From an uncultured delta proteobacterium (lineage in GTDB: Bacteria > Desulfobacterota > Desulfobacteria > Desulfobacterales > UBA2156), in the NCBI GenBank assembly GCA_963736855.1, contig CAVTQK010000015.1, positions 224,001 through 288,000 of the forward strand: 64,000 bases of DNA. The letters are read 5' to 3'. A program made the translations under genes and the position numbers. This document shows positions 1 to 64,000 of the stretch, piece after piece. A model generated the notes under the pieces. The model saw only the letters and a list, made by a program, of their open reading frames with translations. It did not search any database and had not been told where the DNA came from. How positions within the stretch are numbered: the stretch's first letter is position 1; each line of letters opens with the position of its first letter.

Positions 1-207
1 ATCACCGAGTCAATCCAGACGTCCAAGGTGGGGGAAGGTAACCAATGGTACAACCCCGAAACCGGAAACAGCGGAAGGGTTGTCGTTACCAAGGAACAGG
101 AATATTGCCGGGAGTATCAGCAGACCATAACCATCGGCGGTAAAGAAGAAAAGGCTTACGGAACCGCCTGCCGCCAACCCGACGGGTCTTGGAAAATAAA
201 GAACTAA
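1..207 (+). CDS. 17 kDa surface antigen / RT0821-Lpp0805-like lipoprotein, 5'-truncated
   Basis: Frame 1 reads ...WYNPETGNSG...YCREYQQTITIGGKEEKAYGTACRQPDGSWKIKN*, the typical C-terminal motif. Confidence 0.8.
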   Translation: MTESIQTSKVGEGNQWYNPETGNSGRVVVTKEQEYCREYQQTITIGGKEEKAYGTACRQPDGSWKIKN

Positions 208-221
208 ATCGATATTCGATT

Positions 222-259
222 TCGGCAAAAGACGCCGGCTTACCGGCGCTTTTTGCCGA
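222..259. terminator. Bidirectional intrinsic terminator
   Basis: TCGGCAAAAGACGCCGG-CTTA-CCGGCGCTTTTTGCCGA hairpin between convergent genes. Confidence 0.7.
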
Positions 260-261
260 TT

Positions 262-939
262 TCATTTCCAAAACAAAGCAAACAGGACGGCAAAGGCCAG
301 GGCCGGAACCATGTTCCCGATGCGGATCCGGCTCTGTCCTAGAAGATTGAACCCGATTCCTGCAATAAGAAGGCCGCCGGTGGCCGTTACGGCTTCCAGG
401 ACCGCGGGTTCCTGAAGGAAAGCCAGCTTGGATGCCAGAAGGGTGATGGATCCTTGAACAGCCAGGACCGACAACCCGGAAAAAGCCACCCCTATCCCAA
501 AAGAGGAAGCCAAGGCAATGGAGGCCATTCCGTCCAGAAGCGATTTAACCAAGAGCGTGCTGGAATCCCCCGTTGTCCCATCCTGTATGGAACCGACGAT
601 CACCATGGCCCCTGTGCAATAGAGCACGGATGCCGTCACGAAGCCTTCCACGAAGGAGGATGAATCCGAGCGGGCTCTCTTTTTAAGCCATGCCCCCAGT
701 CGTTCCACCGCACCCTCGATATTGACGGCCTCTCCGATGACGGCGCCTGCCAGCAGGCATCCCAACGTCGGAAGAATTTTCTTTCCGGAAAGAGCCATCT
801 GAAGACCGATCAGTAGGGTGGAAAGCCCCAGGGCATGCATGACAATGGTTTTGATGCGCTCGGGCAGGCGCTTTCCGATGCCAATCCCGATGAGTCCCCC
901 TGAAATAATGGCTCCCGTATTAACCCATGTACCGATCAC
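262..939 (-). CDS. DUF554 (YdfK/YqgA-like) membrane protein
   Basis: GTWVN start, EGFVTASVLYCTGAM, KSLLDG motifs; multi-TM. Confidence 0.85.
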   Translation of the reverse strand: MIGTWVNTGAIISGGLIGIGIGKRLPERIKTIVMHALGLSTLLIGLQMALSGKKILPTLGCLLAGAVIGEAVNIEGAVERLGAWLKKRARSDSSSFVEGFVTASVLYCTGAMVIVGSIQDGTTGDSSTLLVKSLLDGMASIALASSFGIGVAFSGLSVLAVQGSITLLASKLAFLQEPAVLEAVTATGGLLIAGIGFNLLGQSRIRIGNMVPALAFAVLFALFWK

Positions 940-1103
940 GAAAATCCCTCCAATAAAGAGCGCCTTGCCTCATAGCATCGATGCGGTTAAAGGGCAAGAA
1001 TTCTCCAAGCTCACGAGAATCCCGATGTCGGATTGACTGAGAGACGTTCCATACATAAAATTTGTATATTACAGGTCTGCAAAATAGGCCCAAGGAGTCG
1101 ATC

Positions 1104-2330
1104 ATGAGAATCCTGCACTTGCTCAGTCAGCGCCCTGAGGCTACGGGGAGCGGTATTTATGTCCGCGCCATGATGGAGCATGCCCGGCGGAAGGGGCATA
1201 CAAATTTTCTTCTGGCCGGCATCGCACCCGATGATAATCCGGCAATCGAAGGATACAGCCGGAATTCGTGCGCCTTTGTGCGGTTCGGTGGTGCGGATCT
1301 CCCGTTTCCCGTGGTAGGGATGAGCGATGTCATGCCCTACGAAAGTGTTTGTTTCAAGGACCTGACCCGTGATCAGATTGAAAGCTACGAGGGCTGTTTC
1401 CGGGAGCACCTCGAGGGCGCGATCCATCGTTTTAGACCCGATCTCATCCATTCCCATCACCTCTGGTTGATGACCTCCCTTGCCAAACGCACTTTTCCTG
1501 ACCTTCCGATGGCGAGCACGTGTCATAGCACGGATCTGCGACAGTTTTATAACTGTGACCACCTGCGAGAACGCGTACTCGAAGGGTGCCGCCGGTTGGA
1601 TGCCGTCATGGCGCTGAGCCGGAATCAAAAAGACGAAATCGCCGGACTTTACGACATCGACCCGGATAAAATTGATGTTACGGGCGTGGGATATAACGAC
1701 CGACTTTTCACCTTCGACGGTGTAAAACCGAAAAGCTCGATCCGTCTGGTCTACGTCGGTAAACTCTGTCGCGCCAAGGGGGTTCCCTGGATGCTGCGGG
1801 CGCTTTTAAAAACCACACAATTATCCTGGAAGCTTCACTTGGTGGGTGGCGGGACCGGTCCGGAAAAGGCCGAGTGTCTTCAGATTGCAAAGGGCCTGGG
1901 GGATCGGGTGATAACCCATGGCCCTGTTTCCCAGCAGCGACTTTCCGAGATCCTGAAGCGCAGTCATCTTCTGATCCTGCCTTCTTTTTTCGAAGGGATT
2001 CCCATCGTCCTTTTGGAGGCCATGGCTTGCGGATGCCGAGTCGTAACAACCGCGCTTCCCGGCGTTGATGAACTCTTTGAGAAGACCCCGGAAAAATTTT
2101 TGCGCACCGTTGCGTTGCCCCGACTTGAAAATGTAGATCGGCCTATTCCTGAGGATGAGCCGGCCTTTGAAGCACGCCTTTCCGAGGCCGTTGTCGAAGA
2201 GATCCGTGACATCCAGGCAAGTCCCGAAATCGATTCGGCCCGTCTTTCCTCCATCTTGAAGCCGCATACTTGGTCCAGCGTGTTTCAGCGAGTGGAGGCG
2301 GTCTACCGACGGATCGCACCCGGAGAATGA
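1104..2330 (+). CDS. Glycosyltransferase family 4
   Basis: EGIPIVLLEAMACG, YVGKL..AKG; AGGAG RBS before ATG at 1104. Confidence 0.85.
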   Translation: MRILHLLSQRPEATGSGIYVRAMMEHARRKGHTNFLLAGIAPDDNPAIEGYSRNSCAFVRFGGADLPFPVVGMSDVMPYESVCFKDLTRDQIESYEGCFREHLEGAIHRFRPDLIHSHHLWLMTSLAKRTFPDLPMASTCHSTDLRQFYNCDHLRERVLEGCRRLDAVMALSRNQKDEIAGLYDIDPDKIDVTGVGYNDRLFTFDGVKPKSSIRLVYVGKLCRAKGVPWMLRALLKTTQLSWKLHLVGGGTGPEKAECLQIAKGLGDRVITHGPVSQQRLSEILKRSHLLILPSFFEGIPIVLLEAMACGCRVVTTALPGVDELFEKTPEKFLRTVALPRLENVDRPIPEDEPAFEARLSEAVVEEIRDIQASPEIDSARLSSILKPHTWSSVFQRVEAVYRRIAPGE

Positions 2331-2382
2331 TCCCTGTCTGCCGGTCACAAAATCGCTGCAAATCTCGATAACGCAGCTTGTC

Positions 2383-2775
2383 TCAATCTGCAGGAGGGCC
2401 TGGCTTGGCGTCGAAATCCGACCATCGCCTCTTGGATAGGGTTCCAAACGGAATCAGAACCGGAAACAACCAAAGCAAATTCCACCATCGCAACCCTGTC
2501 GCCTCGATACCGCCATATGCCCATATGGCCCATACAATTGAAATGAAGAACACTCCATAAGGCATGGCCATGAGACGCCAAAACGGAGTGGATGGATGCC
2601 GCCAGGGGGAAAAAGCCATGATGGTAATGACCGCTGCGATAAAGACGAGCATCCCAGAAAGGCCCTGAGCCCATTTTCCTTGAATAAGAAAGACCATGGA
2701 TAGAAGGGCAAGCCAAAGGAATCCTCCCAACCAGCCGAATGTCCAGCCTATCTTTTCACCTCTTCTTTTCACCAT
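2383..2775 (-). CDS. Hypothetical membrane protein
   Basis: 130 aa, about 4 TM segments, GGAG RBS. Confidence 0.6.
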   Translation of the reverse strand: MVKRRGEKIGWTFGWLGGFLWLALLSMVFLIQGKWAQGLSGMLVFIAAVITIMAFSPWRHPSTPFWRLMAMPYGVFFISIVWAIWAYGGIEATGLRWWNLLWLFPVLIPFGTLSKRRWSDFDAKPGPPAD

Positions 2776-2892
2776 GTTTTAACTCCTGCCATATTGACTA
2801 TCCGCCGAAACGAAACACATAACGATCGCTTTTTGATAAATGGTTGGCAGCGCATGAAAATGAATCGTTTTTACACCTTTTCAGAAAACGGC

Positions 2893-3345
2893 TCATTGTC
2901 GGAACCGCTTCATGATGGAGGAAAAACCGATTAAAAGGATCCCGATCGCACAATAGAAAATAATGGATGGTAGGATGAACATCCCAGGGCTTCCGCCCGC
3001 ATCTCCTTTATAGTACTTAAGAACATGTGCTGCGTCCAGTGAGAGAATGACTATCAAAGAAATTAACATCGTCAAGGCATAGCTGCCGCAGACGATGATG
3101 ATTTTCTTGGTCGAACCGGACCGACCCCAATACCCGCTGGCCAATTCCAGACTGTTCAATATAAGCATAGCCAGTATCGACACACCAAACAGAATCCCGT
3201 ACAAGAGATGCGAGTTCCAGTATTCGAGAAGCGGGAAAAAGATCAGATAGGTGATGCAAAACGGCGCAAGCCATACAGTGGTCATCCCGAGGACTATCCA
3301 TCCCGGCACCGCCGCAAGAAATTTTCCGGGCTTGTTGGCAATCAT
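2893..3345 (-). CDS. Hypothetical membrane protein
   Basis: 150 aa, several hydrophobic segments. Confidence 0.55.
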   Translation of the reverse strand: MIANKPGKFLAAVPGWIVLGMTTVWLAPFCITYLIFFPLLEYWNSHLLYGILFGVSILAMLILNSLELASGYWGRSGSTKKIIIVCGSYALTMLISLIVILSLDAAHVLKYYKGDAGGSPGMFILPSIIFYCAIGILLIGFSSIMKRFRQ

Positions 3346-3397
3346 ACTGATTTTCTATTCCTTGTCATGTTTTTTATGCAACTACAGGGTCAAATGA

Positions 3398-3835
3398 TTA
3401 CCGGAGCAGTCGTTTCACCATAAAAATAGAACTTGACGGACATAAATTTGAAAATTCAGCCGTTTCCTGTATGGCGGACGGGGCTTGGCTGCGAGGTGAA
3501 GGTGAATATCCAAGTTTGGAAAAGAATTGATCGGCGGTAGTCGTAAGCAGATAGATGATCTGCACACCTTGAGCATGGGCATATTGCTCAGCGTGTGCCA
3601 CAAGATGCCGGCCTATCCCGTTTTTGCGGTGTTTCGATGATACGGCCAGGGAACGAAGCAATGCAATAGTCCCAAATATCTCAAGGCCCACAACACCCAA
3701 CAAACCGGAATTGTCACCGAAACCGAAGAAGTGCTCCAGATGTTTTGGTGTAATATCTGAAACAGGAAGACCGCACTCCTGAAGGAGTTGTTTAACGTCA
3801 AATTCGTTCGGAGTCTTTATTGTCGTGTTTTTCAA
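3398..3835 (-). CDS. arsN2: Arsenic-resistance GNAT N-acetyltransferase (ArsN2-like)
   Basis: ALLRSLAV, YLLTTTA..FF..LGY, EF..LCPSS motifs. Confidence 0.8.
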   Translation of the reverse strand: MKNTTIKTPNEFDVKQLLQECGLPVSDITPKHLEHFFGFGDNSGLLGVVGLEIFGTIALLRSLAVSSKHRKNGIGRHLVAHAEQYAHAQGVQIIYLLTTTADQFFSKLGYSPSPRSQAPSAIQETAEFSNLCPSSSIFMVKRLLR

Positions 3836-3960
3836 CAGCTAACGCTCCTCATCGCCTGACCGGAGTACCGATGGCCTTAAAACAAACACAGAAACAGAGA
3901 TTGTTGAAGCTTTAAGCACTCACCGGTAAAAAGCGAAGCGCCGGCTCGGTATCGTGCGGT
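3836..3960 (-). mobile_element. Degenerate attC-like site upstream of arsN2
   Basis: GTTAGCTG core immediately before the TTG start; partial inverted arms; no clear R''. Confidence 0.4.
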
Positions 3961-4130
3961 CATCATATAGCCATTTCAATTCGTTATCAAATTCAAACAA
4001 ATAATGTTGAAAGAACAAATATACCCTTCGGATTTGTAACACAGATACTGTCCGGTTTATGAAGTCACCGAGGAGGTGAACGGGTGATGCAGACAACAGT
4101 ATCTATAGGAGACTCGGATGATAGTAATGA

Positions 4131-4163
4131 AAAAGGGTTACCGGAAAAACCGCGTAACCCTTT
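4131..4163 (-). terminator. Intrinsic terminator after tRNA pair
   Basis: AAAGGGTTAC...GTAACCCTTT hairpin. Confidence 0.7.
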
Positions 4164-4171
4164 GATTTGAT

Positions 4172-4248
4172 TGGTACGCCCGGCAAGATTCGAACTTGCG
4201 GCCTACGGATTCGAAGTCCGGCGCTCTGTCCAGCTGAGCTACGGGCGC
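4172..4248 (-). tRNA. tRNA-Arg(TCG)
   Basis: GCGCCCGTAGCTCAGCTGG...CT-TCG-AA...GTTCGAATC...ACCA cloverleaf. Confidence 0.95.
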
Positions 4249-4295
4249 ACGAAGAAGCCTCCCGATTCAGTTTTCGGGAGGCTTTTGAATCGGTG

Positions 4296-4372
4296 TGGGG
4301 TGAGTGGTGGGACTTGAACCCACGACAACCGGGGCCACAACCCGATGCTCTGCCAACTGAGCTACACCCACC
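4296..4372 (-). tRNA. tRNA-His(GTG)
   Basis: GGTGGGTGTAGCTCAG...TT-GTG-GC...GTTCAAGTC...CCCCA, includes G-1. Confidence 0.95.
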
Positions 4373-4449
4373 ATCAATTTATAGAATTATAGCCAAAGTC
4401 GGGTTCCTTTTCAAGAAAATTTATGGGGGTTTGACTTTTTACGATTTCA

Positions 4450-5010
4450 TTAACTTTTAGGTTGCGAATTTTTAAGACCGTATTGAAGGGTGGTCAGCCC
4501 GAGGTAGATATAATGGAGTCCGGAAATGATGGTCAGGGTGGCGGTGGTCCATATCAGGAACCAGCCGATGGTATATGCGTGAACGAATTGGGGCCTGAAC
4601 AGGCTGAAGAAGATGGTGGAAAGTTGAGAAACCGTGGTGAACTTGCTGACCAGAGTCGGTTTGATGTTGACGCTGACCCCGGTCATGAAAAAGACGGAGA
4701 CGCCGATGAGAATGATGACATCCCGGGTGATCACCAGAACAGCAAGCCAACTCGGGATGATGTGCATAATTGCCAGGCAAATGGTAGCGCTGGAAAGCAG
4801 CAGCTTGTCGGCAAGGGGGTCAAGATACGCGCCCAGGGCTGTTTTCTGGTTTGTATACCTGGCGATGAATCCGTCAAGACCATCGGTGATGGCGGCAAGG
4901 GTGAAGATTAACAAGGCGTAGCCTTCCATATCCTTGAGCAGCAGGATAACGAACAGAGGGGTCAACAGGATTCGGATAACGGTCAATATGTTGGGGATAC
5001 TGATCAGCAT
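4450..5010 (-). CDS. CDP-alcohol phosphatidyltransferase (PgsA/Cls-like)
   Basis: PNILT..R, DGLDGFIAR...GAYLDPLADK signature. Confidence 0.9.
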   Translation of the reverse strand: MLISIPNILTVIRILLTPLFVILLLKDMEGYALLIFTLAAITDGLDGFIARYTNQKTALGAYLDPLADKLLLSSATICLAIMHIIPSWLAVLVITRDVIILIGVSVFFMTGVSVNIKPTLVSKFTTVSQLSTIFFSLFRPQFVHAYTIGWFLIWTTATLTIISGLHYIYLGLTTLQYGLKNSQPKS

Positions 5011-5014
5011 GGCG

Positions 5015-6283
5015 TCATCGAGTCTCTGTTGGGGCTGTATCGGTATTTGGTTTCCGAGGAGAAAGCGCCAATAGGATCCGGTCCGGCGCCGTTTCTAGGA
5101 TCAAGACCTCGAAAGCTTCGAACACACTTCGGGCCAGTGCGTTTGCTAAAGTGGATGCGGTTCCCTGGAAGTCCACCCGAATTTTTGCTTCATTTGCCTG
5201 GATTTCTTCGATCCGCATGTTTTTTACGCCGGGAAGTTCCGCCAATGCCCTTCGGAAGGTGACGAAATTGCCCAGACGCTGGGTTCCGCGCACCAGAAGG
5301 GAAATGGAAGCGATGGATTCCGCTTTTCGGGACCATTTTTGGGCGATCTGATCGGAAAGGTCTGCTGCGCCAAGGCGCCCGGCACTAAACAGGGCATCCG
5401 CAAAAGCCTTGGCATCGTCTAAATCCGGAACATGAAATTGCTTTGAAACAGCGGCGATTTCTTCTCCGGTCTCTGTTTTCAGGGCCCGGATGGAAAGATC
5501 TCCTCTTGGGGTAGTGCCCGATGCCGATGGAGTTTGGAGTTTGGGCCTGACGAGACTTTTTCCAAGAACCACCACCTCGGCTTCCAGCCGTTTTCCTAGT
5601 TCCAAAGCGTCGGTGTCTGAAAAGGCCGTCTTCGATGCCGGAAAAGTTTCCAGGAGTTGCGGTGCGTCTATGGCGGGGCGGATGACGGAATGCCCTTTTT
5701 CAATCATGGCCTCGTAGATTCCGCCTTCGGTGGTAGGCGGCAAGGTGTGAATTGCAGCCGGCCTTCTATAAACCGGATCGCTTCCGGATCGGGGCGACTC
5801 GGCGATGAGCAACAGAACCTTAGGAAGCTTTTGACGTACCTCCATGATACCGGCATTGAAAAGGTGTTCCTGGATTTTGTCCGTCCGGACGACAGCCTCG
5901 ATGAAGACTCGGTACTCCGATCCGACTACGGACTCGGTAAGGACTTTGTATTCCTGGATAAACTGATCCGCCTTTCCGGAAAACGCTTGGCTCACGGTCT
6001 TGAACTGTTTAATCAGGGTATCTCGGGGAAGAAGCGCCATGACTGCCGCGTCTACGGCAGCGGCCAGACTTTCGGCCACGGCTGCGTTTCTGGCAGCGGA
6101 AAAATCACCTTTTCCCACGAGGGCGCTTCGGATCACCTGAAATTTGTTCGAAGTGGCCGTGGCCCGGGCGTCTGGTATAGCGATAAAAAGTAGCGCTATC
6201 GACAAAACGATCAGGCTCATGAAAAGGTCGGGCGCTTGGAATGCGCCGGTATCCGGTTTCTTTTTCATCGCATCTTTCATCAC
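5015..6283 (-). CDS. Exported hypothetical protein (FlgT N-terminal-like)
   Basis: N-terminal TM/signal, AR..A...L..AV motif; within operon. Confidence 0.55.
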   Translation of the reverse strand: MMKDAMKKKPDTGAFQAPDLFMSLIVLSIALLFIAIPDARATATSNKFQVIRSALVGKGDFSAARNAAVAESLAAAVDAAVMALLPRDTLIKQFKTVSQAFSGKADQFIQEYKVLTESVVGSEYRVFIEAVVRTDKIQEHLFNAGIMEVRQKLPKVLLLIAESPRSGSDPVYRRPAAIHTLPPTTEGGIYEAMIEKGHSVIRPAIDAPQLLETFPASKTAFSDTDALELGKRLEAEVVVLGKSLVRPKLQTPSASGTTPRGDLSIRALKTETGEEIAAVSKQFHVPDLDDAKAFADALFSAGRLGAADLSDQIAQKWSRKAESIASISLLVRGTQRLGNFVTFRRALAELPGVKNMRIEEIQANEAKIRVDFQGTASTLANALARSVFEAFEVLILETAPDRILLALSPRKPNTDTAPTETR

Positions 6284-7260
6284 ATTTTGCGGGAAAGGGC
6301 GTAATCGGCAATGTCCATCAGCAGGTTCCGGGTCGGCGACAGGGAAAAGACGCCGATTGAACCTTTTGCACTTTCCACGTAACGTTTGGCCATTGTCTTC
6401 GTATAACCGATTCCGCCGCTTTCGTGAAGGATTTTTACCAGGCTTTCAAAGTCTTGAACAGAAAAATCCGAGCGGGAGATCATATCAAGAATCCAATCCT
6501 TTTTTTCTTTTCCGATCTTTTGCAGGGCATAAATAACCGGCAGGGTCAGCTTTCCTTCTCTCAGATCGGCGCCCACCGTCTTGCCGAGGACCCGGGTATT
6601 CGACACGTAGTCCAAGAGATCGTCGGCCATTTGAAAGGCAAGCCCGAGGTCTGCGCCATATCGGCCAAGGGCTATAACCTTTTCCTCGGATGCATCCGCC
6701 AGAAGGGCTCCGGAGCGGCAGGCGCCTTCGAAAAGGACCGCGGTCTTGCGGCGAATCACTTCCATGTAATCGGTCTCGGTAATAGCCGGATTTCCCTTGA
6801 GCTGAAGCTGGTGGATTTCACCCTGGGACATGGTCTCGGTGATCCCGGCGATGGTGCTGATGATCCTTGGCCGCTCGGTTTTGGCGGCAAGACTCAAGGA
6901 ACGCGCCAGGAGAAAGTCGCCCACCAGGACTGCAGTGGGATTTCCCCAGATGTGATGGGCCGCCTTTTGCCCGCGTCTCATGGTGGCTCCGTCCACAAGG
7001 TCGTCATGGAGGAGGGTGGCGGCATGGAGATATTCAAAGATGGCGGAAAAGGGGATGGCGTCCGATTCCTGATACCCGCATATCCGGGCGGAAAGCACCA
7101 TCAAGAGGGGTCTCAGTCGCTTGCCTCCTGAAAAAAGGATGTGGCGGGCGACCTCGGATACCAGATCCAGATGAGGACTTAGGTTTTGGGAAATGGCGAT
7201 TTCAATATCGGAAAGATCCGCCGAAACCCTGCTGAGAATACGATGTTTAAGATCCGTCAC
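6280..7260 (-). CDS. ispB: Polyprenyl diphosphate synthase
   Basis: GGKRLRP, LLHDDLVD, FQMADDLLD, GKLTLP. Confidence 0.9.
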   Translation of the reverse strand: MTDLKHRILSRVSADLSDIEIAISQNLSPHLDLVSEVARHILFSGGKRLRPLLMVLSARICGYQESDAIPFSAIFEYLHAATLLHDDLVDGATMRRGQKAAHHIWGNPTAVLVGDFLLARSLSLAAKTERPRIISTIAGITETMSQGEIHQLQLKGNPAITETDYMEVIRRKTAVLFEGACRSGALLADASEEKVIALGRYGADLGLAFQMADDLLDYVSNTRVLGKTVGADLREGKLTLPVIYALQKIGKEKKDWILDMISRSDFSVQDFESLVKILHESGGIGYTKTMAKRYVESAKGSIGVFSLSPTRNLLMDIADYALSRKM

Positions 7261-8582
7261 ACGGCTTCTCCCGTAAGGTCGTATGTGCCGGCTTTGGTGA
7301 TTCGGACATTGACAAATGAACCCGTCTCAAATCCCCGGCCGGCCACACGTGTGATTCCGTCGATCTCAGGGGCCTGAAATGCGGTCCGACCGAGGAAGTG
7401 TCCTCTTTCCTTCTTTTTTTCCAGTAATACCGGATAGACATGGTTTATGTGTCCTTGATTTTTTTGAAAAGATAGTGCGGCCTGCAACTGCATGAGTCGG
7501 CTGCGCCGTTTCCGGGCCACCACCTTGGGTACCCTAGGTCCAAGGCGGTGGGACGGGATATCCTCTGCATCGGAATAGGTGAAGACTCCGGCATGATCGA
7601 ACCGGATATCTTCTGCCAGGCTGCACAGCAGTTCGAAGTCTTCTTCCGTTTCCCCAGGGAATCCCACCAGGAAGGTGGTCCGAAGAGCTGCGTCAGGCGC
7701 GATAGCGCGGATCTTCTCGAATAGGCGACAGAGTGTTTCCCGGGAATAGTGGCGCCCCATTTTCTTGAGGATTCTATCGCTTCCATGCTGAGCCGGAATG
7801 TCGAAATACCGGCATAGTCTGGAATGTCTAGCCACAGTTTGGACCAAGGATTCGGTCATGCTCTCGGGGTGGCCGTATAAAAAACGGACCCGAAAGTCGC
7901 CGGGCATTTCGGCAAGATGGGATAGAAGCTTTTCCAGGGAAGCTTGGGGGGAAAGGTCGGCGCCGTAGGCCGTGGTTTCCTGGGCCACCAGGACCAGTTC
8001 TTTGACGCCTGTGGAGATGAGAAACTCGGTTTCGGATCGGATCGAATCCATGGGCCGGCTTTTTTGCCGGCCGCGGAGTCTTGGGATGATGCAAAAGGTG
8101 CAGTGCCGATCGCACCCCTCCGCAATTTTGACATAAGCGATGTGCGGCGCACTTCTGATCCGGCGATCCTCCATCCCCGTGAGAGGCCGGGCGTTGGGGT
8201 CCGGTAAGAGGCACCAGGACGGTTCAGCGGTTGCAGTGACGGCGGCAAAGATATCCTCATAGGCGCCGGTCCCCAGGAAGGCATCCACTTCGGGAAGCGA
8301 TTGGACGAGGGTTTCCCGGAAGCGTTCGGGGAGGCACCCGGCGACGATGAGGCGCCGGCATTGACCCGTCTTTTTGTGTCGGGCAGCCTCCAGGATTGTG
8401 TCTATGGATTCTGTAACGGCGGACTCGATGAAACTGCAGGTATTGATCACGATGATTTCGGCTTCTTGAGGATCCAGGGTGATCTCCACTCCACCATCTA
8501 TCAGGCGGCCCAGCATGATTTCGCTGTCGACGCGGTTTTTAGGACACCCGAGGCTAATCAGATGTAGCTTCAAAGAACCCAT
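7257..8582 (-). CDS. rimO: Ribosomal protein S12 methylthiotransferase
   Basis: SLGCPKNRVDSE, CDRHCTFC radical SAM motif, APEIDG. Confidence 0.95.
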   Translation of the reverse strand: MGSLKLHLISLGCPKNRVDSEIMLGRLIDGGVEITLDPQEAEIIVINTCSFIESAVTESIDTILEAARHKKTGQCRRLIVAGCLPERFRETLVQSLPEVDAFLGTGAYEDIFAAVTATAEPSWCLLPDPNARPLTGMEDRRIRSAPHIAYVKIAEGCDRHCTFCIIPRLRGRQKSRPMDSIRSETEFLISTGVKELVLVAQETTAYGADLSPQASLEKLLSHLAEMPGDFRVRFLYGHPESMTESLVQTVARHSRLCRYFDIPAQHGSDRILKKMGRHYSRETLCRLFEKIRAIAPDAALRTTFLVGFPGETEEDFELLCSLAEDIRFDHAGVFTYSDAEDIPSHRLGPRVPKVVARKRRSRLMQLQAALSFQKNQGHINHVYPVLLEKKKERGHFLGRTAFQAPEIDGITRVAGRGFETGSFVNVRITKAGTYDLTGEAV

Positions 8583-9588
8583 CCGAAGAAAATTCCTGCA
8601 AAGGGGAGTCCTTTTTTTGAACGATAATCAGGCATTCCACCGATTCAAGCCGGTTAACCAATTCGATTCCCTTTTCAGGCCCCATCACCATGAGACCGGT
8701 GGCCAGTGCATCGGCGAGGGCGCAGGTTTTGGCTATAACAGAGACGCTCACCACCCTGTTGGAAACCGGGTATCCCGTTCGGGGATCGATAACATGGGAA
8801 TACCGAATGCCTCCTTTCTCGAAAAAATTCCGGTAGTCCCCGCTGGTGGCGAGGGCCATGTCCTTGAGGGTGACGGCTTTGTAAACTCGGTCCAAAGGAG
8901 CGCCTGAGTTCGGCTCGTTGATTCCGATGCGCCATTTGCTTCCGTCGGACTTTTTGCCCGAGGCAAATACCTCTCCGCCGATCTCCACCAGAAAATTCCG
9001 GATCCCGCACTCCTGCAGCAGAGTAGCGAGGCGGTCCACACCATACCCTTTGGCGATGGAGGCGAGGTCCAGTGTGACGTCTGCGCTTTTCTTGACAAGA
9101 TATCCTTTCTCGGAGATCTCTATGCGATTAAACCCCACTTTTTTGATCGCCTCTCGGAGCTTTTCAGGGGCGGGTGGCTGGGTTGTGACACCCGGTGGCC
9201 CGAATCCCCACAGATCCACCAGCGGCTTGACGGTCCCGTCCCATGCGCCGTCCGTGAGTCGGTACACGTATTCCGACGTTTGCATAACCCTATGAAAATC
9301 CTGAGAAACCGGAAAGGGTTTGCCCGCCGTATGATCGATGTTGAACCGGCTGATCTCGCTTTCCGGTATGAATGTGGACATGCTTTGATTGATCGCATCC
9401 AGGCTTTGGCGGATTTTTGCATCCAAGGCGTCCGGCACGGGAATCGATCCGGGGAAGATCTTGATATGGTAAGTGGTCCCCATGGTCTTTCCGGAGAGTA
9501 CGAGGGGACCGGAATCTCCCAATGTCGGTGGGACCCAGAGAAAAAATAGTGAAAGGATAACGTATGAATATCGTTTAACGGATTTCAA
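8554..9588 (-). CDS. apbE: FAD:protein FMN transferase
   Basis: TMGT, IAKGYGVD, ATSGDY, HVIDPRTG, ADALAT. Confidence 0.95.
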   Translation of the reverse strand: MKSVKRYSYVILSLFFLWVPPTLGDSGPLVLSGKTMGTTYHIKIFPGSIPVPDALDAKIRQSLDAINQSMSTFIPESEISRFNIDHTAGKPFPVSQDFHRVMQTSEYVYRLTDGAWDGTVKPLVDLWGFGPPGVTTQPPAPEKLREAIKKVGFNRIEISEKGYLVKKSADVTLDLASIAKGYGVDRLATLLQECGIRNFLVEIGGEVFASGKKSDGSKWRIGINEPNSGAPLDRVYKAVTLKDMALATSGDYRNFFEKGGIRYSHVIDPRTGYPVSNRVVSVSVIAKTCALADALATGLMVMGPEKGIELVNRLESVECLIIVQKKDSPLQEFSSDGFFEATSD

Positions 9589-9590
9589 GA

Positions 9591-10604
9591 TCAGCAGATC
9601 CTGGGAAGTTGTTCGCCGGTGAGCATATCCACGAATCGGCTTCCACCAATGGAGGTCTTCAGGACCACTTTGCCCGAATGCGCTTCGGTTACCTCGCCTA
9701 TAATACAGGCATCCTTTCCCAACGGATCCTGTCGCATGGCGGTAAGGACCGCATTACACGCGCCTTCCGGTACAAAGGCGATGAGTTTTCCTTCGTTTGC
9801 CACATACAAGGGATCGAAACCCAGAAGGCTGCAGATACCGCGCACTTCCGGTTTGACCGGGATGTAATCTTCATGGATCACGATGCCGACTTTTGAGGCA
9901 AGAGCGATTTCGTTCAAAGTGGATCCCACGCCGCCTCGGGTGGGGTCCCTCAGGGCGTGGATCTCTTGTTTGGTTTCGAACATGCGGGCTACGAGATGGT
10001 TGAGGGGGGCTGTATCGCTGACCACTGTGCTCTCAAAGGTCATCCCCTCCCGTTGTGTCAAGACAGCGACACCGTGCTCGGCGATACTTCCGGAAAGAAG
10101 GATGCGATCCCCGATTTTCGCGTTTTGGCCCGAAACATTCACATCTTCGGGGACAACTCCAACCCCCGAAGTGTTGATGAAGATTTTATCCGCAGATCCC
10201 TTGGGTACCACCTTCGTGTCCCCGGTTACAACGAGGACCTGGGCATGGCGAGAAGCTTCCTGCATTTGCTTGCAGATGGTACTGAGATCCGAAAGGGGAA
10301 ATCCTTCCTCGATGATCAGTCCCACGGAAAGATAGAGCGGCTTTGCGCCGCACATCGCCAGGTCGTTGACCGTTCCATTTATTGCTAAATTCCCGATGCT
10401 CCCACCGGGGAAAAAAATGGGATCCACCGTGAAAGTGTCGGTGGAAAAGGCCAGCTTTCCGGCCGGCACATGAAAAACCGCGCCGTCGTCCAAACGGGAG
10501 AGGATGGGGTTGTCGAAACGAGGAACCAGCATTTCCGAGATGAGGCGGTGGGACATCTTTCCCCCGCTTCCGTGATCCAGCAGGATGATCTCTTTTTTCA
10601 TCAC
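9591..10604 (-). CDS. hypE: Hydrogenase maturation carbamoyl dehydratase
   Basis: HGSGG, TGDTKVV, RDPTRGG, C-terminal PRIC. Confidence 0.95.
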   Translation of the reverse strand: MMKKEIILLDHGSGGKMSHRLISEMLVPRFDNPILSRLDDGAVFHVPAGKLAFSTDTFTVDPIFFPGGSIGNLAINGTVNDLAMCGAKPLYLSVGLIIEEGFPLSDLSTICKQMQEASRHAQVLVVTGDTKVVPKGSADKIFINTSGVGVVPEDVNVSGQNAKIGDRILLSGSIAEHGVAVLTQREGMTFESTVVSDTAPLNHLVARMFETKQEIHALRDPTRGGVGSTLNEIALASKVGIVIHEDYIPVKPEVRGICSLLGFDPLYVANEGKLIAFVPEGACNAVLTAMRQDPLGKDACIIGEVTEAHSGKVVLKTSIGGSRFVDMLTGEQLPRIC

Positions 10605-10676
10605 ACAGGTTCCTTCTCGATTTCATAGAGCCTGACCAGCAAATCCATAGGATCATTGCGCCTTTCCCGAGTCGAC

Positions 10677-11225
10677 TTAGGGGCCTGAGGAAGGAATGGC
10701 CACGCGCCTGGCCATCCAGAAATTTTGGGCCCAGTAACCGTCGTGAAGACTGGACAGCGTGACTCCTTCCGACTTGGAGACGTGTATGAAACGAGAATCG
10801 CCGATGTAAATGCCTACGTGTCTGCCAAACCAGCCCGTCTTGAATAGGACCAGATCCCCGGCGGCCAGGTTTTGATCGGAGATGCGTTTTCCCGTTTCGG
10901 CTAAAGCTTGGGTTGTTCTGGGCAATTGAAGATCCATGTGATCCCTGAAGATGACATGTACGAAGCCGGAGCAGTCGATTCCGCTGCGGGACATCCCTCC
11001 CAGTCGGTACCGGGTTCCTTTCCAGGATTCGTATTGCGCAATCAGTCGGTCCCGGATCTGGGGTCGCGAAAGCGAAAGAGGGGGCGTCAACTTTTGAGGT
11101 TCGGGATAGTAGACCGGACCGGCGGATCGGGGAATCGTGGAACACCCCGTGCCTCCGACGAGAACGGCTATAAAAAGTGCGACGCCGACAATACCCTGAA
11201 ATGATCGATGAAACGGCTGGTTCAT
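10677..11225 (-). CDS. NlpC/P60 lipoprotein endopeptidase
   Basis: GIDCSGF, GDLVLF, HVGIYIG..FIH. Confidence 0.9.
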   Translation of the reverse strand: MNQPFHRSFQGIVGVALFIAVLVGGTGCSTIPRSAGPVYYPEPQKLTPPLSLSRPQIRDRLIAQYESWKGTRYRLGGMSRSGIDCSGFVHVIFRDHMDLQLPRTTQALAETGKRISDQNLAAGDLVLFKTGWFGRHVGIYIGDSRFIHVSKSEGVTLSSLHDGYWAQNFWMARRVAIPSSGP

Positions 11226-11361
11226 ATTACTGAGGGAGCATAAACGTTATGAGTTATTGTGTCAACGGCATGGTAATTATTATTCAGGTGGACGTTACGA
11301 TACGGGTCGGATGGGAAAGCGGATCTACGAGGTATTAAATAGACATGACGGGACGGGGACG

Positions 11362-11745
11362 TCAGTCGACACGGCCGAAACCCCATGAAAAGGGCTGTTT
11401 GAACATCTCGTGACCGCCGAAGCGAACTCCGAAGAACATAATTTCGGCCATGGCCGTAGACCCCAGGCGTCTGGCCACGTCGATCATTAATTCTGCATCT
11501 GCTATTAAGCGCTCCACGTTTTCCCCCGGATAACCCGCCCAATATTTTAAGTCATGCAGAAAACATGCCGGATAGAGATCAACACCTTTCCAGATATCCA
11601 CCCATAGGGAACACCCATCGCTCTTGAAGGGCCTTTGAGGAACATCTTTCTCGATTTTGACCCAGAGGGCGGAAAGTCCGTAAAAATTACAAATCTCCCG
11701 GATCCGCTCGAGAGGAACTTCCTCCCCTTTTTTAGGCAATTTCAT
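11362..11745 (-). CDS. Hypothetical protein with prokaryotic phospholipase-A2-like motif
   Basis: DGCS...C..HD..Y...AD..L pattern; GGAGG RBS. Confidence 0.55.
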   Translation of the reverse strand: MKLPKKGEEVPLERIREICNFYGLSALWVKIEKDVPQRPFKSDGCSLWVDIWKGVDLYPACFLHDLKYWAGYPGENVERLIADAELMIDVARRLGSTAMAEIMFFGVRFGGHEMFKQPFSWGFGRVD

Positions 11746-11969
11746 ATGCGTCCTCCTGCTTCAGGCTTCGGTTAAAACCGGACAAAGAATTACCAGAATT
11801 GTGAAGAAGGATAAACAGGATAATAGATTAGTCTTTTCAATCAGATATAAAATGCGCGGTCTATTTACGGAGCTGACCGGTTTGACGACAGCCTTTTTCG
11901 TTCTTAATTTAAGTAATTATGGATAACCGTTTTGTGAGTTTGCCTAATGCCAAATGAAAGGAGACAAAA

Positions 11970-12419
11970 ATGAAAAAATCGGCATTTATGATGATGGTTG
12001 TGATCGCAGGAATGGTATTGATCAGCGGAATTTTTGCCCAGGCGGCTGAGGAAACCCTGGTTTCCAAGCTGGTTCGTGAGTTGGGTGTCACAGAGAAACA
12101 GGCTTCCGGCGGTGCAGGGGCCCTTTTGAAACACGCTCAGAGCGGTCTTGGTGAAGCGGATTTCGGGAAAGTCACAGCGGCGCTGCCTGAAGTCACTTCC
12201 TTGCTTAAAACCGCTCCGGAGAGTATGGGTAAAGGGATGGGCGCCGGTCTGGGTAAGGGATTAGAGAAGGCGGGCGGCATGGCCGGCGTGACCAAGGTTT
12301 TTAACACGCTGGGGATGAAGCCGGACATGGTCGGCAAATTCGTTCCTTCGATTCTCTCTTATGCCGAATCGAAGGGTGGAACTCCGGTTATGGAGATCCT
12401 GAAGAATGTTCTGAAGTAA
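11970..12419 (+). CDS. DUF2780-like exported protein
   Basis: Signal peptide, LGVT..QA.GGAGALL, F..LGM..DMV.KF. Confidence 0.75.
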   Translation: MKKSAFMMMVVIAGMVLISGIFAQAAEETLVSKLVRELGVTEKQASGGAGALLKHAQSGLGEADFGKVTAALPEVTSLLKTAPESMGKGMGAGLGKGLEKAGGMAGVTKVFNTLGMKPDMVGKFVPSILSYAESKGGTPVMEILKNVLK

Positions 12420-12448
12420 AATGCGGGGATGTTTGCAGAAGGTGCATC

Positions 12449-12823
12449 ATGAATAAAGGATACTTTGAAGAAACCCGTGGGATCGGAGTCCTGGCGACGG
12501 CCGACGCTGAGGGAAATGTAAACACCGCCATATACGCCAGACCCCATGTGATGGAGGATGGTACCCTTGCCTTCATCATGCGGGACCGATTGACCCATCA
12601 CAACCTCCAGTCCAATCCTAAGGCTGCATATCTTTTCATGGAAGAAGGCAAGGGATACAAAGGGATTCGCCTGCACCTGTTAAAAAATCGGGAGGAGCAA
12701 GACCCGGAAAAGATTGAGCGCTTCCGCAGGCGTCAATACGTCAGTGACAAGGATGAGGCCCGGTTTCTGGTTTATTTCAAGGTTGAAAAGAAGCTTCCGC
12801 TGATCGGCACGAGTCCCGAATAA
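12449..12823 (+). CDS. Pyridoxamine 5'-phosphate oxidase family protein
   Basis: GVLATAD.EG, NLQSNPKAAYLF, YKGIRL. Confidence 0.8.
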   Translation: MNKGYFEETRGIGVLATADAEGNVNTAIYARPHVMEDGTLAFIMRDRLTHHNLQSNPKAAYLFMEEGKGYKGIRLHLLKNREEQDPEKIERFRRRQYVSDKDEARFLVYFKVEKKLPLIGTSPE

Positions 12824-13039
12824 GTGTCCTTAAGGTTTATCCCGGGGCGTCTCCCGCTTTCTCGAAATGGGCATTTTCAATCCCATCAAGAAGTAAATAG
12901 GAGACGATCCGTATACAAACCGGTACCACGCCGAGACGATGAATAAATCCCAGAAGATGCGGATGGGCGGTTTCTAGAAGATTGCAGATTGCGCTCTATC
13001 GGAAATGCTAAAGTCTGCGCTCGAGAAAAAGAAGGAGAT

Positions 13040-14275
13040 TCACCCATCGGCTTTTCTGGAGGCCATCCCTGATGAAGGCATTTTTTTTGTTTGTGTTCCA
13101 GAATCGTAAAGGGATTTCAGCACCCCGTCGAAATAGTCGGGGAGGTAGCGATCCCAGAGCCGGATGGGAAGAGCGGTCAGTTCGGTTTTCTCGGATTCCG
13201 CAAAGGCAAACAGGTACTCCATGAGAAATTCGATGTTGCAGGCCAGCTGCCCCTTGTATTGTTGATCGAGGCGCTGACGCAGGATCCGTTCCTCATGCAT
13301 GGATTGTCCGATTTCGCTTTCCAGCATCTCCTGATAGTTGCACACAATGACTTCCAGCTCCACGCTTTCCTCGGCCTCTAGTACGAAGTCACGGAAAAGT
13401 CGTCGGACCTCATCGGGACCCATCCCCCATTTTTGCATGGAATCGAAAGTCTGTCGTTTCATGGGGTTCGAAAGGAGTTCTTCTTTATCCGGTTGATACC
13501 GAATAATCAAGTTGATGGCGTTGTATAATCCGCTGTGGTCCTCCCTTTCGAAAAGATCGCAGCAGTGCGTCTCCGAGATACGATCAAAGAAATGCTGACG
13601 GTGTGAATCTTCAACGATGACTTTTACGCCGGCGACGTCCCGGATGATCATCCCGTGGTTTTCTTCGATGGGGCGTCCGTTTTTCAGATCGTCAAGCAGG
13701 CGGCCTTCGGCTTTGAGGAACTCCTCGATCATTTTCGACTGCGGGGTAATCAGGAGTTCCACGGGGATACCCAAATGGAGAGCCCGGTCCCGGGCCAACG
13801 CATCGGCGCGTTTTCGGATGTCGATATACATCCGGTCGATGATACGGCGGGCGGCCTTTTCCGCCAGACGTCGGGAACGCTTGATACGGTTGGAACCAAT
13901 ATAGCGGAAGCCCCCGGAATGTTCGACAAAATAGAGTATGCTCTGGAACGGGGTCTCCCGGTAGTACACTCCTGGATCGATACGATATGCCGAGATCATC
14001 GCATCGATTCTCGGATTATGATAGGGGAGGTTTTCGACGATGACGTCTTTGAGATCGGCCTTGCTGGTCGCTTTCCGCATTTTAAGGGGGACGTCGTGGA
14101 GCAGACCAAAGATTTTTTCGGAGAAAGCCGGCAGGTAGCTCTGGATAAAAGCGCTGTTGAAGTGTATGAGTCGGTTGAGAATCTCGGCGTCGGAGGGGTT
14201 CGGAGTATTATACATCCATCGGGTGATAAGCTGTTTCAAGGCATCCCGATGCAAAATGCCGCTAATAGTAATCAT
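13040..14275 (-). CDS. Hypothetical protein, divergent RelA/SpoT synthetase-like
   Basis: RIK....AEK, DVAGVKVI, SGLYNAINL, ELEV...ESEIG.SMH. Confidence 0.55.
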   Translation of the reverse strand: MITISGILHRDALKQLITRWMYNTPNPSDAEILNRLIHFNSAFIQSYLPAFSEKIFGLLHDVPLKMRKATSKADLKDVIVENLPYHNPRIDAMISAYRIDPGVYYRETPFQSILYFVEHSGGFRYIGSNRIKRSRRLAEKAARRIIDRMYIDIRKRADALARDRALHLGIPVELLITPQSKMIEEFLKAEGRLLDDLKNGRPIEENHGMIIRDVAGVKVIVEDSHRQHFFDRISETHCCDLFEREDHSGLYNAINLIIRYQPDKEELLSNPMKRQTFDSMQKWGMGPDEVRRLFRDFVLEAEESVELEVIVCNYQEMLESEIGQSMHEERILRQRLDQQYKGQLACNIEFLMEYLFAFAESEKTELTALPIRLWDRYLPDYFDGVLKSLYDSGTQTKKMPSSGMASRKADG

Positions 14276-14320
14276 ATTACCGCAAGATATCCGAAAAGTG
14301 CTTATATGCCAAGATCAATT

Positions 14321-14480
14321 TTGATGAAATCGTAAAAACTCAAACCTAAATTGAGCGATTTTCGAATTTACCGCAGATGCAAGGCGCGGAAATCCTGAGG
14401 AATGAGGCGTACATATGGTTACGCCGCAATGACGAAGGATGCAGTGCAACGCAGCAGATGGACTTTTTAGGAGCGAGTCA
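14321..14480 (-). repeat. MITE-like palindromic repeat, copy 1
   Basis: Largely the reverse complement of 63520-63676. Confidence 0.8.
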
Positions 14481-14552
14481 CTTTTTCGAATGAGTGATTG
14501 AATGACATCATGCTCAATTTTAGCTCTAAGGCCATTTCCATGTTTCTCAGGC

Positions 14553-15819
14553 TTAACGCTGAAGTGCCTTTTCAGGGGTGGTGATCAGAATCTCCAGATC
14601 TTCTCCTTGCATTTTTAAAGGTATCACCGCGATATTGTTTTGCTTATCCAAAAAACAGCTTCTTTTACCCTTGTCGGGTAAAAATGTGGCATGAGCAAAA
14701 CGGGGAGAGCCTGGATCAGCGTCCATGATCCGAACTGTACCGGTACCTTCCATAGCCTCCGGATCGACCCTGAGGATGAGAAGCCCAGCATCGGAAATCA
14801 AACGGTCAGAGCCAATGGGTTGACGGTTTTCCAAGAGGTAATAGATACCTCCTTGGAGAGGAATTTTCACCACCAAAGGATTGCCTCCCTTGGCTAACGG
14901 TACCAAGATCACTCGCTTTTCTTCGCCCGGTTTTACATGCACAACCTGATCATCGGTAATCCAACCCAACCGGATTCTGGTAAAGGAAGACAACCCGGGC
15001 GGGGGCGCATCCCTTTTAATCAGGTGTGAGGACATGACATCCCATGGACCCATGTAAGTAGTGCAATCTTCCCATTTCATTTTCGCTGAAGCGTCAGCCT
15101 GACGCTCGAAGTCATAAAGTCAGGGAACCAGGCGTTGGTTGTTGTACACCCCCCCCAGGGCATGAAAGAAGTCATGGGCAAACATACCTATGTGGGAATT
15201 TTCGGTGCCTACAAATATCCCCCCTGAAAATTCCTTGCCGCCCTTTGAGCGAAGGGTAAGATATTCCGGGTTTCTCCGCACACCCGTCAGCATACCGGGA
15301 TTGGCACAGTAGCAGGGCATGCCGTAACCCTTGTCAGAGACCGTTTGGACGCCGGGTACAATGAGCATGTGTTGATAAGCGGAGAAGTCCACCTCTTTTT
15401 CAAGACCGGTCATGGCGTCCCCGATGAGTTTTCTCACCCTATTGCGGTCCACCTTAAAATTGTCTTGAGCTGACCCGATACTCGGAGACAGGGTCGGGCA
15501 TCAAGACCCAGCCTGTCATATGGGCATCGATCCGAGCCTTGCCATACGATTGATCACGGACGTATTCGTTGAGCCGTGTTACTGCCTTGTACTTGATTTG
15601 ATCCAGGGAAAGATTCGGTTTTACGTCAGGAAACCGGACAGGAACCACGAGGAGGCGGATTTCTCCTTGTGCCTTCTGGGATTGAGGACCCAATAAGTCT
15701 GTAACTCGCGGTTGGCGATATTGGATTTCTGCACTTTCCTTCTGCTTCTGGATAGAACCGGTCCCTGTCTGGCAGGCGCATAAAAAAAACATCATAAAAA
15801 GCCATGTCCAATGTTTCAT
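14553..15819 (-). CDS. M6 (InhA-like) metalloprotease-domain lipoprotein; in-frame TGA at 15120-15122 (putative Sec); +1 frameshift at ~15465
   Basis: LCAC lipobox, LLVVPVRFPD, AHDFFHALG...VP*LYD, GPWDVMS, RLGWI, YYLLENRQ..G.D; three ORFs join into one. Confidence 0.7.
15090..15119 (-). promoter_or_regulatory. Putative bacterial SECIS element
   Basis: Perfect stem AGCGTCA-GGC-TGACGCT starting 13 nt after the in-frame TGA. Confidence 0.6.
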
Positions 15820-15869
15820 AGATCTTTTCCTGTCTTTAGTTATTGGGTGGGATCAGCATGTTATGAAAC

Positions 15870-17660
15870 TTATTCTATTCGCTTGGGAATTTCCAACCTA
15901 AATATAGTTCCCCGGCCAGCTTGGCTGTCGACCTTGATGCTGCCGCCATGATCCTCGACAATCTTTCGCACGATAGCCAGACCCAAACCGGTTCCGCCGT
16001 GCCGGCCGTCGGATACGAACGACTCGAACAGACGGTGGCGGATCGCTTCAGGAATACCGGCACCGTCATCGCTAAAGAGGAAACACACATTTTTACCGGC
16101 ATCTTCCACTTCCACCCGGAAATGACCGCCATCAGGCATGGCCTGGCGGGCGTTGCGTGCCAGGTTGAACACCACTCGGCGCAGCTTGTTTTCATCCGCC
16201 CGCAACGGTCCCTGGTAGCGATCATGGATATCCAGCTTAATACGTGCCGGTGTCAGCTCTTTCTCCAGCAGTTCTCGTATCTCTTCGAGGAACTTGTTGG
16301 TGTAAATCTTGTACAGGAGTATCTGGCTTTCTCCCCGGGCAAAAGCCAGCAATTCATGGATCATGGTATCGATGAAATCAAACTGCCGCAGAATGATCTC
16401 GATTTTTTGTCGGCGGCTCTCGCTACCGGGTTCCATGGCCATCAATTGTACATAGCCGGAGATGATGGTCATAGGGGTGCGAATGTCATGGATGACTCCG
16501 GAGAGCATCTTTCCGATGGAGCTTAAGCGATTTTCTTTTTCACGCTCCTCCCGGCGAGTCCAGGTGATCAAAGCCGAGTGAGCCTGACCGGCGATGAGTG
16601 TGGCCAGTTTTTCGTCTTCGATGCCGAATTTCCCCTTGTGCTTGTTGAGCAATTCAAGTGCACCGATGTTCTCGCCTCCTGCTCCCAGGGGTACGGCCAA
16701 AATATTGCGCACCGGAAAATCCAGCTCTTTCTCCAACGAAACCAGGTGCCGCGGGTCGGAAGAAGGATCGTCCACCAGGGCGCTTTGGCCGTTTTCGGCA
16801 ACCCAGCCGGCAACTCCGCTTCCGCGCTTTAAGCGGATGCGCTTGATCTGATTCGCCTGGGAGCCGACCGCCTCGGGAAATAGCAACTCCTGGCCATTTT
16901 CGTCCAGCAGAACGATGCTTCCTGCTTCGCAGTCCAACAGTTCAACGGTTTGTCGCAACAGACGACCCAACATTTCATCGATGTCCAAAGATGTGGCAAT
17001 TTCGCGCTCCAGGGTAAAAAGCGCATCCAATTCCTGAATGCGGCGAGTCAGCTGCTCCTTCGCTGTTACCAATTCGATATTGCGGGACATCAGCCCCAGC
17101 ACCAGCCTCGTGTTCTCTATCGCCACCGCCACTTGAGAACAGATGGCTTCAAGCAGCTTCTCATCAGCCGCCGAGAAATAACCTTGGCGCTTGTTTAATG
17201 ACTGTACGACTCCCAGCACCTCCCCGCTTTTGCTACACAGCGGGACACTAAGAAGGCTCCTTGTGCGGTAGCCGCTTTGCTTGTCGATATCCGGATTGAA
17301 ACGATCGTCGGCATAGGCATCATTCAGGTTGAGAGTGCAGCCGTGTCGCGCCACCCAGCCGGCAACGCCTTGATTTAAAGGCAGCCGGAGTTCCTGCATG
17401 CCTTCACCTTGGGCCACCTTGGACCACAATTCACCCCGCTCTTTGTCCAACAGAAAAATGGAGGATCGTTCCGCCTCCATCAAGGCAGTGACGTTTTCAG
17501 CCACTAAACGCAGCAATTGGTCGAAGTCGCCCACGGCGGTGAGGCTGCGGCCTACTTCTATCATGGCCGCACAACGTCCTTCGGAGCGTTTCAGATCGGA
17601 ACGCAGGCGGAACATCTCTTGGCTGGCTTTGTCTCCGGAGATCTTTTCTTTATCCGCCAT
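15870..17660 (-). CDS. GAF-GAF sensor histidine kinase
   Basis: Two GAF domains (NKxxG.F...DE), HDIRTP H-box, NLARNA, GTGLGL. Confidence 0.9.
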   Translation of the reverse strand: MADKEKISGDKASQEMFRLRSDLKRSEGRCAAMIEVGRSLTAVGDFDQLLRLVAENVTALMEAERSSIFLLDKERGELWSKVAQGEGMQELRLPLNQGVAGWVARHGCTLNLNDAYADDRFNPDIDKQSGYRTRSLLSVPLCSKSGEVLGVVQSLNKRQGYFSAADEKLLEAICSQVAVAIENTRLVLGLMSRNIELVTAKEQLTRRIQELDALFTLEREIATSLDIDEMLGRLLRQTVELLDCEAGSIVLLDENGQELLFPEAVGSQANQIKRIRLKRGSGVAGWVAENGQSALVDDPSSDPRHLVSLEKELDFPVRNILAVPLGAGGENIGALELLNKHKGKFGIEDEKLATLIAGQAHSALITWTRREEREKENRLSSIGKMLSGVIHDIRTPMTIISGYVQLMAMEPGSESRRQKIEIILRQFDFIDTMIHELLAFARGESQILLYKIYTNKFLEEIRELLEKELTPARIKLDIHDRYQGPLRADENKLRRVVFNLARNARQAMPDGGHFRVEVEDAGKNVCFLFSDDGAGIPEAIRHRLFESFVSDGRHGGTGLGLAIVRKIVEDHGGSIKVDSQAGRGTIFRLEIPKRIE

Positions 17661-18492
17661 TCTAATCCTAACCTTTGGGCTATAGGCCAGTTGAAACCTT
17701 GGATTAAATGGATCATCAGCGGAATATTCAGCGGGGCCGGGCTCTCCATCTTCTCATGAACCCGTGGCTATGCCGGTTCCCCCTTTGCCTCGGGACCTCG
17801 AATACCCGTTCTTTTTTTGTCTGAACCATCACGCAGCTATTTAACACTTTTCCGAAAAACTCAGTGCAGGTAGTTGCCACAATCATCATACCGATATCCG
17901 TTTCTCCCTTGATGCGTGTCTGCTGGAGAATGCATCCATCATTCGGTATCGGCCCGACAAAAAAGGCCTTTCTATCCCAACATCTGCGGCCCAAGATATG
18001 GGAACATGGGGTTATAATAATCAGTAAGTAACAATTATAGCAAAAGGGATGCGCTGTCAATCGGAATTTAATCGGTAATCAAGAGATATGATAGCTGGTT
18101 TAATTTCTAGATTGCAGGTTTTTTCGAATCATAACCCAAACAGGATCATGTTTTTATGAAACATTTACGGCTGATCACCAATCATTTTGATTCACATTAA
18201 AAAAAGCTCTATGTCGAAGTGGCAAGCTTGTGCGAAGCACGCAGACAGGTGAACTGTGTTTGAATCGGCTTCAATTTCATCAACATGCCGATAAAATTCC
18301 GATTGACAGCGCATTCACCTTCGGATAATTGAAAATCTATAAGCCTTGTCAAATGCAGGTTCCCATATTTTCTGGTGCAGATGATGGAAAAACACAATTC
18401 AGTCCTGCACTTAATCCGCCCACAAAAAAGCGACTTTTTATCAGTTTTTAGCCTCGCACCACCGAACTACCCACATTCATAGGAGGGATACC

Positions 18493-19410
18493 ATGAGAAT
18501 TGCCTTAATTGGTCAGGCGGCTTTCGGTGCAGATGTCTTTAAGGGTTTGCTGAACAACGGTCAGCAAGTCGTGGGGGTCTTTTGCCCGCCGGATCAGGGG
18601 ACCAGGAAGGACCCCTTGAAGGAGGCGGCCCTTGCCGAAGGGGCGCCGATCTTCCAGCCCGGCCACATGCGGGACCCCGATGCCTACGAGGCCATGGTCT
18701 CCCTGAAGGCTGATTTGGGGGTGCTGGCCTTTGTCACCGACATTATTCCGCCTAAGGTCTTCAACGCCCCTCGGTTGGGTTCCATCTGCTATCATCCTTC
18801 CATTTTGCCCCGCTACCGGGGCTCCAGCGCCATCAACTGGGCGGTGATCGGCGGTGAAACCGAGACCGGGCTCACCATTTTCTGGGTGGACCAGGGCATC
18901 GACACCGGTGACATCCTCTTGCAACTAACGGTGCCCATCGGCCCCGCCGAGACCACCGGGGAAGTATATTTCAACAAGCTCTACCCCATGGGAGTGGCGG
19001 CGGTGCTGGAGGCGGTGGAACTGATCGCCAAGGGCAAGGCTCCCCGCATCCCCCAGGATCACTCCCTGGCCAGCTATGATCCGCCCTGCGACGAAAAAGT
19101 GGCGGGTCTCGTCTGGAAAAAGCCGGCCCGTCAGGTCTTTAATTTCATCCGGGGCTGCGATCCCCAGCCCGGGGCCACCTCCACCTTCCGGGGCGAGAAG
19201 GTTAAATTTTATAACGCCGCCTTTTTAGCAGAACCGGCTGACGCAGTCCCCGGAGAAATCCTGGCGGTGACCGATAAGGGCCTCAAAGTGGCGGCGGCCG
19301 GCGGTGCCCTGCTCATTTCCCGCTTCCGCACCAAAGAGCTGGGCAAGGTAAAGGCGCCGGATTTTATTGCGGCCAAGCAGCCTAAGGCGGGGGAAAAATT
19401 CGGGGATTAG
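18493..19410 (+). CDS. Formyltransferase family protein (10-formyl-THF dehydrogenase N-domain-like)
   Basis: IGQ..FG, YHPSILPRYRGSSAINW, DTGDILLQ, IRGCDPQPGA. Confidence 0.85.
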   Translation: MRIALIGQAAFGADVFKGLLNNGQQVVGVFCPPDQGTRKDPLKEAALAEGAPIFQPGHMRDPDAYEAMVSLKADLGVLAFVTDIIPPKVFNAPRLGSICYHPSILPRYRGSSAINWAVIGGETETGLTIFWVDQGIDTGDILLQLTVPIGPAETTGEVYFNKLYPMGVAAVLEAVELIAKGKAPRIPQDHSLASYDPPCDEKVAGLVWKKPARQVFNFIRGCDPQPGATSTFRGEKVKFYNAAFLAEPADAVPGEILAVTDKGLKVAAAGGALLISRFRTKELGKVKAPDFIAAKQPKAGEKFGD

Positions 19411-19429
19411 AGGTCATTCAGACTTTGCC

Positions 19430-19580
19430 ATCCCTTGCTTTCGGTCTGGGTCTTTTCTTCTTCACCGGGAAGGCCAACGACTTCTTTATCTTTATGGTGA
19501 TCTCCCTGCTTGTTCTTACCTTTTGTATCCGAGATATGCCGACTGGAAAAGGTCGGCGCAGCAGGATGTATCATTGATCC
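19430..19580 (+). pseudogene. Membrane-protein gene fragment
   Basis: Reads FGLGLFFFTG..DFFIFMVISLLVL then, after a frameshift, YPRYADW; no start codon. Confidence 0.3.
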
Positions 19581-19605
19581 GTCTTCCAGATAAGTTGGGC
19601 AAGCC

Positions 19606-20457
19606 ATGAAAAACGTCGGTATCTTTTACCACTCCTCTTTCAGCCGCAAGAGTTACATGACTATCGGCAACCGGCTGCGGGATTTCCCCGAGGTGTTGGA
19701 TCTCTTGCTGCAACGGCCCAACGTGCGCCTGTTTGAAGCCCCCCGGGCCTCGGATGATCTCATCCTCAAGGTCCACGCCCCGGAGATGCTCACCATGGTG
19801 GCTCGGGACGGCTTTTGCTCTACGGCCTACGAATCCGTGGGCTCAGTGGTGGCGGGCATGGAGGCCCTGGCAAAGGAAGAGATCGACCGGGCTTTCTGTT
19901 TCATCGGGGCCGGGGGCCACCACGCCGGCTACGACCAGTTCTGGGGAGCCTGTTGCTTCAACGACGTGGTCATTGCCCTGACCCACACCCGGGAGATCAG
20001 TTCCTGGCGGCGCTTCGCCATTTTCGACACCGACGCCCACCACGGCGACGGCACCCGCCAGTTGGTCCAGGACGATCCGGAGGTGCTGCATATTTGTTTC
20101 TGTGGTCAAAACTATCATTCCCGGGACGGCAGCAAGATCGACATCAACGTTTACCGGTCGTACGATCACGGCGACCCTAACGCCCAATATCTCGAACAGG
20201 TGCGGAAAAATGCAGCCCTGGTGCCGCCCTTTAAGCCGGATCTCCTCGTCTGGTACTACGGCTTCGACACCCACGAAGACGATTACGGCTCTCTGGGTCT
20301 GAGCGAAGCGGCCTACTTCGACATCTGTGACCTGATGATCACCACCGCGGCGAAGGCTGATGTCCCCCTGCAGGTGGTCCTGGGGGGCGGTTCGCTCTCC
20401 CACCTGGCCACCGCCACCATCCCGGAGATCATCCGCCGCCTGGCGGAATCCTTATGA
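19606..20457 (+). CDS. Histone deacetylase family amidohydrolase
   Basis: GHHAG, G.CCFND, DTDAHHGDGT, GFDTH..D. Confidence 0.9.
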   Translation: MKNVGIFYHSSFSRKSYMTIGNRLRDFPEVLDLLLQRPNVRLFEAPRASDDLILKVHAPEMLTMVARDGFCSTAYESVGSVVAGMEALAKEEIDRAFCFIGAGGHHAGYDQFWGACCFNDVVIALTHTREISSWRRFAIFDTDAHHGDGTRQLVQDDPEVLHICFCGQNYHSRDGSKIDINVYRSYDHGDPNAQYLEQVRKNAALVPPFKPDLLVWYYGFDTHEDDYGSLGLSEAAYFDICDLMITTAAKADVPLQVVLGGGSLSHLATATIPEIIRRLAESL

Positions 20458-20603
20458 AGATCAACAAGAACGTTATAGTCAACGTCATAAATAACTTGAT
20501 ATACGGGTCAGTATCTTCTGACATACGGGTTTGAAATTCGAAAATTTTTTTACTGCTACCGTATTTTCAAGTGTAGAATCGACTGGATCATGGAGGGCAG
20601 ACC

Positions 20604-21737
20604 ATGTCGCTCAAGAATCCCAAGCGCAGGATAGGTGCTTTGGCTTTTCCCCGGCGATCACTTCCGGGAAGCGCCCCTGGAACTCTGATACTCGATCCCC
20701 AGGCTCCAAAGCCCATAATCCGAGTTGTTGCGTTCGGACCCGATAAAGTGATCGAGAAGGATGTCGAAGACCTGCAAACAGTCCAGACGCTTTTCAATGA
20801 ATGGCCGGTGACATGGATCAATGTTATAGGACTGGGCGACCTCTCGATCATCATGAAACTGGGCGATATTTTCAATATCCATCGGCTGGCTCTCGAGGAT
20901 GTTATCAACGTTCATCAGAGGCCCAAAGTGGAGCAGTACAAGGGTTATTGCTATATCGTCATTCGAGGGGTCGGGGATATCGAAAAGCAAGTCACCGAAC
21001 AGATCAGTATTTTCCTGGGTAAAAAGTTTGTGCTCACTTTTCAGGAGCGCGCCGGCAATTATTTCGATCTTGTGCTCGATCGTATCCGCGCAGGTACCGG
21101 CCGGATGCGCATTGCCGGGCCGGATCATCTGACCTATGCTTTGATCGACGCAATTATCGACTGCTATTTTCCGGTTCTGGAGAGGTATGGCGAACGGGTG
21201 GATTCTCTGGAAGACGCTATCGTCGCACAGCCTAACAGTAACCTCATCGGACAAATTCACGATATGAGGCATGGTCTGCTCACTTTGCGGCGCGCCGCCT
21301 GGCCGCTGCGTGAAGCCATGAACATACTCTATCGCGAGCCGATTCCATTGATCGACGAAGAGGAGCGGCTTTACCTCAGAGACTCTTACGATCACACGGT
21401 TCAGATCATTGATTTGTTGGAAAATTATCGTGACGTGACTTCAGGATTGATGGAAGTATATCTCTCCAGTATCAGCAACCGCACTAACGAGATTATGAAG
21501 GTTCTGACGATCCTTACAGCGATATTTGTCCCCCTTACGCTTATCTCCGGTATTTACGGAATGAACTTTAATACCCAGGCTTCGCCATGGAATATGCCCG
21601 AGCTGGGATGGCGCTGGGGCTACCCGTTTGCTTTGGGTCTTATGGCTCTGGTAGCCGTTATCCTGTTGCTGTTCTTCAAAAGAAAAGGATGGATAGGTTC
21701 TCCCGTTAAGCGCCCTCCTTCCGAGAATCAGACATAA
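20604..21737 (+). CDS. corA: Magnesium/cobalt transporter
   Basis: LALEDV...QRPK, NEIMKVLT, YGMNF, MPEL. Confidence 0.95.
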   Translation: MSLKNPKRRIGALAFPRRSLPGSAPGTLILDPQAPKPIIRVVAFGPDKVIEKDVEDLQTVQTLFNEWPVTWINVIGLGDLSIIMKLGDIFNIHRLALEDVINVHQRPKVEQYKGYCYIVIRGVGDIEKQVTEQISIFLGKKFVLTFQERAGNYFDLVLDRIRAGTGRMRIAGPDHLTYALIDAIIDCYFPVLERYGERVDSLEDAIVAQPNSNLIGQIHDMRHGLLTLRRAAWPLREAMNILYREPIPLIDEEERLYLRDSYDHTVQIIDLLENYRDVTSGLMEVYLSSISNRTNEIMKVLTILTAIFVPLTLISGIYGMNFNTQASPWNMPELGWRWGYPFALGLMALVAVILLLFFKRKGWIGSPVKRPPSENQT

Positions 21738-21805
21738 TTTTTTTAGTCCATCAATTTACCGCATCGCCGCAAATTCGTGGTTACATCCCAGCAAAGACAA
21801 ATTGG

Positions 21806-22102
21806 GTGGGAAAGATGAAACCGGACCTGAAACAGGGAAACCGGGTCAAAGCCCTTCAAGAGCTGATCGCTCAAGAGAATCTTATTGATGAGCGCGTGGA
21901 TGCAGAGGGAAACCGGTGGCGGAAGGTATATTTCGGTGGTGGAGAGCATTGCCGAAACTGGCTCGTGCAGTTCAAGGAACTTGGTGACGTAAGAGTTGAA
22001 GCAGTGGATTCTGAAGGGTTCAGGTGTTTCAAAGAGGGTGGGGAAAAGCTTTGCAGGGTCTGGTTAAAGATGGACGAATCCGGACTGGATGATCTGTTCT
22101 GA
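21806..22102 (+). CDS. Hypothetical protein
   Basis: 98 aa ORF, W.KVYFGGG.H, C..CF..GGE-like motif. Confidence 0.55.
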   Translation: MGKMKPDLKQGNRVKALQELIAQENLIDERVDAEGNRWRKVYFGGGEHCRNWLVQFKELGDVRVEAVDSEGFRCFKEGGEKLCRVWLKMDESGLDDLF

Positions 22103-22145
22103 AAAAACCAGCCGTTGGCCTTGGTGTATTATATGAAGGTGTCTG

Positions 22146-22442
22146 TTATGCCATAATTTCTTTTATTGGCAATATTTGCTTGCCATGGCGGATCGTAAGG
22201 ATAGATATTTGTTCCGCTTCAATACGATAAATTATACGGTAATTACCGTAAATAAGCTCCCTAAATTGATTGTTTCTAATTTCGGGAACAATCCTACCGA
22301 TTTCCGGGGAAGATTTTAGTTGCTCAACTTTTGAAAATACTGTTTTAATCCATTTTTCTGCTGCTGATGGTTTGTCTTGGGCAATATAGCCTGCGATTTC
22401 TGAAGCCCTATCGACAGCCAGCGGTGACCAGACGATGTTCAT
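22146..22442 (-). CDS. RelE/ParE family toxin
   Basis: WS..A, P..GR.VPE, RELIYGNYRIIY. Confidence 0.9.
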   Translation of the reverse strand: MNIVWSPLAVDRASEIAGYIAQDKPSAAEKWIKTVFSKVEQLKSSPEIGRIVPEIRNNQFRELIYGNYRIIYRIEAEQISILTIRHGKQILPIKEIMA

Positions 22443-22720
22443 TTTTGGACTCGCTTTAAAACTTTGTCCATTGCATCCTCATGATCTATACCTTGTCCAT
22501 TTTCGATCTGGCTTAAGGATATCTGAACATCCGTTAAAAGTTCAATTTTCTCTTGCATCGTTTCAAATTCATGTGCGTCTATAAGAACAGCAACGCCTTT
22601 TCCATGCTGAGTAATTATCAAAGGTCTTTTTGTATCGTGGACTTGCTTGATAAAATTTGCGATGCCGGTTCTTATCTCAGACAACGGTTTGATATCCTGG
22701 TTAATTTTTAGTCTTTGCAT
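22439..22720 (-). CDS. Phd/YefM antitoxin
   Basis: KPLSE, RPLIITQHGKGVAVL; overlaps toxin start; GAGGTG RBS. Confidence 0.9.
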   Translation of the reverse strand: MQRLKINQDIKPLSEIRTGIANFIKQVHDTKRPLIITQHGKGVAVLIDAHEFETMQEKIELLTDVQISLSQIENGQGIDHEDAMDKVLKRVQK

Positions 22721-22744
22721 CTTGCACCTCATTTCAGTTCTTAT

Positions 22745-22768
22745 TTTTGTACAATATAACGTACAAAA
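22745..22768. promoter_or_regulatory. Putative TA autoregulatory operator
   Basis: TTTTGTAC-N8-GTACAAAA inverted repeat. Confidence 0.55.
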
Positions 22769-22794
22769 AAGATGCATGCAAGATATTTTTTAGG

Positions 22795-22852
22795 GGCATA
22801 ACGAAAAAATCAGCCGGAGCGTAGCGATCGGCTGAATTGATTTTGCTCGGTG
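22795..22852 (-). mobile_element. attC site
   Basis: CACCGAGC...TCAGCCG..CGGCTGA...GTTATGCC. Confidence 0.8.
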
Positions 22853-22867
22853 TGCACATTTTCAATC

Positions 22868-23609
22868 CTATCTCTTTCCGATAACTTTCTGGATCAGCGA
22901 CGGAACAACCCTGTTGAGAAATAGTACAAGTTTTGTTCGCCCCGGCTTGATCTCGTAATTGTCCATTTCTATATTGCGGATGACTTCTCTTGCCAAGATG
23001 TCTGGCGATATTTTACCGGCATCGTTCTCACGCCCCTTCGTCATATCAGTATCAACAAGCGGTGTAATGATCTCAAACACTTTAACAGGGGTACCCTGTA
23101 GTTGATAACGAAGGGATTTAGAAAAAGCATGAAGGGCCGCCTTTGTAGCACAGTATATTGGTGCACTACTTTTTGGCACAATTCCAAGAAAAGATGAAAC
23201 ATTAATGATTGCTGCTTCAGACGCCTTCACAAGATTCGACAAAACAAGTCTTAGTTAGGCGAGCTACTGCTTTAAAATTGATGTCAATCTCTTCGTCAAT
23301 CTTTTTTAGCGCATTCTCATCCTTAAGAAAATCATATTGGTGTTGAATTCCTGCGTTGTTGACGAGGATATTAAGCGATTGGAAATTGGCTGTTAAATGA
23401 TCAAGCATTTGATTAACTTCAATTGGATTCGAAACATCACATTGGATAGTATGAATACCAGGGTATTGTTTCTTGACCCAATCCAATTTATTGATATTTC
23501 GGCCGCAGACAATAACAGTGTTCATATTTTCTAAGAATACTTTAGCAATCGATAAACCGATCCCAGATGCACCGCCGGTCACAAGAACAGTATTTCCTTC
23601 GATTTTCAT
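22868..23609 (-). pseudogene. SDR oxidoreductase (DltE-like), frameshift at ~23250
   Basis: TGGASGIG and NNAG in ORF1; NVSS and YCATK in ORF2. Confidence 0.8.
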
Positions 23610-23624
23610 AATTTCATTCCATTT

Positions 23625-24017
23625 CTATTTCACCGAACTGCCAATTGAGTCGCCCAGAACCCGCTTTCGAACCTCGTCACGAAGATAATCTAGCAACTCT
23701 GATGGACTCACCATTCGCCGTTGTGTCTCGATCCTCACCCAACTCAACAATTCCAGTCGCATGGAAAGCACCATGCTTTCGGTGCTAAGTGCCAGCGTGG
23801 AGCCGCAAGGACAATTAGCCATCGCCATGGACCCGATGGGCTGCGTGGTTTTCCAATCTCCAATTTCTGCATCGTAGGACATGGGCGGTCCAATACGTGT
23901 GGTGATCTGTATATACTCCCGGAGCGTGGCAAAACTCCGATTACAGTTTGGGCAGATCTTTGGGAAAAGGCTCTCAAAGTGTTCGCGCAAGGTCTGGACT
24001 ACTTCATCTTCGGTCAT
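23625..24017 (-). CDS. Hypothetical Cys-motif cassette protein
   Basis: FPKICPNC, NCPCGSTLAL. Confidence 0.65.
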   Translation of the reverse strand: MTEDEVVQTLREHFESLFPKICPNCNRSFATLREYIQITTRIGPPMSYDAEIGDWKTTQPIGSMAMANCPCGSTLALSTESMVLSMRLELLSWVRIETQRRMVSPSELLDYLRDEVRKRVLGDSIGSSVK

Positions 24018-24026
24018 GTTGGCGGC

Positions 24027-24120
24027 TTCCTAACGATAGCGATAACCGGCACGCGCTGGCACTGGCTTTCGTGTCACTTCTGCCTTGCTGGCGAGTGTCC
24101 GGTTCATTGCCTGTAAAGAT
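24027..24120 (-). mobile_element. attC site
   Basis: ATCTTTAC..AACCGGACAC...GTGCCGGTT..GTTAGGAA. Confidence 0.7.
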
Positions 24121-24160
24121 CTTTCAAGCATCTTCCTTCATTACTAATCTCTTACGGCTA

Positions 24161-24616
24161 CTATATGTATCGAGGCGAGTCTTTCGACTCTTCGTAGTAC
24201 GCCTCGACGCCGATTTCCTTCATTAAATTATTCATTTTGATCCATCTCTCTTTCAGATTTGGATCAAAATTGGTTTTCTCGCACGGGTACTCGTTGCACT
24301 GAAAACAAAAATCGATACCTCTTTTCTTAGAGCATGGAGCAACACCACAGTTCGGGTATATACAGTCCCCATTGCGGCATCCTTTACAACCGGCTTGCGC
24401 GAAATGGTCTAACAATTTCTTAAAGGAAGGGTAGTTATCAAAAACTGCGTTAAAACGGGAGAATCTTTCAGCGTAACTATCAAAAGCTCCGAGTAATCTC
24501 TTTAGCTCACCGGCATTCCTTTTTATCTCTCCGTCAACATAGGCCAAGCATTTGGAACAGTTCAAACCGCAAGGCGCAAGCACTTTTACAATATCATCGT
24601 AGTTCATAGTTTTCAT
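24161..24616 (-). CDS. DUF3795 Cys-rich protein
   Basis: APCGLNCSKC, CKGCR, FCFQCNEYPC. Confidence 0.85.
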   Translation of the reverse strand: MKTMNYDDIVKVLAPCGLNCSKCLAYVDGEIKRNAGELKRLLGAFDSYAERFSRFNAVFDNYPSFKKLLDHFAQAGCKGCRNGDCIYPNCGVAPCSKKRGIDFCFQCNEYPCEKTNFDPNLKERWIKMNNLMKEIGVEAYYEESKDSPRYI

Positions 24617-24625
24617 CCTCTTTCT

Positions 24626-24686
24626 GCTCTAATGATGCGGGTGAGACGCTCGGCTCACCGCTTCGCCTCCACCCGTTGGTTCGATG
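24626..24686 (-). mobile_element. attC site (degenerate R')
   Basis: CATCGAAC..CGGGTGGAGGCG...CGTCTCACCCG..ATTAGAGC. Confidence 0.7.
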
Positions 24687-25155
24687 CTCCTCGTTCCATA
24701 ATCGTCGAGATTGCAAAGCCATCTGCGAGCGCAATCAGAGCCCAGAAAATGAGTTCTATTGCGATGAGACCGAAGGGTTCGCCGAATTGGTTGAAAGGTG
24801 TGAAGAACTCCCAGAAAACGAATGTCATCACAAAGACGATCAGGGCGAAGGAAAGACCACGTTTCGCGATGCCCGTCGGCCACGCGGAGCAAAGCCAGCG
24901 GTAGAGATATGCGTGCACAACTCCGAAGACGATAATGCCCAGGATGATAGGGATGGGGCGATTCACGACGAGAGGCAGAGGCTCAAGCTCGGTCCACACG
25001 GCGATGAGTTTCCTGCTCTGAAAGGATTGATTGAGCAGGATTCCATCTCCGTTCACTCCGAACCCTATGAATCGGAATGTGAGTAGCATAACGACGTTCA
25101 TTGCGAAACCGCCCGCAACACCGGCAAGAACCGTTTTGACATGAGATGGCTTCAT
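24655..25155 (-). CDS. Hypothetical membrane cassette protein
   Basis: 4 TM segments; reads into its attC. Confidence 0.7.
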   Translation of the reverse strand: MKPSHVKTVLAGVAGGFAMNVVMLLTFRFIGFGVNGDGILLNQSFQSRKLIAVWTELEPLPLVVNRPIPIILGIIVFGVVHAYLYRWLCSAWPTGIAKRGLSFALIVFVMTFVFWEFFTPFNQFGEPFGLIAIELIFWALIALADGFAISTIMERGASNQRVEAKR

Positions 25156-25160
25156 CTTAT

Positions 25161-25216
25161 CATCGTACGGCGGAGGTCAGCGGTGGCGAAGCCATCCGCT
25201 GGAGAGATGTTGGACC
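25161..25216 (-). mobile_element. attC site
   Basis: GGTCCAAC..CAGCGGATGGC-TTC-GCCACCGCTG..GTACGATG. Confidence 0.75.
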
Positions 25217-25249
25217 AAGATGGGATGGCATTTCCCTTGGCCTGGATTG

Positions 25250-25545
25250 CTAGTCCAGAAACGAAACCTTCTTTTTCACCATCTTTCCGTTCTGATACGT
25301 ACAAAGCAGGTCGACCTTGGAAAAGCCCACCCATCTGAAGCAACCAATGTCGTGGGGTTTCTCTCGGATTTAGAAACGTTCAAACCGAGTCCCCGCGCTA
25401 AGGATTCGGCAGTTTCAATAGGGGTGTTTACGGAGATCTGCTGGGAAAAATCATCAATCCGTGTTTCCGCCTCATGGACTTGCCGAAAAGGATAAGCCAG
25501 TAAGAGGAGAATCGATACTGCAATTATTATGGCTTTCATTTTCAT
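25250..25545 (-). pseudogene. Small exported cassette protein, probable frameshift at ~25300
   Basis: Signal-like N-terminus; alternative frame continues YQNGKMVKKKVSFLD*. Confidence 0.45.
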
Positions 25546-25559
25546 TCTTATTCTCTCAA

Positions 25560-25630
25560 GGTCCAACGCTGCGCCTGAACCGCGGGAACCCGATGTGGGT
25601 CACCGTCGCGTTCCAGGCGCTTGTTGGCAA
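25560..25630 (-). mobile_element. attC site
   Basis: TTGCCAAC-AAGCGCCTGGAAC...GTTCAGGCGCAGC-GTTGGACC. Confidence 0.85.
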
Positions 25631-25658
25631 CTCTGCCTCTCCAAGAAATCCCAATATT

Positions 25659-28265
25659 CTACGGATTCTCCTCAGGTTCAAGAGATGGCAGTTCAAACTG
25701 CTGCGCGACCCGATCGTCAGGTTCGTCAGGTGCGTCCTCAAGACGACCCTCCTTTAGTCTACGTTCAATGTAGGCTCGCTCATCAAAAAACCGTTTTTGC
25801 ATTACCTCCACCACGCTCGTGCAAAACGGTTGTGGTAGACGTCCCATATCAAACCTCTTGAACTCCTCCCTCTCCTGGGCCTTCAGGTAGTCAATGAAGA
25901 TTTGTGTTCGGTTGAACCGAACACGCATCCTCTCCTCCTTATCTGTTTCCCGGTCACCCAAGTTGTTGACTTCGTAGACGGACTGACGGAGGGTGCGTTC
26001 TAACTGGGAATCGTCCAACGGGGTGTCCTGAAGCACGAGATCGAGGTACGCGAATTTGTGCGCAAGATGACGAGCGTAGTACCACCCCGCCGCCGTGACA
26101 CGAACATGGCTTGCACCCAAGACACTCGTGAGTGATCGGGTGTTCGCCTCGATGAGTTGGCTCGCAACGAGCCGGTTCAAAGTGGTAGTGACATCTTGAA
26201 CATTGTCAAAGGTATCAGCAAAGAAACCAATGATCCTGGCCAGATCGACATACCCACGCCCTTCTGGATTCGATTTCCCCTCGATGGTCGAGAAGCACAG
26301 CGAGGAGCCTGATGGCAGTAAAGTGGCTGGCATTTCGTTCTCCGGTACAGTTGAAGATGTTCAATATGGGACTCTGATCCTCTTTATAGTAGGCTCGGTC
26401 TTGCAGCATCACCGACTTCAGAAACTCGTGAAATGCTACGTTGTAGCGACCATCTCTCCTGTAGATCAGGAGCGTCTTGTCAACGTCGGTTGCACCGGAC
26501 GCCAGAAACGTGGTGAACATCTGCAACGCTGACCGCATATTCCCAAAGCAGATGCATTCCATGAAGCGAGCAATGCGACGACTCCATTCCAGCACACTAA
26601 ATTGGACGATGCGGAGGAACTCACAGATGTCTTTGGTGTCGAACGTGTGCCCGCGCAACATGGTGGCCAACTTTGCTCAAGATTATCACGAGACTCAAGG
26701 GCGCGAATGCCGCATACTCAATTCGATTTCTGGATCATCGCGCGGAAATGAGGCGATGCTATATGAAACTTGTGGCTCGTGTATGCCGTAAATGCGTTCT
26801 GGATGCTGGAGGCGTAGTAGCGATTTCTCGTATCGCTATGATCGTAACGCTCGCCGCCAAACGCGTGATCTCTGCGGCAAGCAGGAATACTGCGCCTGGA
26901 TCAGTCTCGATCAGTTGGTCTACGTTGTCTATGAACAGAACGACAGTCCGTTTGTGAAACAGCCATGAGAGGCGCAAGAGGTTCGGCACGTAGTCCGACA
27001 ACTCCTGCTGCCATCTCAGCATGTATGGTCCAATGGCTTGCTCATATTCCTCTGTGTGTCTTCTTCTTGTTCCACGCAACGCAGTACGTTCCAAATTGCG
27101 TAACCTCTCCTTGAACAAAGCCTTCAGGTTCTTTCGACACTCCACATCCAAATCGCTGTATTGGGAGCGCAGAATTTCAAGGACCATTTTCCACACAAAC
27201 TGCTCAAGTCGATCAGCCGATAGAGGAGCCTTGAGGAAGTCCACATGAAATGTGAAGGCGTTCTCGTCTAAGAACCTGCGGGCGATAACCTTCTCGTAGC
27301 GTTTGAGAAATGTAGTCTTCCCCGATCCAATGCCCCCCAGCAGCAAATACAACTCACCTTGTCGCGCCGAAACCGCTCGCTTGAAGTCCGCACCGAAGCC
27401 CCCTGCATCGTCCTCTGATTGAAGAATTGGTTGTGTTCCGGCGAACGCCACGTCCTTCGGAATCGTGTCAGTAATCACAACATCTAGGTCCCCTCGGCTA
27501 CAACGCGAAGACTGCGAGTGTGAACGTAGCATGAATTAAGTAAATTCACGTCCTCCTGTGCGGCAATGTCTTCGAATATGTATTTCACGAGTGGCTGCAA
27601 CTGTGGATTGAGCCGATTTCTGTGCAGAGGAAGGTCGGCATTGAACAGCCGATCAACGACGCGATTGAAGTTCCGCGAGGCGGAAGGAAGGCGACTGAAC
27701 TCCGAATCCAGCGATCCATTAGATATGCACTCAAACGACAAGAGATTCCAGAATTCGACGAAATGCGCCTTGATGTAGTCGATCGATGGAAAGACTCGCG
27801 CTTTTCCATTTCTCCACGGCATGTCATCGCGGATAGCGCGGAAGATGATCCACGAGTAACCGTTCGTCGCTATAGCGAACTTCACTCCTTGATCGTCACA
27901 GTACTGCCGGACTTGGCGAATGGTTTCGTCCACGGCAGGATCAGTGACAAGAGCGCCGTTCAGACTTGGCGAGTGGGGAGTCGGTACGTTTCAGGAAGGA
28001 CAAAGGCTATACCTTCGCGCTTGGCCTCAACCACGACGTACTGGGTTTGCCTCACTCTCAGTTGATAATCTGTGTATCCGCTCTGAACATGGTCCTCTCG
28101 GCTGATTGCTGATTCTGGCCAGAAACATACTTCCTTCAAGATGCGGTCTATGAGCTTAACACGCGTATCAGCTTCGCTTGTCCCTCCTTTGCCCGCGACG
28201 AAAACAGAGAAGTCGGCGGTAATGGCGTTGAGACGTTCTAGAGCTTCGTCGGCTGGATTAGTCAT
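25659..28265 (-). pseudogene. HsdR-N-like nuclease + P-loop ATPase protein, multiply frameshifted
   Basis: EADTR..ID, DY..EAKR, Q..Y..ATNG, GGIGSGKTT, IDNVDQ spread across 5 ORF pieces. Confidence 0.75.
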
Positions 28266-28303
28266 AACATAACCCTCCTCGTACCTGGCACCCTTTCGTT
28301 CTG

Positions 28304-28340
28304 TTGCCAACATTATCAATATCTGGAAAAAATTACTCGA
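28304..28340 (-). mobile_element. attI-like insertion site
   Basis: GTTGGCAA core matching R'' at 25623-25630, with no hairpin upstream; AT-rich context. Confidence 0.55.
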
Positions 28341-29264
28341 TATCGTCCTTATAGCCTGTCAAATATTACATATATGCTCATACCTGAATCTTTCACCAAA
28401 CTCCTTATAAATCAACGTGAGACCTGTAAAACCTTATGACTAAACAGTTCACGCGAATCAGAAATAAAGCCTATTTTTACCAACGAGGTAAAAACTCTCT
28501 ATCGACTTTCAGCAAATACAGGCCAGTATTGGTCTGGTAGAAACACTCTCGAAGCCAGTAAATTCGGGCTCTCACAAATAGGTTCATTTTGATATATTTA
28601 TAACACAATGAAAATACACAGAAATTTAACCGTGCAAAAAATTTCTTGCACGGAAAATTAAAAAAAGCGTGCAAGATTCAGGTCATAACAGATCAGTTAA
28701 TATGGAAAATGTCGTTCAACCTTTCCATCTATCACATTTTATGCGGCTAAATACGGAATTCGCAGTAAAGTCTCAATATTGCTCCTGGGCTGACTTTCGG
28801 ATGTGGGAGACGAGGCTTGCCGCATCCGTGGCATTCTTGACAGTAGATGGTCCGTATGCGAACCCGGTCTCAGCGGTCCCGATCCTCGGGCCATCGCCGG
28901 AAACAGCGGCCACTGAATGATCTTCCCTTTTATTGGGGTTGAATCGGTTGGACGGTTTGACTTCATCGGCGGTTCCTTTTGGTTAGGAGGATGAAAAATC
29001 TGGAACCTGTATGGCAAAATAAAACAAAGACCCTTTTTGCGCAACTCGAAAGTGTTCTTTTTTGTGGGGGAGCCCTGAGGGAAAAGAATTCTATCTCAAC
29101 GGGACAAGGCTGCTTCTCATCCGAGCCTACCCCCTGGCTGGGTATCCGTTTGCCTATTAAAAGGGCCGAAATTCGTCTTGCCTGCTGGGAATACTGCTGG
29201 GAAACCTGATTTTGCTAAATCAAAGGAGGGTTGTGATTGTATTCTAACCTATTGATATCATTAT

Positions 29265-29340
29265 TGGTGGTCCCAACGGGGATCGAACCCGTGTTTCCGG
29301 CGTGAGAGGCCAGCGTCCTGGGCCGCTAGACGATGGGACC
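29265..29340 (-). tRNA. tRNA-Glu(CTC)
   Basis: GGTCCCATCGTCTAG...CT-CTC-AC...GTTCGATC...ACCA. Confidence 0.95.
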
Positions 29341-29382
29341 CTTAATATATTTTATAAAGACTATTGGGAAAGCTGAGATTTG

Positions 29383-29610
29383 TCAAATACTATTCAAGCC
29401 CCCTCCAGCGCTTGATTTTTTCCCTTTTCTGAATCCGAAAATCAGGTAGACCAGCCAGCCGATGAAAGGGAAAAGGGCGATGACCCCCCACAAGGCCTTT
29501 TTCCCCATGGTTCCGAAGTCCTTGCGGGCCACGTCGAAGACGGCCAGGATGGTTAAAACAAAGAATACGGCGCCGATCTTGATCCAAACCAGGGTCGTTT
29601 CCAAGTCCAT
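29383..29610 (-). CDS. PLDc N-terminal-like small membrane protein
   Basis: A..D...K.LW...PFIG.LVY. Confidence 0.7.
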   Translation of the reverse strand: MDLETTLVWIKIGAVFFVLTILAVFDVARKDFGTMGKKALWGVIALFPFIGWLVYLIFGFRKGKKSSAGGGLNSI

Positions 29611-29612
29611 GT

Positions 29613-30506
29613 CTATCCTTTCAACAGCTCACTGATTTTAAGGATCGTATCGACGTAAAATTGGCTTCGGTTGTAGCGGAAAATGACTTTTGAAGCCTTT
29701 TCACGATCAATCCCCGGCCGCCACCCGAAATGTTTCAGATAGCTGGCGATGCTGGCGGCGGCATCGGAGTGGTCGAACAGGTCGATGTGGCCGTCCTGAT
29801 TGCCGTCACTTCCATAGGCAAGGATGCTGGTGGGCATGAACTGGGCGATTCCCAAAGCTCCGGCATAGGAACCGTTTATCTCCGCCGGATCCAGGTTTTC
29901 ACGAGCGGTGTATCGGATGAATGCGGCCAATTCCGCGTATGCCCATTTCGATTTTTTCAAGGCCCAGGATTCAAATTCATCTTTGTTGATGCTGACGCTT
30001 TTGGAGATTTCTTTAAAGAAGGCATCCCGAATGTCCGTATCCGAAAGGGAAGCCAAAGTCGACAGGGTGTTCAGTATGGATCGCTTCCCCACCGAATTCC
30101 CCAGGCGGGTTTCCACGAGCAGGATGGCCGTGATCACGGTCTTATCGACGCCGTAACGCTTCTCCACCGCGTCGAGGGCATCCTCGTGCTCCTGGAGGTA
30201 GCCTTTGGCCATTCGGATGGCCCACCAGGAGGTGAACTGGCCGTAATCCAGTTTGGCTTCCCGGTGCCTGAAAAAGAGGCGGACCATCTCCATGTCCTCT
30301 TTCACCTTTGGGTTTGCATAGATGGATTCGACGCTCTTGGAGTCAAACCCGTCGGCGATCAACTTCTTCTTTAAGGATGAAAAAGGATTTGGGGTATCCG
30401 CGCGCAGGGCAGCAGGAATCATAAGAATCCCGGTGATGACCATCGCAAAAAAGAGCATGGCATTGCGCCTGAGTCGGCTGGATTTGAAGGTGTCAGGGTC
30501 AGTCAT
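29613..30506 (-). CDS. mltB: Lytic murein transglycosylase B
   Basis: VETRLG, GSYAGALGIAQFMPTS, YNRS..Y. Confidence 0.85.
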   Translation of the reverse strand: MTDPDTFKSSRLRRNAMLFFAMVITGILMIPAALRADTPNPFSSLKKKLIADGFDSKSVESIYANPKVKEDMEMVRLFFRHREAKLDYGQFTSWWAIRMAKGYLQEHEDALDAVEKRYGVDKTVITAILLVETRLGNSVGKRSILNTLSTLASLSDTDIRDAFFKEISKSVSINKDEFESWALKKSKWAYAELAAFIRYTARENLDPAEINGSYAGALGIAQFMPTSILAYGSDGNQDGHIDLFDHSDAAASIASYLKHFGWRPGIDREKASKVIFRYNRSQFYVDTILKISELLKG

Positions 30507-31371
30507 GAGTAAAATCGCCTTCAGGATTGCCGGGGTCGATGGTCCCCGATCTCTTTTCTGTTTGCCGTTTTTCAAGGTTCGAGTCGATTAAAATGGAGTA
30601 GGCGACCCGATGATTGAAGCCGGTCAGGGTGGTGTAGCCCGCCTTCAGGACGGCGGCAATCCCTTCGGTTCGATGGCCGCCCACGGATTGCGGTCTGTGG
30701 GCGTCCGAGCTCAAGGTTACAGGAATTCCTTTTTCCCGGCATGTTTTTAAAAGACTTTCGGAAGGATAAATCTCTCCGATGGGATGATCAAGCCCGCTGG
30801 TGTTGACCTCTACGACATATCCTTTATCGCGAATCAAGGAAAGGATTGCATCGATTTCGGAGCTGAAATCCTTTGATGCACGCCTGCCGAATTTCTTGAC
30901 CAGGTCAAGGTGGCAAATCAGGTCGAAGGAGTCGTATCGGCACATCTGGTAAAGGGCATCAAGGTATCGGGCATACAGATCGTCGGAGTCCATGTGGGCA
31001 TAGCCGGCGGCTGCGCCGTGGCTGACGACATCTAAATCGTTCAAAAAGTGAACGGATGAAGCCACCACATCGAAATCGAAGGTGTCGATGATTTTTTGAG
31101 CGATCGTCATGTTGGAAGGGTTGAAATCCACCTCGAGGCCCGCCTTGACTGCAATCTTTTCGGAATACTGATCCTTGAGAGCCTTTACGGCGTTGAAATA
31201 AAGAGGTATTTCTTCAGGGCTCATGGATTTCGGGTCTTTCTCCAGTCGTATCGTCAGGTGATCCAAAAAACAGATCTCCAAAAGCCCCAGTGAAACGGCC
31301 TGTTGGACGCAGGCCTCCATGGACCCTCTGGCATGGTTACAAAGCGGGGTGTGGATATGATAGTCGATCAC
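30499..31371 (-). CDS. PHP-family histidinol-phosphatase
   Basis: DYHIHT.LC.HA, SVH, HLDL.K, EVNTSG, SDAH. Confidence 0.85.
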   Translation of the reverse strand: MIDYHIHTPLCNHARGSMEACVQQAVSLGLLEICFLDHLTIRLEKDPKSMSPEEIPLYFNAVKALKDQYSEKIAVKAGLEVDFNPSNMTIAQKIIDTFDFDVVASSVHFLNDLDVVSHGAAAGYAHMDSDDLYARYLDALYQMCRYDSFDLICHLDLVKKFGRRASKDFSSEIDAILSLIRDKGYVVEVNTSGLDHPIGEIYPSESLLKTCREKGIPVTLSSDAHRPQSVGGHRTEGIAAVLKAGYTTLTGFNHRVAYSILIDSNLEKRQTEKRSGTIDPGNPEGDFTHD

Positions 31372-31397
31372 GGCACTTCTTTATCCGATTCCTTTTC

Positions 31398-31577
31398 TTG
31401 ATGGCAAAGTAAAAAGTCCAATTTCTGCGTTGCGCTTCATCCCGTTGCGATTTCGACGTACGATAAGTACGCCTCATCACACGGGATTCGCGACGCCTTG
31501 AACTTGAACTTTTTACTTTGCCATCTGATTTTTGACTTTTTACGAGTTCATCAATTTTGAGTGTTTACGATTTCATC
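31398..31577 (+). repeat. MITE-like palindromic repeat, copy 2 (diverged; extra terminal unit)
   Basis: TTGATGGCAAAGTAAAAAGTCC...ACTTTTTACTTTGCCATC...TTTTTACGAGTTCATCAA. Confidence 0.75.
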
Positions 31578-31660
31578 TTTCTTGATGCCGTTTTTTTGGC
31601 ATGATATGGATACTTTTGTCAAATGGGATCGGTTGTCGATATCATCATAAACAGGATTCG

Positions 31661-33028
31661 ATGAAGAAATCCGAAAAAACGGTTTTTGTTTGTCAGTCGT
31701 GCGGGCACCAGACCCTGAAATGGATGGGCAAGTGTCCGGAGTGCGGCCAGTGGGATGCCTTTATCGAGGAGATTCAACATCGCCGGTCGGTCTCCCGCGG
31801 AGACATTCCCGCATTTCAATCGGAGCCGGTTGCCATCGATTCCGTCTCCAGCGAGGACGTGGAGAGGTTTTCGACTCGCATGGCCGAGTTCGACCGGGTC
31901 CTCGGGGGTGGGCTGGTTCCCGGCAGCCTGGTGCTCATCGGCGGTGATCCGGGAATCGGTAAATCGACCCTCATGCTGCAGGCCCTTTTCGGGCTGGCCG
32001 GGGAAGGTCGGCGGGTCCTGTACGTATCCGGAGAAGAGTCGGTCATCCAGCTCAGCATGCGCAGCCACCGACTGGGAACGGTCTCTCCCAACATCCTGGT
32101 GGTCTCGGAAATCGACATGAACGCTGTCTTACCCATGGTGGAATCCATCAAGCCGGATGTCCTGGTGGTCGATTCCGTCCAGACCATGTTCAACCCGGAG
32201 ATTTCGTCGGCTCCCGGAAGCGTGAGCCAGGTTCGGGAGACCGCCATGCGTCTCATGCTCATGGCAAAACGGACCGGCATCGCGGTCTTCGTGGTGGGAC
32301 ATGTGACCAAGGAGGGAGCCATCGCCGGTCCGCGCCTCCTGGAACACATGGTGGATACGGTTTTGTATTTCGAAGGGGACCGGAACCATGTTTACCGGAT
32401 TTTGCGGGCGGTGAAGAACCGGTTCGGTTCCACCAACGAGATCGGTGTCTTCGAGATGAAGGAGCAGGGGCTTGCCGAGGTGGCCAACCCTTCCGCGGCC
32501 TTTCTTTCCGAGCGTCCGGAAGGCTCGCCGGGCTCTGTGGTTACCGCCAGCCTGGAAGGGACCCGACCCATTCTGGTGGAGCTGCAATCCCTGGTTTCCC
32601 GCTCCTATCTGACCAACCCGAGACGAACCAGCCTGGGGCTCGATCCCAATCGGGTGGCGCTTCTGGTGGCGGTGATGGAAAAAAAACTGGGGATGGCTTT
32701 AATGGGGCTGGACATCTTCATGAACGTGGCCGGCGGGGTGCGGGTGGACGAGCCCGCGGTGGATCTTGGAATCGTTACAGCCGTGGCATCCGGGTTTTTA
32801 GATGTCCCCATTTCCGAGGAGACGGTGGTTTTGGGCGAGGTGGGTCTTACCGGCGAAGTGAGGGCTATCGGTCATGCGGAAGTCCGGGTGGCGGAAATCC
32901 GAAAGATGGGTTTTTCCCGTTGCCTTCTTCCGAAAACCACCCTAAAACGGATGTCCAAAATGGACGGTATCCAGTTGATTGGCGTTCAAAACGTTTCAGA
33001 GGCGGCCGAAGTGCTCTTCCGCCGATAA
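31661..33028 (+). CDS. radA: DNA repair protein RadA/Sms
   Basis: C4 zinc finger, GDPGIGKST, KNRFG. Confidence 0.97.
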   Translation: MKKSEKTVFVCQSCGHQTLKWMGKCPECGQWDAFIEEIQHRRSVSRGDIPAFQSEPVAIDSVSSEDVERFSTRMAEFDRVLGGGLVPGSLVLIGGDPGIGKSTLMLQALFGLAGEGRRVLYVSGEESVIQLSMRSHRLGTVSPNILVVSEIDMNAVLPMVESIKPDVLVVDSVQTMFNPEISSAPGSVSQVRETAMRLMLMAKRTGIAVFVVGHVTKEGAIAGPRLLEHMVDTVLYFEGDRNHVYRILRAVKNRFGSTNEIGVFEMKEQGLAEVANPSAAFLSERPEGSPGSVVTASLEGTRPILVELQSLVSRSYLTNPRRTSLGLDPNRVALLVAVMEKKLGMALMGLDIFMNVAGGVRVDEPAVDLGIVTAVASGFLDVPISEETVVLGEVGLTGEVRAIGHAEVRVAEIRKMGFSRCLLPKTTLKRMSKMDGIQLIGVQNVSEAAEVLFRR

Positions 33029-33043
33029 GGATAAAGGTAGGAC

Positions 33044-33664
33044 ATGGCTATGAAAAGACCCATCAAACCGGATAGCTTCAGAAAGAACCCCTGGAGCGAT
33101 CATTACACACACTTGGCCCGGAAAACCGGTTATCCGGCCCGATCGGTTTTCAAGCTCCAGGAGATCCAGCGGAAATACCGTCTCATCAAGAAGGGCCACC
33201 GCATTTTGGATTTGGGGTGTGCGCCGGGGTCGTGGCTGATGTATGCCTCCGAGCTGACGGGAGACCGGGGGCTGGTGGTGGGATTGGACCTCAAGCCGGT
33301 AACCGTTTCCCTGGCGCCTCATGTGACGGCTCTCGTGATGGATGTTTTTTCAGAGGACGCCTCAGCCTGGGAAGCGGTAGGATCGGGTTTTAATGTGGTT
33401 CTCTCGGATATGGCCCCGGACACCACAGGGGCAAAGGACGTGGATGCGGTCCGGTCCCTGCAGTTGTCTGAACGGGCCTTTTCCATCGCCCGGGACCGGC
33501 TGGCATCGGGCGGGTCTTTCGTATGCAAGATTTTTTTCGGAGAGGACGTCAAGGCCTTTTCGGAGATCGTCCGGAAGGCGTTTTCCCAACTGAAGCTTTT
33601 CAAACCGGGAGCCATCCGAAAGGCAAGCCGGGAAATTTATCTCATCGGAATGAATAAACTTTAG
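33044..33664 (+). CDS. rlmE: 23S rRNA Um2552 methyltransferase
   Basis: ARSVFKL.EI, DLGCAPGSW, SDMAP, KP...R..S.E.Y. Confidence 0.92.
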   Translation: MAMKRPIKPDSFRKNPWSDHYTHLARKTGYPARSVFKLQEIQRKYRLIKKGHRILDLGCAPGSWLMYASELTGDRGLVVGLDLKPVTVSLAPHVTALVMDVFSEDASAWEAVGSGFNVVLSDMAPDTTGAKDVDAVRSLQLSERAFSIARDRLASGGSFVCKIFFGEDVKAFSEIVRKAFSQLKLFKPGAIRKASREIYLIGMNKL

Positions 33665-33673
33665 GAGGAGACG

Positions 33674-34420
33674 ATGTCGGGGCACAGTAAGTGGTCCACC
33701 ATCAAGCATAAGAAAGGGGCGGCTGACGCCCGGCGGGGGAAGATATTCACGAAGCTCATCAAAGAAATCACTGTTGCCGCACGCATGGGGGGCGGCGATC
33801 AGGCCGGGAATCCCCGCTTGCGTCAGGCCATCCTGGCGGCCAAAGCCGAGAACATGCCCAAGGAAAATATCGAACGCGCCATCAAGAAAGGGACCGGTGA
33901 GCTGGAAGGCGTCAGCTACGATGAGAGCATCTATGAGGGGTATGGGCCGGGCGGTGCCGCCATCCTGGTGGAGTCGCTGACGGACAACAAGAACCGGGCC
34001 GTTTCCGAGATCCGGCACCTTTTCAATAAAAACGGCGGCAGCCTGGGAGAAAGTGGGTGCGTGGCCTGGATGTTTTCCAAGAAGGGGTATTTCGAAATTA
34101 AAAAAGGCGCGGTGGAAGAGGAAAAGCTCATGGAAATCGCCCTGGAGGCCGGCGCGGAAGACGTTCGGGAAGACGACGGCAGTTTCGAAGTTATCTCGGA
34201 CCCCGACGATTTCGAGGCGATCAAGGCCGCCTTGGAAAAGGCGTCCATTGCGACCGAAGCGGGAGAGGTCACGATGGTTCCAAACAGCACGGCCAATCTT
34301 ACGGGTAAGGACGCAGAGCAGATAGTGAGACTTATGGAGGCCCTGGAGGATTGCGAGGATGTGCAGAAGGCGTATACCAACGCCGACATCCCGGACAACA
34401 TCGTGAGCGGCATCTCTTAG
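33674..34420 (+). CDS. yebC: YebC/PmpR family protein
   Basis: [26 protein letters not shown]. Confidence 0.97.
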
Positions 34421-34443
34421 GGTTTTAAGGAAAAACTGAAAAT

Positions 34444-35349
34444 TCAGGCCGAAATTTCAATCATCCGCTGAACTGCCTTCAGGGCAGGTTTTCGAATCGA
34501 TTCCTGCACTTTCACTTCCCCTTCCATGCATTCCAGGCTCCGGATGACATCTTTGAGGGTGATCTTCTTCATATTTTTGCACACCATCTTTTCCGATGCC
34601 GGATAAAAGCGCTTCCCCGGATTTTCCTTTTTCAGAGGGTAGAGCAGGCCCACTTCGGTTCCTACGATGAAAGCCGAGTGGTCGGATTCCCGGGCAAAGC
34701 GCAGCATCCCCGAGGTACTGAAGATTTTATCGGCCAAAGCCAGGACGTCGGGTCGGCATTCGGGATGGGCCATAAATAGCGCATCCGGATGGGCGGCTTT
34801 TGTGTCGTACACGTCTTCGGGCTTCAGTAATTCATGGACAGGGCAGAAACCGTCCCACCAGTGTATAATCTTGTCGGTCCGGGATGCGGTGTACTGGGCG
34901 AGATTTCGATCCGGTGTCATCAGGACCTCTCCGGCTTCCAGGCTGTTGACGACCTGGACGGCGTTTGCCGAGGTGCAGCAGATGGTGGAAAGGGCCTTCA
35001 CATCGGCCGTGGAGTTCACATAGGTGACCACCGGCATGGCACCGATGGTTCGGATCTTTTTTGTAAGAGCTTCGGCGGTGATCATGTCCGCCATGGGGCA
35101 TCCGACGTCTTTGCGCGGCAGCAAAACAACCTTGTCCGGGGATAGGATGGACGCGGTCTCCGCCATGAAGTGGACTCCGCAAAATACGATGACATCGGCG
35201 TCCGTGGCCGCCGCTTTCCGGCTCAGTTCCAGAGAGTCGCCGCAAAGATCCGCCAAGTCCTGGATCTCGGGAGGCTGGTAATTATGGACCAGAAGGATCG
35301 CATGGCGTTCCTTCAACAATCGTCTAATGGTTTCGTGTTCTGGGGTCAT
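34444..35349 (-). CDS. nadA: Quinolinate synthase
   Basis: [26 protein letters not shown]. Confidence 0.95.
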
Positions 35350-35353
35350 GAGG

Positions 35354-36055
35354 CTATTTTTCTCCCTCCAGTTCGAAGACCTCGGTGGATTTGGGGATCT
35401 CCATATTAAACAGGCTATCGTCGAGTTTCAGATCGAACCGGTATTCCGACAAAACGATCTGAGTTTCATCCTTGTAAACATTTCGTGTGCTGATGAGGGT
35501 GATGCGAAAGGTTTCCGGATCCACCGAAATCAGAAGGTCGGCCAGCTCGGGGACATGCTTCTTGGGCATAAGCTTCAACACGGCCGGAAGACCCGGTTTG
35601 CCGGATTCCAGAGAAACATAAAACTGGTCTCTCAAGGTGCGGATATCCGACAGAAAGCTACCTCCCTGGCCGCCTCCCAGGTATGGAGGGGCTTTTCCCA
35701 TCATAACCTGATTATCCAGGGGCCGATGGATCCACAGGGTCTTGCCGTCGGTGAGGATGATCTGTTTTTCCGGCTCTTCGTATTCCCAGCGCATCCGGTT
35801 CGGATGCTTGACGAAGATTCTCCCGGTTGCAGTGTCGATAATGTCCATGGCCGCCAAAGTGGAAGTCTGGTGGAAGCGGGCTGAAAACCCGGTTCCCAAA
35901 TAACATTCCTCAATTCCTTTAAGGATCGCTTCGAGGGCAGGATCGGCGGTGGTTCCGGGACGCTTTTCGGACGCTTTCCCCGTGGAAACGGAAGCGGTAG
36001 CGATGATTAGAGCCGCCAGGTATATTGCCGTCGCGCGCGTTAAGAACATCCACAT
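35354..36055 (-). CDS. lolA: Outer-membrane lipoprotein carrier
   Basis: A.F.Q, P.RMRWEY..P, DGKTLW. Confidence 0.85.
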
Positions 36056-36082
36056 GTCCGCCTTTCTCCTTTTGCAAAGCGT

Positions 36083-36970
36083 CTATAAAAAGAGCCGGGA
36101 AGAAATCCGATCGATGATATCGATCTTTTTCATGAGATCTTCCGTGTCTACGTAAGGGAGCCGTGCACCGGACATGATCCGGATTTCCGGGGTTTTTTCA
36201 TTCAGGTGTCGGGTGATATTCGCCCCTATTTCCAAGCCTTTCAGGTAAAGACTTCGCCGATGGGATAGGCTTTCAGCTAAATCATTTTCATCCCCCGGTG
36301 CTTCCAAAAAAGCAAGAAAAAAGGAAAAACAGGAAAAGAAGTCGTGTGAGTCGATCGGAAAGCGCGTCAAAAAGGCGCATAGGGCTTCGATCCCATAAGG
36401 GGTTGTATCGGCCCGACTGTGGCGGATCATGGCTTTGATCCGGGAGGCAACCGTTACGCCGGCGGATTGATCCGTAAAATCGGTCTCCTGATGACTGAAA
36501 GCCGTATCGACGGCTTCCAGAATTCTCGAATCCAGGCGCCTGGAAATACGGAGCTTCCGGATAAAAAAAGCCGCCGCATCCGGGGGTACGGTAAGAAGCA
36601 CCGGTTTTTCACCCGGAAAAATCAGGGTGGCCTGAGGATTTCTTTCCATGAGCAAGAAGAGGACCCGGTCTTCGTCCTCATGAATCAAATCAGCTGCTTG
36701 GAGGAAACTCTCCAAATGAACCTGGATCGATTCGCCGGGGAAAAAGAGGAGTTCGATCAACGGTTCGCGTTCGCTGTGATTCGGATCGGTCATGATGTCG
36801 CAAAGATGAGAAAGATCGGTCAAAGAGAGGGTATCTTCGATGTAGTGCACCGTTTTTTTTTCGATTTTGAGACCCCCGGTGAAAACGTGTTCGATCCGCA
36901 GGGCCAGCTCCTTGCAAGCCGCATTTTGCCCACCCGGACCCTTCCTTTTACTTGTATCGTCTTTAGACAT
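36083..36970 (-). CDS. Hypothetical protein
   Basis: 295 aa ORF in operon. Confidence 0.6.
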   Translation of the reverse strand: MSKDDTSKRKGPGGQNAACKELALRIEHVFTGGLKIEKKTVHYIEDTLSLTDLSHLCDIMTDPNHSEREPLIELLFFPGESIQVHLESFLQAADLIHEDEDRVLFLLMERNPQATLIFPGEKPVLLTVPPDAAAFFIRKLRISRRLDSRILEAVDTAFSHQETDFTDQSAGVTVASRIKAMIRHSRADTTPYGIEALCAFLTRFPIDSHDFFSCFSFFLAFLEAPGDENDLAESLSHRRSLYLKGLEIGANITRHLNEKTPEIRIMSGARLPYVDTEDLMKKIDIIDRISSRLFL

Positions 36971-36994
36971 ATCGGCTTTCTTAGAAAAGGGTCA

Positions 36995-38374
36995 TCAGGG
37001 CATGGCTCCGTATTGCTTCAGTTTCTTGTGCAGGGTCTTGCGGGTAATGCCGAGCCGTCGAGCCGCCTCGCTTTTGTTTCCCCCTACCGCCTGTATCGTA
37101 TTCAAAATAGTGGCCTTTTCCACTTCGTCAAGCGGCAGGTTTGCCATGGCTTCCGGGAGCGCGATGGCGCTGTTTTCCGGCAAACCCTCATGGCTGTCGG
37201 ATGCCGGGATCATGGGAAGATCTTTTTCATCGATGATTTCGCTTCTCGAAAGCACCACCGCCCGTTCCACGGCGTTTATGAGTTCCCGGACGTTTCCGGG
37301 CCAGTCGTTTCGGATCAGACGGTCCATGGCAGCGGGTGTGAACCCTTTGATCGCCTTTTGATTCTTGGCGGAAAGAGTTTCGAGGAAGTGCTGGGCCAAA
37401 AGCGGAATGTCCGGCCGTCGCTGCCTGAGAGGCGGCACATCCAGGTTGATCACATTGAGCCGGTAATAAAGATCCTCCCTGAATTTTCCTGCCTTGATCC
37501 ATTCTTCCAGGTTCCTGTTGGTGGCGGCGATCATGCGGACATCCACCGGGATGACCTGGTCTCCGCCGACCCGGGTAACTTCCCGCTCCTGGAGGACCCT
37601 CAGCAATTTCACCTGCATGGGCATAGACATTTCGCTGATCTCATCGAGAAACAGGGTTCCTCCGTGGGCCTGCACGAACCGGCCTTCTTTGCGCCGGTCC
37701 GCACCGGTAAACGCCCCTTTCTCATGGCCGAAGAGCTCCGATTCCAAAAGGGTTTCGGTGATGGCTGCGCAGTTGATTTTCACAAAGGCGCCGCTTTTAC
37801 GGTGGCTGTTGAAATGGATGGCCCCGGCGATGAGTTCCTTTCCCGTCCCCGATTCTCCGGTGATCAGCACGGTGGCTTCCGAGGGGGCTACCTGAGCGAC
37901 AGTCTCCAACAGCCGGCCCATCCTATCGCTTTGACCGATGATGTTCTGGCGGTCGAATTGTTTTCCCAGGCTTTCTTTGAGGAGGCGGTTTTCCTCCTTG
38001 AGCCGGGTGTGTTCCATGGCCCGCTCCATGGTCAGCTTCAGCTTGTCGAAATCCAGCGGCTTGGTGAGGTAATCATAGGCCCCTTTCTTGAGGGTTGAAA
38101 CGGCGGTTTCAATGGAGGAGTACGCTGTCATGATGATTACGGGTATGGCCGGATTGAAGGCTTTGATGCGATCCAGGGCCTCGATACCGGAGACTTTGAG
38201 CATCCGGATATCCATGAGGACCAGGTCGAATGGGCGCTTCTCCACCGCTCCGATGGCGGTGGATCCGTCGTCTGCCTCGAAGATTTCATATCCCCATTCC
38301 GCGAGGAGAACCCTCAGCATGGACCGGTGGGCGGTATCGTCGTCGACTACAAGTATGGTGTTGGGCTTTTTCAT
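36995..38374 (-). CDS. zraR: Sigma-54 response regulator (ZraR/NtrC-like)
   Basis: REC domain, GESGTGKE, GAFTGA, HTH GNKSEAARRLGITRKTL. Confidence 0.85.
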   Translation of the reverse strand: MKKPNTILVVDDDTAHRSMLRVLLAEWGYEIFEADDGSTAIGAVEKRPFDLVLMDIRMLKVSGIEALDRIKAFNPAIPVIIMTAYSSIETAVSTLKKGAYDYLTKPLDFDKLKLTMERAMEHTRLKEENRLLKESLGKQFDRQNIIGQSDRMGRLLETVAQVAPSEATVLITGESGTGKELIAGAIHFNSHRKSGAFVKINCAAITETLLESELFGHEKGAFTGADRRKEGRFVQAHGGTLFLDEISEMSMPMQVKLLRVLQEREVTRVGGDQVIPVDVRMIAATNRNLEEWIKAGKFREDLYYRLNVINLDVPPLRQRRPDIPLLAQHFLETLSAKNQKAIKGFTPAAMDRLIRNDWPGNVRELINAVERAVVLSRSEIIDEKDLPMIPASDSHEGLPENSAIALPEAMANLPLDEVEKATILNTIQAVGGNKSEAARRLGITRKTLHKKLKQYGAMP

Positions 38375-40146
38375 GGCTCTTTTCTGTCCGCACCGGGGAA
38401 GAGAAGGGTCATGGTGGTCCCTTTCCCCGGCCGGCTGTCCACCTGTATTTGGGCCCCATGGGCTTCTAGAATATTGTATACGATGGCAAGTCCCAGGCCG
38501 GTTCCAGCGGCCTTTGCGGTAAAATAAGGGTCGAAAATGTGCCCCAGGTCCTCGGGATTGATTCCGATTCCGGTGTCCTGGATCTTGATTTCGATGTCGT
38601 AAGAATCCGTCTTTCTGGAACCTGCGATGCGCAGCCGGCCGCCCGGGTCCATGGCCTCCAGGGCGTTGAGATAAAGGTTTAAAAGCACCTGGGAGACCTG
38701 ATCCGGATCGATGAAGCCTTCCATTTCCGCCGGTATCCGGATATCGATATCGATCCCCTTTTCTTTGGCCTGGCCCTCCACGAGTTTGACCGAGTCGGCG
38801 ATAAAGGGTTCTAGTTTCATGAGTTTCTTTTGGATTGTCACCGGCCGCGCAAAATCGAGAAGTTGCCCCACCACTTTGTTGAGGCGATCCACCTCCTGGA
38901 TCATGATCCCTGAGATCTGCTGATCTTCCTGTTTTTCCCGGTAGCGCTCCTTGAAATAGGTGGCAAAGCCCTTGATGGAACTCAAGGGGTTCCGGATTTC
39001 ATGAGCAACCCCTGCAGCCAGTCTTCCCACAGAGGCCATCCGCTGGCTCCTGGCGATTTCCTTTTTCAGGGTGCGGACCTCCGTAAGGTCTTTGAAAAGC
39101 ACCAGATGCCCGAGATATCCCCCATCATCGTCTCTCAGTCCGGAAACGATGACCTCCAGGGGAACTCTTTCGCCGGTTTTGAGCGTGCAGTCGATCTCCT
39201 TTTCCAGCAGGCTTTCGGATTGCGCCTCCAGGATCAGGGAGGCCAGTTCACGCGGCAAAATATTCCGTGCTTCCCGGCCCACCGACTCGGCGGGCGGCAG
39301 GCCCAGAAGGGAACCCCCCACATGGTTTAAAGAGGCGATTTTCCCTATCGCATCGGTGGCCAGAAGGCCGATGGGCATATTATCCACCACGTTATCGGAA
39401 AAGGCCTTGATCCTGGACAGACTTGTTTTGGCGGCGCGGTAGTTTTGGGCCAAGAACAAAAGGATGATTCCGGCAAACCCGATGAGCAGCAGAATCACCC
39501 CCATAACCACTGTATGTTGGGTGTCGGCCTTCATGGCTTCTTCCACGGTGCTCATATCAAGACCTACAAAAATGACCAGCCCTGGAGGGCGTCCCTCCGG
39601 CCTTCCCTCCAGGAGGGATTCAAAAAGATGATCGAACATCATTCTGCCTCGATGTCTTCCGATCCCTGGACTGGAAGGCGCGAACCGGCTCACGACTTCA
39701 AAGATCTTTCCTTTGCTTGCAGTGTCCAACAGCCGCCACTGAACGGTATCCGACTGAAAAAGGCGCTTCAGATCGATTTCTTGGCCGTGCTTTTTACCGA
39801 TCCGTGAGGGGTCGTTATGAGCGAGGATGGCGCCGTCGGTGTTGGTGACCAGCAGGTAGACGATGTCCGGTTGCTGAGCGGTTTCCGTCAAAAGTCGTTG
39901 TAACTGGAACCCGTCCCAGTGCATCCCCATCATTCCGGTTCGGGTCCCGGCTTCGAAGGCGCGGATGAGGGCGGCTCCTTTTTCAAGAAGGAGGCGGGTG
40001 CTGCTCTCTTTCTCCCGGTTGATGTTTTCAAAGGTCAGGAAAGCGAAAATCGGGAACAGGACCACCACCGCGCCGATGAAAACCCAGGGTGGAACCATGG
40101 TCAGGAATTTATTTTTGAGAGGCTTGAAGTCCATCATTTCCAACAT
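38371..40146 (-). CDS. zraS: Sensor kinase (ZraS-like)
   Basis: GAALIRAFEAGTRTG, PAS, AHEIRNPLSSIKG. Confidence 0.85.
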   Translation of the reverse strand: MLEMMDFKPLKNKFLTMVPPWVFIGAVVVLFPIFAFLTFENINREKESSTRLLLEKGAALIRAFEAGTRTGMMGMHWDGFQLQRLLTETAQQPDIVYLLVTNTDGAILAHNDPSRIGKKHGQEIDLKRLFQSDTVQWRLLDTASKGKIFEVVSRFAPSSPGIGRHRGRMMFDHLFESLLEGRPEGRPPGLVIFVGLDMSTVEEAMKADTQHTVVMGVILLLIGFAGIILLFLAQNYRAAKTSLSRIKAFSDNVVDNMPIGLLATDAIGKIASLNHVGGSLLGLPPAESVGREARNILPRELASLILEAQSESLLEKEIDCTLKTGERVPLEVIVSGLRDDDGGYLGHLVLFKDLTEVRTLKKEIARSQRMASVGRLAAGVAHEIRNPLSSIKGFATYFKERYREKQEDQQISGIMIQEVDRLNKVVGQLLDFARPVTIQKKLMKLEPFIADSVKLVEGQAKEKGIDIDIRIPAEMEGFIDPDQVSQVLLNLYLNALEAMDPGGRLRIAGSRKTDSYDIEIKIQDTGIGINPEDLGHIFDPYFTAKAAGTGLGLAIVYNILEAHGAQIQVDSRPGKGTTMTLLFPGADRKEP

Positions 40147-40149
40147 AAA

Positions 40150-40164
40150 GCAAAACCGATGCCA
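40150..40164 (-). promoter_or_regulatory. Sigma-54 promoter for zraSR
   Basis: TGGCAT-N5-TTGC. Confidence 0.55.
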
Positions 40165-40538
40165 TATCCGAATAGGGCTTCAGGTGATGAACTGGATACA
40201 TTTTACCCGATCCATGAAAAGAAAGCCCTTTGTTGGATATTTTTTATCCATCATTTTCAAAAAAATCACAAGTGGTTTGTGCTTCAACCCACATACGGGT
40301 ATATAAAATCGGGCTTTTAAGGAGCAGTGAAACTGCCGCCGAGGTTGCTGGCATGTCTTTCGCATGTCTTTTCAGCCAATCTTCCGGCCTCATCATGGTC
40401 CGATGGAGTTCTCCTGTTCATCTTCATCGGGCGACAAATTTATCCGGACGTATTGAAACCGCCGGGATAGGTGTTATTTTAATGATTTAAGCATAAATAA
40501 ATCAAAGGGTAAATCATCAGAATCAGGAGGGGAAAAAT

Positions 40539-42005
40539 ATGAACAATTATCGAGTGTTGGAAACCTTTACAGTCAAAAAGCAGCACGGCGTGGTTACACT
40601 CCTGCTGGCCGTTGCTTTTCTGGGATTTGTCTCTTTTCTTACGATCCCGGTTGCCCAGGCGGCGGAGAAAGCTCAATTCCTGGTTCCGGGTACCTTCAGT
40701 CAGTTAGCGGACATGGCCAGCCCGGCGGTGGTCAACATTCGGACGGTCAAGACCATTAAAGGCGGCGGGCAAGTGTTTCGCCATTTTTCGAGGCCTCCTA
40801 TGGGTCCCAACGACCCGTTTCAAGACTTTTTTGAACGTTTTTTCGGCGATGAGCGACAACAGGAGTTCAAGCAGCGGAGCCTCGGATCGGGTTTTATCAT
40901 CGACAAGGAAGGGTACATCGTCACCAATAACCACGTTATCGAGAACGCCGATGAAATCCGGGTCCAGTTGAAAAGCGAAAAGGAATACGATGCCGAAATC
41001 GTCGGAAGGGATCCCAATACCGACATCGCTCTCATCAAGATCAAGGAACCCAAAACCCTTCCTGTTCTCAAGTTGGGGAACTCAGATGCTGTTCAGGTGG
41101 GCGAGTGGGTGGTAGCCATCGGGAATCCCTTTGGTCTGGACCATACCGTTACCGCGGGGATCATAAGCGCCAAGGGTCGGGTTATCGGGTCCGGGCCTTA
41201 TGACGATTTCATTCAAACCGACGCCTCTATCAACCCTGGAAACAGCGGGGGTCCCCTAATCAATCTGGCCGGCGAAGTGATCGGCATCAATACCGCCATC
41301 ATCGCCAGTGGTCAGGGGATCGGTTTTGCCATTCCCATCAAGATCGCCATGGGGATCGTGGAGCAGCTCCGCCAGAAGGGCGAAGTGATCCGGGGTTGGC
41401 TGGGCGTGGGTATCCAGGATCTCAAGGGGGAGATGGCGGAATATTACGGCCTCAAAGAAGGGGAAGGGGTGCTCGTGGGCCAAGTCTTCCCCGGAGATCC
41501 GGCGGAAAAGGCGGGGATCCAGCCCAAGGACATCATCCTGGAAGTCAACGGCAAGAAGGTCAAGAGCAGCCGAGAATTAAGCAGGCTGGTTGCGGAGATC
41601 GGTGTTGGGGAAAAGACAAAGGTCAAGGTCCTTCGAAACGGCAAGGAAAAAATCGTCACAGTGACGATCGCCAAGCGGGATGACAAACGCGTTGCAGCAG
41701 AGAAGCCGAAAAAGGAAAATCAAGAGCAGATCGGGGTTCAGGTGACGGAGCTGACTCCGGAAATCGCCCGTCAATTAAACCTGACCGAGACCCAGGGGGT
41801 CGTAGTGGTTGATGTGGCTTCCGGAAGCAAGGCCGAGTCGGCGGGGGTCATGCAGGGAGATTTGATCAAAGAGATCAACCACGAACCCACCCCTTCGGTA
41901 AATGATTTCAAGAAAGTCCTTGAAAAGGTGAAAAAAGGTGAGACGATCCAGATGTTCATCCTGAGAAGAAATATGGGATTTATCATCATCAAGATGACCA
42001 AATAG
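40539..42005 (+). CDS. degP: DegP/DegQ serine protease
   Basis: TNNHV, GNSGG, two PDZ domains. Confidence 0.93.
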   Translation: MNNYRVLETFTVKKQHGVVTLLLAVAFLGFVSFLTIPVAQAAEKAQFLVPGTFSQLADMASPAVVNIRTVKTIKGGGQVFRHFSRPPMGPNDPFQDFFERFFGDERQQEFKQRSLGSGFIIDKEGYIVTNNHVIENADEIRVQLKSEKEYDAEIVGRDPNTDIALIKIKEPKTLPVLKLGNSDAVQVGEWVVAIGNPFGLDHTVTAGIISAKGRVIGSGPYDDFIQTDASINPGNSGGPLINLAGEVIGINTAIIASGQGIGFAIPIKIAMGIVEQLRQKGEVIRGWLGVGIQDLKGEMAEYYGLKEGEGVLVGQVFPGDPAEKAGIQPKDIILEVNGKKVKSSRELSRLVAEIGVGEKTKVKVLRNGKEKIVTVTIAKRDDKRVAAEKPKKENQEQIGVQVTELTPEIARQLNLTETQGVVVVDVASGSKAESAGVMQGDLIKEINHEPTPSVNDFKKVLEKVKKGETIQMFILRRNMGFIIIKMTK

Positions 42006-42187
42006 GTTCGGGTGTTACATTCGACCATTGTGGACAGGTGACGAGTGTCGAGTGACAATAGGCCGCAGGCGATGGGCGATAGGTGACCGGCGATGGGTAT
42101 TGGACCCGAGCCAACAACCTGTCGCCCAACGTTTTTTTTAACTCAAAACGATTCGATAGACCGGATCGATCCAGGGAAGACCATGAC

Positions 42188-43951
42188 ATGTTTAAAAACC
42201 TCCGGTTGAAGCTTGCAATTTTCCTCCTCCTCCCCACCGCCCTTATTCTTGCGGGAGTTGGATTTGCCGGATTTATCTTTGCCAGGGATGCCATCCTGGA
42301 AGAATGGAGGCAGGTGTCCATTCTCAAGCTTCAGCGCGCCGCGCACCAGATCGACATGCGGTTGACCGCACCTATCGTTCTCATCGAGATGTTTTTCTCG
42401 ACCGGGAATGTCCGAGACAGCCAAGCCTTGCAGGAGCGGATTCTCGAGCAGCTCAAGAGGGCGGAAGGTGTGAAAAATGTTCGGCTCGAATTTATCAATG
42501 ATGAGTTTGATCAATCCCCCGACCCAATGAAAGGAATGGGACCGACTTACCGGATAAGTGGGGGGCGGATAATGCGCTTTCATCAAGCCAGGTTTATGGA
42601 AGTGACGCCTCCACGCTATGATGTGAATGCCGGATACGAGACGGTTTCCATGATTTCCAGCTTCAAGGATGAAACGGGCCGTGAGGTCGGAAAGCTGGAT
42701 GTCGAAATCCGGTTCGATCATCTCCTCAAAGATATTGAGATGCTGGGATGGCGGCAAAGCGATATCTCCGGTCTGGTGGACGATTCAGGGAAATACCTGG
42801 CCCACACCCAAGCGGCTCAGGCGGAGGGGCACACCCGACTGGGCGAAAACGGGGAGTGGATTGAAGTTGCGATCCTTTCATCCCTGAAAGAAAAGCCTTA
42901 TGGAACGATTCTGGGGAAGGGGCATCCCCCCCACCGGGTGGGCGGTTTTTATCGACTGAGCAGGGCTCCTTGGACATTGGTGCTTCTGGCGCCTGGAGAG
43001 ACGGTTTTGGAACCCGTCCTGCGGTTTCGCTTTTATTTTACACTGGCGGGATTCTTTACCATCACCGCTATTCTGGTCCTGATCCAATGGGTCGGCGGAA
43101 AGCTGGTTCGATCCATCAAAGAAATCGCCGAGGCAGCGGAAGCGGTTGCCAACGGAACCTACGGGCCGCCCTTGGATGTCAGGGGAAATGATGAAATCGG
43201 CCTGTTGCGGGAACAGTTCAACTCAATGGTCGTCGGGTTGAAGGAAAGGGACTTTATCCGCAACACCTTCGGCAGGTATGTGGACCCGGAAATTGCCCGG
43301 GAACTCCTGAGCCGGCCCGAGGCGATCCGTTTGGGCGGTGAAAAACGGGAGGTGGCGGTCTTAATCTCGGATATTCGGGGATTCACACTCCAGATGGAAC
43401 CTCTCGATCCGGAATCGGTCATCCAGGTTTTGAATGTCTATTATGCCCATATGATCGAAACGATCCAGGCACATCATGGCATCATCGTCGATTTTTTCGG
43501 TGATGGCGTTCTAGTCTTTTTCGACCCTCTGGAAAAGCCCGTGACACCCATCCTGCACAGGGCGATTTGCTGCGCTCTCAAGATGCAGGACGCCATGATC
43601 CCTTTCAACCGGGATATGATGTCTCGGGGGCTGCCGGAATTGAAAATGGGTATCGGCATCAATGTGGGGGAAGTGGTTGTGGGCAATGTCGGTTCCGAAA
43701 CCCGAGCCAAATACGGGATCGTTGGGACTGCGGTAAATATCACCCAGCGTATCCAGATGGAGGCCGAAGGTGATCAGATCCTTCTTTCGGGATCGGCTTA
43801 TGCACGCCTCGGGGACAGGGTAAGAGTAAGCGGTTCTTTGAAGCGGTCGCTGAAAGGAATACAAGGAGACGTTGAACTATATGTCCTTCAAAGCGCTGTC
43901 GATTGCGGAGACTTTGTCGAAATAAACCCCGTAAAAAAAGGCATTTTGTGA
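42188..43951 (+). CDS. Class III adenylate/guanylate cyclase (TM-sensor-HAMP-CYC)
   Basis: SDIRGFT, GDG, GIGINVG, VN...R. Confidence 0.88.
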   Translation: MFKNLRLKLAIFLLLPTALILAGVGFAGFIFARDAILEEWRQVSILKLQRAAHQIDMRLTAPIVLIEMFFSTGNVRDSQALQERILEQLKRAEGVKNVRLEFINDEFDQSPDPMKGMGPTYRISGGRIMRFHQARFMEVTPPRYDVNAGYETVSMISSFKDETGREVGKLDVEIRFDHLLKDIEMLGWRQSDISGLVDDSGKYLAHTQAAQAEGHTRLGENGEWIEVAILSSLKEKPYGTILGKGHPPHRVGGFYRLSRAPWTLVLLAPGETVLEPVLRFRFYFTLAGFFTITAILVLIQWVGGKLVRSIKEIAEAAEAVANGTYGPPLDVRGNDEIGLLREQFNSMVVGLKERDFIRNTFGRYVDPEIARELLSRPEAIRLGGEKREVAVLISDIRGFTLQMEPLDPESVIQVLNVYYAHMIETIQAHHGIIVDFFGDGVLVFFDPLEKPVTPILHRAICCALKMQDAMIPFNRDMMSRGLPELKMGIGINVGEVVVGNVGSETRAKYGIVGTAVNITQRIQMEAEGDQILLSGSAYARLGDRVRVSGSLKRSLKGIQGDVELYVLQSAVDCGDFVEINPVKKGIL

Positions 43952-44154
43952 AACAACAAAGGCATCCATGGCTGATGTGATCAAAAGATTCACCGCTGCC
44001 GGATTCACCAGGGTGCGCTTTTCCGAAAGGCGAGGTTGAGGACCGCGAGCTCTGGGTGTCTGGGAATTTTCGATAAGAGCGAACAGTGAATAGTGAAGTG
44101 CAATTCGAAATCCTGGAAATTTTAAATCAGTTGAGTTATTCTGGGAAAGAAAGC

Positions 44155-44685
44155 CCTTGAAAAGGTGAAAAAAGGTGAGATGATCCAGATGTTCATCCTG
44201 AGAAGAAATATGGGATTTATCATCATCAAGATGACCAAATAGATTCGAATGTTATATTCAATCATCATAGCAAGTGACGGGTGACGAGTAACGCGTCGAT
44301 TGACAATAGGCCGCAGGCAATGGGCGATGGGTGACCGGCGATGGGTTTTTAGCCCAAGCCGAGATCCTGCCGCCCATTGCTTTTTTATATCAAAACGATT
44401 CGATGAACCAGGTCGATCCCAATAAAAACAGGGTATGTTTTAAAGCTTCAGGAGATCGCACGGTAACTTCTGGGTCGGCCCAGGGCGATTCGATTGGGCG
44501 GTGAAAAACGGGAAGTGGAGATATTGATCTCGGATATCCGGGATTCACTATCCAGATGAAGACAAAAGAGTGCCCTTTCGTTCCTTGGTGGGCACCCAAG
44601 AAAGTGCGACACCGCCGATTTCGAATTCGGAGTTGAAAAGCCGATTGAAATTCTGGATTTTTCGAATCGTTTGAGTTATTCTTAT
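44155..44685 (+). repeat. Decayed tandem duplicate of degP 3' end, intergenic region and cyclase fragments
   Basis: 44155-44240 near-identical to 41918-42005; 44495-44560 similar to 43331-43397. Confidence 0.8.
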
Positions 44686-44769
44686 CATTACTGGGCGTTT
44701 CTGAATGCCGGGAAATACAGATCTTCGAGCCGGTAGAACAGCGCTAGGGGAAAGCATCGCATTACGGAA

Positions 44770-46272
44770 ATGATGAATTCCGACCCCAATAATCCCATCC
44801 AAAACTGCCAAGAGACTTGTCCTGTGGGGAACAGACTCAAGGCCCAGGAAACCCTTGTTCATCGGTTGGATTCAATTATCGAGTCATCTTTTGACGGTCT
44901 GTGGATCTGCGACCCATATGGAAAAGTCCTTCGAATCAACAAAGCTTCTGAACGTATCAACGGTGTGACACAGGAACAGGTCGTCGGCAAGGAAATGAAA
45001 GATCTCATTGCCGCAGGCCTGATCGACCGATCCGTGACGCTGGAAGTACTCGAAAAACGCACTACCGTCACCGTCATCCAAAATCTGAGAAATAAGAAAC
45101 AGATACTGGTCACAGGGAATCCCGTGTTCAACCGGGAAGGAGAAATTGAACTGGTGGTGGTGAATGAATGGGACATCACAAACCTCAACGACCTTTGGAA
45201 TGCATTGCAGGAAAGCCGGGCTCTGGCATCCAAATATCGTGATGAATTGTCTCTGCGTCATTCCCAGGATGCTCTTTTAGAGGAAGCGGTAATCCGCAGT
45301 GAAGTCATGGTTCGAGTTTTCAAGACAGCGTTGAAGGTCGCTCAGGTGGATACCACGATTCTCCTGCAAGGAGAGTCAGGAGTGGGAAAAGGCTTCATGG
45401 CAAAGCTCATCCACCGTGCCTCTCATCGGAAGGACGGTCCATTTATCCGGGTGGATTGTGGGGCCATTCCCGAATCTTTGATTGAGTCGGAGCTTTTTGG
45501 TTATGAAAAAGGGGCCTTTACCGGAGCACGGCCTGAGGGAAAACCGGGACATTTTGAGTTGGCTCGCGGGGGAACCCTTTTCCTTGATGAAATAGGAGAC
45601 TTGCCGGCAAATATCCAGATAAAACTCCTAAGATTTCTTGAAGAAAATGAGGTCGTCCGCATCGGGGGAGCCACGCCCCATAAAATTGACACCAGGGTAG
45701 TGGCCGCCACCCATCAGGACCTTGGTCAAATGATGGAGCAAGGATCGTTCAGAAAGGACCTGTTCTTTCGAGTCAACGTGATTCCCATTTCCATCCCTCC
45801 GCTCAGGGAAAGAAGAGAGGATATATCCGCATTTATTTCATTTTTTCTAAACCGCTATGCGGCCAAATACGAAACAGATGTAAAAATCCTGCCCAAGACC
45901 TTGGATTGCCTTTGTAGGTATTCGTATCCGGGCAACATCCGGGAGCTTTCCAATCTTGTGGAAAGGTTGGTAGTTCTCAGTCATAACCAGAAAATCGATG
46001 TTGAAGACCTTCCCACCCATGTCCGTCTTAGCACAGACCTGGATTCCCTGTTTTTCCTGCCTGATGATCTTGATCTCAATCGTGCGATTGAAAATCTGGA
46101 ACGAAGGATGATTGTGCATGCCCTGAAGGAATGTGGGTCCCAAAGAAAGGCGGCAAAAATATTAGGGATCCATCAATCCTCTCTTGCACGGAAGGTGAAG
46201 CGATTCGGACTCAATAATGATTCAATTATGCATCATGATGTGAAAACGCATCAAAAATCTATTTCCAGTTGA
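44770..46272 (+). CDS. PAS-domain sigma-54 activator
   Basis: PAS, GESGVGKG, GAFTGA, HTH. Confidence 0.9.
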   Translation: MMNSDPNNPIQNCQETCPVGNRLKAQETLVHRLDSIIESSFDGLWICDPYGKVLRINKASERINGVTQEQVVGKEMKDLIAAGLIDRSVTLEVLEKRTTVTVIQNLRNKKQILVTGNPVFNREGEIELVVVNEWDITNLNDLWNALQESRALASKYRDELSLRHSQDALLEEAVIRSEVMVRVFKTALKVAQVDTTILLQGESGVGKGFMAKLIHRASHRKDGPFIRVDCGAIPESLIESELFGYEKGAFTGARPEGKPGHFELARGGTLFLDEIGDLPANIQIKLLRFLEENEVVRIGGATPHKIDTRVVAATHQDLGQMMEQGSFRKDLFFRVNVIPISIPPLRERREDISAFISFFLNRYAAKYETDVKILPKTLDCLCRYSYPGNIRELSNLVERLVVLSHNQKIDVEDLPTHVRLSTDLDSLFFLPDDLDLNRAIENLERRMIVHALKECGSQRKAAKILGIHQSSLARKVKRFGLNNDSIMHHDVKTHQKSISS

Positions 46273-46328
46273 AATGCATTATCCTTTAAAGACAACATGT
46301 TAACTGCATAGGGAGAATACCACTATCT

Positions 46329-46343
46329 TGGCATATAGGTTGC
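46329..46343 (+). promoter_or_regulatory. Sigma-54 promoter
   Basis: TGGCAT-ATAGG-TTGC. Confidence 0.7.
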
Positions 46344-46458
46344 TTGGCTCTCAAGTTGAAGGTTTTATTTTTCGCCTATCAAAGGTGCGAGAGAAGGTTC
46401 AAATAAGTTTTCAACACCCACAGTGACCCAATACAAACACCATAAAAAGGAGGATCCT

Positions 46459-47691
46459 ATGAAAGTCAATGGCAAACTGGTTTTAACAGTCGTCGGCGCA
46501 ATCTTTATCCTGTGCGCGTCCCATGCTGCTATGGCCCAGACGACGGTCAAGGTCGGCAATATCCTGCCGCTTTCAGGCCCGTCTGCATCGGTCGGGCTTC
46601 AGAACAAGCAGGCGCAGGACATGGCCATCGAGGAGATCAACGCAGCAGGTGGCATCAAGTCGCTGGGAGGTGCAAAAATCCAGTTGATTTATGCCGATTC
46701 TGAATCCAAACCGGAGAAAGGCGTGGCCGAGGCCGAGCGTTTCATCAATACCGAAAAAGTGAACGTTCTCACTGGCTGCTGGAATTCGGCAGTCTCCTAT
46801 CCGGTGTCGGCTGTTGCGGAACGCTACGGCATCCCCTTTATCGTACCGGTGTCGGTGGCCGACAAGATCACCGAGCAGGGCTTTAAGAACGTATTCCGGA
46901 TCGCCGCCAAGGACAGCTGGTGGACCCGGGACCAGTTCACTTTCCTGAAGGATATGGAGAAGGAATTCAATACCAAAGTCTCCACCCTTGCCTTGGTTTA
47001 CGAGAACGGCGATTGGGGCAAGGGATTTGCCGAGGGTTGGAAAAAGTTGGCGCAGCAGGGGGGCTTCAAGGTGGTCATGGATGAACCCTACCCGTCCACT
47101 TCGACCGACCTGAGCCCGGTGGTCCAGAAGATCAAACGCGCCAAGCCGGACGTTCTCTTCCTGACTTCCAATGCAGCGGATGCCATTCTGCTTACCAACA
47201 CCATGGCCGAATACAAGGTCAAGCCCAAGGCCATTATCGCCAGCGGCGGCGGCCATGCCGACCCGTCCTTCTTGAAAGCTGCGGGTAAAAACGCCAGGTA
47301 TCTTTTCGACATCGTCGAGTGGGAAACCGACGTCAATAAACCGGGCGCCAAGGAAACCAACGAGAAGTTCAAGAAGCTCTACGGCTACAACCTGGCCGGT
47401 GAATCTGTAGACGCTTACGTTGCCATGTATGTTATGGCTGATGCCCTGGAACGTGCCAAGTCCACCGATCCGAAGGCCCTCCGGGATGCGCTGACCAAGA
47501 CCAAACTTGCCAGCGGGCCGGCCATGATCGTGGGATACGATGCCATCGAGTTCGATGCGACGGGCCAGAACAAGCATGCCGCCCTGGTGATGGTTCAAAT
47601 CAACGACATCGGAAAAGGCATGGAACGAATCACGGTGTGGCCAAAGGTGTCACGACGGGCCGGTTATAAGCCGGTGTTTCCCGCTCAATAG
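46459..47691 (+). CDS. ABC substrate-binding protein, LivK family
   Basis: Signal peptide, PLSG, EINAAGGIKSLGG; AGGAGG RBS. Confidence 0.9.
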   Translation: MKVNGKLVLTVVGAIFILCASHAAMAQTTVKVGNILPLSGPSASVGLQNKQAQDMAIEEINAAGGIKSLGGAKIQLIYADSESKPEKGVAEAERFINTEKVNVLTGCWNSAVSYPVSAVAERYGIPFIVPVSVADKITEQGFKNVFRIAAKDSWWTRDQFTFLKDMEKEFNTKVSTLALVYENGDWGKGFAEGWKKLAQQGGFKVVMDEPYPSTSTDLSPVVQKIKRAKPDVLFLTSNAADAILLTNTMAEYKVKPKAIIASGGGHADPSFLKAAGKNARYLFDIVEWETDVNKPGAKETNEKFKKLYGYNLAGESVDAYVAMYVMADALERAKSTDPKALRDALTKTKLASGPAMIVGYDAIEFDATGQNKHAALVMVQINDIGKGMERITVWPKVSRRAGYKPVFPAQ

Positions 47692-47983
47692 CGGGCGTCT
47701 TTGGAATAGGCCCTGTTTCTACGTTGCGGTACGTGTCGCAGTGGCTGCGGCGTGCTTGAAATGCGCCTTGCCATTGCGACACTCGCGCGCTTTGAATTTG
47801 AGGCCTATGACAAAACCGCCACGTACTGCCGACAGTTTTAAATTGGGTTGTTGGAGCGATATGTAGCCGCGAATCTTTCACGTTTTCCACTGGAGGGTCA
47901 TAATCACCCCATGGCTGGAGGCCGGCCGCTCTGAAGACCCTGCGGATTAGGAGTCAGAAAGTCTCCGGCTACAGGAGGCTCTT

Positions 47984-48871
47984 ATGCTGTTCGTCCTCGA
48001 AGATGCCATCAACGGCATTCTTATGGGATCCATTTACGGCCTGGCCGCTTTGGGCCTGACGGTGATTTTCGGTGTACTCAAGGTCATCAATTTTGCACAT
48101 GGTTCCATGCTTATGGTGGGCATGTATGTGGCCTATTGGACCGTGACCCTTGCCGGGGTCCACCCGTATCTCGCGCTGGTAGCCGTCGTGCCGGTCATGT
48201 TTCTCTTCGGTTATTTTCTTCAGGACATTATCATCCAACCTATTTTTAAAGCCGAGAAACAAATCCGCGAGCCGATCACCGTCATAATCGTCACGACGGG
48301 GGTTTGGTATATTCTGGACAATCTCTCCCTGCTTGTCTTTGGTCCCCAGTACCGCAACATCCAGAACAACCCCCTGCAGGGAAAGATGCTGGAGTTCGGG
48401 GAGATGTTCATCTCGGTGCCCAAATTGTGGGGATTTTGCACCGCCATTGTGACCGCCCTGGTGGTTTATGGATTTCTACAGAAAACCCGCATGGGTCGGG
48501 CGATCCGGGCGACCAGCCTCGACCGGGAAGCGGCCAGTTTGCAGGGTATTGACCAGTATAAAATGTACAATATTGCCTTCGGCATCGGCACGGCCGTGGC
48601 CGGAATCGCGGGCGCGACGATGGTTCCATTCTACAACGTTTTTCCGACCGTAGGCGTTCTGTTCGATATCAAGTGCTTCATCATCGTCGTTCTGGGGGGC
48701 CTTGGAAGTATCGGCGGGGCGCTTTTGGGAGGGATGATTATCGGGATCATCGAATCGGTCGGTCCGCAGTTCATGACGGCAACCTGGACTGAGGCCATTG
48801 TCTATGGGCTTTTTCTGATATTTCTCTTCTTCAAACCCTCGGGCCTCTTTGGAGTTCGATACGACTGGTAA
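47984..48871 (+). CDS. ABC permease, LivH family
   Basis: GLTVIFGVLKVINFAHG, GGLGS..GA. Confidence 0.9.
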   Translation: MLFVLEDAINGILMGSIYGLAALGLTVIFGVLKVINFAHGSMLMVGMYVAYWTVTLAGVHPYLALVAVVPVMFLFGYFLQDIIIQPIFKAEKQIREPITVIIVTTGVWYILDNLSLLVFGPQYRNIQNNPLQGKMLEFGEMFISVPKLWGFCTAIVTALVVYGFLQKTRMGRAIRATSLDREAASLQGIDQYKMYNIAFGIGTAVAGIAGATMVPFYNVFPTVGVLFDIKCFIIVVLGGLGSIGGALLGGMIIGIIESVGPQFMTATWTEAIVYGLFLIFLFFKPSGLFGVRYDW

Positions 48872-48947
48872 TGAATTCGCATACGCCGCCCTCATCCTTT
48901 GAAAAGCAGACGACAGGTCTGGTCGTTAAACCTTCACAAGGGATTTT

Positions 48948-49955
48948 ATGAGCCCGTCATTGTACCGTAGACTGATGTTGATTGTGGTTGTCTCGATCGC
49001 CCTGGGGCTGCCGCTGGTGGTGCGGAGTGCAACCTACCTGCATATCGTGATTCTGCTTTATCTCTATGCGTATCTGACCACCAGTTGGAACCTGGTTGGT
49101 GGGTTCGCCGGTGTGCTGCCCCTGGGGCATGCCACCTTTGTCGGCATCGGCGCATACACGTCCACCGTCCTATCGCTCCAATACGGAATCAGCCCGTGGG
49201 TCGGTATGTTGATCGGAGCCGTGCTGGCATCCGTTGTCGGTGTGATCATCGGGCTGCCCACATTCAAGATGCGCGGGGCTTATTTTGCTCTGGCGACCAT
49301 CGCCTTTGCCGAAGGCATCCGGGTGATGGTGGAGAACATCGATTACCTGGGTCCATTTCAACTGAACGGCCCACGGGGGCTTCAGATACCGCCGTTGAAC
49401 ACCGGGCTTGCCAACTTCATGTTCGCCGACAAGGAGCCTTATTACTACATCATTCTCATCATGCTGATAGGAGTACTGGCATTCACCTGGATGATCTCGC
49501 GCTCCAAACTGGGTTATTACCTCATGGCGGGAGGCGAGGAGCCGGAAGCAGCCCAGGCGTTAGGGGTGAACGTGGCCCGAGCTAAACTCACCGCCATGGC
49601 CATGAGCTCCTTTCTGACCGCTTTCGCCGGAACGTTCTGGGCGCAGTTCACGCTGTACATCCACCCCAAGAGCGTCATGAGCCTGGATATATCTTTTGAG
49701 ATCGCCTTCATCGCTCTGATCGGAGGCCGGGGATCAATTGCCGGGCCAGTGCTCGGGGCTTTGTTGCTGAGGCCGGTGAGTGATTTCTCCCGCATTTATT
49801 TCGGCAGCACGCTTCCGGGACTACACCTCATTATTTTCGGAATCGTGTTGATCCTCGTCATGCTTTTTCAGCCGCGAGGTTTACAGGAGCCGTTGACCCG
49901 CATCTACCGGCGAGTGATGGAGCATTTCGTCGGCGACAGGAAGGCGGCACCATGA
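48948..49955 (+). CDS. ABC permease, LivM family
   Basis: WNLVGG.AG, GAYFALATIAF. Confidence 0.9.
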   Translation: MSPSLYRRLMLIVVVSIALGLPLVVRSATYLHIVILLYLYAYLTTSWNLVGGFAGVLPLGHATFVGIGAYTSTVLSLQYGISPWVGMLIGAVLASVVGVIIGLPTFKMRGAYFALATIAFAEGIRVMVENIDYLGPFQLNGPRGLQIPPLNTGLANFMFADKEPYYYIILIMLIGVLAFTWMISRSKLGYYLMAGGEEPEAAQALGVNVARAKLTAMAMSSFLTAFAGTFWAQFTLYIHPKSVMSLDISFEIAFIALIGGRGSIAGPVLGALLLRPVSDFSRIYFGSTLPGLHLIIFGIVLILVMLFQPRGLQEPLTRIYRRVMEHFVGDRKAAP

Positions 49956-50677
49956 AAATTCTCGAATTGAAGAGCATCAAAAAATTCTTTGGCGGCATCA
50001 AGGCCGTGGAGGACTTCAGTCTCGAGGTGAAAGAGGGTGAGATCGTCGGCCTGATCGGCCCCAACGGCGCCGGCAAATCCACGCTTTTCAACTGTGTGGC
50101 CGGCGTCTTCCCACCGACCGCCGGCGAGATCCTTTTTCGGGGGGAGAAGATCAACGGCCAAAAACCCTGGGACCTGTGCCGCAAGGGGATTGCGCGCACG
50201 TTTCAGATCGTCAAGCCGTTTGCCACAAAGACCGTTCTCTACAACGTGATGGTGGGCGCTTTTGCCACTACTGACAAGACCATCGAAGCCGAGAAGCGTG
50301 CTCTGGAAGTGCTTCGGTATCTTCGCATGGAGGACCAAAAGGATGCACGCGCCGGCAACCTTACCATCGCCGACCGCAAGCGACTGGAGATTGCCAGGGC
50401 CCTGGCGACCCGTCCCAAGCTTCTCCTTCTGGACGAGGTAATGGCGGGTCTCCGGCCCACCGAGGTGGATGAGATGGTGGCCATCATCAAGCGTCTGCGG
50501 GAAGGCGGGATGACGGTTTTCGTGATAGAGCACATCATGCGCGCGATCATGGCGCTGTCCGACCGTATCGCCGTGCTGCATTTCGGCACCAAAATCGCCG
50601 AAGGATCCCCGCAGAACATCGCCCACGATGAGCGGGTGATCAAAGCCTACCTTGGAGAGGATTATGGCGCTGCTTGA
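49952..50677 (+). CDS. ABC ATPase, LivG family
   Basis: GPNGAGKST, IARTFQ, LLDE. Confidence 0.92.
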   Translation: MKILELKSIKKFFGGIKAVEDFSLEVKEGEIVGLIGPNGAGKSTLFNCVAGVFPPTAGEILFRGEKINGQKPWDLCRKGIARTFQIVKPFATKTVLYNVMVGAFATTDKTIEAEKRALEVLRYLRMEDQKDARAGNLTIADRKRLEIARALATRPKLLLLDEVMAGLRPTEVDEMVAIIKRLREGGMTVFVIEHIMRAIMALSDRIAVLHFGTKIAEGSPQNIAHDERVIKAYLGEDYGAA

Positions 50678-51374
50678 AGTAAAGAATATTAATGTGTTTT
50701 ACGGCGACGTGCAGGTCCTCTTCGATTTATCCCTGGTAGTAGAAGAAGGGGAGGTGGTCAGCATCATAGGCGGAAACGGTGCCGGCAAATCCACCCTTCT
50801 TAAAACGGTTTCAGGTCTGATGAACCCGGACAAGGGAGAGATCGTCTTCGAAGGAAAACCCATCCACAAGCTTCCACCCGAGGCCATCGTGGAGCGCGGC
50901 ATCGTGCAGGTGCCCGAGGGGCGACGGCTGTTCACACTCATGTCCGTCCAGGACAACCTTATCGTGGGTGCCTACAATCCCCGTGCCGATGCGCTCAGAC
51001 AAAAAACCTTACAGGAGGTCTATAAACTGTTTCCCCGTCTGAGTGAAAGGCTGGCGCAGATGGCCATGACGCTTTCCGGTGGCGAGCAGCAGATGGTGGC
51101 CATCGGCCGAGGTCTCATGGCAAAACCCAAGCTCCTCATGCTCGATGAGCCGTCCCTGGGGCTGGCGCCTATTCTGATCAAGGATATTTTCGAAACCTTG
51201 CGAAAGATAGCCGACCAGGGCACCACCGTGCTGCTGGTGGAACAGGACGTGAAGCATTCCCTGAGCCTGAGCAACCGGGGCTATGTGCTCGAGCATGGCC
51301 GGACGGTAATGGAAGGTTCGGCTCGGGAGCTTCTCGAGAACCCGCACATCAAGACGGCATATTTGGGTCTGTAA
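50664..51374 (+). CDS. ABC ATPase, LivF family
   Basis: GGNGAGKST, LSGGEQQM, DEPSLGLAP. Confidence 0.92.
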   Translation: MALLEVKNINVFYGDVQVLFDLSLVVEEGEVVSIIGGNGAGKSTLLKTVSGLMNPDKGEIVFEGKPIHKLPPEAIVERGIVQVPEGRRLFTLMSVQDNLIVGAYNPRADALRQKTLQEVYKLFPRLSERLAQMAMTLSGGEQQMVAIGRGLMAKPKLLMLDEPSLGLAPILIKDIFETLRKIADQGTTVLLVEQDVKHSLSLSNRGYVLEHGRTVMEGSARELLENPHIKTAYLGL

Positions 51375-51485
51375 TGTTTGGGAAGAGGCGTCAGGAGGTC
51401 GACGGATCAGAAGTTCAAAAGAAAAAGGTGTTATTGTCGGATGTCGCTTAACTGTGGAACCCGTGATTGGTAGAGGAGTATATCC

Positions 51486-52751
51486 ATGAAACCGGTTTGG
51501 ACCAATGAATCATTGCAGGAAAGAAGAGCGCAAGTCATCTCCATGGGGGTGGCCAGTGTTACCCCGATATATGTGGAATCCGCGCAAGGTGCCATTGTGC
51601 GCGACGTGGAGGGAAAGGAATACATCGACTTCGGCGGGGGTATCGGTGTGATGAACATCGGTCACAGTCATCCCAAAGTGGTGGCGGCTATCAGGGACCA
51701 GGCCGGGAAGTTTACCCATACCTGTTTCATGGTCAGTCCTTATGAACTTGCCGTCAATCTGGCCGAAAAACTATGTCGCATAACCCCTGGGAGCTTTCCG
51801 AAGAAGGCCATTTTCCTCAACAGCGGTGCGGAAGCCGTGGAAAATGCGGTCAAAATCGCCCGCTACTATACCAAACGACCCGCCGTTATCGTATTTGAAA
51901 ATGCCTATCACGGCCGCACGCTTCTTACCATGACCATGACGAGCAAGGTTAAACCCTATAAATTCGGCTTCGGACCTTTTGCACCGGAAATCTATCGCAT
52001 GCCTTTCGGCGATATCGTCGGGCCGGAAAAACTCAGAGACTTTTTCCTGAAGCACGTGAATCCCGAGGCGGTGGCTTGTGTTGTGGCTGAGCCGGTCCAG
52101 GGCGAAGGCGGATTCATTGCCCCGCCGTCGGACTACTTTCAGGAGTTGACCCAAATATGCCGCGAAAACGGCATTCTATTTGTGGCCGATGAAATTCAAA
52201 GCGGTATGGGCCGAACAGGCACTATGTTCGCTATCGAGCGCTGGGGGGTCGAACCCGATCTGGTCACTGTGGCAAAAAGCCTGGCTGCCGGCATGCCCAT
52301 CGCATCTGTAGTGGGCCGGCAGGAGATCATGGATTCGGTTCATCCCTGGGGCCTTGGAGGGACATACGGCGGGAACCCCCTGGCCTGTGCTGCGGCGCTG
52401 GCCGTGCTTGAGGTCTTCGAGGAAGAAGATATGCTCGGCAAGGCCAAAGCGCTCGGTCAAAAGCTGGGCGAAGCTTTCAATAACTTCAAGAGAAAATACA
52501 ACGTCGTCGGATCGATCCGGGGTTTGGGCGCCATGCTGGGGCTTGAACTCGTGAGAGGCGAGAAACGCGGACCGGCCGCGGAAGAAGCCAAAAAGCTCGC
52601 GGCCTTTTGCCTGGAGCGGGGCCTCATCATCCTGGTCTGCGGTACTTACAGCAATGTGATTCGCGTGTTGGTACCCTTCGTGATTACAGGTCCGCAGTTG
52701 GAAAAAGGACTGTCGATCCTGGAGCAGGGTTTGGCGGAGATTTCCAAATGA
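51486..52751 (+). CDS. gabT: 4-aminobutyrate/omega-amino acid aminotransferase
   Basis: NSGAEAVENAVK, HGRT, EPVQGEGGF, DEIQSG.GRTG, AKS. Confidence 0.85.
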   Translation: MKPVWTNESLQERRAQVISMGVASVTPIYVESAQGAIVRDVEGKEYIDFGGGIGVMNIGHSHPKVVAAIRDQAGKFTHTCFMVSPYELAVNLAEKLCRITPGSFPKKAIFLNSGAEAVENAVKIARYYTKRPAVIVFENAYHGRTLLTMTMTSKVKPYKFGFGPFAPEIYRMPFGDIVGPEKLRDFFLKHVNPEAVACVVAEPVQGEGGFIAPPSDYFQELTQICRENGILFVADEIQSGMGRTGTMFAIERWGVEPDLVTVAKSLAAGMPIASVVGRQEIMDSVHPWGLGGTYGGNPLACAAALAVLEVFEEEDMLGKAKALGQKLGEAFNNFKRKYNVVGSIRGLGAMLGLELVRGEKRGPAAEEAKKLAAFCLERGLIILVCGTYSNVIRVLVPFVITGPQLEKGLSILEQGLAEISK

Positions 52752-54507
52752 ACGGCTTCTATGGCCGCTATTTGCGCATCGATTTAACATCCAAAGCTTT
52801 TACGATCGAGCCGATCGACTCGACTCTCCTTACCTGGTATTTCGGCGGCAAGGGACTGGCCGCTCATCTCCTCTTCGAGCTGAATCCGCCCGGTATCGAT
52901 CCGATGGCGCCGGAAAACACGCTCATCTTTGCCACCGGGCCTCTGGGCAACAGCATGATTTGGGGCTCCTGCCGTTACGGCGTCTACACCAAGTCCCCTC
53001 TGACCGGCCTTTTTTCAGAATCTTACGCCGGCGGTAAAACCCCGGATGCCATCGATACTGCGGGTTTTGACGCCGTCGTCATTCAGGGTAAAGCGACGGA
53101 GCCCATCGTGCTGGTCGTTCACCCCGACGGCGCCGAGTTTCATCCGGCCGGTGATATCTGGGGAATGGAGACCTATGCCGCTGAAGACGCGGTGAAGGAG
53201 CGCTTCGCGCGTCCGGAATACCGTAGGAAAGGGGCCGTGGTCATCGGTCCGGCCGCCGAGAATCATGTCCGCTTTGCCGTGGTGGAAAACGATTACTGGC
53301 GTTCCGCAGGACGGACCGGCGTCGGTACGGTGATGGGATCGAAAAAGCTCAAGGGTATCCTCTTTACCGGCAACCGGAAGCGCGCTCAGTTCGACGAAAA
53401 CGGGATCAAAGCGTTCGCAAAGGACTTCATGAGTACCTTCAAGGACCACGCCGCCGCCCATGCCTATAAGAATCTTGGAACTCCGATGCTGGTTAAAACG
53501 ACGAATGCGGCCGGTGCCTTCCCCACCCGGTACTGGCAGCGGGGAACCTATGAGAATTGGGAGAAAATCAGCGCCGACGCTCTCGTTTCACGATGTAGCG
53601 TCAAGCCCAACGCCTGTGCCAAGTGTTTCATGGCGTGCGGCCGGCTCAGCACTGTGAAGGAAGGCCGACACACCGGCCTCACCATCGAAGGACCGGAGTA
53701 CGAGACTATTTACGCCTTCGGCGGATTGTGCATGATCGACAGCATAGAGGAAATTGCCTGGCTTAACGATATCTGTGACCGGCTGGGAATGGACACCATC
53801 ACGGCAGGCAATCTCTGCGCTTTTACAATCGAGGCGGCCGAACGGGGGCGGGTTGACTATCCGATCGACTATGGCGACGTGGATGCCATCGCGCGACTGC
53901 TTCACATGATTGCACGCCGGGAAGGGATCGGCGACGTTCTTGCTGACGGTATCCGACATGCCGCCCGCACATGGAACCTTGAGGATATCGCCGTGCATGT
54001 GAAAGGAATGGAGCCGCCGGGCTACGATCCCCGAGTGCTCAAAGGCATGGGGTTGGCGTACGGCACCTCTGACCGGGGGGCCTGCCATCTTCGGGCTACC
54101 TTTTACAAGCCGGAACTGTCCGGCATGATTCCTCCGGAACAGATCGAAGGCAAGGCAGAGCTTTTCCTGGAGTTCGAGAGCCGGTTGACTCTTTTCGACA
54201 TGTTGGTGCTCTGCCGTTTTTACAGAGATTTTTATTCCTGGGAAAAACTATTGGCCGTGATCCGACTGGTGACCGGACTGGAAATCGATGAAAAATCCCT
54301 CAGGGAACGGGCGTCGGCCGTTGCAACCCTGATTCGAAAGTTTAATCTCCGGGAGGGGATGCAGCCGGCGGACGACCGCTTGCCGCATTTCTGCACCGGC
54401 CGCTTCAGGACACGGGGAAAGTCATCACTGAGGCGGAAATGGAAACGCTTCTTAAAGATTACTATCGCCTGCATGGGTGGGATGAGGAAGGAATCCCCCT
54501 TCAATAG
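52748..54507 (+). CDS. aor: Aldehyde:ferredoxin oxidoreductase (W-AOR); frameshift at ~54386
   Basis: KSPLTG, GR.G.G.VMGSK, C..C...C, GPEYE, RGACH; canonical YY..HGWD..G.P end lies in another frame. Confidence 0.85.
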
Positions 54508-54608
54508 GGGCTAACTTATCCAATATACCGTTTTTATTCGACAACAAGGTTCATTCTCTTTCCTCCCTTTTTCTTTCCAGCTTTTTCTTTCGGCGGTCAT
54601 TTAAAATT

Positions 54609-54623
54609 TGGCACAAGGATTGC
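54609..54623 (+). promoter_or_regulatory. Sigma-54 promoter
   Basis: TGGCAC-AAGGA-TTGC. Confidence 0.7.
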
Positions 54624-54679
54624 ATATCTCTTGGGTCAGGGGCTGTTTTATAAAATGAAAAACCTTGGAGAAAAATGAG

Positions 54680-55021
54680 ATGAAATCCATCCTTGTTTGC
54701 CGATCCTTTTTATTGACGCTTACCGGCTTGTTGGCATGCCCGCCGTTCATCCCGACCGCAGCCGCACAGAGGAGCTACGGCGGATGGGGTATGGGCTCCG
54801 GCATGATGATCGGTTGGAGCGGAGGCTGGCTGATGATAGCCTTCTGGGTCCTGATCCTGCTGGGGCTTGTTCTGTTGATCAAATGGCTGGTCCAGATGAC
54901 CCGGGCCGATCGTGAAAGATTCTCCCGCCCCAGCGCCATGGAAATTTTGAAGGAACGTTACGCGCGCGGAGAAATCGATCAGCTGGAATTTGCGGCCAAA
55001 AAGAAAGATCTGCTGGATTGA
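54680..55021 (+). CDS. SHOCT domain membrane protein
   Basis: GM-rich segment, TM, AMEILKERYARGEID..EF. Confidence 0.8.
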   Translation: MKSILVCRSFLLTLTGLLACPPFIPTAAAQRSYGGWGMGSGMMIGWSGGWLMIAFWVLILLGLVLLIKWLVQMTRADRERFSRPSAMEILKERYARGEIDQLEFAAKKKDLLD

Positions 55022-55166
55022 CGGACGAAAATCATAAACCGGAAACCGCCACCTTGATCCATGACGTCTCCCGTGTTAAAAAGGCCCGGTAATCAATGAC
55101 AGAAAGGGTCGGCTTTTACTTTGACTGTAATCAGATCAACCAGACAGACCAGATTAGGACTTACAA

Positions 55167-55824
55167 ATGGCAAAGACAAAGACCGACCCGACACACGCAT
55201 GGATATGTTCAAAAAGGGACGCTTTATATTGTTGCTGCGGTTTGCATGGCGTTAGGCTTTTTCGGCGGGATTGTTTTCAGCGCCTTGAAATCGGTCCCGA
55301 ATCCACCGATGCCGGGCATGGGAGCGTCTCAGCAAACCGAGGCCCCGCCTGCGGCCTCCTCCGAGCAGATGATGAGGGTCCGGGCGCTGGAGGAAGAAAC
55401 CAAGAAAGCCTCTGAAAAGTCAGAGACCTGGGCGGAGCTGGGCAACGCCTACTTTGACACCGGGCAGTCTGAGAAAGCCATCCAGGCCTATGAAAAATCC
55501 CTGTCCCTGAAACCCGACAACGCCGACGTCATGACCGATATGGGGGTCATGTATCGTCGGATGGGGCAACCTAAAAAGGCCATCGACGCCTTCGAAAGAG
55601 CCATGGCCGCGGATCCCCGCCACGAGATATCCCGCTACAACAAAGGGATTGTTTTGCTTCACGATCTCAGCGATATGGAAGGCGCCATCTCGGCATGGGA
55701 AGACCTCGTTCGGATCAATCCCGCCTATAAGACATCTACCGGTCAGACCATTAAACAGATGGTGGAGGCCTTCAAAAGCCGGAAAAATATGGGAGCAGGC
55801 AAGGAACCAAATCCGAAATCGTAA
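55167..55824 (+). CDS. TPR protein with N-terminal TM (probable frameshift at ~55195)
   Basis: W..LGN.YFD, TDMGVMYRR.G; RBS-preceded ATG at 55167 is out of frame with the main ORF. Confidence 0.7.
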
Positions 55825-55858
55825 ACGGGAACAGTCTGAATGAGACAGGGTAAGAGGG

Positions 55859-56701
55859 TTAATGCCTTTCTCTGCCGCTCAAATAGACAAAGAGCAGGAC
55901 TCCTGCCGCGATCATTCCCAGACACAATATCTGCCCCATGGATAGAAACAGCCAGATGAATCCGAGATGAGAGTCAGGCTCCCGGAAAAACTCGATAAAA
56001 AACCGCACCGCTCCGTACCCCGTAAAATAAAAGGCCAGCATAGCACCTGAAGGCGCTTTGATTCCCTTGAGCCGCCAGAGCACCAGAAATAAAAAGATCC
56101 CCTCGAACACGGCCTCATAGAGCTGAGAGGGGTGCCGAAATTCGGGTCCCGGGGCTGTAGGAAATAACATGCCGATGGGATGTGAGGTCACCCTTCCGTA
56201 AAGCTCTCCGTTGATGAAGTTACCCAGGCGGCCGAATGTGTATCCCAAGGGCATGGCCGGAGCGAAAAGATCGGTTGCCTCAAAGAAGGAACCCCCCCTT
56301 TTTTTCAGGTAAAGAGCACCCGCCGTCAACACCCCGATGAGCCCTCCGTGATAGGACATGCCGGAAAACCCGGTGAAGGTCACGCCGTTTTCAAATCGAA
56401 AGGGGAGAAAGATTTCCAGTGGGTGGTCCATGTAATAGGAAAAACCGTAGAAAAGAACATACCCGAGCCGAGCCCCGATCAGAAGCCCCAGGATCGCGGC
56501 GATCAAAAGATCGTTGACCTGGTCCAGGGTAATGGAAAACCGTTTTTCATGCCGGATGCGATAGGAGACCAGCCAGTAGGTCATACCGAAGGCAATCAGA
56601 TACATCAGGCCGTAGTAATGCAGGCGGAAGGGTCCGATGGCAATCATGACCGGATCGATGTGTTGAGGAAGGTTTTGCCACCAATCGATGAAGTTTCCCA
56701 T
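55859..56701 (-). CDS. lgt: Prolipoprotein diacylglyceryl transferase
   Basis: YGLMY, GMSYHGG, GRLGNFINGELYGR, HPSQLYE. Confidence 0.96.
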   Translation of the reverse strand: MGNFIDWWQNLPQHIDPVMIAIGPFRLHYYGLMYLIAFGMTYWLVSYRIRHEKRFSITLDQVNDLLIAAILGLLIGARLGYVLFYGFSYYMDHPLEIFLPFRFENGVTFTGFSGMSYHGGLIGVLTAGALYLKKRGGSFFEATDLFAPAMPLGYTFGRLGNFINGELYGRVTSHPIGMLFPTAPGPEFRHPSQLYEAVFEGIFLFLVLWRLKGIKAPSGAMLAFYFTGYGAVRFFIEFFREPDSHLGFIWLFLSMGQILCLGMIAAGVLLFVYLSGRERH

Positions 56702-56746
56702 AGTAGGTATTATCCGCTAACCTGGATTTTTCATCAATAATTCGGT

Positions 56747-59191
56747 CTAATGGATTTTCTTTCGATAGAGCCGAAGGCTGTTGCCGACCACCGAGATGCT
56801 GCTCATGGCCATGGCCAGTGCCGCCAGGATAGGGTGCAATTGTCGTAAAAATCCGGGAAATCCCTCGAAAGGCCACAGTACGCCGGCGGCGACGGGGATC
56901 AGGACGATGTTGTAAAAAAACGCGAAAAAGAGGTTTTGTTTCACGGTTTTCATGGTGATTCGGCTCAGCGCGATGGATCTGGGGATCCCAAGCAGGCTGC
57001 CGCTTGCCAGGATCACGTCACCGGTCTCTATGGCCACGTCGGTGCCGGTGCCGATGGCAAACCCCACATCGGCCTGGGCCAGGGCCGGCGCGTCATTGAT
57101 GCCGTCTCCCACCATCCCCACTTGTTCCCCCCTGTCCTGAAGCGCTGCGATTCGCCGGGACTTTTCCTCGGGCAAAACCTCTGCGACGACCGTTCTGATG
57201 CCCGCCTGGGCGGCTATGGCAGCGGCGGTCTGGCGGTTATCGCCGGTGAGCATCACCACCTCCAGGTTCTGGCCTGAAAGGATTTTCACCGCCTCCTTCG
57301 AATCCGGCTTGAGAGCATCGGAAACCGCAATGACACCGACGGCCTGTTGGTTTAGCCCCAGCACCATGACCGTTTTTCCATCGGATTGCAATGCCGCAAT
57401 GACTTCTTTGGCCGGATCCACAGAGATGTTCAGCTCCGAAAACCAGTTCGGTTTTCCCAAATGGACCGATTTGCCGTCGATGTTTCCCTGAACCCCGGCG
57501 CCGCGATGGGCTCTAAACTCCCCGGGATCAGAAAAAGGGATTTTTTGAGCTTGAGCCTTTTTCACAACAGCTTTTCCGATGGGGTGCTCGGACCCTTTTT
57601 CCACCGATGCCGCGATGCGCAGGATCTCATCTGAGGAGATCCTGGAATCGAGTGAGATAATGTCCGAAACAGTGGGTTTTCCCTGAGTGAGGGTCCCGGT
57701 CTTGTCCAGCACCACGGTGGTCAGCGTGGAGGCGGTCTCCAGGGCAGTGCTGTTTTTAAACAGGATCCCTTTTTCAGCCCCTTTCCCGGTTCCCGCCATG
57801 ATGGCTGTAGGTGTTGCCAGGCCCAGGGCGCAGGGGCAGGCGATGACCAGAACCGCTACCAGTCGGATCATGGAAAAGACAAAATCTCCGGTGGTGAGCC
57901 ACCAGATGATAAAGACAACCAGGGCGATCCCGATCACACCCGGAACGAAGACGGCCGCCACCCGATCCGCCAAGGCCTGAATGGGCGCCTTGCTCCCCTG
58001 GGCTTGTTGCACCAGGCGGATGATCTGGGCCAGTGCGGTTTCTTTCCCCACCCGGGTGGCGACGAATTTGAGAAGCCCTTCGCTGTTGATGGTCCCACCG
58101 GTCACCGGATCCCCCGGTTTCTTATCCACGGGGAGCGGCTCACCGGTCAACATGGATTCGTCCACCGCCGATTTTCCTTCTGTGATCGCACCATCCACCG
58201 GAATACGCTCGCCGGGTCGCACTACCACGGTATCTCCGATTTGGACTTGGGAGAGGGGAATCTCTTTTTCCATTTGATCACGGATGACGAAGGCGGTCTT
58301 GGGACGCAGACCCATGAGTTTGCGGATGGCACCCCCGGTCTTCCCTTTAGTGCGGGATTCCAGCATTTTGCCCAGCTTGATGAGGGTGATGATGAGCGCT
58401 GAAGTTTCGAAATACACGTGATGCCCCAGCACCGGCAAAAATAAAACCCCTAGAGAGTAAAAATAGGCCGTTGAAGATCCCATCGCCACCAGGACATCCA
58501 TGTTGGCGCTTCTGTTCCTGAGGCTCTTGATCCCGCCCACATAGTAATCCCATCCCGTATAGAACTGCACCGGCGTGGCCAGGATGAAAAAGAGCCAGTT
58601 GACCCACGGCCGATGACTCCATTCCCCCAAGAACCCGAAGTCCCGGCCCATGCTCAGGATAAAGAGCGGAATGGACAGGGCAAGCCCTACCGCGAATTTC
58701 CGGGTTTGATCCCGGATTTCAGCCCGGCGCGCCGCGGTCTCGGCGTCCTCCTCGCCGGAAGAAGCCTCGGGGAGGATGATCTGGTACCCCGCACGCTCTA
58801 CAGCGGAAGCCAGTTCGGCAAGCTCCAGGGTTCCGGGCACGTATTCCACCGACAGGTGCTCGGTGGCAAAATTTACCGATGCCCCCACCAAGGAAGGGAA
58901 TGCCTTTTTTACCACCCTCTCGATGTTGGCGGCGCAGTTGGCGCAGGTCATCCCGATCACGGGAAACTCCGCCTTGACGGTCGGGACTCCGTATCCGGCA
59001 TCGGCGATACGCTTCAGCACATCCTTGACGCCAAGGGCAGAATCATCAAAGGAGACCGTTGCTTCTTCCGAAGCAAAGTTAACGGCGCTTTTGGTGACCC
59101 CTTCGAGCCGCCGCAACGTCCGTTCGATGTTGGCGGCGCAGTTGGCGCAGGTCATCCCGGTCACGGGCAATCTGAGCGTTTGCTCGGACAT
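56747..59191 (-). CDS. copA: Cu(I)-exporting P1B ATPase
   Basis: 2x GMTCANC, TGE, CPC, DKTGT, HP, GDGIND, YN, MAMSS. Confidence 0.95.
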
Positions 59192-59192
59192 T

Positions 59193-59399
59193 TTATTTAT
59201 CTGCCGGGTAGTTGATCCCTTTGAGGGCTTCCCGAATCTTTTCTAGGGTAGCGGGAGCGTCCCACTTTACGGTAATCTTTTTCTGGGCGGCATCCCCTTC
59301 CACCGATTTTACGCCGGCAAGCGCGGTCAACTCGTTTTTGATGGACATTACACAGTGCCCGCAGGAGATGTTCGGTATTGAAAAGGTTTTTTGTTCCAT
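59193..59399 (-). CDS. copZ: Copper chaperone
   Basis: SCGHC HMA motif. Confidence 0.88.
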
Positions 59400-59678
59400 G
59401 ACGGTATCCTCCTTCTTATGTTAATAAAATCTACCGGCTTGATAACCGGACGGTTCAATGTAAGCACACAATCGGGGGGTGGCAAACAGAAAAGATGCAT
59501 GGATACTTCCGATACACCTGAGAACGCTATCTTTCAGGATGCGGGTAATTTATCCACACCCGCAGTTGAGCGTGGATCGAGAGCAGTGACGTTATCCTTT
59601 TTCAGATTCAATGCCATCAAGATAAATTGTTCATAAAGAACAGATAGTTGAAATATTTCAGGTCATTTGAGATCATTA

Positions 59679-59693
59679 TGGCACACCCTTTGC
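59679..59693 (+). promoter_or_regulatory. Sigma-54 promoter of zraP-like gene
   Basis: TGGCAC-ACCCT-TTGC. Confidence 0.72.
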
Positions 59694-59755
59694 TATTATA
59701 ATGATTCACAAGAGATAAATCCTTAATGGATAAAACCTTGAAAAGGAGGAAAAAA

Positions 59756-60280
59756 ATGAAGCGAAATTATTTGAAGGTGACGGTTGTGGTTGCATCGGTG
59801 ATATTGTTGGCCGGTATCGGGACGGCGGCTTTTGCCGACTGGGGCATGGGTTACGGTCGCCACCCCATGGGATATGGTCCGGGCTGGTCGAAAGAGGGGC
59901 CTGGCGACGGTCCGGGTCCCGGGGGGCATCATCGCGGTTTCGGATGCGGTTATAACCGGCAGGATATGAGCGCAGAAGAAGTGAAAAAGATAGAAGAGGA
60001 GCGCAACGCCTTTTTCGATGCAACCCGGGATTTGCGAAGAAATATGCGTCAAAAAAGCCTGGAACTGGAAAGCGAGCTGGCCAAAGCTGAACCCGATGGT
60101 GCAAAAGCCGCATCCATCCAGAAAGAGATTTCCGATTTACGCACTCAATTCGACCAGAAACGGATCGAGCACAGGATTAAAATGGGAAAGCTGTTGCCGG
60201 ATGGCGGGTTTTGCCGGGGTTCGGGGCCTTTCGGAAAGATGGGGCACCGGGGAGGGGGCCCGGGAGCCTGCTGGTATTAA
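59756..60280 (+). CDS. zraP: ZraP/Spy-like periplasmic metal-binding protein
   Basis: Signal peptide, G/H-rich ends, helical core LR..K..EL...PD...KEI..LR. Confidence 0.75.
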   Translation: MKRNYLKVTVVVASVILLAGIGTAAFADWGMGYGRHPMGYGPGWSKEGPGDGPGPGGHHRGFGCGYNRQDMSAEEVKKIEEERNAFFDATRDLRRNMRQKSLELESELAKAEPDGAKAASIQKEISDLRTQFDQKRIEHRIKMGKLLPDGGFCRGSGPFGKMGHRGGGPGACWY

Positions 60281-60306
60281 TCTGAAATCAACTTGACCCT
60301 GAATAC

Positions 60307-60343
60307 AAATCCCGCGTGAAAAGCTTCACGCGGGATTTTTTTT
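60307..60343. terminator. Intrinsic terminator between convergent genes
   Basis: AAATCCCGCGTGAA-AAGC-TTCACGCGGGATTT plus T-run. Confidence 0.85.
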
Positions 60344-60361
60344 ATCTTTCTAGAGATGGAT

Positions 60362-62296
60362 TCAGTCTTTTTTGTTGTCTTTGACTTCCTCAAAATCGGC
60401 ATCCACCACGTCGTCGTCGGCGCGCTGGGAACCGCCGCCTGCCTGGGTGCCGCCGCCCGTGCCGCCGGCCTGCTGTTGCTGACCGGCCTGGGACGCTTTC
60501 TGGTACATCGCTTCGGCCAGTTTATGAGAAGTCTGCATCAGTTCATCGCTGAGCCGGCGGATCTCCGCCACGTCTTCCCCTTCCATCGCTTTTTTAAGAC
60601 GGCCGATGCCGTCTTCCACCCGGGACTTGGTGGAAGCATCTACCTTGTCTCCCAGATCCTTGATGGATTTCTCCGTAGAGTAGATGAGACTGTCGGCATG
60701 ATTCCGCGCCTCCGCCACCTCTTTTTTCCGCTTGTCTTCGTCGGCGTGCATCTCGGCATCTTTGATAAGCCGATTAATCTCCTCTTTCGACAAGCCGGAT
60801 GAAGCGGTGATCTGGATGGACTGCTCTTTCCCCGTAGCCAGGTCTTTTGCCGAGACATGGACGATGCCGTTGGCATCGATATCAAAGGTTACCTCGACCT
60901 GTGGAATGCCTCTGGGAGCGGGCGGGATTCCCACCAGTTCGAATCGACCCAGCGTCTTATTCCCGCCAGCCATTTCCCGTTCCCCTTGGAGTACATGAAT
61001 GGATACGGCGGGCTGGTTGTCGGCCGCAGTGGAAAAGATCTGGCTTTTTCGGGTGGGGATAGTGGTGTTCTTTTCGATCAGCTTGGTCATCACCCCGCCG
61101 AGGGTCTCAATTCCCAGGGAAAGCGGTGTCACGTCCAGAAGCAGGACATCCTTGACGTCTCCTTTAAGGACACCGGCCTGAATAGCGGCGCCGACCGCTA
61201 CCACCTCGTCCGGATTCACCCCTTTGTTGGGCTCGAGGCCGTAGATTCGTTTGACGCGTTCCTGAACAGCCGGCATACGGGTCATGCCGCCGACCAGGAT
61301 TACCTCATTGAGTTCTTTCGCGCTCAAGCCCGCATCCTTGAGAGCGGTCCGGCAGGGACCTTCCAGCTTGTCCAGCAGATCGCTCACCAATGATTCGAGT
61401 TTGGCCCGGGTAATCTTGATGTTCAGGTGCTTGGGACCACTGGCATCGGCCGTGATGAAAGGCAGGTTGATGTCGGTCTCCATGGAGGAAGACAGCTCCA
61501 TCTTTGCCTTTTCGGCGGCCTCCTTCAGCCGTTGAAGCGCCATCTTGTCTTTGCGCAGGTCGATCCCCTGGTCTTTTCGAAACTCGTCGGCCAGATAATC
61601 GATAACTCTCAGGTCGAAGTCCTCACCGCCCAGGTGGGTATCTCCATTGGTGGATTTCACTTCGAAGACCCCTTCCCCGATTTCCAGGATGGATATGTCG
61701 AAGGTTCCCCCGCCCAGGTCAAACACGGCGATTTTTTCTTCTTTTTTCTTATCGAGTCCGTAGGCCAGGGATGCGGCCGTCGGTTCATTGATGATCCTAA
61801 GCACGTTGAGCCCTGCGATTTTTCCCGCGTCCTTGGTTGCCTGTCTCTGGCTGTCATCGAAGTATGCCGGAACTGTAATGACGGCATCGGTGATTTTTTC
61901 TCCCAAGTACTCCTCGGCACTTCGTTTCATATAGGCCAAAATGAAGGAAGAAACTTCGGCCGGACTGTACTGTTTTCCTTTGATACCGATGCGGAGGTCC
62001 CCATTTGGCGCCTGTTCGATCTTATAGGGGAGGATTTTGATATCCCGCTGGACCTCTGCCGATGCGTACTTGCGGCCGATGAGTCTTTTGACCGCGAAAA
62101 CCGTATTTTCCGGATTGGTAATGGCCTGACGCTTGGCAATTTGACCGACAATGCGCTCTCCACTTTCCGATACTGCGACGATGGAAGGGGTGGTTCGTCC
62201 CCCCTCCGGATTCGTAATGACCTTTGGTTCACCACCTTCCATAATAGCCACACAGGAATTGGTGGTACCCAGGTCGATGCCTATCACTTTGCCCAT
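60362..62296 (-). CDS. dnaK: Chaperone DnaK
   Basis: [26 protein letters not shown]. Confidence 0.98.
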
Positions 62297-62341
62297 ATGC
62301 CATCCTCCTTAGCAATTACTGAATATCGGTTTATCGAGTAT

Positions 62342-62968
62342 CTACAATCGTTCTTTTGTCTTTTTTTTGCCCGAATTCTTCGACTCCTTGGAAACAACTA
62401 CCATGGCCGGCCGCAGGAGCCTGTCATAGATTAGGTACCCTTTCTGGAGTTCCTTCACCACGGTATTGTCGGGGTGTTGGTCTGACGTTTCCTGCATGAC
62501 CGCCTGGTGATACGTCGGATCAAAAGGTTCCCTCAAGGCCGATATCGGCTTGACGGCGAAATTTTCGAACACCTTCAAAATTTCTGAAAGCGTAAGCTCG
62601 ACTCCCTTGATGATCGGATTGACGCCTCTTTCTTTTTCACCGAGGGCTTCGATGGCGCGTTCCAGATTATCCACGATGGGTAATAGGGCCCTGAAAAGCG
62701 ACTCATTGGCGAATTTTCGGTAGTCTTCATTGTCTCGGGCCATTCGTTTTTTATAATTTTCGAAATCCGCCTTGGCCCTCAGGAAGCGGTCATAATTTTC
62801 CCTGGCTTCTTTTTCAGCCTTGTCCAGCCGTTCCTGAACGCTCTTATCGGAATCCGCAATGTCCCCCGACACATCCGCTTGGACGCCTTTTGTTCCCGAT
62901 ATCTCTTTTTCCTTTGCCGGATCCTCGGGTCCTACAACCTTGTTTTCTTCAGGATTTGCGCTACTCAT
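62342..62968 (-). CDS. grpE: Nucleotide exchange factor GrpE
   Basis: ADFENYKKR, DNLERA, FDP..H.A, GY...RLLRPAMV. Confidence 0.95.
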   Translation of the reverse strand: MSSANPEENKVVGPEDPAKEKEISGTKGVQADVSGDIADSDKSVQERLDKAEKEARENYDRFLRAKADFENYKKRMARDNEDYRKFANESLFRALLPIVDNLERAIEALGEKERGVNPIIKGVELTLSEILKVFENFAVKPISALREPFDPTYHQAVMQETSDQHPDNTVVKELQKGYLIYDRLLRPAMVVVSKESKNSGKKKTKERL

Positions 62969-63099
62969 TAAATGGTCATAATCCTTTATACACAAAAAGC
63001 CGCTTTGGGTTACTTTGGCCCCAATCGATGCCAAAAAATAAGTCGGGTTGGTAACTTGTCAAGGTAAAAAAAGGAGGGGAGCTGGGAAGAAAGAAAAAT

Positions 63100-63352
63100 G
63101 GTTGTGCACCCTGCTTCGAGTTCTTTCCGGCAAAACAAGGATCTTGGGTTGGCCGGAGTCGATCCGCGACACAACCTGCATCATTTATCGCTGCTTCCTT
63201 CCGGACCTGACGAGGTTCATGACCGGCTGTTGCGCGGTGTCCGGCCGGGAGATCCCCGAATCGCCGGGGGTCGAACCCTCTGAAGGGGATTCAGCCCCGC
63301 ATAAAGCGGCTTTCGGGTTCAGGGCACCGCTAACTCCCCGCCTAGCACAACC
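63100..63352 (-). ncRNA. ffs: Large SRP RNA with Alu domain
   Basis: TCAGGTCCGGAAGGAAGCAGC helix 8; 5' GGTTGTGCTAGGCGGGGAG..GCGGTGCCCTG; 5'/3' ends pair. Confidence 0.92.
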
Positions 63353-63519
63353 ATCTGCTATCATAATTGATGAAAGGATTTTTTCAAGGAGGAAATGGAA
63401 AAAGGATAGAAAGGCTTGGATCTTGACTTGAACATGGGGCTGGCCTACCATCAATTCAAGGCCGTGAATGGTTAAAATGAAGCGTGAAAGAACGAAACCC
63501 GAAATTTATAACATAAAAC

Positions 63520-63676
63520 TTGATGGCTTCGTAAAAAGTCCATCTGCTGCGTTGCACTGCATCCTTCGTCATTGCGGCGTACCCATATGTACGCCTCATT
63601 CCTCAGGATTTGCGCGCCTTGCATCTGAAGCTTTTTACTTTGCCATCCTAATTTTGAGTTTTTACGATTTCATCAA
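63520..63676 (+). repeat. MITE-like palindromic repeat, copy 3
   Basis: Terminal IR TTGATG..TCGTAAAAA / TTTTTACGA..CATCAA. Confidence 0.8.
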
Positions 63677-63707
63677 AACTTAAGGTTAGGACCAAAAAGC
63701 GATTCGA

Positions 63708-64000
63708 ATGGATCGAAGGGATCAAAAGAGATTTTTAGAAAAAGTCCTCCACGCCCTGACCGATTATCGGATGATTGCACCGGGGGAAAGGGTCCTGGTC
63801 GGTGTCTCCGGAGGACCCGACTCGGTTTGCCTTTTGCATCTGCTCCACCACTTTTCCGACACCTTTTCCATCCGGTTGGGTGTCGCACACCTCAACCATG
63901 CCCTCAGATCCGAAGAGTCCGACCGGGATGCAGACTTTGTGTCAAAGCTGGCCGAATCCCTGGGGTGGCCCCTTTACCTGGAAAAGGTTCCACCCGGAAC
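63708..64000 (+). CDS. tilS: tRNA(Ile)-lysidine synthetase, 3'-truncated
   Basis: VGVSGGPDS, AHLNHALR..ESDRD..FV. Confidence 0.9.
   Translation, partial: MDRRDQKRFLEKVLHALTDYRMIAPGERVLVGVSGGPDSVCLLHLLHHFSDTFSIRLGVAHLNHALRSEESDRDADFVSKLAESLGWPLYLEKVPPG

Follow-up and report, generated by a model that had tools for sequence, protein, structure and literature searches.

Selenocysteine at a predicted metal-ligand position of an M6/InhA-like fold: a candidate selenoprotein family of uncultured Desulfobacterota-type anaerobes

The described proteins closest to the gene considered here are the M6/InhA peptidases of the metzincin fold (thuringilysins; structures 4YU5 and 4YU6, profile TIGR03296), which carry a catalytic Glu in an HExxH helix; a Glu-to-Asp change usually cripples zincins. 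For the thuringilysins, the available part of PMC12237041 describes an Asp as the third zinc ligand and a Tyr two residues on that can be a tyrosine switch. On the minus strand of the window (the whole stretch of DNA analysed, 64,000 nucleotides) lies a gene whose predicted product resembles these peptidases in its fold, HxxxH helix, PxLYD segment, Met-turn, export signal and C-terminal YY-LE-R beta domain, and departs from them in having HDxxH in place of HExxH, Sec or Cys in place of Asp as the predicted third ligand, and a loop insertion of ~8 residues together with CxC, GYGM and MSxH motifs specific to the new family. The proteins of this family are ~420-480 aa long with no large pro-domain evident, unlike M6/InhA. 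An earlier note, made from the letters of the window, had proposed that the gene encodes an M6-like lipoprotein with selenocysteine at the third metal-ligand position. The features of the gene are listed below, with residues numbered as in the homologous protein L001.

14553-15819, minus strand: whole gene span, as assembled two reading frames and not one
14553..15461, minus strand: main reading frame, 302 aa with TGA read as U, comprising the catalytic and C-terminal beta domains
15454..15819, minus strand: 5' part of the gene, with a lipoprotein-type signal peptide and the start of the M6-like domain
15783-15772, minus strand: FFLCAC of the signal peptide
15463..15465, minus strand: one base too many, which shifts the frame, probably through an error in the assembly consensus
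15306..15314, minus strand: CYC, that is C169-x-C171, on a predicted strand two before the active-site helix
15162..15176, minus strand: HDFFH, with two predicted metal His and an Asp where the catalytic Glu is expected
15120..15122, minus strand: in-frame TGA, predicted selenocysteine U233, at the third metal-ligand position by alignment
15090..15106, minus strand: hairpin of the bacterial SECIS type, its G(G/U)C loop 20 nt past the UGA
15030..15041, minus strand: Met-turn (DVMS), followed by the family-specific His265

Once the TGA is read through, HDFFH, VP-TGA, LYDFERQADASAK and the downstream ORF form a single frame of 302 residues, with 13 in-frame codons leading from the TGA into ORF 14553-15080, and the 91% identical L001 is one ORF of 421 aa with a single TGA. 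Neither of the two gene pieces in the window has a Pfam match; the 5' piece matches positions 4-64 of TIGR03296 at 17.9 bits, and L001 scores 76 bits with the same profile, below its curated cut-off of 110.8. The earlier note had joined the frames across the TGA and did not mention that, as assembled, an extra base near 15464 breaks the frame of the span 14553-15819. The ORF encoding the signal peptide (15454-15819) ends early, at SSRQF-stop, because of this one-base frameshift near 15463-15465. The base is missing in L001 and six other close loci, and contigs from four of four public runs, about 97% identical and in one case of depth 3.4, have one base fewer at 15463 or 15465. Both in-frame versions are present in the letters of the window, which would fit a consensus merged from two strains. 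A second tuf copy of the same assembly (G000 C6:75000-76400) is also split, with two single-base indels relative to the first, a sign that the assembly suffers from indel errors. Since the extra base is lacking in all four close-strain runs, the frameshift is probably an assembly error and the gene copy probably intact in the cell, a strain-specific pseudogene being less likely. Programmed frameshifting at 15464 was rejected, as close relatives are in frame.

An N-terminal hydrophobic signal is present in nearly all rows of the family alignment. The family is thus predicted to be exported, but a lipobox-like signal, as the proposed lipoprotein character would require, is found in only about half of the Sec rows (27 of 51, the other 24 being signal-like without a lipobox, by a crude rule). 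A GAF-GAF-HisKA sensor kinase lies 50 bp upstream on the same strand (window 15870-17660, minus), a linkage kept in L001 only, and a 411-aa ORF at window 13040-14275 (minus), with no Pfam or NCBIfam match, is likewise a neighbour common to L001 only. Directly downstream of the gene, at about 14310-14480 of the window, is a ~150 bp multi-copy intergenic repeat, REP- or MITE-like, with 71 blastn matches in the genome, 48 of them of at least 100 bp. Scans for promoters and terminators at the gene gave chance-level results only, and no RNA data set was listed as containing the sequence, which carries no information on its expression. When 1,392 ORFs from 140 loci were clustered by neighbourhood, the largest shared family spanned 9 loci of one close group, which argues against an operon, and no conserved neighbourhood among the 140 loci pointed to a substrate.

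The loci compared were drawn from 46 and 5 loci and from the best 80 of 199 and the best 80 of 124 matches; among 204 loci, 198 fit the motif pattern and 6 did not, and a comparison over a 300-nt core left 140 distinct loci, some of them still close kin. The codon at the ligand column is TGA for 95 of these 140, a Cys codon for 19 and an Asp codon for 26; every one of them has HDxxH and none HExxH. Wherever the motif is present a stop at this column is TGA, never TAA or TAG, and coding continuity across it is seen in 92 of the 95 TGA loci, which are without a short, stop-closed upstream frame. Cys occupies the column in 118 of the 120 best full-length database relatives and U in none; the Sec forms are present in the databases as N- and C-terminal halves entered as separate proteins, with fragments that end in ...VP. 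Recoding of TGA as Trp was considered and rejected: the column in relatives is Cys or Asp, the tRNA-Trp anticodon is CCA, and neighbouring genes end in TGA.

The stem AGCGTCA-GGC-TGACGCT (15106-15090, minus strand), with its loop 20 nt 3' of the TGA, is the 7-bp stem and G-containing loop described in the earlier note, and it agrees with the bSECIS consensus given in the available part of PMC13188914 (section 5: a loop of 3-9 nt with G[G/U], a stem of 4-16 bp, 16-37 nt from the UGA). Its conservation, which the note had wished to see checked, follows the codon closely: the six inner pairs of the stem are all preserved in 95/95 TGA carriers, compared with 1/19 Cys and 0/26 Asp carriers. The loop in TGA carriers is GUC in 68 and GGC in 27, at a spacing of 20 nt, and one stem pair shows double-sided changes in 3 rows. 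A synonymous-codon test at ungapped offsets -120 to +59 in 84 TGA rows found three of 52 conserved degenerate columns to be codon-invariant (Arg+6, Gln+7 and Asp+9), all within the hairpin. Because the stem is broken in 6/7 Cys carriers that keep the RQSD peptide, the hairpin is not a by-product of that peptide. In a FastTree tree for which the residues of the ligand and the hairpin had been masked, supported branches provided six independent pairs, 5.7 of them concordant and 0 opposite (median p 0.031, range 0.031-0.063). As a measure of chance, 457 of the 137,749 TGA triplets of the genome (0.33%) have a perfect 7-bp stem with a G-loop 16-37 nt behind them. The centroid energy of the hairpin is -8.9 kcal/mol and the folding energy of a 60-nt stretch is unremarkable relative to shuffles (z -0.05), so that the evidence for the hairpin lies in its conservation and not in its stability. 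There are two Cys-side exceptions: L103, a Cys (TGT) form, still has a perfect SECIS, while L038 retains 5 of 6 pairs, and both are probably recent Sec-to-Cys changes.

The source genome encodes selA, selB, tRNA-Sec and a Sec-type, TGA-containing selD, so that selA, selB, selC and selD are all represented. A selA gene was found in 37/41 MAGs with the TGA form and in 8/9 with the Cys form, and Cys forms therefore arise in Sec-capable genomes. Two of the four TGA-carrier MAGs without selA have tRNA-Sec at 76-77 bits, and the other two of the 41 have neither selA nor a strong tRNA-Sec, these MAGs being incomplete. The earlier note would have been abandoned on homologs lacking TGA and Cys at this column, an unconserved hairpin or absent Sec machinery, none of which was found. 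A conserved UGA, Cys homologs, a bSECIS element and Sec machinery, the computational marks of a bacterial selenoprotein, are present together, and the TGA at 15122-15120 is almost certainly decoded as Sec.

Residues 41-421 of L001 were modelled with AlphaFold from a 94-row alignment; the model has a pLDDT of 96.3 and supports the proposed M6-like fold: its best match is InhA2 (4YU5), with Z 26.0 and an rmsd of 2.7 A over 332 residues, the next match having Z 9.8, and Foldseek against InhA2 gave E 7e-13 and TM 0.67. A PDB search with the single sequence found no match, and a family profile search was required. In the profile alignment, HxxxH-x-LGG-[insertion]-P-U-LYD lies opposite HAFGHDLG-LPDEYD of 4YU5, with an insertion of about 8 residues in the helix-to-ligand loop, and the Sec column falls on the D of GLPDEYD, the third zinc ligand of InhA2, in agreement with the third-ligand position that the earlier note had assigned to the TGA. 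Conservation of H215, D216, H219 and Y235 is 100% in each of three groups, Sec (52), Cys (28) and Asp (31). The three groups also conserve R229, Q240, H265, N120 and GYGM, which 61 HExxH relatives do not; for H265 conservation is 100/89/100% (U/C/D groups), compared with Gly at 39% in the HExxH relatives. M262 of the Met-turn is also conserved. The replacement of Glu by Asp in the helix had been noted correctly, but is older and wider than the Sec, being common to relatives with Asp or Cys as ligand.

The TGA carriers among GTDB matches are all MAGs, labelled Desulfobacterota, Deltaproteobacteria, syntroph or 'Pseudomonadota', and the gene is patchy, with a match in 5/61 related genomes. In a tree rooted with HExxH proteins as outgroup, every Sec row falls within one clade (FastTree support 0.81) with several Cys lineages nested inside it, an Asp-ligand clade is its sister, other Cys lineages lie outside, and there are 10 changes between Sec and non-Sec. 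This topology suggests the order HE/Asp, then HD/Asp, then HD/Cys or Sec. Several MAGs have two paralogs (L004/L014, L007/L023, L012/L013 and L034/L114), and in L154 a second, distant family member of the GLCGYPG...HDIAH type (4101-4895, minus) adjoins the gene on the opposite strand. Six full-length relatives (P0002, P0023, P0031, P0043, P0045 and P0051) lack the acidic residue or at least one of the two metal His (e.g. YEFVC...QQHYD), and may be regarded as candidate pseudo-enzymes of the same family.

We propose that this uncatalogued family, with an M6/InhA (metzincin) fold and found in uncultured Desulfobacterota-type anaerobes, uses His215, His219 and the Sec selenolate to bind one divalent metal, which would be Zn2+ by fold and might be Fe2+ in anaerobes. 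The interchange of Asp, Cys and Sec in one column fits a metal ligand and not a redox thiol, and the Sec is probably a ligand. As forms with Asp or Cys occur in nature with the remainder of the site retained, selenium would tune or secure the metal and would not undergo redox cycling; it is speculation that, where sulfide is abundant, the metal may be held more firmly by a selenolate. The protein would probably still be an enzyme, most likely a hydrolase of narrow specificity for an amide- or peptide-type bond acting outside the cytoplasm, in which Asp216, Tyr235 and the new His265 take over the acid-base work of the canonical Glu. The invariance of D216, Y235 and H265 argues for catalysis rather than mere binding. 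The loss of the catalytic Glu, the loop insertion and a conserved Cys pair near the cleft count against the reading; hydrolase-type catalysis is about as likely as not. For the reading as a whole, in which an exported metal hydrolase has a His2-Sec site, altered acid-base residues and a narrow choice of substrate, we estimate a probability of about 0.5.

The Cys pair supports the leading alternative, a thiol, sulfur or soft-metal enzyme on the same fold, in which Sec233, Cys169 and Cys171 would form either a selenenylsulfide relay or, with Asp216, a second or bridged metal site, with periplasmic sulfur compounds or heavy metals as targets. The CYC that the earlier note had pointed out upstream is indeed present (15314-15306); C169 is conserved in 100% and C171 in 96% of Sec rows, compared with Ala at 61% and Cys at 52%, respectively, in Asp rows, and CxC occurs in 90/95 TGA loci, 5/26 Asp loci and 116/120 best full-length database relatives. 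In the model CYCAN makes up the second strand ahead of the active-site helix, at what would be a cleft-lining upper-rim position. Its register presumably matches the G-Y-A-x-x-P-G of pappalysins, and by that match C169 and C171 would probably both face the helix near D216. Such a pair fits redox or extra-metal roles, the general base has been lost, and known selenoproteins are mostly redox enzymes according to the available part of PMC13188914 (section 7). However, CxC is enriched with Sec without being tied to it: it predates Sec, since the sister clade with Asp has it, and the single independent pair gave no support for a link between Cys169 and a thiol or selenol ligand. Moreover, 26 natural Asp forms, in which the ligand is incapable of thiol redox, keep HDxxH, H265, R229, Q240 and GYGM. 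We therefore regard a thiol or soft-metal enzyme as rather unlikely.

Less likely still is a non-catalytic pseudo-peptidase, an exported binder of peptides or other ligands whose His2-Sec metal would be a structural or binding anchor. The catalytic Glu is absent throughout the family, the metal His are lost altogether in P0002, P0023, P0031, P0045 and P0051, and substituted zincin sites are common and in general of unclear role, as stated in the part of PMC3650047 available; but Asp216 is the same in every row of the U, C and D groups, which also retain Tyr235, the Met-turn and His265, and the cost of Sec together with a frozen SECIS would suggest chemistry. That the TGA is a true stop, through a split gene or an inherited nonsense mutation, or that the window copy is a dead pseudogene, is very improbable and for the family largely refuted, because the second lesion of the window copy is the base absent from all four runs in an assembly with like indels in tuf, and because the separate database halves and the short upstream frame of 3/95 TGA rows are outweighed by a stop that would cut the metal site, is always TGA, aligns with Cys in nearly all of the best relatives and is tracked by the SECIS on the tree.

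The family would bring to the selenoprotein catalogue consulted a structural class absent from it, a metalloprotease fold with a Sec column that is Asp in ancestral enzymes. The earlier note knew of no such described family, and the sources bear this out within their available parts: no M6 or peptidase family appears among the 119 families of the 2026 catalogue (PMC13188914 Table 1, in which the comparison with 'hypothetical' rows was not by sequence in every case, and through which the families of Haft and Tolstoy 2025 were covered), nor any zincin or peptidase homolog among its 119 rows. Peptidase, protease and M6 terms are absent from the accessible text and supplements of deep-Sep, as are the family motifs from its supplements, and the same terms are absent from the searched passages of the BSepDB text, SelCysML, Haft and Gwadz, and Kivenson et al. 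(supplement in part, perhaps without Tables S6/S7). None of 94 family members matched the seleno models of NCBIfam 20.0, and literature searches gave no relevant paper and, among the 20 entries listed in one of them, no HDxxH, with the proviso that the groundwater-MAG candidates of Deng et al. 2026 could include the family. The best 120 full-length relatives are named 'M6 family metalloprotease-like' or 'hypothetical' (JGI/NCBI), none of these names mentioning selenium, and the Asp form P0003 matches only hypothetical, M6 and M11-like clusters in the ESM Atlas. That all GTDB carriers found are MAGs and that Sec forms are stored as two fragments would explain why the family was overlooked. A new selenoprotein family is well supported, and it is unusual in that its Sec falls in a column which, in a protease fold, belongs to an Asp-type metal ligand.

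Sec is a metal ligand in formate dehydrogenase (Mo/W) and [NiFeSe] hydrogenase and is predicted to be one in SaoB/SaoX and HgcA (PMC13188914 section 7 and the Haft and Gwadz preprint, each in part). These systems resemble the new family in its predicted Sec ligand, but are redox enzymes or transporters of unrelated folds. In the DMSO-reductase family, too, a single ligand position can be Sec, Cys, Ser or Asp. Peptide deformylase and LuxS have His2-Cys metal sites, often with Fe2+, and perform hydrolytic or lyase chemistry on small substrates; to our knowledge neither has Sec forms. They can be taken as functional analogues of the proposed site, with a thiolate or selenolate beside two His, although their fold differs, they are cytoplasmic and they keep a Glu base, and neither is among the listed fold-search rows. 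We lean towards the view that this is the first natural zincin-fold protein with Sec ligating the active-site metal, a His2-Sec Zn/Fe enzyme perhaps repurposed from proteolysis, and, if so, the Glu-to-Asp change and the two cleft Cys may mean a new extracytoplasmic chemistry of sulfidic habitats. The analysis also brings to notice a large HDxxH clade of M6-like proteins, whose Cys- and Asp-ligand members are 40-63% identical to the Sec forms and have the same conserved site without TGA or SECIS. Together these forms provide, on a single scaffold, a series from nature whose ligand atom is O, S or Se (Asp, Cys, Sec), in which the benefit of selenium at a metal site can be tested outside redox enzymes.
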